NCBI GenBank assembly: GCA_050084985.1
Contig: JBITNC010000001.1
Coordinates: forward strand, 189,472,001 to 189,536,000
DNA length: 64,000 nucleotides
Origin: Nageia nagi
Taxonomy: Eukaryota > Plantae > Pinophyta
Direction: 5' to 3'
Below, one piece after another: positions 1 through 64,000 of the stretch. How positions within the stretch are numbered: position 1 is the first letter of the stretch; each line of letters begins with the position of its first letter. The translations under genes were made by a program, and so were the position numbers. Below the pieces are notes generated by a model that was not told the DNA's origin, searched no databases, and was given only the letters and a program-made list of their open reading frames with translations.

Positions 1-920
1 GTGTAGTCATACCATCTAGAGCAAGTGTTGAGATAGCTTGGGATATAATAATTGATCCTAACAGTGTCCCCAGTGTATTGATGGAACATAATGGAGAGAG
101 ATGTTCTTAGCTATGCTTAGGATATGCTAGTGTGGATGGAAGAGTGGATAGAGCTACCAGTAGAAGATGTTGCTATGGAGGTAACCATGGCTCCCAAGGT
201 TGCCCCCAATTATGCAGCATGGTAGAATAACTATGCATCTAGGCTCTTTGGGCCTAGACAAGTTAGATAGTGGGAGTGATGATGTGGTGATCCCACCATC
301 AGAGGAGGAGGATTAAATAAAAGTAGATAATTCCATCCATGATGGGCCTCTACTAGTAGGGGGAATAGAGGTGCTAGTAGTAGTTACCCCCACTCCAAGT
401 AAGAAATATTCTACTCATAGTGCTTCATGATTTTCAAATTTTAAATGAAGCTAATGAGAGACTAACTTACATTATGTATGATATGATAGGGGTGTCAGAT
501 GCATAGGTAGCAATCATGGAGGATGAGCTAGTTAGACTAAGGTTGATGGAGGTTGAATTAATAAATCTTTGACTATTAGAGGTAGAGTTGGCTATGGTGA
601 GGGCTACACTTGTGATGCAGCATGCAAAGGTGGATTCACTATCTCAAATAGTAAAGGGTCTCTAGGATAGGCTCACCATGCCCTCACCAAATAAGCAATG
701 GTCACTCATGTAAAGTTAGCATGATCAAATTGTAGCTTAGGCTCTAGAAATATCCAAACTATGGACCAAGAAGATGCTTTTGGATACTCATGGACTCATG
801 AATAGTGATATCTCAGATGGAGTCTCCATATCTAGAGCTAGTGGTAGTGGTAGTAGAGTATGTTATAGGAGTGAGACATCAATAGTGGTGCTAGTGCCTA
901 CCTATAATGGTGGATGATGT
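1..920 (+). pseudogene. Degenerate Plant Mobile Domain (PMD, MAIN-like) ORF, C-terminal part plus coiled-coil tail; antisense to gag of LTR element 1
   Basis: 10-60 reads YHLEQVLR*LGI**LIL, resembling the PMD motif H.P.RVLRQFG..Q.IP; followed by E/A/L-rich and S/G-rich coding-like sequence with many stops. Confidence 0.6.
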
Positions 921-967
921 AGGGCTAAGGCCCATGTATACCTATTTTGTACCAAATTTTGACTTTA

Positions 968-969
<2 letters not shown>

Positions 970-1013
<44 letters not shown>
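970..1013. repeat. (AT)n microsatellite
   Basis: About 22 perfect AT units. Confidence 0.98.
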
Positions 1014-1015
<2 letters not shown>

Positions 1016-1799
1016 CCCATTTGGTAGACTCAATACTCTATTTTTTTATCTTTGTGTTATATTTAAAAGGTTGACATTAGACACACATACAAGCATAATG
1101 AACTCTAAAAATTGACTCATTAATAGTAAAACATGTTAAACACACACACATTGTGCTATGTATAACTAATAATGATCATAATACATACACACAAACTAAA
1201 ATGACACATAACCTAAAGGAATTAAGATACCTTGGAAAAATCAATAAAGGTCAAGAGGGTGTATGTGAGCATAGATATCATGACATAACACCCAAGATCA
1301 ACCTAGAGGCTAAGGCACATTGTTTAGAATATAAAAAGTGGATTTTAAACATTCCATCCTGAGGAAACCATGATGTTGGCACCCTAACATAGAGATAGCA
1401 TGGCATTGGTGCCATGCACAGAGAGGAGTTGGATCCCCAAATTATGGACACAATAAGAAAAGATAGATACAAAGAAGAAAAATCATTGGACTAGTGAACA
1501 CATAGAATAGGAAAGCAAAAAGATACAAAAATACCCTAGCTACTAATAGACACTAATTATGATGTCAAAAAGAGCTCAAGGAATAAGTTTATGTACCTAG
1601 GGAGTTTTTTCCCACCCAAATACACTTTATAAAGGTAGGGAAAAAAAGCAACACTTTTGTACTAGTCATCCCCACATCATTGGCACTTTGAAAGCAAGAA
1701 TGCATGCCACTAGCATTGCACCTTTTCATTCTATTTTTGATCTTATTTGGAGGAGAATTCCTATATGAATGAGTGTTAGCCAAAAAAGAATGTAAATTA

Positions 1800-3990
1800 T
1801 GGGAAATACTTACTGTACTAATGTACCCTTGAGATTGTGAAGATGGTAGGTGATTATTGAATACCCCTAGTTGTGCATTATCTAGATGTATAGGTCCTAT
1901 TTATGCAATTGGTTTTTGATCCATCTCGATTGCTCCATCATCAATGAAATCCTATATAAGATTATGAAGTGTCTTGCAATCTTGGGTTAGATGACAAAGT
2001 ACCCTATGATAATTACAAAATTCCTCATAGTGAAATTTTTTAGGCACACCATTAGTAAACTTAGGTTCAACAATAGGAGGTAATTTAATCAATTCCTCAT
2101 ATAATAATACATTTAGAATACTATCAATAATATCAATCAAAGGAGTATATTGGTGAGTATGTTTGGGTGGAGAAATACCTCATTTTTTTGCAAGCAACAT
2201 GATTTGCTTCAACCTTGGTTTGAATTTTAGTAATAGATTTTGTAGTTGAAGTATGCTCAACATGTTTCATAGCACTCAACTTTTTAATGCATGGTTCCTT
2301 TTTAGTAACAATGTCAATCATATCTCCTAAAGATATATCATGATTAGAGATGAAAAATAGCTTACATATAGGCAAGAGACCATCCATAAAAATATGCTTG
2401 AGTTCATGTTCATCCATGGTGAGTTTATTAGTAGTTTGTTTCCATATCTTTACAAAATCCTTTAGATTGGTTAGGGAGTTATTTAATTTTACACAAGTTC
2501 TTAAAATAAACCTTCTCAGTAATGTTATAACCATAATCATGCAAAAATATGCAAATCAAATCCTCTTACCTATCAATGCTACTTTTGAGAATCTAGAAGT
2601 ACCATTTTAGAGCCTCATCCTTCAAACTGTAAGAAAATAACTTAGCCAACAAATCTTGATCATGCATATATTTAATAGCTTCTTCATGAAATTTATGAAC
2701 ATGCACCATAGGATCCTACATACCATCAAACTTAGTAAATTTGACACTCTTTTTCCTAGGGATTATTTTGGCAAGAATTCTAATAGTGAGGGGTCTTTTT
2801 GAACATGAAAGGAAATCATCCTCCTTACTCACCATGTTGTTAAACCCTACATTGGTCTTTAAGGATGGTGGTGGGGAAGGAGGAGCTTGTTGTGCATTGG
2901 TTGATGTTTGAAGTGGAATATTTTTCAAAATAGCAAACTCATCAGTATGATTATCCCTATACTACTCAATTTCATGCAATTCCCTTACCATAATTTCTAA
3001 TTGTTCATATGGAGGTTGTTTACACCAATTAGTATTTTCTTAAATATCCATAATGATACCTACCTTAATCTCATGCTCCTCAAGAGTCCAAGTTGGTTGT
3101 AGCTTAAAGGATGCTTAATGAGAATTTTAGTTTCATCATTAGGTAAAAGAACTTGACCCTTACCTTTCTTCTCTTGATCAAAGTAATGTGGATTAAGGAT
3201 ATAATTGCTATAAGATTCTTCATCCTTATCCTCAATTTTTTATTGGTCATCACTTTTAGAAACATCATCTGCATGTAGTAGTTATTCCAACTTAGCATCA
3301 AGATTTGGCTTGGACTTTGCTCTGTTAGGATCTACACCACCTACACCATGGTGATAGTAGATCACATCACCCATGTCATGCATTTCATGCATAGGTTGGA
3401 TATGTTTTGATGATTGCTCATAAAAAAACAAGATATCTTCAAATTTTATAATTTCTAACTAGTTATAAAGTAAATTTGCATCTGTAAGAAGTTCCACCAT
3501 AATAGAAGTGTTATTACAAACAAAAAATTATAACCTTTCTTTATTAAATAACACCTATTGAATATGTAGAGCATTATAAGGAATCCTATCAAGATCAGGG
3601 AGTTCATCATCATTAGAAGGTTCCAAAGGAGCTAAATTATCCAAGTTTCTAGGATCAAGAATAGCATAGCGATTAGGAGTCTCTCCAATAATGGACATTC
3701 ATTTACTATAATTTGAAGATTTATAATCCCATATGATCCTAGGAGGAGAGATTTGAATAGACAATTTAGGATTAATTCAAATACTTCTCCTAACCTTCAA
3801 AAATTATGCTTTGGATTTGGATACTATAGGGTTATCTAGGTTAAGATCCATCTTTGGGATATAAGCAAAACAAACCCTAGTTTTATCTTACTCTTTGAAT
3901 ACTATTTGGAGCACTTCCTCTATGGAGAGAAAAAGTAACAAAAATGGATTCATGAATTTACAGAAGGATTTTTCCCTAAATGAAGACCTA
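1800..3990 (-). pseudogene. gag: Degenerate Ty3/gypsy (Tat/Athila-like) gag, element 1
   Basis: Minus strand KFTKFDGM*DPMVHVHKFHEE..DQDLLAKLFSYSLKDEALKWYF (retrotransposon gag capsid) at ~2750-2600 and knuckle YEEFCNYHRVLCHLTQDC at ~2030-1975. Confidence 0.85.
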
Positions 3991-4001
3991 GGTGTGTAAG
4001 A

Positions 4002-4016
4002 ATGTTAGGTTCACCA
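4002..4016 (-). promoter_or_regulatory. Primer-binding site complementary to tRNA-Trp 3' end (deaminated)
   Basis: Minus strand TGGTGAACCTAACAT vs TGGTGAACCCGACGT; differences only at the two CpGs; 2 nt from the LTR end. Confidence 0.75.
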
Positions 4017-4018
4017 AA

Positions 4019-4701
4019 TGTAGACCCTAAATAATGTGATGGTGTAATTAATTAGGGGAATTAACACATGCACTATTTGGTCTATTAGTTAGTTGAAATA
4101 AAGAAGGAATATGATAACAAATGATTAAGCATACGAGCTTTTTTTATTAATATGCATATTTAATTTATCAAGGAAAGGCATCCATCAAGAATAAGAAATA
4201 TCATATACACTAGTACAGCACCAATGCCCTAGTAATAGTATGCCATTGGCATTATGTTAATGATCAAATTAAATATATGATGAAAGATGAAATGATAAGT
4301 GAATGAATGATTTATCAATATAACAAAAGTATGATGATTATTGAGATAAGAGATTCACTTGTTACAGATAAGAATACCTTGCAAAGGTTTGCTTTGCAAA
4401 TGATGTTCAAGTTCTTGATTCTTTATCCAATCTTCAATTGATAAAAGCCTTGGGTCTTCTATAATATACCCCTTATATAGTATCCTTCTAACAATAATCC
4501 CATCCCCTATATTTGTATGTCTTTAATTCCTTTATATAGGGATGCTTCTATTATAGGATTTGACCCCTTTTATAATCCATAAGGGTCAAATATATGGCCT
4601 ACCCCTCTTTTATACATTTTAAATCTCTTTTTAAATAATACATTATTAAGGGATTAAAATGATTTATTAAATACATAAAGGTTCATTTTGAGGCATCTAC
4701 A
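4019..4701 (-). mobile_element. 5' LTR of element 1 (~680 bp)
   Basis: Termini TGTAGA...TCTACA, adjacent PBS; right end TCATTTTGAGGCATCTACA resembles the end of the LTR at 16534-17250. Confidence 0.8.
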
Positions 4702-5640
4702 CCATGGTACTCAAATAACTCTACTTGGTTTCAATGAGTATGCACCCATCTTATTCATCTAATATGAGCTAGTTATATCCTATCCTTAACCCAAACTAGT
4801 CCACCCCTGTATGGTCTCTAAATTATATCTTTAGCTTGCATTATCCTAAAGATATATCTAAAATAAGATACTTAGCCACCTCTCATGCATCTAGTATTAG
4901 GCTCATGTTGATATCCCCATCACATCATATAGGGGCACTATGTGCTACGCTCCTAAAAGGAAAGACCATCTTGAACATGTATGTTATAGGGAAAACCCAT
5001 GATTCATGCCACTAATATGTGCTCACATACCCATACATGTAGACATATAGAGCAATATGTCTCTATACGGACCCTTATCTCCATATCCCAAAGCTCATGA
5101 TATAGTTGGCCCATAAAAATTGATCCCTATGCAAACACTCAAGCATCCTCTCACATCTCCTTCAAAACTTGATGGAGCTTCTAGGGGAACCTATATCCTG
5201 AAACATTTGGTAGAAAAAAAAATGTGATGACCATCATCACAAAGCAATTTAGCCTATCTATGATGTTGGCCTCATAGGCATGCTTATGGTATAATCCATC
5301 ACTATCCCATTGTATTCGATGATATTGATGATCAACTATGTAGATCATCCTTGCATCTCTCCCCACCTCATCTATTAGTCCAATCACTAGTGCACCCTCT
5401 ATAGAAATCCTCAAAATATTCTAAACATCCTTATGAGTCACTATGCACTCTCCTATAAGTAGGTAAAAATTATTGGTGGAAGAGTCCCACAACTCACACA
5501 AGGTAGTGATGTACTCAGCATTTTTCACCACCTTATGGATCATGCTAGTATATCCCATCCCTACACTATGCAATCACATCCATTATATTGCTAGCATACT
5601 ATTCTGAAGTTATACATATAGTGGTCAAAACCTATGTCAC
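4702..5640 (-). pseudogene. PMD (MAIN-like) pseudogene, cut by the LTR of element 1
   Basis: Minus strand ITTLCELWDSSTNNFYLLIGECIVTHKDV*NILRISIEG (cf. ITALVERW..ETNTFHLP.GE.TITL.DV..ILGLPI.G), FA*GSIFMGQLYHEL, HVWVCEHI, II*RPY. Confidence 0.85.
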
Positions 5641-7869
5641 ATAAATAATGTCTCCTTCAATTGTCAAAAATAATCAAAAAACTAATTCAATCATTTATCT
5701 ATCAAAAAACCAAATTTGTATATGTAAATATTTCAAAATATTGTTTGGATTCATTATGATGTCATCTATGTTGTGTAAAGTATGTTGTTGCATCCCAATA
5801 TTTTTATATACTTATTTTTGTATTAGATCACTCTCATACTAAATTATGGTTCATGTATGCAAGGTATGTTCCACTTCACACTTGGGTAACTTATGCCTAT
5901 CATCATGATACTGAAAAACACTAACATTGCATTTTAAACACACTTTCTTACATGGTACAATTTGAAAACTTTTCAAGCAATGTATATGAGGTGCATTTTG
6001 AAAATTACAAGAGCATGATAACTAATTATTTCCTTAGAGGAAACCATGCTAATATATTGAAAGATACATTTACCTCACAAATTTACTTAGTTTACGATAT
6101 TCAGTAAGAGTGCAACAACTAACCACAATTTTGCAATAGATGAGCTTTTTTTTTGTAAGAAAAGTAATTTTGCAATCAACATGAATAAACTACCAAATTT
6201 TACAAAATAATATCAATTCAGCAAGAAATTTGCATTTTTTGGTATTTAATCAAGTTTCAATGTCTTATGAAACCAACCAATGAATTCCTAAAGTCACAAT
6301 AGCCAACTTGATGTTTTTTTCGCAAAAATTATCAACGTTGCATTTTTTGGACCAAAAATTGCTTCAATTAGAAAAATTTAATAAAATGGCAAAAAAAATA
6401 TTTAATTAAGTTTACAAAGCATTAAATCCAAGAAATAACCCTTCAACAATGCTCAAATGTGCATTTTGGAAGTTAAAATTTTGAAAAATGAGTAAAAATA
6501 ATCCAAAAAAGTTTTACAAGCAAGGGGGATCATGTCCCAAGCATAGTGCACCTTGCATTGAGTGTAATGCAGCTAGTAAAAGTTGCAAATTTGGACTGCA
6601 TCTGGGGTTTGGAAATGCAAAAATGGTCCATTTTCAATGAAAAAAAATCTATTGCTATCTAATTAGGATTAAATAACTAGGTGGGTTCCTATCCATTTTG
6701 TGATTTGACACCCTGATTTGAAGATATTTACAAAATTTGAATTCAAAAACCTTTATTTTATGTTTTTTTTGGGGAAAATCATATTTTTGGTAAAATCAAT
6801 CAATTTTTCAAGATTCTAATTTTGTGGAAAGGTTATGCATGGAAAAAAAAACTAGGTGGGTATCAAACAGATTTTGGATTTGACCCATGTTTTTGTACAA
6901 TGAGCAAAAAAGGAAAAATAAGTCTCTTATTGGACATTTTTTGGAATGCAAATATTTTTTGAATCAATTCATTTAGGATAATTCTAATCTGGTGGATTAT
7001 TTCATATCTTATAATTGTTTAATTTGTTTGTTTGATTAGCCAATTTGGGGCAAGTTGGATTTTTATCCAACAAATGCATTTTTCTACACTTTTTTTAAAA
7101 TTAAAATACACTAAAAAATTTAAAAATTGCATGAAAAATGAATAATTTACATTTTTGGTCTACTTGGTGTCCTAGGTATGGTTGAATGATGACTATTTGA
7201 GTTGGAGGTGCCTCGCTTACTACCATCTCACTTGATTACTCACTTTCCACCAAAAGTCCACCTTGAACATGTAACAAATGAGGTAAAAAAAGGGTAATTT
7301 GTTTACTTATTTATCCATTTTTTACTATTTTTAAGTCCAAGTTTGACTTTTTTGCCTATGGGTAGGCCCAACTTGATGCAAATTTGTTCAAATTTGTATT
7401 TTTTCGCCCCATAATGTACTACAAAATTATATTGAGGAAAATTAAAAAAACTATTAAATATGTAAAAAATTTAACAAATGTCACACATAAATTCTTTCTT
7501 TTCCAATCAATCTTGTATTGATCATTGTGATCAATACAATATCACTTGAGGGGAGGGGAACCAACTGATTGTTCAATTTTTTCCAAATTCTCTTTTACAA
7601 AAAGTATAAAAAAGTAAAATTTTACCCTAAAAAATGTGTTTTATTTCATAAATTATAAAATTATTCAAATTTTCTTTCAAAATAGCAAAAAAATTTAAAG
7701 TTATTGAATTTATACCTGATTTCAAATTTTTCAAAATGCAAATTGTTCAAATTTTTAAATTATTTAGCAAGACTATGCACTTGCTAGTAAGTCTATGTAC
7801 CATCACGAATGCTTTGCATAGGTTTGATGCATTTGATAATCAAACACTATATAAGTTGTTTAAATTTAT

Positions 7870-8175
7870 ACCTCCATAAACACATTATTTAGCTTTCAAA
7901 TTTAAATAATACTACATTCAAATTGCTACATATATTTTTTTCTAAAGTTGCCATGAAAACATTGCTTAGCATTCAAATTTGATGAATACGACATTCAAAT
8001 TGCTACACATATTTGTTTTGAATTTACCACAAACACATTGGTTAAGGTTTAAATTATCATAAATTACATTCAAATTATTACCCATATTTGTTCTAAATTT
8101 GATAAGAACACATTATTTATGATTCAAATTTGATGAATACTACATTCAAATCCCTATTTATATTCGTTCTGAATT
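7870..8175. repeat. Degenerate tandem repeat, ~4 copies of ~75 bp
   Basis: Recurrent ACATTCAAATTGCTACA(C/T)ATATTTG and ATTCAAATTTGATGAATAC. Confidence 0.75.
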
Positions 8176-11100
8176 TTTATGCATTTTTCTACCGTGAATG
8201 CATTATTTTTATATATTCCTTCAAATTGTTCAAAATTTTTCTCAAAGTTTCAAAGTTTAATTTTTAAATTTTTCAAATTTCATTCAAATATTCAAATTTT
8301 AGAATGTTCAAATTACAAATGTTTTTTCAACTAACATCTAGGTATCTACACTTGTTGAACTAAGTATTTTGTGCAAAAGACCTAGTCCAATAGGGTTATT
8401 CCTAAGGATCGATCCAAAAAAAACTTGGAGAAACGAAGGCAAAATGATTTCAAAATTTGGCAAAAATGGTCCTAAGTCATATAGTAACTATGGTAAAATC
8501 ATCATTGTTTGAAAATTTACATGTAGAGTAAAAGGCAAATTTATATGAAATCTTAAAAAAGATTGGAAAATCAAGGAGAACTAAATTTATTGTTATTTTT
8601 CAAAAATAACCTTCAAACTAAAAGGTATGAAAGGAAAAGTGAATCTTGGTCATGTTAATTGTGATGTAGAAAAGTTATGACTGCTATAATGTAGAAAGTT
8701 TCTATACATTCATATGCATTAATAATATTTCATTGGAATTTTATCATTTTGGTATTTAGCATAATTAAATAGATTTTTTATTTAATTTTCACATAATACA
8801 CTATATAATTAGGGACTTATATATTATAATTACAAAAAGCTAAAAAAACGATCATGATATTTGAAAATACAAGCTAATCCATGAATTCTAAAAACAACAT
8901 AACCAAAAAAAATATGAAACAATATTATTATGAATCTTAATTTTGTGGGTATTGTTTAATTATTTTATTCTTTAGTGGGTATTGTTTACCATTTTTTTTA
9001 ATTTTCTTAATTTAAATTTTTTAATATGTTATGTATGTAATTGAAGGTAAGGCAAAATCGATGGTATTTATAAATTTTTTTATAATTTGGTGGTGAATAG
9101 CTATGAAAGTAAAGGTCAACTATATAGGTGAATCATAATTAGAATTTAAAAATGAAATTATATTTTTAGCAATTTGATACATAAAATTAATACCCACATG
9201 TAATTTTAGGACAAATGCCCTCCCCCCTCTAAGGTTCAAATATTAGACAATTTCAAAATCTTAAAATCCTAATTTTTGCTTATAAGCGATGATTAGCTGC
9301 TAAGAAAAACATTGAAATAACACTTTCAAATAGATATATTTTTATGAAATTGACATGTTTTAATTCATTATTTGATTATTCTTAATGTTTATTGTGAAAA
9401 TTCAAAGTACTTAAAAGACCAAATTAGAGAAAAAAGTGACTTGAAACACAAATATGAGCAAAAGTGGGTATTAGTTCACTCAAGAGGTATATAACTCAAT
9501 TACAAATTAGAAAATGCACTCCTAATTCATTTTCTCACATAGTCCCTTATGATTTTTGTTCTCACAATTATTGCTTCAAGATCATTGCTAGGGTTTGAGA
9601 TAGGTTTTTGAAGGATTCAAGGTTTTCACCACAAATCTCTATCAAATTCATCAAATCTTGAGTTCACATTCATGAGGTAACATCTCCATGTAATTTCTTG
9701 ATCCAAAATTAATTTTTAGAATCATAAAAAAGATGATTTTTCAAGTTTTTCTTTTTATTTTATTTTATTATATCATGTCGAAGAGCTCTATTTCACAATT
9801 CTAATGCTTTGAATGACTAGTAAAAATGATTCATGTATCAAAAGATATTATGATTTGAAGTTTTGAAGAAAAATAATATTTCATCTTATGGGACCCACAT
9901 CCAATCAACAACAAGAAGGTACAATTAGAAACAAATATCCAATCAATAACCTAATCATTATTAAGGAATGATCAAAGTGTTTTAATAACCTCAAAAGGTA
10001 TGCAAAAGTCATAGAGGCATGTAGAGGTCATTGGCGGGTAATACATGAGTAAGGCTATTAACTTGGTCAAAACCTCTTATAGTATCACTTCCATTATTGT
10101 TCCCACTCACTTCACTTAAGCATATGGTATATGAGTATTGGTATTGAATATTTCAATGCTACATGACATGAATTGGTATGCATGATACCCATTATATTTG
10201 ATAGTTTATTTTGTTACATTCTTAGATGTGGAGAATATTAAGGGATTGGCTTATTTTTAAATATTTTAAGATTTATGTATGGATTAATAAGGTGTATTAT
10301 TCAAATGATAACAAAATAGAATATATGATGTTAATAATAGTATTATTGCTAACTAAAATAAAAAAATTCTAAAAATAAATAACATCAATTCAACATGAAA
10401 TAAACAATTCAAATTTGTAGGTGGAGATAAAAATACCAACAAGAGAATGCTATTTAGTTTGGATATTATTTAGTTGAAATATCATTTTTTTGAGTATCGA
10501 CTATATTAAGTATTTTTTCTTTATTTTTGTAAAATATTATATTGTAAAACATATAGAATTAAAACAAACACTGAGAAAAATAGTATATGGATACCAACAA
10601 GATGCCAAAGGGAGATATCATTAAATGGAGATTTGTTGAGAGGAGACTAGAGAGTATATTGTAAAGAGGGAAAAAAACCAAACATAGGTATTATTGTTGT
10701 AACTATGTATACTCCAAATTTATAACCCTTTAATGTTATAAAAAGGAGAATGGAGAGTGGAAAATGTTAAGTCCCCTTTAGCAGGATTCCTCCCAAATTG
10801 GAGAGTGTGTAAATGTGTGCATGTGACAAACTCTAAGTGTGTGTGGGAGTTACACTATGTTCATAAAATGTGTTTGTAAACAAAAATAAGAAGACCATGG
10901 ATGAGATCATAGCCATGGAAGGTGAACAAAAACATGGAAGACATTATTGCTATGAAAAAAGAAGTGGATGACATAATCACCATGATGCAAAATAAGAAGA
11001 CAAATAGTAGTTCTACCCAAGACAAGATACATGGAACTATGGTCAAATACGTTTGATGAGAAGAGAGTCATCTTCCAAGAAAATAAAGATTCAGTAGCAG

Positions 11101-12279
11101 CTTATAGTGATCGTGTGATTGAAATTCAATAAGAAAAAGATTGAAGAAAGAAGGATCATAGAAGTGATATTATAAAATGGTACCTATAATAATGGATTGA
11201 GAATTGCTAGATATAGACCACATAGATCAAACCAAGATAACCTTGTGCATGTCTATTTTTGTGATTATTTTTGGCATGCATTTTTATTTTTGCAAGTACT
11301 ATAATGAATAAAGTTTGAGATCCAAAATAAATCCTAAATTAGGGTTTACAAATTATTTCTATGGTTGAATTATTGTATTATTATATGTAATGCATGTATT
11401 CAAGGTTTTTGTAGGGTTTGAAGGAAATACAACCATGGAGAAGCTTGGGAAGACCTAACTCTTGTATCCTCCACCATAGTGTGTGCATATAGTATGATGT
11501 TTAGGGTAAAATCATAATATCTTGCATTTCCACCATTATAATTGTTATTTGAATCCATAGTAGCTAAAATATACATTGTGAGCACTCATTAGATCTTATG
11601 GGTATCCTTGAATCTCATTGATTTATGGATCTTTAAGGATCTTTGCATTTAAAGTATTTTAAGTTTTTCAAGGTCTAAAGTCTTATATATTGTATTAACC
11701 CATAAAAACATGTAAATATTGCTTCTATAGTTTGAATCCACCATTGATATTGTTGAAGGAACACATAGACTAAAGCATTTGCACAATAGGCATACATAAT
11801 TCATTTGTTCTCAATGAATTGAGGGATTGGGGGCTCACATACAATTTGAAGTGAGGAGACTCACTTCATTCTCACCTAAGTGCCTCAAAGCACCTAATTT
11901 TAGAGGTACTCCTTCCCATTTAGATGCATTTAGGGTTTCTTAAGGTTCTTACAAAAGTTTTACCTTAATATTCAAAGATTTAAACACACCTTTATCAAGA
12001 TTGCTAACTAATGCTAATTAAGTAAAGCTGAGTTATGTAAATCAAAGTTTGTGTATGTATTTAAATTATGTATGCTAGTTAATTCATAATATTAGCATAA
12101 ATTTTGATGTATACATTTTAGTTAGCATGATTGTATGAGCAAATTTTGCCTATTTTGATCAATAATATACATTTAAAACCATCTATAGAATAGACATTGG
12201 TGGGTATTACTATCAGCTGTCATGTACTTTAATGTAAATATGTGTGAATCATGTTTTATTTTAATCTATTAATCATGAT

Positions 12280-14440
12280 ATGGTAGATGATGAGTGGCGT
12301 GTGGTAGAGAGGTTGCTAACTAGGCACATGGGGCACATCGTTGATTGCCTACAGAGCCTCCCTTATGACCATGCAGTGAGTACTTATGTTTATGTAATTC
12401 ATTTGAATTTTATTATTTCAAGATATACCCATGCCTCATGTGATTTGAAAGCCCTAAAGTTTCAATTTGTTAGCATTTTTAAATTTTCATTTTCCCTTAG
12501 TGAGGTCATGTTATGTTTTATATTTTCTACCATTTGGTTATTTTAGTTATCTCATTCATATATTTTTAGCAAGGTATGTGTTTGGGCGATTCTAACTTGA
12601 TAAATTATTTTATTTCCAATTTGTTTAGCTTAAGTGTGCACCACTAATAATATGAATTTTGGTTTTTTTATTATTATTCAAGAGAGAAAAATCATAATTA
12701 GGCATGGAGCAATGTCTGTGGCTACTTTCAAGAATGCCAAGAAGTGGCCTAGGATGAACCATGATGATGGCATCCTCATGCATTCAAGACTAAATGACCT
12801 CACTATTATTGGTCATGTTTAACATGACCTTCCTCTTATTACAACCTTATTTGAGCATTGGTATTAATACACCAACACTTTTCACCTACCCCCATGTGAA
12901 ATGATGGTTACTCTTCTATATGTGTATCACATTTGGGGGATTCCTATTCATGGTTGACTAGTCCATCATGCTAAGATTTTAAATACTGAGGATAGACAAA
13001 GGTATGAATTATGGTTGATGAGAGATGAAGATCACAATTCAAAGCATAAGGCCTCACACTTGCATGAAGCATGCAAGTTTTCTTCCCTTGGTAGGCATTT
13101 GATCCTTCTATATACATACAAGAGTAGTTTGAAATTTCCTTTAGGGATAGTGTGGATAGTCCAAGATATTTATGCCAAGGGTGCATGATATGCATGGGAT
13201 CCTATATTTTGGCTCAAATCTAGAGGGGTTTGCATAATTTTACTTTTGTTGACAAGTTTAACATCACCATTACTCATGTTAGTTTGCTATAAGTATGGGT
13301 TTATGAGAAGGTAGTTTTGATTCTACCCATGGGAATCCATAGGGCTAGGGAGGATCCTACAAACATAGCTATGACTTTTTGGGTATTTATGATATATTCA
13401 TACAAGTACCCACACTCACTAGATGTTAGGCAATGAGAGGTTGATAGGTGTAGCAAGAGGACCTAGTATGGGTGTCCTATGTGGTAATGCAACCATGCTT
13501 CCTTTAGACCCTAAGGAAACTCATAGAGCCATATTTATCATAGCATGTGCTGAGGTAGTTAAGGATTAAATAAGGGATTCCACTTGCCTTGGTCTATTAC
13601 ATTTGATAGAGAGTAGAGAGGGATACTCCACCAAGACCTTAGATTATATCAATATGGGTCACCACACGGGAGGATCCACACACCCTAGATCCTGTAGAGG
13701 CTACTTATATGGCTTTGGGTACTCTAAGGGGTTATGTAGCATGGTTGGCCATTGTTATACCAACCCCATTTGGGATGGATGAGGAGATGGTTTTCAGTCC
13801 TTATAAGGGGTATTTTGATGGGGACCCAAAAAATGTTAATAATCCTATGCACAACATTCCAATACAAGAGTATCCAATCATCCTAGCACCAGGGCTAGAG
13901 GCTTTGGTTGAGGTTGTTCCACTAGTATCAATAGGTAAAAACTCTATGACACACTTATAGGTTTATAACTTATTTAATTTATTAATTAATATGATATGGA
14001 TTACTAACTTATGACCTTTATGTGTTTGCAGGAGAGACAGCTACCCATATTACCAACCTAGAGGTGGAGGTTGAGAGGCTAAAGCCTTTTGAGGTTGTGG
14101 TTTCATGATTACAATGATAGCTATATACTCTTTATACCACACTTATAGCTAGAGATGCATAGATATCCTCCATAGATTAGTACATGAAGAGGTTACAGGA
14201 GAGGATAGACATGCCTCCACCCAATTAGTAATGGGATTTTATTTAGTAGCTTATGGATAAAATAGAGAAGAGAGATAAAGATATTATTATACTTAGTAGC
14301 AAGTATGAGAGAACCAAGGTAATAATGGCCTCTCATGGGATTAGCTCTAGTCAAGTATCAAGTGGAATGTCCATTTCTGGACAAAGTAGTGGCTCTAGGA
14401 GGGTTTCTAGGCCTAGTGAAGCAAGTAGTGTTAGAATTTG
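12280..14440 (+). pseudogene. PMD (MAIN-like) pseudogene with intron-like AT-rich interruptions; antisense to gag of element 2
   Basis: 12826-12965 DLPLITTLFEHWY*YTNTFHLPPCEMMVTLLYVYHIWGIPIHG*LV; ~13192 AWGSYILAQI*RGLH; ~13287 L*VWVYEK; coiled-coil and S/G-rich tail at 14050-14440. Confidence 0.88.
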
Positions 14441-14443
14441 TAA

Positions 14444-14932
14444 TGTAATATTGTGTAATATTTCTCTTTAATATAAATTCATTTAATTCTTAAAGTGTCT
14501 TTAGATACCTTAAATAATTAAGGGAATAAATATGGAAAAATATTTAACCTTAACCTTGGGTAAAAGGGAGGTTAAAGAGTGGGTTTTATCTTATAAATAG
14601 AGAGGTACCCCCTCTCATAATGTAACTTGGAAGCAAGCTATGCTATAGGTTTAGGGTTTGGAGAGATAGAAAGATAATTTGTAAGAGAGGTCCTTGAGAA
14701 TAATAAGATCTTAGTTAGTTGATATACTCCCAACGAGGGAGGAACCACTTTATATCTTGTGTTCTTTGTGATATTTGATTATTTTATTATGCTATTGTGT
14801 TGATGTTGTGAGTGCCTTCTTAAGATCTCAGTAGACTAGAAATTAATTTAGAAAATGTTGATTTCATCAAGTAATAGTATTAGTAATGCATGCCATTAGG
14901 TTGTATTATGAGACATGGTTCTACCCCTTATA
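14444..14932 (+). mobile_element. Solo-LTR-like fragment
   Basis: TGTAATA start, TATAAATAGAGAGG TATA-like box at ~14592, GAACCACTTTATATCTTGTGT R/U5-like motif, CCCTTATA end; no TSD found. Confidence 0.4.
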
Positions 14933-15097
14933 TAATATATAATTCTTTTTAGTTCCCAATTTTGTGTACAATTTTGAATGCATGTTTATTTTTATATTTT
15001 GTTTATTCACATGAATAATTTAGTTGCTTATAAATTTGTACTTATATAATTTGAAATTTGAATATCATAGCACAAGTTTCAAAGTGTGTAATCAATA

Positions 15098-15100
<3 letters not shown>

Positions 15101-15131
<31 letters not shown>
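15101..15131. repeat. (AT)n microsatellite
   Basis: About 15 perfect AT units. Confidence 0.97.
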
Positions 15132-15132
<1 letters not shown>

Positions 15133-15899
15133 CCTCACATTTTTCATTTGCAACACAAAATAAAAATTCAACCTATGCAAGTACATAAGAAACCTAATGT
15201 AAGTATCCAATTTATAAAACCTTTGAAATTCAATGTTTGATTCACATTCACACATGAACTAAATTTGAAATTCACTATTTTTCAATGCACAAACAATTTA
15301 CAAATACAAGCAAGGTTTTCTATTTTAACAAGTTCAAACCCTAAAAAATACTTATAAAAGGTCTCAACGAACCTTAAGGATAGATGATATACTATTTATT
15401 TTTATTCTAGTCTAGTAGAAACACACTTTTAATGGCATAAAAATAATTGCACACTAATAATGGTATAAAAATAGTCATATGCTATTAATGATGTGGGTTT
15501 TGAAGAATTTTCAAGAAAAATGTATGAGGGACTTGATCAAAATCTACCCAAAAGATAGATTAAACCATGACATGACATATATGATAATGCAAAATACACA
15601 TTTGACCATTAGAAAGTAAGCTACCTATGATATACTACAATTTCTTATTTTTCATATTTAAGCAATAAACTTACATACCTAGGATGGTTTAGTAACCCAT
15701 ATGCATCTTGCAGATGTAGGTACAAAAATAGGTGCCTTTCTAGTGGTATAATTTACACTGTTGACAGCATGTAAACAACCTTACATGCCATTAGAAGCAT
15801 TCCTTCTGTAAGCTTCACCATTGCATTTTTTTCCACTTCATGATAACTCTTATTTGCTTGTTTTTGATATTTTATTCATTTATTTTTGTTAGAGAAATA

Positions 15900-16517
15900 A
15901 TAATTTATGCAATGTAAAGTACTTAGAGAACCAATGAAGCCTTTTGGTTATTAATTTACATTTGGTTAGAGGTTCATAAATATCTCCAATTATTCATTAT
16001 CAAGATGTACATGCCCTTCTTTTCCTTTAGGATTATCATCCATTTGAATTGGTTTATTGTCAATAAAATCATTAATAATATTTCTTAAGATACTGCAATT
16101 TTTTGTTAGGTGCCCTAGTATCCTATGATAATTACAAAATTCTTCATATCTATAATTTTCAAGAGCATAATTAGGAAAATGATGTTGAACCATTGGTGGA
16201 AGCTCAATAAGTTCTTCTAATAGCACATGAATAATATTATCAACGATATCAATTAGCTTAGTAAACTTCCTCTATGGTCTAGTCTTTTTTCTATCAAAAT
16301 TAGTTGTAGCATACACTTGAGGTTGATATTTCTTTTCATACACTTGATTTTTATCATTCTGATTCAAATTTGGAATATATGCAAAATAAACCCTATTTTT
16401 ATCATTTTCTCGAGCTATTACTCTAAGCACCTTAGGTAAGGGAAGAGATAATAACATGAATGGATTCATGTCTCCTAAGAAGGGTTTTCCTAGAATTGAA
16501 TCTAGGTGTGTAAGCAT
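15900..16517 (-). pseudogene. gag: Internally deleted gag of element 2 (leader joined to zinc knuckle, capsid missing)
   Basis: ORFs 16272-16517 and 15990-16226 are in one frame; YEEFCNYHRILGHLTKNC matches 1975-2030; 16365-16528 aligns with 3850-4016. Confidence 0.8.
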
Positions 16518-16530
16518 GTTGGGTTCATAA
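16515..16530 (-). promoter_or_regulatory. Degenerate tRNA-Trp PBS of element 2
   Basis: Minus strand TTATGAACCCAACATG, same context (CTTACACACCTAG) as element 1. Confidence 0.6.
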
Positions 16531-16533
16531 AAA

Positions 16534-17250
16534 TGTACACCTCAAATTGTGTAAAATATGAATATACAAAATAAATAAAATGATCTACAATATAATAAGA
16601 GCTAGATATATACACTATATCAGATATAACAAATATATATGAAAAGCATGCACCTATATGAAGTGTATGTACAATATCAAAAGCAAATGGTAATGAATCT
16701 TCGAAGGATTGGGATAGAATTAGAGATGATATTGCAATGGATATTCATATACATGAATCACTAGCCTTGATTGCCAAAATCTAGAACCCTTGATCCTCAA
16801 GATGCATGCTATCAGCAATAATGAATATGATGAATTATGGAGTGCAGAAAAGATAGAAAGTTTTATATCTTAGAGTATAATAATTTCTCATAATAGGTGG
16901 TGTTAAGAGACACCATTACTTGATGAAGATTATAGTAGATAACCACCTATCAGAGATCTTATCATATCAAAGAGTTCCAATTTATGGAGGTCAACCTATT
17001 CCACTCGCATATATAGCCTACAAAGACATTGAAAGAAGTGAAGGTTGACCTCTAGCAATAATATAATCATTATTGTATTCAAGACACTTTAAAATATGAA
17101 CCATGATAAATGATATAGCATTTAATATAACACTTGGAATTGCATTGTAATATCAACTTTATCTTGATATTTGTAATATTGCAATAAATCATTTAGGAAG
17201 TATAAATATGATTTATCAAATAAATAATAAATCATTTTTAGGCATCTATA
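16534..17250 (-). mobile_element. 5' LTR of element 2 (~715 bp)
   Basis: Starts TGTACACC next to PBS, ends TCATTTTTAGGCATCTATA like LTR 4019-4701; abuts copia coding sequence. Confidence 0.7.
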
Positions 17251-17390
17251 GTTTGGGTGTTATCTTTTTTCTCAAAGAAGCCTATTGTCACTCTATCTAC
17301 AATAGAAATAAAATGAAAGGATATAACTATTTCTACTTAGGAATCTATATGGATTCAAAATATTTTGAATGAAATTAATTTGAGTAGTCT
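17251..17390 (+). pseudogene. Ty1/copia RNase H fragment
   Basis: SKKPIVTLSTIEIK*KDITIST*ESIWIQNILNEI vs SKKQPTVALSTTEAEYKA...TCEAIWL..IL.DL. Confidence 0.75.
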
Positions 17391-17570
17391 AACACATACC
17401 AATTTTTTATACATAATCAATCAACTATTTATTTATGGTTTGATGAACTATTTTGTGTACTTTTAATACTTACATTATCATATTTTTTGGATTATGCATC
17501 TCCTTTACTATTGATTCTATATCAAGTATATGCACTATGATACTTATTTCATCATACTTGTTGGATTATG

Positions 17571-20500
17571 TGTAAGGAACCAAAAATCTTAACCATAAAA
17601 TTTTTCTCCTTAATCATTAAATCTTATTCAAACATTAGTTATTAAGGTTCATTTTCCTTTGACTTATTTCTCATAAAACATAAACATAACCATTCAACCA
17701 TATTCAAAGAGATGAAATAATAATTTATTATATTATACAATTCCATCAATTACATTAATCATTCAATTATAGAAATTATTGATATGAATCAACACATAAA
17801 TACCCATTAAACAATACATTCACATAACTTCATAAGTTTGAGCTAACTTGGGGAAAACCCTAGGCATCTCTGCATTAGGTAAACCATTGGTAGTTATGCT
17901 ACCTAATAATATTTTATTATCATCATAATGAATATATTACAATATTGATCTCAAACCAAGCATATAATCCATCAACATGGATATTACATCCAAAATAAGG
18001 TCTTTATGAAAATTCAAGACTAAACTTATACAATCCAACCAAATAATTGGTTCATACAATATGTACTCTCAACCATCACATAGATTTTTAGGCAATCCAA
18101 TAATGTATAAAGAAAAAATAAACATCCAATTACCCATGCTATATTTCATTTAAGTACATAAAATGTACTAATAAATATAACAATAAAGATGTCATAAATG
18201 CAATACAAAGAGTACCACCAAGTACCATGGATTCAACATCCAAGTGCACTCCCATACACTTTTATATGTTAAATAAAAAAGCACATCAATACTAAGCTTT
18301 TATCATAATGTGAGGATGCTATAATCTAAGAGTATCAAGGTTCCATAGAAAGAATAACAACTTTCTCACATAAATTCCCTACTTAAGCATGATATATTGC
18401 ATCACAATTATTCCTAGCATAAAATGATTGCAAATAGATTATTATTCAATAATCAAACTAAGCAAGAATGCTATAACCATACCCTAACATAAATGTATCC
18501 TTAAATGTAAATGAAAATAATCAACCATACATCAAAAATTGTAAGTAAATCCTAAGACCATTCAAGGATATGTCACTAGCATCAAGATCTACCACAAGCT
18601 TGACTAGCTCATAACTAGGCACAACTCTTTAACCTTAGTTATTACTTACCACAAGGCTATAATCATAATAATAAGGAACACTAACTAACCACAGTAATTA
18701 TAATTTACCCAAATAGTTTTCTTACTAAAATATGCCACATTGAATATAATTATCCTAGCATATAACAATTCAATTAAATCATTAGCAAAATATTGGAAAT
18801 AATAAGGGAATACCTTAATAATATTCTAAACATACAAGGTTTTAATAGATATAGTAATAAATTTACTACATTTCAAATACTTCAAGAATTAACCACAAAA
18901 TCACTTCAATATGTAGTTCATACATCCTCAATACTACCCTAAGCTTGGTTAGACAAAGTCTAATTACAATCCCAATTCAATATTAATTTAAAGGGGTTCA
19001 CATAAGATCTAACCAAATAGTTAACTCTTAACATCAATGATGATATTTCATCTTCAAGCTGAAAATCTATTCTAGGCTACCATTGGTGATACATATTAGG
19101 TATCATAGATAAATTTAAATGCCACAAGAATATCTATGATCAATATTATCAAATCAACTTAGGATCTCACCCTTAATCCTACTTTACTCTTTATCAACCT
19201 TTTAAATAAAATATATTCTCATTGAAGACCTTCTTTAATATATCCTTAACAAGATTTTATCCAAACATTAGAAAGATAATCTACGTTGGTTTAGATATTT
19301 ATGACCATGAATTCTACAAGGTAAATAATTCAATAAATATCCTTATCTTATCAAATTAAATTAAATCTTGAATTCACATAAGATCACATCAAGCACAACT
19401 CAAGTATCTCAAGAAGTCCTTTGAAATATAAATATACTTGTTATGTGCATGTATACTTTCTATAAGTAATATTCTCATTATAGTTTATAGAAAAGGTCAT
19501 CGCAAGGCCTTAAAGGATTTAGACTAATTTTATTCTAGCCTAATATAGCTAAAAGGAATTTATAACATAATCCATCATTTTTTTATAAGTATAAGAGTTC
19601 AATAAGTAACTCTCTTAATATATATACCCAACATCTATAATAAATACCCGATTTAACATAGATGTCTACAAGATAATTAATTTATTCTAATAATATTAAA
19701 ATCTATATTATAAATATTTTTTTAATTAATGTCTAAATATTTAATTTATACATTAATCATATCTTACTCAACCGTCACTAATTGACATCAAATTACCTAG
19801 ATTAAGCTGCTTGATTCCCTAGTATGTTATCATACCTAAGGATATCATACCCATTACAATGGCATATCATTAAAAAAATTTAGTACCTTTAATGTATATT
19901 TTATCATGTCCATTTGGGTAGATCTTATGATCATTGTAGATAGGGAATTAAGTTTCCTTCATTACATCTACTTCTTCTTTTTTAGGTCTTTTCAAAAACC
20001 CATTTCATTCATAATCTTTTGATCATTTCCTTCCCATAGGTTGCATTATGATGAGGAATTTTGTAAGCAACTTATGGGCTCTCCAAACACATTAACAATG
20101 TGCATATACTTTGATTGTTACCTTTCCTGATACTACAAATCAATGAGGTATTTTGTTAGAGAGATGTTGACCTTTTAAGATATCCAATTTATATCTATCA
20201 TATAATGATTATTATCCATAGACTACATCTCAACTAGGCATCATGTCATGTAACACATGATTGAGATCCTACTACCTCACATTATGCAACATAGAATTGA
20301 GACCCCTTTGCCTCATGTCATACAACACAGGTCACATTCATTATGGTGCTTTTCCACCTTTCATCTACATGTCTATTAGGGTACTCCCAAATGGTGCAAT
20401 CCACTTTCAAAATCTTGATGTGAATTTGTACCTTCTTCTAGGGTTCCTATGGTGGTATGTGCTAGTAGAATGTTGGCAAGGGTTTCAAAGTCTAATTGCT

Positions 20501-21914
20501 ACTTAGAAACTTCTAGGCCTTCTTAGAAAGCCTAGTTCATGCATGTCCTATGAATTCATATCCCTTTCAATGTGCCAACTTTGTGCACACTAAGATGATC
20601 ATTACAGTATAGGAAGTTATGTTCAAATAACCATCCAATGTATTTGTTTTGCACTCATGCAATTATTATAGATTGTGAGACTACATTCTAATGAAGCATT
20701 TTGAAAACAAATCGCTAGCCTCTTGTGTTTTATCCCAATATCTATATTTTTAAATGATCATTTAAGTCCTATAGACTACTTTCTTTGTTTACACAATCCC
20801 TAGGAAGGTGAAAACTATGCTATTGGAGTAAATCATCCCTCCATCAAGCATTCCAAAACTACCCTTTTTGAGCCCCACTCTCTTCCACTTTTGGCAAATT
20901 TTACCCTTGCCAACCCCAATTGGGTTCCCATCAAGGATTTTCTTCCTCTTCTTCCAAAACACATGCAAAAGATGTTGTTTTCTCCTAGACAAGAGTCCCC
21001 CATGAGGCATGGCTTCCATCTATCATAAAATTCCATTTAACAATTCAAAATATTGGTAGTTCACTACCTAATTTCCTCCACTCCTCTACACAATGGCTAG
21101 AGAAGGATAAATATAAGAAATGATTTCCTAAATTAAGATACACACCAATTTAGCATTGGCATATTCATTTAAAACCCTTTTATAAAAGAATTTCCAATTG
21201 TTTGCTCAAAAATATTTAATATTTAAATTCTACTTAAATACATGTTTACCAACACCATTTACCAATCAATTATTTCAATAGTATTTAAATTACTAATAAA
21301 TAAAAGGATCATGGTTAAATTATTTAGTAGTAAGGTTCATCAAAACTCAAAATAACAATACCTTTAAAAGTATTTAAGGTTAATACTTAAATATCAATTT
21401 AAATATTAATATCCACAATTAAATTCTAAATACTAGAATTCTATGATTAACAAATATCATTAATTCCAACATTTATTCTATTAATGAATAACCTTACTCA
21501 ATAAGGCTTAGTAATATTTAAATATAATTAAAATATTAAGGTCCTTCAAAAGGTTTCAAAATTTAACAATATTTAAGCCTTCAAAATAAAATATTGTAAT
21601 AATCAATATTCAATATAACCATTGAATATTTCTAGAAACCTTCTAATATTAAAATAGTTACCTATTTTATTAGGTAAAATAATTATCTTACCAATGAGGC
21701 CTATTACACTCGGGCCCACTAATACATATAAGAGCAAATGATATTACCATAATTGTATTCAAAGTAAAGATCTAAATGTTAAAATTTAACATTAACCACT
21801 AGTTCATTTAAAGAAATTCTAGAACCTTATGAGAATATTACAAATACATAATTTTGAGTTGAGTCTCATAAATCCTAGGAAGTCAATAAGGGTTTCAAGA
21901 ACTGGTTCATAACA
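17571..21914 (-). repeat. 3' LTR (~4.34 kb)
   Basis: TGTAAGGAACCAAAAATC...GGTTCATAACA, colinear with 23418-27745. Confidence 0.95.
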
Positions 21915-21926
21915 TCCTTCCCTACT
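21915..21926 (-). promoter_or_regulatory. Polypurine tract
   Basis: Minus strand AGTAGGGAAGGA immediately before LTR start TGTTATG. Confidence 0.85.
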
Positions 21927-23404
21927 AGGATTAAACATAGTTTGTTATGTTTTGTCTAAGTAAATAATTCAAAAATATATCTCACTTATTAAAATATAAA
22001 GTTTTATTTGTAAAATGCTTATACCTTCTTAACCTCCTTGATAAAAGGTAGTCTTTGCATTATTTCCACTTTCAAGTTCTTTAACAAGAATAACACCAAT
22101 ATCTTCAAGCTTCACTTGATTCAATTACTATAAATTTTCCTTAAATTTGAATGATTTACCTTTTGTGTGCAAGTTATAAGGTTCTAATCAATATCTTTAT
22201 TTAAAAAGATCAATATTTTATTGTTCTAAACACTTATCTTTTACCCTAAACTTGGTTTTTATCAAAGATAAAAGATCTTATAAGAAAAAAATTTCTTATA
22301 TTTTCCAAATTCTTAAGTTTTTAAGAATTACCAACTTGATTTATCTAGGGTTTTCAATCTCATTATTGAATTTTACCCTTTTATATCAAGAATATTTTTT
22401 TTAGGGATAGTGTACGAACCTCATAATCTCAAAGTGTCATAGAATGATCACTTTCAAAAAGTGGAATTATTTGTTCACTTTAGGAAAATGTGATATATCT
22501 TGGTTACATATAACCATGTGTTACATTCACATATATAACATAAATGGAACTCACCTTATATGATTCCCTAATCATAGAGTGATCAGTTCCTCACTTATGG
22601 CTTACCTATGAATTCACCCAAGTGTAATTCATCCACCATCAAAGTGTATGCTTTCTTATGGAGCATATTGTCCCACAATAGTATCAATCTCATATCGATC
22701 CCTCGAAAAATACTTAAACATGGTAATTTGGTAATATGGTTCAAATCCATATCATTAGCCATCCTTGAGGTTCCTTGGTTTTCATTTGTGTTTATACAAC
22801 CCATCTAGAAAATATTCAATATTCTTATTTTATAAGATAAATTATATGACATAATTCTATTCATTTAGAAATTCATAGGCATTTACTAAATCCACATTTG
22901 CAATAGTAATCTTGGGAAATTGTAAGTTGGCTTCTATACATTCAGCTTGGTTGATTAATCAATAACAACATTGATTATAATTTAAAGCATTAAGAATATA
23001 CATCTCTTCCCATTTAAGTACTTATTAGAATCTGTGTAAATGTTCTTTCCTACAATTTAGATGCAATATCCAAGATACCTATATCTGATAGCATCTAGTA
23101 AATGTTAGCAGCATATATTTGCATGCACAACTACATTCCACATCATATACATATTTTTAATTATCGAAAGAGAAAATAAAGGTTATATATTTATCAAATG
23201 TCAAACATATGCTTTAATAAAATATAAGGTAATATTAGTTCATAGAATCTACTCCAAACTAATTATTTTCAAAGAAAAGGGCATAAAGGATATTACCATT
23301 TTCCCCATAATGTATTCATACCTGAATGCCACATCATTTGCAACTAAACTTGTCACGTTCTTACAGCAAAAGGTTAGGCTATAGGTACTAACATTTGAAC
23401 TATA

Positions 23405-23416
23405 GCTTTGATACCA
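23405..23416 (-). promoter_or_regulatory. Primer-binding site, tRNA-iMet
   Basis: Minus strand TGGTATCAAAGC (consensus TGGTATCAGAGC), 1 nt from LTR end. Confidence 0.9.
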
Positions 23417-23417
23417 A

Positions 23418-26400
23418 TGTAAGGAACCAAAAATCTCAACCATAAAATGTTTCTCCCTAATCATTAAATCTTACTCAAACAATATTTATTAAGGTTCATT
23501 TTCCTTTGACTTATTTCTCATAAAATATAAACATAACCATTCAACCATATTCAAAGAGATGAAACAATAATTTATTATCTTATACATTTCCATCAATCGC
23601 ATTAATCATTCAAATTTAGAAATAATTGATGTGAATCAACACATCAATACCCATTAATCAAGACATTCACATAATGCCATAAGTTTGTGCTAATCTTGGA
23701 AAAAACCCTAGGCATCTTTGCACTAGGTAAACCCTTGGTAACTATGTTACCTAACAATATTTTATTATCATCACAATGAATAAATTACAATCTTGATCTC
23801 AAACCAATTACATACTCCATCAACATGGAGATTACAACCAAAACAAGGTCTTTATGACACTTCAATACTAACCTTATTTAATCTAACCAAATAGTTGGTT
23901 TCATACAATATGCAATCTCAACCATCACATAGATTCCTAAGCAATTCAACAATGCATAATGAAAACATAAACATCCAATTACCCATGCCATATTTCTTTT
24001 AAGCATATAAAATATGCTAATAAATTTAACATTAAAGATGTCATAAATATAATACTAAGAGTACCACAAAGTATCATAGATCCAACATCCAAGAACACTC
24101 CTACACACTTTTATACCTTAAACAAATAAGTACATCAATAATAAGCTTTTATCATATTGTGAGGATGCTATAATATAGGAGTAGCAGGGTTCTCCAAAAG
24201 TAATTACAACTTGCTCATATAATTTCCCTACTTAAGCATGACATATCACATCACAATCATTGCTAGCATAAAATGATTGCAACTTGATCATTATTCAATA
24301 ATCAAACTATGCAGGAATGCTATAACCATACCCTAACATAAAAGTATCCTTAAATGTAAATGAAAATAACCAACCATACATCAACATTCATAAGTAAATC
24401 CTAATACCATTCAAGGATATCTGATATATCACTACAATCAAGATCTACCATAAGCTTGGCTAGCTCATAACTAGGCATAACCCTTTAACCTTAGTTATTA
24501 TTTACCACAAGGCTATAATCACATTAGTAAGGAACTCTAACTAACTATAGTAATTACAATTTACTCAAATGGTTTTCTTACTAAAATATGCCACATTGAA
24601 TACAATTATCCTGGCATATAACACTTTAACTAAATTATTAGAAAAATATTAGCAACAATAAGGGAATACCTTAATAATGTTTTAAACATATAAGGTATTA
24701 ATAGATAGTAATAAATTTACTACATTTTAAATACTTCAAGAATTAACCACAAAACCACTTTAATATGTAGCTCATATATCCTTGGTACTACCCTAAGCTT
24801 GGTTAGACTAAGTCTAGATGCAATCAAAATTCAATATTAATTTAAAGGGGTTCACATAAGATCTAGCCAAATAGTTAACTCTTAACATCAATGATGATAT
24901 TTCACCTTCAAGTTGAAAATCTAATCCAACCTACCATTGGTGATCAACATTAGGAATCCTATATAAACTCAAATTCCATAAGAATATCTATGATCAATAT
25001 CGTCAAATCAACTTAGGATTCCACCCTCAATCCTAATTTCCTTTCTATCAACATTTTAAACAAAACATATTCTCGTTGAAGATCTTATTTTATCTATCCT
25101 TAACCAGCTTTTATCCAAACATGGGAAAGCTAACCTATGTTGGTTTAGATCTTTATGACCATGAATTTTACAAGGTAATTAATTAAATAAAGATCCTTAT
25201 CTTATCAAATTAAATTAAATCCTGAATTCACAAAAGATCACATAAAGCACATCTCAAGTATCTTAAGGATTCCTTTCAAATATGCATAAACTTATTATGT
25301 GCATACGTACTTTCTATAAGTAATATTCTTATTACTTATAGAAAAGTTCATCGCAAGGCTTTAAAGTCTTTAGGCTAATTTTATTCTCGCCTAATATAGC
25401 TGAAAGAAATTCATAACATAATCCATCATATTCTTATAAGTATATAAATATGATGAGTAACTCTCTTATAATATATACCCAACATATATAATAGATCGTC
25501 TATTTAATATAGATGTATGCAAGATAATTAATTTATTCTAGTTTATCATTGAATCTATATTATAAATATTTTTCAATTAATATTTAAATCTTTAATTTAA
25601 ACATTAATCCTATCTTACTCAACCTTATCTAATTGATATGGAATTACCTGGATTGAGTCGCTTGATTCCCTTGTACGTTATCAGACCTGAGAATATCATA
25701 TCCATTACGATGGTATCTCATCAACGATTTGTAGGGCCTTCACTGTATATTTCATCGTATCCGTTTGGACAGATCCTTTGATCATTGCAGCCAAGGAATC
25801 ATGTTTTCTTCATTGCACCTACTTCAGATTTTCTAAGTCTTCTTAAAACCAATTTTATTCGTACCCTTGTGATTGTTTTCTTCCTATAAGTTGCATTGTG
25901 ATCATTTATTTTATAAGCAACTTACAGGCTCTCCAAATACATCAACAATGTGCATATCCTTTGATCTCTGCATTTCCTGATACTGCAAATCGATGCTGCA
26001 TTTTGTTAGAGAGATGCAAACCTTTTAAGGTATCCAATTTCTACTTATCATACGATTATTACTACCCGTATACTGCATCTCAATGAGGCATCATGTTGTG
26101 TAACACGGTATTGAGACCCTACTACCTCATATCGTACAACATAGGATTGAGATCCCTCTACCTCACATCGTGTAACACAAGTAACGTTCCTTATTATGCT
26201 TTTTCACCTTTTATCTACATGTCTACCGAGGTACTGCCAAATGCTGCGATCCACTCTCAAAATCTTGATTGGTATTTGTACCTTATTCTAAGCTTCATAT
26301 GGTATTACGTGCTAATAGAATGCTGGAAAGGGTTTCAAAGTTGAGCTTCCACTTAAGAACCTTTTGGGCCTTCTCAGAAAACGTAGTTCATGCATATCTT

Positions 26401-27745
26401 ATAAATTCATAACCCTTATAACGTGCCCACTTTGTGCACACCTGGATGATCATTGCAGTACAAGAAGTTATGCTGAATAACGTATTTATTTTGCACTCGT
26501 TAGGCGACCATTACAAATCACGAGACTACATTCCAATGAAGCATTTTGAAAATAAATCACCAGGATCTTGTTGTGTATCCCAATCTATGCGTTTCTAAAT
26601 GATCATTCCAATCCAACAGATTGATTCCCCCATTTGGAAAATTCTCAAGAAGGTGAAAACTATCCTATTAGAGTACATCCTCCCTCTAGTGAGCATTCCC
26701 TTAATACCCTTTTTGAGCCCCTCTCCTAACGTTTCTGGTCCGCCGACCCCAATTGGGTTCTCTCCAAGGCTTTTCCTCTTATTCCAAAATGCATGCAAAA
26801 GATGTAGTTTTCTCCTATAAAAGAGTCCCCCACGAGGCATGGCTTCCACCTAGTATAAAATTCCATTCTGCAATTCAAATCACTTGCCGTTCACTGCCTG
26901 ATTTCCTCCACTCCTCTACACAACAGATAGAGAAGGTTAAAGATAAGCAATAATTTCCTAAATTAAGATACACACCAATTTAGCATTTGCATCTTCATTT
27001 AAAACCCTTTTATAAAAGAGTTTCCAAGTGGTCACTCACAAACATTTAATATTTAAATTTTACTTAAACACATGTTTACAACACTATTTACCAATCAATT
27101 ATTTCAATAGTATTTAAATTATTATGAAATAAAAGAATCATGGTTAGATTATTTATTAGTAATGTTCATCAAAACTTAAAATACCAATACCTTTAAAAGT
27201 ATTTAAGGTTAATATTTAAATATCGGTTTAAATATTAATATCCATAATTAAATTCTAAATACTAGAATTCTATGATTAACAAATATCATTAATTCCAACA
27301 TTTATTATATTAATGAATAACCTTACTTAATAAGTCTTTGTAATATTTAAATATAATTAAAATATTAAGGTCCTTCAAAAGGACTCAAAATTTAACAATA
27401 TTTGAGCCTTCAAAATAAAATATCCTCAATCATCAATATGCAAGATAACCATTGAATATTTCTAGAAATCTTCTAGTATTAAAATAAGTTACCTATTTTA
27501 TTAGGTAAAACAAGTATCTTACCAATACAACCTATTGCACCTGGGTTGACCAAGCCTTATAAGATCAAAAGATATTACCATTATTGTATTCAAACTAAAG
27601 GTGTAAATGTTCAACCTTAACATTAGCTACCTTTTCATTTAAATAAATTCTAGCATCTTATGAGAACATTAGAAATACATAATTTTGTGTTGAGTCTCAT
27701 AAATCCTAGGAAGTAAACAAGGCTTCCAAGAACTAGTCCATGCCA
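23418..27745 (-). repeat. 5' LTR (~4.33 kb)
   Basis: TGTAAGGAACCAAAAATC...AGTCCATGCCA; minus-strand TATAAAAGG candidate TATA at ~27005-27014. Confidence 0.95.
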
Positions 27746-27750
27746 TTATG

Positions 27751-28760
27751 TATCCATTTATTATTAATTTTATATAAGGTTTTATTATCATGCATGTTTT
27801 TATAGTAGGTGACTATGAGTTTGGCTTGGCATCTCTATGATGACTTATAATACATCACTTGATCAATATTCTTAGATGATATATTTTTATTCCTATATCT
27901 TGTGGTGTATTGAACCCTCATATTATTTAAAATGCATCTAACTAATCTAGTATATATGAGTTTCTTATAACATGTAGGTTACTTAATATTGATGAATGCA
28001 AGCTCATGTAAGTTATCCATGTTGATAGGATTGTTGATGGATACTTCTTCATTTATGTGATAAGTTTATTGATGGATACCTTCTTTATCTAGGTGACAAT
28101 ATTTTTGGTGGATACCATTGCAACCATTTGAGGTTAATAGATTTTCTATTAAACCATTTTTTTGAAATGGTTAAAATAGTTGATCAATACTTTTTTTTTC
28201 CATTTCAACAATAATTGGTTGATGGATTTTGTATAAAACCATTTTTTTAAATGGTTAAGTTGTATAATTTATTTCATTAGTTCACATTTCAAAGTATACA
28301 TTAAGGGGGATAACCTTCGTTTATTTCTTCAATATAATATTGCATTAAGGGAGAGTGTTGGAATGTATAATGAAATATTGAGTAATTATTACTTAATTAA
28401 TATTTAACATATTAATAAAAAATTATTAATAATCTTAAACATTAATATAACATTAGTCATGTTGATCTATTTATTTATTGTAATAGATTGGTTTGATTGA
28501 ATAAATATATGTAGGTAAATATTTTCTTACTCCCAAAGGTTAAATTATGACCTCTTATATCAAAATTGCACCAACTTCTATATTCAAGATATCATATTAA
28601 ATGACAAATAGTTTACTAAAATCTAGTATTGTTAAAACTAGAGTTGAATACAAGGCCTCTTATAGGGTGTTAAATGCCTTAATAGTTATTTCTATCTATG
28701 TTAAGGTTTACTTTTTTATAAATATATTATGAAGTGTCTCAATTTTTTGTAGCCCATTAT
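27751..28760 (+). mobile_element. Continuation of the copia host element: 3' non-coding region, PPT and start of 3' LTR at 28356
   Basis: GCATTAAGGGAGAG|TGTTGG at 28342-28361 is a typical copia PPT/LTR junction; right boundary uncertain. Confidence 0.55.
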
Positions 28761-28769
28761 AAACATTAT

Positions 28770-30075
28770 GTACTAACACGTAAGTCCCGAAATTTCCCTA
28801 ATACATTTAAGTTTTTTTATAAGTGGCTATTCCTACATTTCATTAATTCTTATGAGATTAATTTTCACTCTTGTTCATATAATATGGCCAAAATACTCTA
28901 GTTTTATTACTCAAAAAGAATATTTATATTTCTTGATAAAAAATTATTTTTATTTTTCAAAATTTATGAAACTTATTCTATATATCATCAATAATATTTC
29001 CAAGTGATAAATTGATTTTAAAAGATCAAATTGAGCCTCTTGAAGGTCCAAACATGTTCCATATGTCTACTTACTCTATGGGATCAAAATGCATTTATTT
29101 TACATAATATGAAACAATTAAACTATGTATATTATAGAAATGTTATTCCATATCACATGTGTTCCAATGTAAGACACATGCCTTTTAGAAAAATGATAAG
29201 AAATTATTGAAAATTTTATTTTGAAAATTATTACCTCTGAAAGTTGAGAATATTTTATAGGAAAATTATAAGGATAACAAGAAAATATGCATAATGTTAT
29301 AACTAAAAAAATAATTATTGGTTAATTATTAGGGTTAATTATGATATTGAATTACAACCAATAATAGCAAAATCAATAAAAATCTCAGTCCTATTATTGA
29401 CTAAAGAAATCTAATATGAATATGAAAATAATCCAAGATGCTCAATTAACCTTAACCTATCAAATCTAAATTCAAATGAACTTACAAACCTGTTACTTTA
29501 CCTATCGCAAGGATGGTAGCTCACACCTAGCTCATAGAAGTAAATGATGAACTATTCCCATGAATGGGACTACCAAACCTAACCTTTATAGAGCATCACC
29601 ACTTGATGTCCTACATAAAAACTATTAGAACCTTCAATCATCATCAAGGATTCCTCTGTAAAGCTAGATTTCTTATGCATAGTGAATTTAAAGATTATAA
29701 GAATGTAGTATTCATGAAGTATAACAAAATCTAGATATTATAGGTTGAATTGAACAACATCAATTAAGAGTATTTCTATTACAACCTATCAAGGATCTAG
29801 ATTATGTCATAATACATGATGCACAACCCTTAACTTCCTTTATAGAAAATAGGTCTAATGCAAAGGCTCCTCCTTGTGCTTATAAAGTTCTAATGCCAAG
29901 ATACCTTCTTAGGCTTATCTCTAGGTCAACTTGTTTCCATAAAACATAAAGGTAGTAAGAGTGCATAATACTCAAAATAACAATAAATCATTTAAATAAA
30001 AATTAATTATATACCTAAAAGGGTATTTTAATTAAATTAAAATTCTTTTCTAGGTGTTAACAAATGCCCCACTTT
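28770..30075 (-). mobile_element. Probable 3' LTR plus PPT of a Tat/Ogre-like element
   Basis: Minus strand AAAGTGGGGCATT|TGTTAACACC at 30075-30053; left boundary not resolved. Confidence 0.45.
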
Positions 30076-30549
30076 GGATATGTTTTGATACTTTTGAAAT
30101 AAAAGGAAATCAAAGCATAATTCAAAGTGTAATAAAGACCAAGTAAGAAAATACTACCTCAATTTTATCTTTATGATGATAGCTTGGATACCCCAATTTT
30201 TACCAACATTTTGTCCCCTCTTTGGCTTGGTTGTGAACATGATAGATCTCTCCTCATGGAAATAACCCAAGATAAAGACTAAGGAACCTACAAGTATCTC
30301 AAATATAAAACTTTTTTCTACATATAGTATCTCAAATATAGACATTAAATTTTAAATGTATATAATTTAGTGAAAGAAATCAAACTTTTCCTTGATGGCT
30401 TACCCACCAAGGTTTGCCTCATCTTGCTTAATAAAATATTGCCTCTCCTTATCAAAAAGTACTTTCTACCTCAACTTACTGAAGATGGTTTACTAGTAAA
30501 TTATCTCTTGTAAGTGATGGACCTCTCATCACTACTCTCATTAAGAAAC

Positions 30550-31290
30550 CACTACTACAACAAAGGGAAATAGCATCTATGAGGGCATTATTTCCCTTTG
30601 TTTTTATTTTTTATTTTTTTCATCGTAGATCAATGCTAAATGATATGTCATAGTGGGCATCAATTTGGGCATCTCTCATAAGGATCTACATAGCATATTT
30701 TTGAAATCTCATATGGTGTTATTTACATTTATCGTAGATTCTATTATTGTGTCCCCACTTATTTCTCTTAGATTCCAATTTGACATTTCATATAGAATCT
30801 CTTATAGAGTTGCTTTGAGTCTCATATAGCGTATCTCATGTCACCATTTTGCATGCAATATGGCATCCCATAAGGAATCATTTATACCATCATGATTAGC
30901 ATCATAGATAGTATCTCAAATAGCATCTAATATTGCATCTAATATAACACCTCCTATAGCATCATTAGTGGCACCTTTTTCAATCTCCCTCCTATAGCAT
31001 CTCTTATAGAGTCATTAATGGCATCTTTTTCCATCGCATATATAGTATCCTATAGCATTGTTTGTGGCATCCTTTTGAGTCTCTTATAGCATCTCTTATA
31101 GAGTCAGTAATGGCATCCTTTTCCATTGTATATAGAGTCTCCTATAGCATATTTAGTGTCATTCTTTTCAGTATCTTATAGCATCTCTTGTAGATTCATT
31201 AGTGACATCCTTTTCTATATCATATAGACTCTATTATAGCATTGCTACTTGCATCATTTAACATCTTATATAGTATCTATTATAAAGTCT
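30550..31290. mobile_element. Candidate CACTA terminus with subterminal repeat array
   Basis: CACTACTACAACAAAGG at 30550, then many CTCTTATAGCATC / TGGCATCCTTTT units (~40-50 bp period) at 30640-31290; no partner TIR found. Confidence 0.45.
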
Positions 31291-31504
31291 TATATAGAAC
31301 ACAGTATAAATAGATTTGATGTCTACGATATATATATATATATTATTTATTAATTTATGATTGACTAATTTATTACTTAATTTATTTATGTATTATTTAT
31401 TTAATTATTTATTAAATTATTTATTATCAGATTAATATTTAAATTATTATTTAGTTTATTATTATTTATTTAGTTTAGTTTAGTTGAAAATGATTTTTCA
31501 TCTT

Positions 31505-31745
31505 AAAAAATGGGTCACCATAGTCATGTAAGAAGTTGGACAATGGAACAACATAGTCATGCAACTTGTTGGACAATGGATCACTGTAGTCATGCAAGAA
31601 GTTGGACAATGGAAACCAATAAGCCTCACATAAGTATGATGAGGCATTGAATAATGGGCCATCATAGTCATGCAACAAGTTGAAAAATGGGTCACCATAG
31701 CTGAAACCAGTAAGCCTCACATAAGTATAATCAGAATGGACAATT
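31505..31745. repeat. 33-bp minisatellite
   Basis: GGACAATGG..CA..(A/G)TAGTCATGCAA.(A/T).GTT units, producing the 11-aa periodic ORF 31475-31813. Confidence 0.8.
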
Positions 31746-32219
31746 ACTTCACATGTCATATCATAGATAGATGGAGCTTTTCTATATTGATCATATTTTA
31801 ATGTATAGATCATGTTTCTTTGGACTATTGATAGGAAACATGATCATACGATCAATATGAGATTCATGAGGTGGTGGTACCTTGGGAGTAATAAAGGTCA
31901 TCTAAAGTTATGCATTGGTATTTTCATCAACTATTTCTTGAATATACTTACCTATAAGCTCCTTCTAAGAATTCAATGCTAGGCTAGAAGAGGTTAGAAC
32001 CTAGAAATAAGGTAAATTTTAAGATCCCTCCTGTAAAAGTGACCTATAAAATCTAGGTGAAGCTACTTAAAACTTGATTAGAAATGATTGTTAAATTAAC
32101 TATAAAAATAAATTTACTATGTAAATTGGTAGGTAAATTTTATATAAAATTTAAAAAAAAAAAGATGTAAAAAATTGGTAAAAAAAAATTCAAATCATTC
32201 AAAACTTATTGCATATCAA

Positions 32220-33090
32220 AATGGGTGTAAATATTATTCATTTACTTTTTAGAAATGCACTTCATTTATACATTTCTTATGTAAATGTAGTATATTTATC
32301 TTTTTTTTTTAAAGAATTTTGCAAGTTCTAGTGTAAGCATAACTTTCTAGACCAATTTGGGTGTAAACACTATTCATTTACTTTTTGTAAATGCACTTCA
32401 TTTATATATTACTAGTGTAAACATAGTTTTTTTATCCATTTTTTATTATAAATAATTTTACATTTTTGGTTGTAAATGTAGTTTATTTAAACTAGTTTGG
32501 AAGTAAACATTTCTTGTTTATGTGTAAGTGCATTTAGTTTATACATGGATTTTTTGTACCAATGGTAGATTTGGAGGATTTGAAGCAGATGAAGAATGGA
32601 GATTTTAGACCGGATATAATGAGGGAGGTTCATGACTAGTTGTAGAACATAAGCAATTAAACTTGTTGTAGATTAATATAGGTGTAAAGTTAACATTGTA
32701 TAAACCCATTTCTTTTATACATTGTTAGTGCAAAGTAGTTATTTTATACATTTTTTGTTATAAATAATTTGAAAATTTTGGGTGTAAACACAGTTCATTT
32801 AGACCAATTTGGGTATAAATTTTATTAGTTTACTTTACGTAAATGTACTTCATTTATACGCTAATGTAAATTCAATTCATTTATCCATTTTTTTATTATA
32901 AATAATTTTGCATGTTCAGATATAAAGACAATTTATTTATATATGGAGGTTTCATATTGATGGTAGATTTTAAGGATCTGAACTAAATGTAAGAATGGAT
33001 ATTTTGAACTAAATGCAATGAGGGATACTCCAAATTGGTTATAGATCCTGAATTGCTAAAATTATTATAGATCAAAATGGTGCAAGTTAG
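32220..33090. repeat. Degenerate ~400-bp tandem duplication with internal TGTAAA/TCATTTAT subrepeats
   Basis: ATGGTAGATTT..AGGAT.TGAA...AAGAATGGA.ATTTT at 32562 and 32960. Confidence 0.7.
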
Positions 33091-34939
33091 TTGGAATATT
33101 ATAATACCTCATGACTAAGAAAAGATTGATATTCTACTAGATCAAAAAATAAGTATAAATTTTTAGCTTCTTGTATGATGTGATGAAACGATGGTATGGG
33201 ATGGGATTTGTATATGTATGTATATACTAACCTATAGGTGGCTATTTTAGTGAGATTAATTTTATTATTTTTTTTATTTTAAGGAAAAAGTATACCAAAT
33301 AGAGTTAAAATCAAAGGATAATCTATTTCAAATATTTAAAAATACTTGTAGAACTGTTGGCTATAATGATCAATAATTAAAAAAAAAAAAACTTATCAAA
33401 TTTTGGCATTAATATGGGAACGATTATGGGTTATACTAGCTAAATAAAAAATTATAAATCCCAAATTATAGCCACAATTATCCAATTAGTCCACTAAAAT
33501 TTTCCCTTCCTAAAAATGGGGAAGTGTTTAGGGAATACCTAGCAGTTTGGTATATTCTTTGCAATGGTGGTATCTATGGATTCATTGATTTGCTTTAGGG
33601 TAATAATGAAAATTGGTGTCAATAGGTAGTGGACTCATGGGATGAAGGTTGAGTAACCATAGATGGGAAATAATTCACTATTATTTCAAGTTTGATTACA
33701 ACAACTACGAGCATGGTAAATGAAGGAATTTGACACTCTAGGGATGTGTGGACTTCATAGAAAGACATAAAAAACTTTCTTAATGTGGTGGAACTTATGT
33801 CAACTAAGTGGAAGTCAAATTATTTGGTTAACTCCCTATATTATCCATGGAATAGTGTGGTGGTTGCTCTATGTAAGCTTTTCACTCTAGAAGGGCATCA
33901 TTCTGATGTGGGGGCCTACCATTTCATGTTGATGGATCATTTTCGAGGTAAGCTTCATGTAAATTTTTATTTTTTCCTATATCAGTCTTTATATTCTTAT
34001 GTTCATAGGAATAAAGGGTAAATATTTATTCACCAAGGCCTTATCAAAATCTTGGTAGGCTTTGCCCATAGTAGGGTCCAAATTGTAGCCCCTCTAAGAC
34101 AAATTCCATTGATTCCCCACCCACCACCTCAACCACCTTTGCCTCATCCACCTCCACTACCCTCTCTTAACCTACCTCCCCCATCACCTCCTCAAGCTAA
34201 CCTTCCATATGCTATTTAATTATCCCATTCATCCCTATTCTCACCCTCTATTACCCCTTCTACATATGGTGATCATTTCCTCTAATTCAAAGGAGTCAAT
34301 TAAGAAGTGGCAAAAGTCCTAGCCTCCTTGGGTAAGTTCAAAATCAAATCATAATTCCAATGAAAGAACCATATTAGAATATTGTTTTATAATACTCTAA
34401 GGACCACCCTAAGGAGATGCAAAGAACGAAGAATAAATAAAGTTTAGCTACTTTCTTCCCACATAGGTAGGATTCATAGCTATAAATTTTTGGAGATCTC
34501 ATGTAGTACATCAAACTATTAAGCACATTTATGATGAAGAGTGAGATTCAAGAGAAACACTATAGAAGTTAAATAGAATGAGAACTACCATCAAGATACT
34601 ACTAGAGGGTATCCCATTAACTAATAATCCTAAATCAAAAGAGAACATAATCAAGGCTAGATGGGATTTCTTGGATAAAATCAAGACTACTATGGTTAAG
34701 GAAAGATAAATCATGGAGATGGATACTTTTACATATGTTACTTATCCATACTCTTTTTTTGGTTATCGTATATGGTTAGATACTCATTTTGAGTGTGGAA
34801 GTGAGATGTAGGCTACTATAGTTTCTCACATACTAAATGGTATATCATTATGAATTTTTTGTAAAAAAAGTTTTTTGGGCCCTGTATAAAAAACCATTGT
34901 TAATTTATAAATTTAGCTTTTATTAAAAAATAATTTTTC

Positions 34940-36335
34940 ATCAATTATTATGGTCTTGAATGCTTTGATAGAAATGTATGCAAAATATGGAAGAATAGAA
35001 AAGGCCCAAGAATTGTTTGATAAGATGCATGTTGCAAAAATAGTTTCATGGATTGTAATGATTAGAGGATATGTAGTTCATGCCTACAACAAGGATTACC
35101 TTAAGCTATTTGGTTTTATGAAGCACTTGGTAACCAACCCTAACATCATAACCTTTGTATGTGTTCCACTTGCATGCAACCATGCAAGTCTGGTGGATAA
35201 GGGCTGTAAATACATTAAAGTTAAAACATGGTCTAATTCTAGCCAAAATAATCCTAGTATTTTTATCCATAGATAGTGCAAATTTTGCATCATCCTATAA
35301 AGAAATTACTACGTAGAATTTGGGCCCACATGATTGATGTAAATATGGGCATAAGATAATATAATGATTCTAAATAAAATGAATGCACAAATTGATAAAG
35401 GTAAGAGAAAAGTACAATTAAGAGTTTCTTTTCTCCCTTTATACCTTTGTACTAGGTTACTTGTAAGCTCTTCTCTAATGATGAAGGCAAGAGAAAAGTA
35501 CAACTAAGAGTATTAAAAATAAGGCTTTCACAAGTACCCCATCAATATAGATTACCAATTACATTTACTTGATAATATGATGTCAATAATCAATAATAAT
35601 ATCTATTAGTACAAATATTTAATATCAACACTTTATAAAATAATGAAATGAAACATGGTTTCTTTTCTATCTAAAAGCATATACCATGTCATTATGCAAG
35701 ACTATTTATATATTCCATTACTTTGCTTTCACCAATAATTTCCATAATAATATTCTCCATGTTTAAAATGATGGAATCAATTCACATCCCTCACAACAAT
35801 GTCCCTTGTAATAAACTTAGAGATAAACTTGATCGCAGTATGGTATTCATTGCATACTTAAAGGTTCTTCACAACTCCAATAGTGGTTCCAAGGGCATTC
35901 ATTAAAAATCCAAATGCAATTATGAACTTTTCACTATGCTAGCAGAGAAATAATTATTTATTTTTAGCCTCCACATCATGCAACATAGGTATTGTATTTG
36001 GAATATATCTCTTTGCATTATTGACCTTATTGGTAGAATAGGATGTATTGAGGAAGCTTTGAACTTCATTGTCAAGATTCCCATAAAACCCAAAATTGAA
36101 GTGTGGAGGTGTCTACTTGGTGCTTGTAGATCATATAAAAATTTAGGAATAGGATAGACATGTATGCAAAATATGTAAGAATAGATAAGGCCTAAGAATT
36201 ATTTGATAAGATGCATATTGCAAACACAATTTTATGGATCGCAATGATTAGAGGGTATGCAGTTCATGCCTACAAATAGAATTCCCTTAAAATCTTTAGT
36301 TTAATGAAGCACTTGGTAATAAACCCTAATATACA
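34940..36335 (+). pseudogene. PLS-class PPR gene fragments (S-P2-L2, S2-E1, then S-P2 again) split by AT-rich DNA
   Basis: NALIEMYAKYGRIEKAQELFDKM..VSWIVMIRGY..ITFVCVPLACNHASLVDKGCKY; 36013-36153 CIIDLIGRIGCIEEALNFIVKIPIKPKIEVWRCLLGACRSY. Confidence 0.9.
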
Positions 36336-36479
36336 TTCTAAATACACCATTGAAATCGCATGCAACATATTTAAAGCACTAAACTTTGAACACATCCACA
36401 TTATTATCATCGTCAAAATATCATCAAAATATATTAATCATATCCATAAATTAATATAATAAAGTCACTATCAGGGTAT

Positions 36480-38270
36480 AAAAATATCATCATAAGTTCA
36501 TCAAAGTATCCATATCTTTAATTAGCCTTAGGCTCACCATTAGGAAATCTAAGGTGATCATTCTATTGGTCACTAAGATCATCATCATCATCATCATCAT
36601 CACCATGTTAATGAATAACAACATGAGTACCAATTTCAAGGGGACCATGAGCAAAAGCATTATCAAGGGCACCATCATCACTAGAAACATCTCCTATCAA
36701 CACTTGCAAATAATCCAAAAAAATGTTAGTAAAAATAAAAACTATTAAATTGTATGCATACTAATTTATGGCTAAAATAAAAGTAGTAATCACTTACTCT
36801 ATTATCCACAAAATGTTATAACTTTTCCCACCCCTCGTGGACATCGTAATCCAATTATCCATTTATTGGTTTATGATTATATGTTTCCACCTACAAAAAA
36901 GTAATGGTGTGGGTTAGTGATAAGATGAACCACTTGGAACCAACTCTAAGAGTCTTGCACAATGACATGTTGCATGCTTTTAGGTAGAAATAAAACTAAA
37001 ATATTATTAGCAAAATGGGTAGCTAGGATGATACTCACAAAGAGGCCTTCAATCCTCTATTTTCCTATGCTTTTAGAATGGAGTGGATTAAATTTTCTTG
37101 ATGCTTTGAAGTGAGAATGAGATGCAAGATCTTGTGGTGATTCTTCTTCGAGACTCCTAGTATAGTGTTCTTCTTTTTCCTCCACTCTCTTCACCAAATT
37201 CATGTATACTTCCTTGAAAATAGTGGATTTTCTTTTTGTAATGGAATGTTTCTTAGGTGGAACTATTTTAATCCCCTATATCACTTTGTTCCTTTTCCTC
37301 TTGATGCTCATAGGCATATATTTCAACATTTATTTGATGCTCCATTTATCTCTGAATTGTCCTTAAAATTGGAAGATCAATCTATTTTTTACTACAAGTA
37401 CATACTAATAAAAAATTAGTTTCAATTTTTTAGCATATAAGTGTACAAGGTAATACACTATTGTTAATAAAATATAATTAAATTTACATACCTTTCTTAC
37501 TATGATTTCTCCATGGTTTATCCAATGTCTTCTAAAAATTAGTGCAAGTGGCATTCCTAATTGCTTTAGCAAATAGGAGCCTTGAATAATAACCATTTCA
37601 AACATTAGTAAACTAATAGAGTGCAAAATTGTATATAGAAAATTTATTTCTATGGTGATAAAATTTTACTAGATTCATCGAAAAGAACTTCACTATCGGG
37701 TTTCACTTTAATCTCAATTCCTTGTGATCCAATGCAAGTGATGTATTTTGGAGGTTACTTTACTAAAGTTATAGTTTCTTAATTTACTAAGATATATTAG
37801 ATACAATGTAATATTAATAATATAATAAACATAATATTTTTTTAATAATTTATTAGAACATAATAATTCAAATTAAAAAAAGGAACTTATCACGGTGGCT
37901 AGACCCCTTTGAATGATGTCCTCATCTACATCATCATCACCCTTGATGGCTTTTGCTAACCGTTTTTGTGCATCAGGGGGAAAATTCCTCATGCCTTATA
38001 TAAATTTTTTAAAGCTTTCAAACTACAAAAACTTAAAAAAAAAATTATATGCCTTATGAAATGAAAATCATAAAATAAATAACATTAATATTATGTTAAT
38101 AATTTAAAACATATTGATACTTACCCACTTGGAACCAAATTTTTCATTAGTAGTCCTTTCACTAGTACTTTCATTTCTTATTTCAATAGTTCATCTTCTC
38201 TTTTGATTCTTTGTACTGTATGTCTCTATAAGTTGGTCCATCATGATGATGGCTACTAAAGAGAAAATAA
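36480..38270 (-). pseudogene. Degenerate multi-exon gene, possibly CACTA TnpA/ORF2-like
   Basis: Coding-like acidic and K-rich blocks alternate with AT-rich blocks carrying minus-strand donors (GGTAAGT ~38125, GGTATG ~37492, GTGAGT ~37038) and TTTTGTAG acceptors; no diagnostic motif recognised. Confidence 0.35.
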
Positions 38271-38274
38271 CAAA

Positions 38275-41163
38275 TATATGTGAGTCTATCTTAAATATCA
38301 TGAGTGAATCTTTTTGCATTATTCCTAGGATGAATCATTACACATGTATTGTTGAACTTCTTTCCCATGTAGGCTTTCTTAAGGAAGCTTTGAAATTCAT
38401 TGCCAATATGCATGATGCAGTTATAGTTTCATGGACTATAGTGACTGGTAGCTAGATATGAACAAAATATGGAAGCATAGAGAAGGTATACAAATTGTTT
38501 GATAAGATGCATGATGTAGACATAATTTTATGGAATGTAATGATCACAGGATATGCATAAAATTAGTTTTCTAAAAAGGATCTATAGAATTTTAAGTAGA
38601 CGTAATTGTCAAATATAAAGCCACAATTTGTAACCTTTGCTAGCATTTTTCCAAAAAGGATTCCCTTAATTTATTTGATCTGTTGAAGTACTTGGGGACC
38701 ACCCATGATAGAATAACCTTTGTATGTGTTCTACTCACATGCATCCATGTAGGTCTAGTGGATGAGGGTTGTAAATACTTAAATAACATAAGTGAATCTT
38801 ATTTTATTATTCCAATGATAAATCATTACACATGCATTTTTGACCTTTTTTTTCATGCAAGCTATCTTAAGGAATTATTTGATAAGATGCATAATGCAAA
38901 CATAGTTTTATGGAATGTAATGATCACAAGATATGCACAAAATGTGTTTTATAAAAAGGCTCTAGATACTATTAAGTAGATGCAATTATTAAATGTAAAG
39001 CCAAACTCTATAACCTTTTCCAGTAATCTTCCAGCATGTGCCACCATAATATCTCTATAAGAAGGTATGGACATCTGTTAGAGAGTAGTTGAAAATGGTT
39101 TTGTAGCAAATGTGGTGGTTGTGAATACCTTGATAGGCATGTATGAAAAATGTGTAAGCATAGAGAAGGCTCCTAAATTGTTTGATAAGATGCATAATAT
39201 AAACATTATTTCATGGAATGCAATGATCATAGGATATGCACAAAATGTGTTTTTTTAAAGGCTCTAGATACTTTTAAGTAGATGCAATTGTAAGATGTAA
39301 AGCCAAAGTCTGTAACCTTTGCTAGCATTCTTATAGCATGTGCTACCAAAGGAGATTTATAAGAAGGCATGCACATCTTTCAAAGAGTAGTTGAAAATGG
39401 TTTTGCATCAAATATTATGGTTGTGAATTCCTTGATAGTCATGTATGCAAAATGTGGAAGCATAGAGAAGTCTCTTGAATTGTTTGATAAGATGCATAAT
39501 GAAAATACAATTTCATGAAATGCAATGATCATAAGATATGCACAACAAGTGTTTTTTGAAAAGGATTTGGAGACTTTTAAGCATATGTAATTGTCAAGTG
39601 TAAAACTGGATTCTATAACCTTTACCAACATTCTTACAGCATGTGCTAGAGATCTCGAATGTAATGATTATGATATACAATTCATGACTACAACAAGGAT
39701 GCCCTTTAAATTTGATAAGATGAAGCACTTAGAACCAAATCTAATAGCATGACCTTTATATGTGCTCAAATTACATGAAGCATTATTCCTAAGATGAATC
39801 ATTATACATACATTCTTGACCTTCTTGGTCATGTAGCCTATCTTGAAGGCACTTTGAACTTCATTTTTAAGATGCCCATAAGACCTGAGTTGGATGTGTG
39901 GATGTGTCTGCTTGGTGCTTATATATCACATAACAATGGGATAAAAATTTGTGGAAATAAACCTTTTTTTCTAGATCCTAAATATATTCCATCTTATATT
40001 CTTCTTTGAAATATTTATGCTTAAGTGGATAGTTGGGATAATGTTTAAAGAGAAAGGACATTGATGAAAGATAGAGGAATCAAGAATACACCTTAATGTA
40101 GTTGGGCTAAAGTTGAAGAAAGGGTACATGCTTTTCTTATAGGATACATATCACACCCATAAACACGACAACCAAGTTTATCTCCAATTTTATTTTTTCA
40201 ATAAGTGTTATTATTAAATATATACACAAATAGATAATGTTGTTATTAAATATTTTTCTAATACGTGCTCTTTCAAATATTTATGTTGAAATGGGCAGTT
40301 GGGATGATGTTTAAAGAGTTAGGATATTCATGACATATAGAGCAATCAAGAAGACTCCTAGTTGTAGTTGAATTGAAGTTTATGCAATACTTAGGTGTAA
40401 AACCCAACTCTGTAACCTTTTCCAACATTTTTTTGACATGTGCCACTATGGGAGCTCTAGAAAAAGGTATGGATATCATTTAAAGAGTAGTTGGAAATTA
40501 TTTTTCATCAACTATTCTAGTTGTGAATGCTCTAATAGACATGTATGCAAAATTTGGAGGAATAGATAAGGCCTAAAAATTATTTGATAAGATAAATGTT
40601 GGAAATACAGTTTCATGGACTGCAATTGTTAGAGGATATGCAGTTCATGGCTAAGGTAAGGATTCCCTTAAAATATTTTATCTGATGAATCAATTTGGAA
40701 TCAACTATAACAAGATAACCTTTGTATGTGTTCAATTTGCAGGCAACCTTGCGAATGAGGGTTATAAATACTTTAATAGCATGAGTGACTTATTACATTA
40801 TTCTTAGGATGAAATTATACATGCATTGTTGACCTTATTGGTCATGTAGGCTATCTTGAGGAAGCTTTATAATTCATTATCAATATGTCCATAAAATATT
40901 GAAGAGTTTCATAAACTACAATAATTATAGTATATGCATAAGATGGGTTTTCTGAAAAGGCATTAGAGACCTTTAGGCATATGCAATTGTTAGGCATAAA
41001 ATCTTACTCTCTAATGTTTTCCAGCATTCTTTTAGCATGTGCACAATAGGAGCTCTAGAAAAAGGTATGGAAATCCATACAAAATTAATTGAAAATGGTT
41101 TTAAACTTAAATTTGTGGGTATCAATTCCCTAATCAACATGTATGCAAAATGTGGAAGAATCT
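38275..41163 (+). pseudogene. Main PLS-E/E+ PPR pseudogene cluster with internal deletions and duplications
   Basis: Repeated P-L-S triplets, HYTYILDLLGHVAYL..MPIRPELDVWMCLLGAY (S2-E1), *CSWAKVEERVHAFLIGYISHP*T (E2/E+) ending ~40165, second run 40310-41163; many stops; no DYW seen. Confidence 0.93.
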
Positions 41164-42129
41164 AAACCCTAAAATCCTAAAACTTTGGGCATTACTATTA
41201 GGGGTAACACCCCTAAAAATTGAAACCAAACCAAACCATTCCAATAACAAAATCAAACCACTTCAATCATAAATTCATGAAAGGGAGTGCATAATTCAAG
41301 TCCAACTATCTAGCAGGACATCATTGGACTCCAAGTAAGTACCACTTCTGCATTGCTTAGATTTATCTAGGGTTTTTCTTGGAAATATTGTATTATCATG
41401 TGCATTTTCCATCTAGACTAGTTTCATAAGCTAGAGACTAGAAAATATAATCAAATAAAGCTAGAGGCTACAAAACTCTACATGCAATTGTAGAAAACAT
41501 AACCAAATTGAGAAATGAACAAAAAAATCTACCTCCAACTATAGAAAATCATCCCTTGGGTTGATGGCTCTCCCTCTTTCTCCTCCTCACCTTGCAAAAT
41601 TAGTATTCAAGCTCAACTGTTGAGTGAAAATGATAGTTCAAGCATGTTATTTTTTTTGAGGAAAAATTAGATGTTATATCATATGTCATATTGCATCTCA
41701 TATCATGTATAGGTGAGCATTGAATATAGCATCTTTTGATATATTAATAGGGAAAAAAACCATTTTGTTATATTTTATAGATATTCAATAGTAATTTATA
41801 GATATACAACAATCGTACATAGAAAAAGTTTATAAATATTCAACAATAGTAAATATGTTTGCTAGAACTATCATCTAAGAGTCACCGTAGTTGCCACCTT
41901 GTAAAGGGGTGTGGGTCTATTCAAAAGACAAACAACTACTATACATCTCATCTCTAATCCTTAGAGCTACAGCTTTAAGCATCAATGCATTATCGTTGTG
42001 TTCTTCATTATTATATTTTATTACTAATACTATTATTACTAATATTCTTATTAATATTAATAATTTTATTTTATAAAAAAATTAATTATTTATTTTATTG
42101 TTATTATTATTATAAATATTAATAATATT

Positions 42130-43160
42130 AGGGGTTAGGGTATGTGTTAAGGGTGACGGTATGAGGTTAGGGTCAGGGTGCAGGGTTAAGGTATTGGTGT
42201 AGGGTTAGGGTTAGGGTCTAGGGTTAGGATGATGGTATAAGGTTAGGGTTAGTGCAAAAATAGGGTGATGATGTAGGGTTAGGGTCAAGGTGTAGGGTTA
42301 GGGAGTTCAAGTCTCATAATCCCTTAAATATGATAAACATGATGTATCTTACCAAGCTCTTAGGCATGTGATGTACATCTTGGTGTTAGTCATCATGGAT
42401 TATGGATGCCAATGAAACTGCCTATAATGATTAGATTTTATGTAATTCATGGTTAGGATTAGGGTACCGGTTAGGATGCAAGTTATGATGAAGGGTTTAG
42501 GGTTAGGTTTAGGGTTTATCAAATTATAAAGAGCTTATCCTAATGATATTATTAACTCTTAAATAAATTTCATATTGAGCTCACAAAACACCAATATGCA
42601 CTTCCCCATTATCACCCATCATATTTAAGGGACATGTAAATCTTCTAATTGATGGACTATTTCTCACATCATTGGGATAATTATATCCAACATATAACTT
42701 ATAATATTCATGATCTATCTTAAAATAAATTTTTGTGCAATGTTTGAGCTCAACCATACCAGTTTAGGGTTAATGGCTTAGGGTTCAAGTTAGGGTTTAG
42801 GGTTTAGGTTAGGGTTCTAAGATTAGGTTAGGGTTTAGGGTTAAGGTTTTAAGGTTTAGGGCTTAGGATTTATGGTTTAGGGATTAAGTTTGGGTTTAGG
42901 TTTAGGGTTTATGGTTTAAGTTTAGAGTTTAGGGTTTAGGTTAGTATTTAAGTTAGGGTCCAGGGTTTAGGTTAGGGTTAAGGGTATAGGTTAGAGTTTA
43001 GGATTAAGGGTTTAGGTTTTAGGTTAGGATTTAGGTTTTAGGTTAGGGTTTAGGTTTTAGGTTAGGGTTTAGGTTTTAGGTTAGGGTTAAGGTTTAGGGA
43101 TTAAGTTAGGGTTTAGGATTTAGGTTAGTGTTTAGGTTAGGGTTTCTATTAGGGTTTAGT
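42130..43160 (+). repeat. Degenerate interstitial telomere-like arrays (TTAGGG/TTTAGGG/TTAGG)
   Basis: Blocks at 42130-42303, 42450-42517 and 42760-43160; 19-bp higher-order unit TTTAGGTTTTAGGTTAGGG at ~43010-43090. Confidence 0.9.
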
Positions 43161-43161
43161 A

Positions 43162-43290
43162 TTTTTTATAAGATAACTTAATTTTTATAAGATAACTTAA
43201 TAATCTTTTTTATAAGATAACTTAATTTTTATAATATTAGGACTAATTTTTTATAATATTATGACTTCAATTTTTAGAATCTTACGAATT
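43162..43290. repeat. 19-21-bp AT-rich tandem repeat
   Basis: TTTTTATAAGATAACTTAA x3, then TTTTTATAATATTA(G/T)GACT variants. Confidence 0.8.
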
Positions 43291-43523
43291 AATTAAATTA
43301 TTTATGTATTAATACATGAAACCCTATACCATTGACCCTAAACTCTAAGTCAATATTTTTAACCCTAGTTTTTAAAATTTTAATCATAAACCCTAACACC
43401 TAAAACCCTAACTCTAACAAATAAGATTTAATGCCCTAAACCCTTGATTTTATTTATATTTAGAGGAATGTGAATTTTAGTGTGACTAATAATATATTAT
43501 TTTTTAAAAGTATATATATCACT

Positions 43524-44700
43524 ATGTCAACTACTAATGATGAGTTAGAAATCATGTCATTTGTTCATCCATCAAGGTTTGACATTTCTTTTGATGAGGA
43601 TAAGCTACCCCTAGAGCCCTCTCCTCCTAGGAGTATTGATAATTCTTTTAATGATGATGACCCATAGGTATATGTTTTTAACAATGAGTGTCAATATATA
43701 TGTATTTAAATTTTATTTCATTAAGAATAAGGTATATATAATATCATTATATGAAATATTTAACTAATTAATAGTATATTAATTGTTATAGGAAAACCAT
43801 GATGATGATGATGATGGTGATGATCATGATTGTAAGGTAATTAACATAAAATTTTTAATTAGTTTACAATTTAATATTAAACATAACTAAAATTAACTAG
43901 GTCACACAAAGTTTCATGACTAAATGTTCAATTCACATAAAGTAAATTATATAGATCCATCAAATGAAGAGGTAACAATACATAGAAGAACTAGATATCA
44001 AACATAAATTAAAAATGTATTTAGAAGTGATTATGGTATTAAGCCTTTTTCATTTGATCTACCTTTAGATAATTTGTGTGATCCTCCATTTCCTATTGAA
44101 GACCAAAATTTATATCAACATACATATGATTAGAAGCTATACAGTGCATGGTCAAAATAAGATCCATTTCCAAAAGCTTATGCACCATACAAATATTATG
44201 GTAATAGATACATGACAAGAGAATTTGAATATATATATATGGAGCTAGCATGGGTTTATTCATATTAGATTATGTGTTTATTTATTGAGGTGTTCTAAAA
44301 GATCCATTGATTCCATTTTATGGGCCAATTTATAGTAGAAAAGATTATCTACAATTAGCAAATAAGGTAGCATTAGAAGCTATAGTATTTTTGCAAATTG
44401 GCAATCAAACCCCAAGCCTTTAAAATGTTTGTACATGGATAGTAGGCCAAAGATAAATTAAAACATTATAGGATATAAAAAGTTTCATTAGCATTGGATT
44501 CCTCCCAAATTATGAACTTCATCATTTTGAAAAGCAGAAAGAAGACTTCATGCATGAAGAGTTAGATAGTTATCTAGGAGTAGTTCCTATTAGAAGTTTG
44601 AAATGTGGTGACAAGCTATTAGTGGCTTACGATTATAAAAAAACAAAACATAAAGCAAAAAAGTCAAAAAGGATTAAAAATATTATCTTTATTGATGTTT
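43524..44700 (+). pseudogene. Degenerate SET-domain (lysine methyltransferase fold) gene, ~3 exons, acidic N-terminus and Lys-rich tail
   Basis: Across ~3 frameshifts 44235-44637 reads IYGASMGLF..LIPFYGPIY..SYSI..LYMDSRPKIN*NIIGY..FLPNYE..YLGVVPIRSLKCGDKLLVAYDY, all SET motifs in order; putative introns 43668-43791 and 43837-43954. Confidence 0.78.
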
Positions 44701-44919
44701 TTTCATGAAATATCTATTAATGTATATATTTTCATAAACTTTTAATGAAAATATTGTGTAAATCCTATTGATGAGCTATTATTGCAATACGCTTGTTCGC
44801 TTATTACTAATGCAATACACTTGTTCATTTTTTAATGATAATATTATGTTTTTTTAGATTGTTTTAGTGTTATATAACAACTAATTTGAAAAATATATTA
44901 GAATGCAACAAATATATAG

Positions 44920-47131
44920 GACAACTCTAGCACAAGGACTTATGTACCTACTTTGCATCAACTACATATAAGGAAAGCTTAGAGCAAGCAACTACATGCA
45001 CTCTTAACTCCTAAAGAATATGGACATTGGTTGAGTGAACCAAATGTTGTACTAGAACTTATATTCAATAAGGATATGGATTTAGATACCAATAATAATG
45101 AAGGAGAGAATAATGATGTTCATTTAGATCATGACAAATTAATGAATGATTTTATTGAGTTAGTCTATGCAAATAAATAAGATGATGCATACGCTCATGC
45201 CTCTAATTCTCATACACATGATGGTGCAAATGATGGTGATTTTGAAAATTATAGCTTGTACAATGATGCAAAAAGCAAATTATATAAAGGATCATGCTTA
45301 TCCAAGTTACTGATGACCCTACTTTTAATAAATTTAAAAACCAAATATGGATGGCCAGATACAAGTTTTACTACTCTTCTAAAGTATGTACTATTTTTCA
45401 ATATTGAAATATATACAAATTTATATATTATATTTTTTGTATTTTTAATATTTAAGATAATAAATTTATTTCTTTGTGTGGTACTATAGATTACTAAATG
45501 AACAGGTGATTCTAGATGATAATGTCATCCCTCCTTCATGTAGAAAGCCATGTACATTTTTGAAGGATACAAGGGTAGAGTATACAACATACCTTGCTTG
45601 TATTAATGATTACATATTCTATAGAGGACTATATAAAAAAATGAGCACATATTCAAAGTGTGATGCAATTAGATATGAAAAAGGAAAGAAAGAAAAAAAA
45701 TATTCCTCAAAAGAAAGTTTTTCATATGCCAATCATTCCTAGTTTTTCATATGCCAATCATTCCTAGGTTAATGCAATTATTTTGGTATAAGTCACTTGC
45801 ACAACTTATGGATTGTCATGCAAGATATAGAATTCAAGATGATGTAGTTTGCATTCCTACAAATAGTAAAGCAATGAAACATATAGAGACAAAGTGGCAT
45901 GATAATTTTTAAGTTGACCCTAGGAGTGTTAGATTGGGTTTAGAAATGGATGATGTCAATCCATTTTGGAAACAATCATCTAATTATTCATATTGGTATA
46001 TTATTATAATCAATTATAACTTACCTCTATGGATGTCTACAAGAAAAGAGCATTTGATATTGGCTCTCATAGTCCCTGGAAAGCATTAAGTGAAAAACAT
46101 AGATATTTACCTTGAACCAATAACTGATAAATTGATGCTCTAGTGGGAAAGAATTTAAATGATTGATATATCTAGACCTATCCAGTAGAGATCATTCAAA
46201 TTATATGGTATACTATTTTGGACTATACATGACTATTCAGGGCATACTATTTATTCAAGTATGCATATATACAATATTTATCACTAATGCATATTAATTT
46301 AATATTTTTTATTTTTTATTTTACCATATGATTAGTTGTGCATTATTTAATAAAAATTATTATAGGTTATCATGCTCATCCGTGACATACCAAAAATCTC
46401 ACAACAAGATATTCGAATCAGATGAGGAAGATGGAATACCTTGACCATATAAAATATTTTCAAGTGGGAAATAAAATATGAAAAAATAGAAATTATGATA
46501 AAATTGATTACACCCCATTCCTCATTGTGCAACTCCTATTTATTTGTCAATAAAGTACCAACAAAAAGTGGAATAAGTTAGATAAACATCCCGTGAGGAA
46601 GGTGTTATTGTAAGTCCAAATGATGATATTATTATTAATGAAAATGACTTACCCATAGGTGAGATTATTATTGGTGAAAATATGCATGTCTATTATATTT
46701 TAATTTTATTATTTTACTAATTATATTATGATTAATTTTATACATGTTTTCAAGCATGAAAAAGCTATCAATATTTTATAGACTTCCATACATGTCAAAC
46801 TTTTTAGTGGCATATTTGATGGATCCTATGCATAATGTAAAGAATGTAACATCTTCATTGTATCAATTTACAACAATGAAAGAATTAATGGTGATACAAT
46901 AAGAAATGATATAAAAAAATCTAGATAAAGTGTTCATAATGGATAGGTCAAAATGAATATAGAACACCAAATGTACCTGCTCCCACATGGCTTATGAAAA
47001 AAGATGAAGTAGAGAAGTTACACAAAGTTGTTAAAACCATTGGAACTATGGACCATCTCTAATAAGATCATTCACTACCAATGGTAAACTTAAAAGATTT
47101 TAAGTCTCTTGATTTTCACAACTTCATGAAG
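44920..47131 (+). pseudogene. tnp2: CACTA/En-Spm Tnp2 (TnpD, Transposase_21) pseudogene, intron-containing, 3'-truncated
   Basis: LYKGSCLSKL..NLKTKYGWPDTSFTTLLK; ACINDYIFYRG; DPRSVRLGLEMDDVNPF; NYNLPLWM..LALIVPG..NIDIYLEP; WTIHDY; SIFYRLPY..DPMHNVKNV; FKSLDFHNFMK. Confidence 0.95.
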
Positions 47132-47174
47132 GTATTGATCTCATACTATATATTTATTGGTGCATGTGTGATTT

Positions 47175-47840
47175 TATCCATAAATCCTGAATTGGGTGTG
47201 TGCATATGTCTCATTCATGTTTGTAAATTGAATATTATGATTTGTGCAAGCTATATTGAGGGAGCTTTGAACTTCATTACCAAAATACCCATAAACCTTG
47301 AATTAAGTGTGTGCATGTATCTACTTGGTTCTTGTAAGTCGAATGTTGTGGTTTGAGAAGGTTACCTTAAGGTAGATTTTAACTTCATTTCCAAAATACC
47401 CATAAACCCTGAATTTGGTGTCTATATGTGTCTACTTGGTTCTCATAAATTGAATGTTATGATTTATGCAAGCTATAGGAGCTTTGAACTTCATTTCCAA
47501 AATACCCATAAGGCAAATAAAGTTTCATAGACTGTAATAATTGTGTGATACACAAAATGGGTTTTTTAAAAAAGGCCCAAAGACTTATGAAACATGTGGA
47601 AGAATAAAATAAGACCTAGTATTTATTTGATACTATGCATGATGAAAATATGGTTTCACAATCTATAATGATTGTGCGATACACAAAATAGTTTTTCTAA
47701 AAAAATCCCATAGATATATGAAATATGTGGGAGAATACACAAGACCCAAAATAAGTTTGACAAAATGCATGATGCAAACATAGTTTAATGGTCTATAATA
47801 TTTTTAGGATTCATAGGTTTTCTGATGAGGCATCAATTCA
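47175..47840 (+). pseudogene. Short reiterated PPR fragments (S2/E1 junction ~3-4 times, S-P twice)
   Basis: SYIEGALNFITKIPINLELSVCMYLLGSC and repeats of AACTTCATT.CCAAAATACCCATAA; FDKMHDANIV. Confidence 0.8.
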
Positions 47841-47849
47841 TCATTTAAT

Positions 47850-49037
47850 TTTGTCAATCCTGAGTTGGTGTACAAGGCTATATGCAGTTGAGGACTCTGT
47901 TTTATCCCTTGTTCTACTTGGAAAATTCAAATTTCAATCATACAATAATGCTAAATTCAGACTTGCAGGACTTAAACTGGAAAGATAAAGTTGCAGTAAA
48001 CTGAAGGAAATGGAGAAAACACACACACTAAGCTGCTATCGAATACTTTGCAGAAAATTGGAAATTGACATGAAACAAATAAGAGACCTCTACCAGTAGG
48101 AGTGGGCCCCCTCTTCCTAGTAGAGACTCACAATTAAACATAATGTTAAAGAATTGTCACACCTTTTTATTGCTTTTCCAAATGAACTAGTATAATTTAA
48201 TTACAAAAGCTAGTCCTTCCTCCTCCTTCTTTCTGTCACTAAGTCTCTATTTATTCTAATAGGCTCATTAATGCTTTTTAACTAATCATTCTAAATATAT
48301 ACTACTTGACCTATTTATTTGGGTCATACAATCCTTCTTATCCTACACTGTTTGCTAATATTCTGGATATAATTCTGTAAAGATCAAGTCTAAAATAGAA
48401 TTAGTTACTTTGTCCTTAAGACTAGTTCCTAATTGGAATAAGTCTACTTGACTTCTTCTCTAGCTCCTCTAGTTTCTCTAACTGATCCACGTTCTTCTCT
48501 GTCTTCGATGTAGCTGTCATCTTAGCTTTGTGCGTCTGATTCTTCTATATTTCTGGAGCTATAATTCAGGAACCTTTCTGGAGCTATATTTCAGGAACCT
48601 TTCTAGAGCTACATTTTAGGAACCTTTCTGGAGCTACATTTTAGGAACTTTTTTGGAGCTACATTTTAGGAGCCTTTAAACAGTTTTTGGAGCCAAACTT
48701 AAGTCGCTTTTTGGAGCTAGAATGAAGTCACTTTCTAGTGCTAGTCTGAAGTTGCTTTCTAGTGCTAGACTGAAGTCGCTTTCTGGTGCTAGACTAAAGT
48801 TGCTTTCTAGTGCTAGACTTAAGTTGATTTCTAGAGCCAGACTAAAGTCGCTTTCTGGTGCTAGACTAAAGTTAATTTCTGGAGCCAGTCTTAAGTTGCT
48901 TTCTGGTGCTAGACTTAAGTTGATTTCTGGAGCTAGACTTATGCTATTTCTGGAGCTTTCAATTAGATTACTCTAGAGCTAGAAACTTGATACTTGCAAC
49001 CATCATTCTTATGAGAAGTTAGAATATGTGCTCAACA
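47850..49037 (-). mobile_element. Less-decayed LTR-like insertion
   Basis: Retains CAG/CTG and several CpG; ends GTGCTCAACA; stem-loop at 48083-48129; left end and TSD not resolved. Confidence 0.5.
48551..48980. repeat. Two adjacent minisatellites, ~26-bp x5 and 24-bp x~11
   Basis: TTCTGGAGCTACATTTTAGGAACCTT, then TTCTGGTGCTAGACTAAAGTCGCT. Confidence 0.92.
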
Positions 49038-49559
49038 AACATTATTCAAACATAAACAGTAATTTTTTTCATGCATCAAAATTACAAATAACATTAATAA
49101 ATGAAAGATCAAACAAATATGCATTCAACATTAAATTAGATAGTTTATAACAATTAGTAATATCATTCAAGTCATATTAGTGTTCCAAATGTCTTTAAAA
49201 CATCAAATAAATGCATCAAAAATGAGACCATTTTGAGTCTCATCATTTTCTAAAAGAATGCATAAAAATTCAAAGCATGGACATATATTGCAGAATGTAG
49301 AAGAATACAAGCTCATGGATTATGGAAGAATATTGCAAGGTCATGAAATAACATACTTGCTTGCACTTCATATCCTCTCCTCTCACCTCGTCAATACACC
49401 AAATGCCCCTAAGTGCCAAAATACTCATAAACCTTGAATTGGGTGTGTGTATGTATCAAATAAAAATAATAGTTTTATGTTTATCATGTTTTATGTCCCA
49501 TTTCATTTTGCATTCATGTATCTCAAGTCTTATGTTCCACTTCATTTTTTTTTCAAAAA

Positions 49560-51160
49560 GTGTTACTTGGGTGTATGGATGTGTCTACTTATTACTTGTA
49601 AATCAAAATATTTTTGTTAGCAAAAATATAGAGCATATTTGAATAATTCCATATCATATGGTATATCAGCATCATTTTAGACCATATATGGTGTAATAAG
49701 ATCATTTCATATCATATGTTGGTGTATTTGGATTATTTTATATCATATGGTGCATGTTGGTGTATTTAGATTATTTTATATCATATGGTGCACTTGATCA
49801 TGAACATATGTTGGTGCATTTGGATAATTTTATATCATATGGTACATTTAATTATGAACATGCCTTTATCTTTCATCATTACATATATATAAATGGTGAC
49901 TGGTCAATTCTATTAGACCATCCTTTGATAGCCCATGGCCAACATCATAATTTGGCTAACTTTGATTGAGCTTAGGTGCCAAATACCCATAAACTCCAAA
50001 TTGGGTGTGTGTATGTGTCTACTTGGTGCTTTGTAAATTGAATGTTATGGTTTTGAATATTTGGATAGACATGTATGCAAAGTGTGGAACAATACTGAAG
50101 GCCCATAGATATGTATGCAAAATATGAGCTCTAGAAGAAGGTATGAACATATATCAAAGAGTAGTTGAAAATGGTTTTACCTTGAATATTGTGGTTGTGA
50201 TTGCCATGATAGACATGTATGTAAAATGTGAAACAATACACAAGGCCTAATATTTATTTCACAAGATGCATGATATGATATTTATACTTGGTGCTTGTAA
50301 ATCAAAATGTTATGGTAGCAATACTATGGAGCATATTTAAATCATTTGAGCATAATTCATGATATTTTGAATAGGTTATCCTAAGGAGAAGATATTTTAT
50401 TGAGTTAAGATAACATAACAATTTAAATTTTTGACTTGAACAATTGATGAGTATTACAAGAATATTTTAGCCAACTATATCATTTATGGTTGTATGGTGT
50501 ACTTAGATCAATTTAATATCATATGTTAGTGTATATTTCATATCATATGGTATATTTGCATTATTTTAAACTATATGATGTATTTAGATCATTTCATATC
50601 ATATTTTGCACTTTTCATTTCATATCATATGATATAGTAGCATCATTTCATACCAATATGATGTAATTAGATCATTTCATATCATATGTTGATGTATTTG
50701 GATCATTTTATACCATATGGTACACTTAATCATGAACATATGTTGGTGCATGTGGATTATTTTATATCATATAGTGCACTTGATCATGAACATATTTTGG
50801 TGCATTTGGATCATTTAATATCATATGGTGCACTTGTTATTTCATATCATATGGTACAATAGCATCATTTCATACTGATATAGTATAATTAGATCATTTC
50901 ATATCATATGTATATGTAATTTGGATCTTTTTATATCATATATGGTGCACTTGATCATGAATAATATACGTTGGTGCAATTGGATCATTTTGTATCATAT
51001 GGTGCACTTAATCATGAACATACCTTTATCTTTCATCATTTGCATATTATTATTATTATTATTATTAACTATGACTAGTCAGTTCTATTGGGTCATCCTT
51101 CAGGAGTCCATGGTGGTTATCATAATTGGGTTCACTATGATTGAGCTCAAGTACCTTTGG
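49560..51160 (+). repeat. Duplicated module: PPR E1 fragment, ATCATTTCATATCATATGGTG satellite, unique tail
   Basis: 49560-49980 and 50280-51160 share flanks; arrays at 49640-49860 and 50490-51020; PPR fragments at 49980-50320. Confidence 0.8.
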
Positions 51161-51439
51161 TAACCAAGAATGGCATAGCTTGTAATCATTCTTCCATTTG
51201 GAAGAATGCTTCCAAGCTATGCCTATTTTTTTAAATTTGATAATTATGTGGCATTTTATAAGCTAGGCATATATATATAAAGTGATGGCTAACACCACTA
51301 CCTTTAATATATAATGAGATGGATTCATAGGAGATTGTAGCTGCTTGCATTGGTTAATAGCATAGTGGTTTAAAATTGCCTTTGCATGACATTAGGAGGT
51401 AGTTTAGGGTGCCATATATCAATAATTAGTAGTCATTGT

Positions 51440-54400
51440 TGTAGAGAGGGGACTTTTGATGGTGTCCTCATAGGTAATGGGCATATAACCACAAAAAAAT
51501 ATAATAGGTGGTAGTTCATAACCACCCCTAAAAGCCTTTTTTGGTCTAATGAAATTACCATAGTTGTTTTTCCCACAAGAAAGTGTTGTGGTTGATTTAC
51601 CCCCTTTGTTTGTATTATGTTTTTTTGTATTATGGTGAGAGGAAGATAAGAATATATAATGAGAGAACTTATCATTATCACTTGGAGAAGTTAGATCAAA
51701 TTAATATGAATCTCCTTGAAGATGAAGGATTTTGTAAATACCTCTTGAGTTAGAAATATAAGGAGGATGACTAGTCTATTCAAATAATGGAGCAAATGAG
51801 AGAACTAGATATGGTTACATACTCTATTCTAAAACCAAACTATGTTATTCATGCCCTTACTCAAATGGAACTTAGAGAAAAGGACTTATGGAAAATTAAT
51901 TTTGATGGAGCAAAGTGTAAAAAATGGTGTTGTATATGGTATTATTTTTCAATCACCATCTAAGACCTCAAAATGATTCTCCTAAATAATTCAATAAAGT
52001 ATTAAGCTCTTTTCCTTAGTGTATCAAAATAAATAAAAATGGAAATCAAGTGTTTTACATTCATTAATAACTATGAATTAGTGATTAACTAAGTTATTGA
52101 TAAAACTCACAAGAGTCTAGTGAGAGATCTTTGAGAAAACTTTCTTGCTTCGAATTTTTCAAGAAGTAAGAAGGTTTCATAACTCTTTGGCTAACCAATT
52201 GGCTTCTAAGGCTACAAATTATGGTATAGTTATCCATTATAAACCTAAAAAGAATTAAAATTGGTATTTATACCATCTATGCCAAATAATGATTATCATT
52301 GGTAGATCTTCGATACTAATGACTAGATCAATCAATTCATTTAGTACTTTATATACTCCTCATATGAGGAACCTACATTGGATGAGTTCTAGGATAAGGA
52401 TGTCATTTAGCTCAAGAATAATTTCATTCCAAGGGACCTCATTTATCTAGAAGAAGCTTTTGATAGAGAGGACAAATATAGAACTTCAACTCTACATAAG
52501 TAGTAAATAAATTATCAAGAAATTAAGATACTTCCTAATATAAGGTTAAAAATTGGAATTGATGTTGCACCTCATAAAATTTGGGATGTTACTTTGCTCT
52601 CAAAAGAATTTTAGGATGTAATTATATGGAATTATCATGATTCAAAATATATGATATAAATGTAATCCAACATTCAATCAAACTCAAAGAGGGAACTATC
52701 CCATTTAGATAAAGACAAAGAGTAGTTAATCCTAGAATTGAAACAATGATGAAGCAAGAGTTGATAAAGTTGTGGATATAGGGATAATATTTGTTATTGA
52801 AAACACTACTTGGGTATCCAATCTAGTACCAATCTGGAAGAAAAGAGATCTACTTGTGTTGATTTTAAAAATCTCAATCAAGAATCCTTGAAGGATCATT
52901 ATCTAGTTCCTCTCATGGACCAGATTCTGTAGATAGTAGCTAAACCAAAATACTTTTCATTGATTTATCCATTTTTAGGATTTAATTAGATATGGGTGAA
53001 GGATAGTGACTAGTATAAAATTGTATTTACTACTGATGTACTTTTTTTTTCAAAATAATGCCCTTTTTTCTATAAAATATTGGTGCTACCTTTCAAAGAG
53101 CAATAGATCATGCTTTTGGTCCATTAATCAACAAGATTATTTTGGTATATCTTGATGATATCACCTTTTTTTAAAAATACAGAAAATATCATTTGGGTTA
53201 CCTTAAAGCTATGTGAGAAGTATAGAACCTTCGGAATTTCTATAAATAAAAATTCAATATTTATTGTTAAAGAAGTTAAGTTTTTAAGGCATGTTGTTTC
53301 CAAATAATGGATGATTATTAAACTAGAAAGAGTTATAGGTATAAGAAACATCCCTTTTCCTTATAGCAAGAAAGTTCTCCAATAATTCCTATGTTATATT
53401 AGCTTTTTTAGGAATTTCATTCATGACTTTGCTCAAATCACCAGGCCAGTTTCATTCATGCTTAAGAAGTATGTGCCATTTTTGTGGAAGATTGAAGTAA
53501 GACAATAATTTAATGATTTTAAAGAAGTTATTTTGAGTGCTCCTATTTTGAATAATCCTAATTTTAATAAGAATTTTATCTTATATAATGTTGGATCATA
53601 CAAAAGTATAGCAACATTCCTTACTCAAAAGAATGATGATGAGTATGAACACCCAATGTCCTTTTATAGGAAAACCATATATGATGCAAAAATAAGATAC
53701 ACCTTTATGGAGAAATGGGTATTTGTAGTCATGAGAGCTATTAAAAGGTTTAGATATTTCCTTTCACATAATTGGATTCTAGTCTATATCAATCATCCGA
53801 ATGTCTAGAACTTCATAATTCAAAAAGAATATTATGGAGAAAAAGTTGGTTGGATCAATAAAATTCTTGAATTTAATATGGAGATAAGGCCTATATAGCA
53901 AGTTTGAGGTAGAATACTATGTGAAGACATTACCTCTACTTTAGATAATGATAGTGTTTCTACTTCGAATACTATGTAAGTATATTTTCATCAAAATGAT
54001 GAAGATAATGAAGTCAAGTCCAATTATAAAATTCCTTGGATTTTTTATCTTATCAAATATTTTAAGATTGGGATTTTTTCCTTTCATTTGATTGCTTTGC
54101 AAAAAAGGAGATTAAAAATTCAAGTAGCTAATTATATAGTGATTGGTAGTAAACTTTACAGAAGAAATTGTAATGGAGTTTTACTAACTTACATTCAACC
54201 TAATGATGTACCTAGTGTTCTAAAAGAGTTTCATTCAAATTTTTTTAGAGGTCACTATTATTTTACTAAAAAAAAATTCATACAAAAAAGGTTGGGTGGA
54301 GTTGAGCACATCCCGTGGAATACCACAACCACAAACTAACTACATAGTAGTTAGGAAATGATTACAAAACCATTGCATCAAAAAGAACACTCCAAAACAT

Positions 54401-55470
54401 AATAGCAACCACCAACAAACCCTCAAATTTATGTCACTATTATGGACAATCAATGATTGCAATGATAATTAAGGTAAGATACTATTGGCCTAGCATGTGA
54501 AAGGACTCACACCAAGTTGATAAATATTGTGATAAATGTTTAAGCTTTGTAGGAAGAAGAAGAAGTGTTGTATTCTCTCTAAAACCAGTGGTAATGGAGG
54601 GACCATTCCAACAATGGGGTCTAGCCTTCATAGGGGTGATAAATCCTACCTCATATATAGGTTAAAAGTTTATATTGACTACCACATATTACTTTACTAG
54701 ATGGATAGAGGTAATCCCTACCAAAAATGCTGATCAAAATACTATGATATCATTTCTATAAAAGCTAATCACCAGGTTTGGAATCCTAGCTCTAATTATC
54801 TCTAATAATGGTCTTGATTTCATAGGGAAAAAATTTATTGAGTTTTACATGAAGTATAATATAATATGGAATACTTATTCTAGTTATTATCCTCATGGGA
54901 ATGGGCTTGTTGAATCCACAAACAAGAATATCATCTAAAAGCTAAAGAGAGAAATGGAGGATAATCCAAGAGAGTGGCATATAAAGTTAGACTTTCCATT
55001 ATAGGTTGATAGGATTTATGTCAAAGAGTCCCTTAAGACTTCTCCCTACACCTTCATATATGAAAAAGGGGTTATTCTTATTAGACAATTAGAGATTCCT
55101 ACATTTGAGATCTTATTGGAAGATAAATTATGTTGCTCTAGTCCATAGCAGAATAGATATGTATAGTTGATCAAGCTAGAAGAGTAAAGAGATAAAGCAT
55201 TTGATAGCTTTTAGAAGATACAATCTATTTTTAAAACTTAGTTTGATAATAAGAAAGCTTCTCTTATTCAATTTAAAAAGGGAGACTTAGTTATAAAATG
55301 GAATGAAGAAAAATTAAAGCTTGGTAAGAACACAAAGTTTGAATTCTTGTGGGAGGGATTTTTTTCATAGATGAGTGTAAATAGTTCAATGCATACCACC
55401 TAGCCTAGATAAATCATCAAATTTTACCTATTCATGTTAATGGTTAGTACCTGAAACACTTTCCAAAGTA
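51440..55470 (+). pseudogene. pol: Ty3/gypsy Tat pol with order (PR)-aRH-RT-RH-INT (TatII-type)
   Basis: aRH WKINFDGA..NNSIKY*AL..ELVIN*V..LANQLASKA 51890-52215; RT WVSNLVP..CVDF.NLN..GATFQRA..YLDDI 52810-53162; RH 53530-53900; INT PFQQWGLAFIG..YFTRWIE..YYPHGNGLVESTNK..VNG*YLKHF. Confidence 0.93.
54262..54432 (-). mobile_element. 171-bp 5'-truncated LINE/SINE-like insertion in the integrase zinc-finger region
   Basis: Exact 11-bp direct repeats GTCACTATTAT at 54251-54261 and 54433-54443; minus strand GT-rich, ending TTTTTAGTAAAA. Confidence 0.75.
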
Positions 55471-55589
55471 GTAGTGACCATACAAATCAAAAATCTATAA
55501 ATCTATAAAATTATATATATTTCATCTTAATTTTTATCTATATACAAAGTTTGCATATTTATAATGCTTTCTACATGTATAGTATACTA

Positions 55590-58500
55590 TGAAAGGTCCA
55601 ATTTTCTTAGTAGCATATAAGGAAGATGTACCCTGAAGAAGACTTATCATGGAAATCATTATCTATGTATCCCGTATGGTATCTACATAATCCAAATTAA
55701 TATCCACATATCAAACTCATTATCTAGATATAAATTCAAGTCTTCCTTGTAAAGGAATGACCAAAAGCATAGAGTAGAGAAGTTTACATGTTTAGCATGC
55801 TATTTGAACTTATATTTAGATTGTCTTCAAGAGAAGGAAATACCAAAATGGAGGACCTAACATCATCATGATAAACTCCAAACCCCAATTTGAAGGTATA
55901 AAGGGTATTTTGAATACAAGTTATGCAATATATTCAAGTAGTGAAGGTAATCTACGATCTAAAGAGGTTGATATTATTCAAGAAAACTCCACACCCCAAT
56001 TTTTTTCGATTGAACTAAATAAAGTTACCAAGATATCAAGGTCAAATAAAGGGTATGCATTTAATTCCTATGTTAGGAACTAAATCTTGCCAACTTGCAT
56101 GCATTCAACTCACATCAATTTGAAGCTATTCAAATTGAAGATAATGTAGGTCCCAAGATAAACCATTATAACAAGCAAGTTATTATTAAATATTACACTT
56201 GAAGAGATGCTCACCATAAAAGGAGAACAAGAGCTTCAAATTTTTCATTATATGATTAAGTATTCGAAGCCAAGCTTCTAGAGCCACATTATGAGAATTC
56301 ATACTCCAGAGCTATTGCAAGAGCATCCTAAATTGTGCATACTCACAAGCTTTATTCTAATTAGAATCTTTAGTTTTCCAGTAAAGGTGTTAAGAGATGG
56401 AGGATTCTAAAGACACCCAATTGTATACCAAATCCATCACATAGCAAGATTCTTTTGTAACTCTTTAGAGAAGTAAAAGTTAGATGTATACAAATATGAA
56501 AGTGGAGAAAGCCTAGCCTAAAGGAAAGAATGGGGATTTAAAATTCATTGACACACATAAGAAAATCTAGGATACATAGCTACATAAACATGAAAGTAGC
56601 CCAAAGGTACCATGGAAGGTAAATGCCCTAAGTTTTCTTTTGACACATTTCAAGTTATTCCTCTACATTTTGGGCTAATGTATGTGACTCCTTTTAGAAT
56701 ACACCCTACACCAAAGTTGATTATTTCTATAGAGCCCTATCTATACCATTTCCATAGAGATTACATTAAGGATAATCAAAGTGTCCTTGAATTCTCTCCT
56801 TGTGAAATTGTAAATGCATTCCAATACTATGATTACAGTCAAGTAACCCAACCTTTCATTTTCAAAAAATAGATTGATTATTATAAGCCTTCCATTCTCA
56901 ATTTTCTCTAGACTATTATTTTTGGTGACATGAATGCTCTTCCTAAAGATTCTATGTATATTTGAATCTTTAATGATCATGCATATTTATTGTTCTCTAA
57001 TTTTTCTATACTCTTTAGCTATGACTCTAACAAGGAGGTAACAAAATAAGAAATGGCAACTGCAAATGCCATCTCTCATCCAAAATCCCCAAAATACTTT
57101 GATTATCCCTCCTTATTATTAGAACAAATTTCTAATGAATTCTAGAATTTGAAGGACTCTAAGACCTTTCCCCTATGTATCAATTATAGTATGGTTGTTC
57201 TTTTTTAAGAAATCAAATATTTTCACATACATCTCTACCCAAAAACTTGATTCAAAAGGGAACCCATTATCAGTTTGTCATTGGATAAAAAAGTTGAGCT
57301 CTTTTGCCTCATATTATAATTTTATTGGCAATTTAATTGGTCCTTCCCTCTCACTCTTAGAAGGATAGTAGATTTTATAGTTAAGAGATGAGGCTAAGGC
57401 TAAACTCTAGACACCTAATGTGGAGTTAGGTGATGTTTATTGTGATGGAATTGGTACATTATTTAGATTATATGAGTTTTTAAAGAAAGCATACTTGTTT
57501 CCCTATTTTGTATCAAATAGAGTATTTTCCATTGAATTTTATAGGCAATTACATGATACTAATGAAAATTTTGCATTTGGGAAAAAAAAAGACAAATGTT
57601 TACTCTAAAGTCTAGACTTTTGAGGGTTTTGTATTAAGAAGAAAGCATTAAGCCCCTCAATTGGAAAAAATTATTGGCAAGCTACATTTGATGCAAATCA
57701 ATGTAGTTTACCATTATGATTTGGATGGCATTATGATGGCTAGATTGAAAGAAAATAATCTTGGAAATCCTATAGCCTTCCATCCAAAGAGTGATGCTTA
57801 GTTTGAAAGTTATAGAAATCCACCTCTAGATGGTATCATCCCAAAAAAATTGTTAAAGTTATATGTTGATATAAAATATTTTGATGACCCATCCAACATA
57901 AGCTCCAAATAGAATACTTTCTATAATAAAGTTGAGGAATTTAATGAGACTCAGCATAAATTTGGGAAGGCCTTGGAAAAAGTAGTAAATAGAAAGAAGT
58001 GGAATAAGAATAAGCAGATGTACTTCCAAATTTATAGGGCTAAAAAAGGGAATTTGAATTATGTAAATGATGATGATGAATAGAAGAAATTGTACAATAA
58101 AGAGTATGGTTAGGATGACTCCATCTCAACAAGAAAATATGACTCTGATAATGATAAGTCTCCATAATAGGATATGAAGTAGAAAATAAAGAAGAGGAGG
58201 TATGAATAAATGATGTAGGGGTTAGAGCAAGAAGTGTAAAGACATCAATACTTCATAATCACCTTCATCTACTTCATCCTTAGCTTTAATAGTATCTTCT
58301 CTAAGAATGAAACAAGGAGTGTCCCATAAAACACCAAGATAGGTAAGGACTTATACTTCTACCCATGATCATTCTTCCACTTCCCCTTACATTACTTCAT
58401 CATCAAAATTCCTAGCATTTCCTCAATTTATTCTGCTCATTCCACTATCTTTAGCCCTATCGACTGCTTTGCATTCCCAACCACTTATAACTATGCATAC

Positions 58501-58724
58501 TACACCCTCTTATTTAGGTATTATTTGTCATAGTACCTCAACAAACTACTTTAAGGAGTAACTTTGTGTCTTACCAAGGCTAACAAGTTCCATTTTCTAC
58601 TTGTATTATTCAATTTACCCCCATGACTCAATTTCTTATTCCAGGAACTAAAGAGGTTTCTACCCCTATCTCCCACATTGACACCACCAAATTATATGCA
58701 TGGTATAATCTGTAGTCCTAGATC

Positions 58725-58797
<73 letters not shown>

Positions 58798-59880
58798 CTT
58801 GAGATTTTGACCTCTATACCTCCCTCTGTTATCATAAAAATAATAAAATGGGGCACAAGTATCCTACCCTAGCAAGATAGAAATAATCTAATATTTCAAT
58901 CAACATTTTTTGTTGTCTCTGATGTTACAAGGCTACAGATCCTATATTATAAGGAGGCTAAAAAAGGAAAGTGTTTGAAAACAAGGCTATAAGCCTCATA
59001 AATAAGGTTAAGGTCCTTAATAATTAAGTAAATTCCATCAATGAATCATTGAGCAAGGATCCTAATAAGGTAACTGTACAACAAAAGAACCAATAGATTA
59101 CCTAAACCATGGAATAAATTAAAAATAAAGATAAAGAAATTACTACAATAAATAAGGAGTTACAAAAAATAGAGACAAAGAAAGAAAATTTTAAGAAATG
59201 CTTATCTCAAATTGAAGTTGACTTAGTGAGTCATAATTAGTAGATATACCAAAAAGAAACCCTATTGATAAGGAAGGATGCAAAGCTCAAATTAAGAGAC
59301 TCTAAGATATTGAAAAGGGAAACTCAGATTCAAGGGAAAGATGCATAAATCAAGGCCAAGGACTCTAAATTGGAGCAATATTAGGTCAAAAAAGAAAATG
59401 AAATTTGAAAATCAATGAAAAGTTCTACAAAAAGACCTTAAAAAGGCTAAAGAGGTCGATGGTAAAACTACTTTTCATAAAGAAACCTAAGCTGACTTGA
59501 AGAGCAAGTTCTAGAGGAATATATTTAAATAAATGAAGAGCCTCTTCCCCATTGAAACTATATTACCTCCTATCAAAATGCCATAGATAAGGTTTCCACT
59601 AACTTATCTCAAACAAAAGCCTTGATTGATATAAGAAAAGATGATGCAAAGGTTGTTATTACAAATTTGGAGATCATCTCTAATAAAGATTTAGCCATGC
59701 AAAATTTGGGGTCCCATGAGAAGATCTTGGATATGGCCTCTTCCATAATGAAAATAGATGCATATGTTGAAGAGGGCTCAGCATATCAAACTACACTTAC
59801 ACAAGAGATTGCCCAATCATAGCCAAATTCTAAAAGCTCCAATTAAAGTGAATTCTAGACTTTTGGGGGGCTAATGGAAG
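55590..59880 (+). pseudogene. Degenerate additional ORF(s) downstream of integrase (acidic, Ser/Pro/Thr-rich and coiled-coil segments)
   Basis: Coding-like composition, e.g. GTLFRLYEFLKKAYLFPYFVSNRVFSIEFYRQL, K/E heptad-rich 58990-59540; no known domain recognised. Confidence 0.5.
58728..58794. repeat. (AT)n microsatellite
   Basis: About 33 perfect AT units. Confidence 0.98.
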
Positions 59881-60576
59881 CACATTAATAGAATAATAGA
59901 TCTAACAAAGTGTGAATATCTTGTTGAAATATGTCATTGAGTTTGATTTTTTTCCAAAGGTATTTGACCAAGATAAGTTTTTCTATTATTTTGTAAATAT
60001 GATGTTTATTTAATATTTTATTAAGGATTTGGCGAAGGAGCACAATAATATTTCCTTTACTATTGTAAATAGTATGATTATTGTACACAGGGATATGGCT
60101 AAATTATAAAAGTATAGTGGATCATATCAAGAATGGGATAATATGAAAGCCATTCTTCTTTAGGTCCAAACTAGGACTCAAGGCTAGTATAGACATTGCT
60201 TTTTCAAGCACTAGTCTAGGTTCTCAATTTTTTTTTACCAAAAATCCCCAAGAGCCACCAAAATGTAGATAACATTTTGTACATAGCATGATGGATATGA
60301 ATCAAAATACTATGCTTTATTGGGATCTTAATTTTATGTATGTTATGTTTTTATTTATGATTTCATTTATTTATTTAAACATATTTTATCTTTTTCAAAA
60401 TAATGGTCATTGCATATTTTAAATTAGAATTTATTTTCATGTTAAGGTTCTTATATCCCTTTCTACACTTGTTTTATGCATATTTAGACTGTATATTTCT
60501 TTTTCCACACTCATGTTTGTAAAGACTTAATATTTTCTAAGTATCTAAAGGCATATCTTCACAATGGAGGAGCAGA

Positions 60577-61727
60577 CGTTATCAAGACCAAGTATGAACC
60601 CTAGTTTGCAGGTGTAAAGCTACTTTTGCATATAAGTTACAAAGGAATGTATGGTCAAAATAAGGATAACATCATTAGAATAATTCTACACCCCAAACAA
60701 AATAATTAACTACTTCAAGAAAGGCAATCTATAATCCAAAACAAGATAAAATCATCAAGACCAAGTTTGAACCTTGTAGAAAGCATTTAAGTCCATTAAA
60801 AGATGAAAATTTGTAGTTTGGCTCAAGATTCCATCATCTTCTATAGAACACAATTGAAACCCTCAGCTAAGCCTCATATGTATGCAAATCTCATCATTTA
60901 AGTAGTAAATTGATTCTACAATGCAAGATAAAATCTACATCAACCTCAACCTAGTATTTATCAACAAATTCAACTTATCACCCTACGATTCAAGAAAAAT
61001 TACTATCAAGTAGTTGAATTACTAAGACATAATATTCTAAGGTGATTTATGGGATAGGAATCTAGGTATTTACTATCAGATTTGTAATTCTTCCAAGAAA
61101 TTGATCATAGTAAGGAGTTGAAAACTATCAGGCACTCTACAATAACTCCAAAGCAATCAAGGTCAAAGATAATTCCAATTGCATACACCTGGTTCAAATA
61201 CATCAAACCCTAGTCATGAAAAAATCATATCAGATAGTAAAAAGTAGTACTCTTACCCAATTGATTTATTTCTAATCACCTCAATACATGACTCAACATA
61301 TAGAGTGCAGCCATGGATTGAGAAGATTAAAGGCTTTTCTTTATTTTGAAAACTCTAGATCAATTTAATCATTCAAATATTAGATCCTAAATCATAGATA
61401 TATGTAAATATTTATTAGAAATATCTATATATTTCATTCTGCAATCAATGAGCTTTTACAACTCATATTTTATAATAAGTTTACTAGTTAAGAAAGCCAT
61501 ATTGGCTCTTATAAATATTTAATAGATTTTATAGATTTAATTTGTGCACTATTTTTTATCATCTTCACATGTTATAAGCACTTTATATCAAATTTGGTTA
61601 CTATTTTTATATTCCAATTTGATTGCATATTTTGGATGGTTAATGAGCATGTTCATTGATGTCTTGATTTGTGAATGAATGTGGAATTGAATGTTAAATT
61701 GGATAAACCCTAGAAAGGTACATTACA
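60577..61727 (+). mobile_element. Probable 3' LTR of the Tat element
   Basis: Purine tract AATGGAGGAGCAGA (60563-60576), then CGTTATC (TG mutated) ... GGTACATTACA; no second copy in the window. Confidence 0.45.
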
Positions 61728-62039
61728 ATGAAACATGTCACACGCTCCTTCATTCCATGGCCTATATTTAAAAAAAAAAAATTAGAAACAAATTATGGCA
61801 TGTGATATGAAATGATTTAAATACACCATATGATCCAAAACCTAGCTTGGAGAAGGAAACCAATTATTCAATTTAGAAACTTTCCAAGTGTTAAAATATA
61901 GTCCAAAAGTGGTAAGTTACCAAAACCATGCTTGTAATACTTAGTCAAACATATTTGAGAATAAATGTAGAGCATATTTAAATCATTTGAGAATAAATGT
62001 AGAGAATATAATTTGAATCTTATTATGCTTATATTTAAA

Positions 62040-63705
62040 TTTATCATCATTCTTCTTACTTTTTATTTTTCTTCAATTGCTTGATCCTCCCCAATTTTAT
62101 AGGATATTTTGTAACTTTTCCAATATTTCACTCTCAGTTAAACATAATGGTGCTTTACCCCACTCTTCCTTATTATTGAAATATGTTTTTTATGATGAAA
62201 TTGATGATCCATAGAAAGAAATATCTAATGGACCATATAAACATTCTTTTCATTGCATGGAAGTCATATCAAACAAGTGTTCTCCTCATATATTGGACAT
62301 GCAAAGAATCCATTTATCATACATCTTGATAGGTTTTCATAAGCAAGAAAATCATGAATGGCACATATTATTATTTCTCTCATATTGAATCTAGTTTTTT
62401 GAAATGTGTCATACATTTTGACTCCATCAGTCCATAGTTTGATCAAGTTAGCAACCAATAGTTATAAATAAATATAAATATTAATATTTGTTTGTTTGGG
62501 GCCATGTATTAACAAGCTAAGCATTGAATAATTCCTCTTCATCAAAATCCATGATGGAAGGTTATATGTGACCAACATAACAAGCCAATAACTATAGCAA
62601 GAACTAAATTCGACAAAAGGGTTTAACCCAAATAGTTACCATTTATATTCATACATTACATGGATCTTTAGAAATATTTAACCACATAGAGTCTATCTTC
62701 TTCCATGTAAGAGAGTTGACTAGATGTCACATATTACCATCAAGACTCTTATGCTATGAATACCACCTCATATTCTTCACAACCTCTTCAAAGCTACAAG
62801 AAGAAAGTAACTCATTTCAACCATATCTAACAATGTTAAGAGAAATAAACATAACAAAGCTATTTATATAATAAAATTGTTTACTTATAAATTCTTTACA
62901 ACCTCTCTAAAATGGAGAAATATCTCAACACCTTCTTAGGAACCTTATTATTTTGTTTGTTTTTCAAATGATGATCAAATTTCCAATGTGCCTCACCACA
63001 TTTTGGGCAAGCTTGAAGATTTTCATATTCTTTTCAATATAAAATACAATTATTTTTGTATGCATGTATAATTACATAATCTAATCCCAATGGCTTTAGC
63101 ATTTTCTTTGTTTCATATGAGGACTCTTGAATTGTATTACTAATTGGAAGCATATCTCTTAGCAATTCTAATAAATTTCCAAAGCTTTTGTATGACCAAC
63201 CATGTTTACCTTTGAGATAATCTAAATTAGCTATTTTTTATAATGTTATGTACTTTTTACAACCTAGGTATAATGGTTGTTTATTGTAATCTTGGACCAA
63301 CCTACAGAATTCATTAGGAGCATATTCAAACTTTATATCATTATCTTGTAGTTCTTATGCACTCTCTAAGCAATTTATATTTTCCATTCCAATGATATCA
63401 TCTTGTATACTTTTGATATTTGGATCCTCATCCATGGTGATGTATGTGTTTGATGCTTTTTTTTCATAAGTATATGTTTCTTCTCCATGCAAATAAAAAA
63501 TGTTATATTTATTATCAAATCCATGTCAAAATAAGTGCTCACGAACCTTTTCAAAAGCAAGAGTTTCCATATTTTGGCACCTCTAATATGGACATCTAAT
63601 TCTTTTAGGATCTATCAAATTAGTTTTTGTAAATGTAGTGAATTTGTAAATCCCATGAAAATATTGCTTATTATTTCTAGCTGCATGTAACCATGCTTTT
63701 TCCAT
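62040..63705 (-). pseudogene. tnp2: CACTA Tnp2 pseudogene with N-terminal transposase-associated domain
   Basis: MEKAWLHAARNNKQYFHGI..CPY*RCQN..VREHLF*HGF..LHGE; LKPLGLDYVIIHAY.NNCILY..CPKCGEAHW; VTYNLPSW..LSLLIHGPKQ; LWTDGVKMYD..AIHDFLAYENLS..ACPIY. Confidence 0.95.
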
Positions 63706-64000
63706 AATGCTTAACAAAAAATCTCCTTAAAATTGACCACTTCATAGATAAAGGTGAAAATTAAAGTTGATCCATTCCAAAATAAATAACTTTTTTTCTA
63801 CATAAACTTATGTCTCTATGAGGTCATTATATAAAAAAAAATAGAGTGTATTATCTATCATTGAAGGTACTGATAATATTAAACTATTTGATCTAATGAA
63901 GAATTTGGATTCAATGCATACACTAATAGAATGGAAAGCAAATCATATGCTCTTATTGAGCATAACTTGCTTTGCATGATTCAAACATATTCATGATCTA

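Follow-up and report, generated by a model that had tools for sequence, protein, structure and literature searches.

The 43.5-47.2 kb stretch of the window, i.e., of the whole 64,000-nucleotide stretch of Nageia nagi DNA analyzed here, is probably one copy, decayed and truncated at its 3' end, of a CACTA/EnSpm DNA transposon with a high copy number, whose ancestor carried a divergent SET-type gene upstream of the Tnp2 transposase gene (Table 1). The original prediction of a CACTA lineage with its own minimal SET-type gene agrees with a family profile that scores above its controls, with a gene order that recurs in three copies and with the presence of the stretch in thousands of contigs. The copy in the window is long dead and inactive today, as had also been proposed: stops and frameshifts interrupt it, and the SET-like gene and Tnp2 are alike decayed, both drifting neutrally. 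Chromatin-enzyme-like genes are rare in transposons, and each of them constitutes a natural experiment on mobile DNA versus host silencing; the value of the present case is limited, as all copies seen are dead, the SET-like role is predicted and the concept has already been published for other transposon groups.

Table 1. Features of the element remains in the window (positions in the window)
Feature	Coordinates	Strand	Remarks
Degenerate telomere-like (TTTAGGG-type) array	42127..43154	+	probably the element's subterminal repeats; repeat families D1, D2, D6
Short block of the same repeat	43300..43450	+	CCCTAAA orientation, just before the gene; from sequence reading and motif density
Putative exon 1	43524..43667	+	acidic; ATG at 43524; ends in TAG, then GT
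Putative exon 2	43792..43836	+	reads ENHDDDDDGDDHDCK; AG and GT at borders
Last exon, SET-like gene	44008..44708	+	ancestral frame ~232 codons; now 5 stops and 3 frameshifts
SET-like domain core	44209..44637	+	GxxMGLF, PF(Y/C)GPIY, LY(M/I)D, GNI(I/V)GY.N.S, PNYE(L/F), GD(K/E)LLVAY(D/N)Y, in order
Basic Lys-rich tail, NLS-like	44638..44708	+	stop codon 44706-44708; sequence KKTKHKAKKSKRIK
Intergenic spacer	44709..44919	+	as repeated and as conserved as both genes
Tnp2 (TnpD-type) gene remains, with introns	44920..47176	+	truncated at ~47176, PPR fragment from there on
Perfect 25-bp tandem duplication	45718..45767	+	window only (one unit in L002); shifts the Tnp2 frame

Layout and copy number of the element

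The transposase recognized downstream in the original prediction is genuine, with PF02992 matching positions 45913-46086 (Pfam, E = 1.5e-17) and a second, weak Tnp2 piece at 46189-46284. The Tnp2 region of the window is 80.5% identical to positions 8346-12676 of L002, one of two further DNA copies recovered (the other being L001); the similarity stops at 47176, and the remaining part of the gene is visible in L002. The two small exons with GT-AG introns that had been placed upstream of the SET-like domain are present, the first of them acidic, both with the expected border dinucleotides; the TAG that terminates exon 1 is found in the window only, L002 having AAG at the same place. The gap between the SET-like stop and the Tnp2 frame, which lie on the same strand, is about 210-275 bp, in line with the ~250 bp originally estimated.

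The order of SET-like gene, spacer and Tnp2 is identical in the window, L001 and L002, at 77-82% DNA identity. Contigs from three organisms matched the stretch with 80-99% likeness (10700 for X1, 9484 for X2 and 3543 for X3), their coverage was unbroken over gene, spacer and Tnp2 in all three, and the variant sites in the SET part were covered by 40-80 contigs each, similar to the non-core part of Tnp2. The gene order and the multi-copy nature of the stretch are demonstrated by these comparisons, and the SET-like gene is recurrently linked to Tnp2 (3/3 sequenced copies) rather than single-copy, as the prediction of a transposon-borne gene implied.

The telomere-like array upstream of the genes is homologous to L002 7496-8734 and appears again, inverted, at the L002 end (17438-17537), where it is cut by the end of the contig, while the block in CCCTAAA orientation occurs also at L002 8501-9000; both genes of L002 are flanked by oppositely oriented repeat arrays. 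Neither CACTA-type termini nor a target-site duplication were found near the array borders of this copy, which is 3'-truncated and C-to-T decayed. The window and L002 have PPR-array flanks in common on the upstream side (L002 707-2717 corresponding to window 36328-38281, and L002 6637-7373 to window 40899-41703), and they are therefore not independent insertions; the downstream flank of the window differs from that of L002.

Decay and ancestral reading frame

Codon-by-codon comparison of the three copies located the in-frame stops of the last exon of the window at 44131, 44158, 44286, 44363, and 44459, and its frameshifts near 44229-44236 (+2), at 44363 (-4) and at 44478 (-2). The CpG observed/expected ratio of the window copy was 0.11, with heavy C-to-T decay. 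Stops and frameshifts are almost all confined to one copy each, with the exception of the stop at 44363, which is common to the window and L002, and the ancestor therefore had an open frame of ~232 codons. Such a frame is indeed open throughout in the majority state of the three copies, whose other frames contain about one stop per 10 codons, demonstrating that the ancestral frame was open.

Besides the two DNA copies, ten protein fragments were recovered as relatives, falling into two subfamilies. The protein relatives of the SET-like piece are P0001-P0003 and P0006-P0011, the latter including the second subfamily at 37-42% identity, and the same motifs are retained between the two subfamilies despite this divergence, which indicates a long history and not a one-off capture. 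Differences between the DNA copies are spread evenly over the three codon positions of the SET-like gene (34/33/34, 32/30/25, and 39/40/35), and those in Tnp2 are likewise flat (72/68/69), demonstrating that the copies of both genes drift neutrally at present. Selection on the SET-like gene is consequently without support from these counts and, the outcome being neutral for the SET-like gene and Tnp2 alike, the test cannot separate a passenger from a functional gene.

Homology to SET domains

In three-frame translation the window reads GASMGLF, FYGPIY, LYMDSRPKIN*NIIGY, LPNYE and PIRSLKCGDKLLVAYDY, followed by the KKTKHKAKKSKRIK tail; every SET motif thus stands, in order, where the original prediction had located it, and the tail announced after the domain is present. 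No pre-SET or post-SET Cys cluster occurs before or after the domain in the window, again as described beforehand. Across the family the signature motifs GxxMGLF, PFCGPIY, PN and DELLVxYNY are present and the Asn of NHS is kept, while in place of the His subfamily 1 has Ser or Asn, and subfamily 2, with the sequence FINSC, lacks it. The predicted SET-type domain is minimal and highly divergent.

The family was compared by hhalign with a SET reference of nine genes picked by motif, all verified by Pfam at 26-74 bits. The full family profile scored 31.9 (P = 2.8e-4), a value reached by 0/200 column shuffles, which averaged 11.9 (sd 2.2) and did not exceed 20.7; the reversed-profile control scored 12.4. 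The alignment is collinear across the whole domain (family columns 68-215 to SET residues 5-117), with P = 5.6e-4 for the C-terminal half and a weak P = 0.04 for the N-terminal half. Pfam SET (PF00856) was the sole family matched by the L001 piece 546-776, with E = 0.018 over positions 49-105 of the 105-position profile, although this best piece, at 15.9 bits, lies below the PF00856 gathering score of 22.4. The 30 named Atlas clusters closest to P0001 all (30/30) belong to PF00856, with a score of 0.94, and the Atlas model of P0001 reaches a TM of only 0.46-0.49 against SET models.

Exons and pieces were searched separately, the sole read-through being that of the last exon with X at each broken codon, and this row scored 16.0 against the SET profile, within the shuffle range. 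The window pieces matched nothing in Pfam or PDB, none of the fragments other than L001:546-776 gave a Pfam match for SET, and NCBIfam searches of window pieces and fragments gave no match. No SET chain was returned by PDB profile searches, and nothing was found by the word-index protein search with a window piece as query, by tblastn against plasmids or by the family profile against viral contigs; the Atlas search with the N-terminal half (score 0.78) carried no signal. AlphaFold models of the C-terminal and N-terminal fragments, with pLDDT of 44 and 37, were too poor to be of use. The window copy alone, being within noise, is insufficient for SET homology, which holds, and is demonstrated, at the level of the family.

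Alternative explanations

That the motifs arose by chance, in a CACTA protein peculiar to this lineage and with no relation to SET, might be argued from the window copy, which by itself does not rise above noise, and from the missing PDB match and confident fold; the excess of the family score over the best shuffle, the collinear alignment, the exclusive Pfam match to SET and the unanimity of the Atlas neighbours nevertheless make such a coincidence very improbable. It is also improbable that the block was not transposon-borne and that segmental or tandem duplication multiplied a host locus made up of the SET-like gene, PPR arrays and a CACTA remnant close by. The homology of the window and L002 does extend beyond the element into the upstream PPR arrays, and their common stop at 44363 fits such an event, but thousands of similar contigs in three organisms fit a transposon family better, and duplication is at odds with the dissimilar downstream flanks of the two copies.

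Plant CACTAs are known to capture pieces of host genes, and the SET-like gene could have been a host gene, or a fragment of one, transduplicated once in the manner of Pack-CACTA elements and retained as a functionless passenger. The introns of the gene and the lack of a selection signal among the copies are in agreement with this origin, which we regard as unlikely since the ancestral frame was complete and had a start exon and a tail of its own, and since two subfamilies keep the same motifs notwithstanding their divergence. Moreover, no host-like protein was found among 1.84 billion representatives, and even the member with the least decay differs widely from a canonical SET domain (15.9 bits), unlike what a recent capture of a host SDG gene would give. 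A SET-type gene belonging to the transposon itself thus appears the best reading of the family.

Comparison with known systems and predicted function

A transposon-borne SET gene is an uncommon passenger, though precedents exist. In Plavaka (EnSpm/CACTA) elements of Bostrychia moritziana, which are high-copy, the accessory gene PAG2 with a SET domain lies beside the transposase, and in PAG2 the SET domain, which Pfam recognizes, is fused with a DNA methylase domain (PF01555) (bioRxiv 10.1101/2025.02.11.637652). The present family resembles it in being a high-copy EnSpm-superfamily transposon with a SET-type accessory gene adjoining the transposase. Unlike that of PAG2, the SET-like domain stands alone here, is minimal, falls below the Pfam threshold and is devoid of the NHS His, and unlike the red-algal Plavaka the element belongs to the plant Tnp2 lineage (PF02992) and to a land-plant host. 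PMC12730594 cites Kojima and Jurka (2014) for Phytophthora families of HarbingerS and MuDR in which a SET histone methyltransferase is encoded, and Helitron captures of SET are likewise cited in the Plavaka study (bioRxiv 10.1101/2025.02.11.637652). HarbingerS and MuDR share with the present family the condition of a DNA transposon with its own SET-type gene, for which a role for or against host silencing is presumed; they differ, in a comparison made by description, in transposon superfamily and in host kingdom. The novelty implied in the original prediction was too high, because the published transposons with SET accessory genes include one EnSpm-superfamily lineage. In the literature covered, the family would be the first case of a SET-like gene in a Tnp2-type CACTA of land plants, and the predicted SET variant, minimal and deprived of the NHS His, is unusual.

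Minimal SET domains of viruses and bacteria are similar to that of the family in size, and the 128 aa form also has no pre-SET or post-SET Cys clusters. The comparison set consisted of SET genes of 128-161 aa on the viral contigs L004, L005, and L007, with which the family is collinear over GxG-LF, xxG, ID, the RFINHS-like motif, PN and ELxxxY at ~21-27% identity over aligned columns. The family has inserts of 4 residues before PN and of 10 residues after it, and Ser or Asn at the site of the viral NHS His. VANC of VANDAL MULEs is a transposon-encoded anti-silencing factor that acts on the chromatin of its own element and is not a SET protein, while SETMAR is a host gene that combines a SET domain with a captured mariner transposase; the likeness to both is one of concept only, and no homology is claimed.

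The active ancestor probably consisted, on one strand, of a telomere-like subterminal array, a small multi-exon SET-like gene and, ~0.2 kb further on, Tnp2. The predicted SET-like protein would have comprised acidic N-terminal exons, a minimal SET-type domain and a Lys-rich tail, the latter probably nuclear-targeting. The protein may have entered the nucleus, and there it could have methylated a lysine on histones or on the transposase, or have bound histone tails in a non-catalytic way; PR-type SET domains are also devoid of the NHS His. By either route the protein would have biased the state of the chromatin on the element or in its surroundings to the element's benefit.

In En/Spm, TnpA and TnpD are produced from shared exons by alternative splicing. 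A comparable arrangement, in which the SET-like gene and Tnp2 formed one transcription unit, either sharing the acidic 5' exons by alternative splicing or being joined by an in-frame splice between the SET-like and transposase parts, is a tentative and rather doubtful possibility. It is hinted at by the Tnp2 frame, which is open for ~52-60 codons 5' of the first conserved Met, with no ATG there in 3/3 copies, by an AG at 44918-44919 and by a phase-0 GT at 44688. The in-frame splice, if true, would represent a natural SET-transposase fusion encoded by a plant transposon that is autonomous, and such a fusion could read a histone mark, or write one, at the site of integration.

Results

Structure of the window copy

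The gene parts that the original prediction had read by eye were recovered. Three-frame translation of window 43500-44720 gave every SET-type motif of the predicted series, in place and in the right order, followed by a lysine-rich tail; the borders of the two small GT-AG exons expected 5' of the SET-like domain were seen, and the Tnp2 transposase placed downstream on the same strand matched Pfam Transposase_21 (see table). The window copy of Tnp2 ends at ~47176, with a PPR fragment from there on.

Features of the element remnant and its surroundings in the window
Feature	Position	Strand and placement	Evidence or remark
Exon 1, acidic	43524-43667	+	AG/GT borders read in sequence
Exon 2, His/Asp-rich	43792-43836	+	AG/GT borders read in sequence
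Tnp2 piece	45913-46086	+, 3' of SET-like gene	Pfam Transposase_21, E=1.5e-17
Second Tnp2 piece, weak	46189-46284	+	
PPR pseudogene fragment arrays	34900-41161 and 47177-50300	either side of element remnant	also in L002, 1-6500
Tandem array, period 25 nt	48525-48677		
Tandem array, period 24 nt	48636-48971	adjacent to the 25-nt array	one frame is a repeated SARLKLLSGARLK peptide
Long (AT)n palindromic microsatellite	58707-58813		

Relatives and SET homology

An exhaustive HMMER search with window 44472-44705 returned three unnamed protein fragments (P0001-P0003, 60-68% identity), and a metagenome scan with their alignment added two loci at the DNA level, both with the same base composition: L001, of 1.3 kb, and L002, which makes up 17.5 kb of a contig of 23.7 kb. 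When the N-terminal half served as query in a later search, P0006-P0011 were recovered, among which P0009-P0011 form a second, more distant subfamily (37-42% identity), one member reading LYIDGHPRTNGNIVGFINSCSS. This subfamily, found on ENA/JGI contigs, carries the motif GNIVGFINSC, which is closer to canonical, and includes one unbroken 144-aa fragment on an 11.9-kb contig.

A resemblance to SET emerged for the family and not for the window copy alone. None of the stop-free pieces of the window gene matched Pfam or PDB, and its last exon, read through with every broken codon written as X, scored 16.0 against a SET profile, within the range of shuffled sequences, so that the window copy by itself leaves SET undecided. 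For L001:546-776, SET was the sole Pfam family (E=0.018, profile positions 49-105 of 105), at 15.9 bits and thus below the Pfam cut-off of 22.4. The 30 named ESM-Atlas clusters closest to P0001 were without exception PF00856 (score 0.94, 170 shared features), and the structural neighbours of its Atlas model were likewise SET (TM 0.46-0.49); the N-terminal half of the gene gave no ESM-Atlas signal. As a reference, viral contigs were scanned for the back-translated motif RFxNHSCxPN; the nine open frames obtained were all Pfam SET (26-74 bits), and seven of them were aligned (A7). With hhalign, the C-terminal half of the family matched A7 over 40 collinear columns (P=5.6e-4), and the N-terminal half at the expected GxG/GLF motif (P=0.04). 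A full family profile, built for the last exon by placing all fragments on codon columns translated from the three DNA copies (broken codons as X), scored 31.9 over 56 columns (P=2.8e-4), against a mean of 11.9 (sd 2.2, maximum 20.7) for 200 column-shuffled profiles and 12.4 for the reversed profile; on permissive realignment, family columns 68-215 were collinear with SET residues 5-117, the whole domain. No SET chain came up in profile searches of PDB, and AlphaFold gave no usable model of either a C-terminal or an N-terminal fragment (pLDDT 44 and 37). SET homology of the family can be regarded as well supported.

Membership in the element

That the SET-like gene and Tnp2 belong together is borne out by their arrangement and coverage. 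In all three DNA copies the gene is followed by a ~0.2 kb spacer and the start of Tnp2; window 42762-47176 is 80.5% identical to L002 8346-12676 and window 43877-45192 79% to L001, and the L002 transposase extends ~1.5 kb past the break of the window copy. Contigs of four public runs were placed on window 43450-47200 at 80% likeness, giving 10700, 9484 and 3543 contigs in three organisms (two studies) and almost none in the fourth. In the three organisms the SET part, spacer and Tnp2 were covered gap-free, with 40-80 contigs at each listed variant site in the SET part. The family, plentiful in organisms A, B and C, is nearly missing from D, of the same study, and is therefore lineage-restricted. 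No CACTA termini were recognisable; a degenerate telomere-like repeat array lies 5' of the gene in the window and L002 and recurs inverted at the extreme end of L002, which fits CACTA subterminal repeats.

Two runs each have a single contig that omits 290 bases of the SET-like exon (window 44275-44566) with GT..AG ends; on this thin support of two contigs, the skip might point to a processed copy or to a derivative that arose by deletion.

Ancestral frame and decay

Nearly all stops and frameshifts occur in just one of the three copies (frame set by L001), and run contig variants showed that +TA near 44236 and -4 at 44363 are private to the window copy. The majority-state frame is open over 44008-44706 (~232 codons), the other two frames having about one stop per ten codons. 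Open majority frame and private lesions therefore indicate a common ancestor with an intact gene. Since that ancestor the three copies have drifted neutrally: differences among them are even across codon positions (34/33/34, 32/30/25, 39/40/35), likewise in Tnp2 (72/68/69), and ORF identity (77-82%) is on par with that of the spacer (79-82%). The three copies thus give no signal of selection on the SET-like gene; the sole hint that it may have acted comes from the motifs, which are the same in both subfamilies. The window copy is dead, as had been proposed. At 30% G+C, the window is extremely poor in CpG (observed/expected 0.11) and shows a TpG/CpA excess (1.19), the signature of a heavily methylated, deaminated genome, which accounts for its many C-to-T and G-to-A stops.

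Discussion

The window element belongs to a CACTA family whose accessory gene is a divergent, SET-like one; this copy is old and dead. The original prediction of a CACTA lineage with its own minimal SET-type gene is upheld by the family profile against its controls, the recurrent gene order and the open ancestral frame. SET accessory genes are already known from other transposons, and the present family adds to that kind. They have been reported for HarbingerS and MuDR of Phytophthora (as cited in PMC12730594) and for Helitrons (as cited in bioRxiv 10.1101/2025.02.11.637652); PAG2 of red-algal Plavaka (EnSpm/CACTA superfamily) differs in that its SET is joined to a DNA methylase domain (bioRxiv 10.1101/2025.02.11.637652). 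Our literature search found no description of a SET gene in a land-plant CACTA.

The predicted product of the element is a small nuclear protein in which a minimal SET-like domain is preceded by acidic N-terminal exons and followed by a basic tail. It would act by methylating a lysine or by binding histone tails, and would so bias chromatin at the element. The family keeps GxxMGLF, PFCGPIY, (L/F)YID, PNYEF and GDELLVxYNY; subfamily 1 has Ser or Asn in place of the NHS histidine and subfamily 2 lacks the residue, and because neither subfamily keeps this histidine, catalysis is in question. It is likewise lacking in PR-type SET domains. Alternatively, the SET-like gene might share exons with Tnp2 or be fused to it: ~52-60 open codons, with no ATG among them, precede the first conserved Met of the Tnp2 frame, and GT and AG sites of compatible phase are present. 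The stretch was in no RNA run. Such an arrangement seems unlikely.

Recurrence of the layout also has to be weighed against duplication. The window and L002 have in common one stop and their upstream flanks through the PPR arrays, the upstream array and a 2-kb stretch being 74-82% identical (window 36328-38281 = L002 707-2717). The two stem from a single insertion that was duplicated and do not count as separate events; the transposon remnant therefore lies within a larger duplicated block. At window 41161 the upstream PPR unit stops exactly at the start of a CCCTAAA-type motif (…ATGTGGAAGA/ATCTAAACCCTAAAATCC…), a junction shared with L002 and possibly an old insertion boundary.
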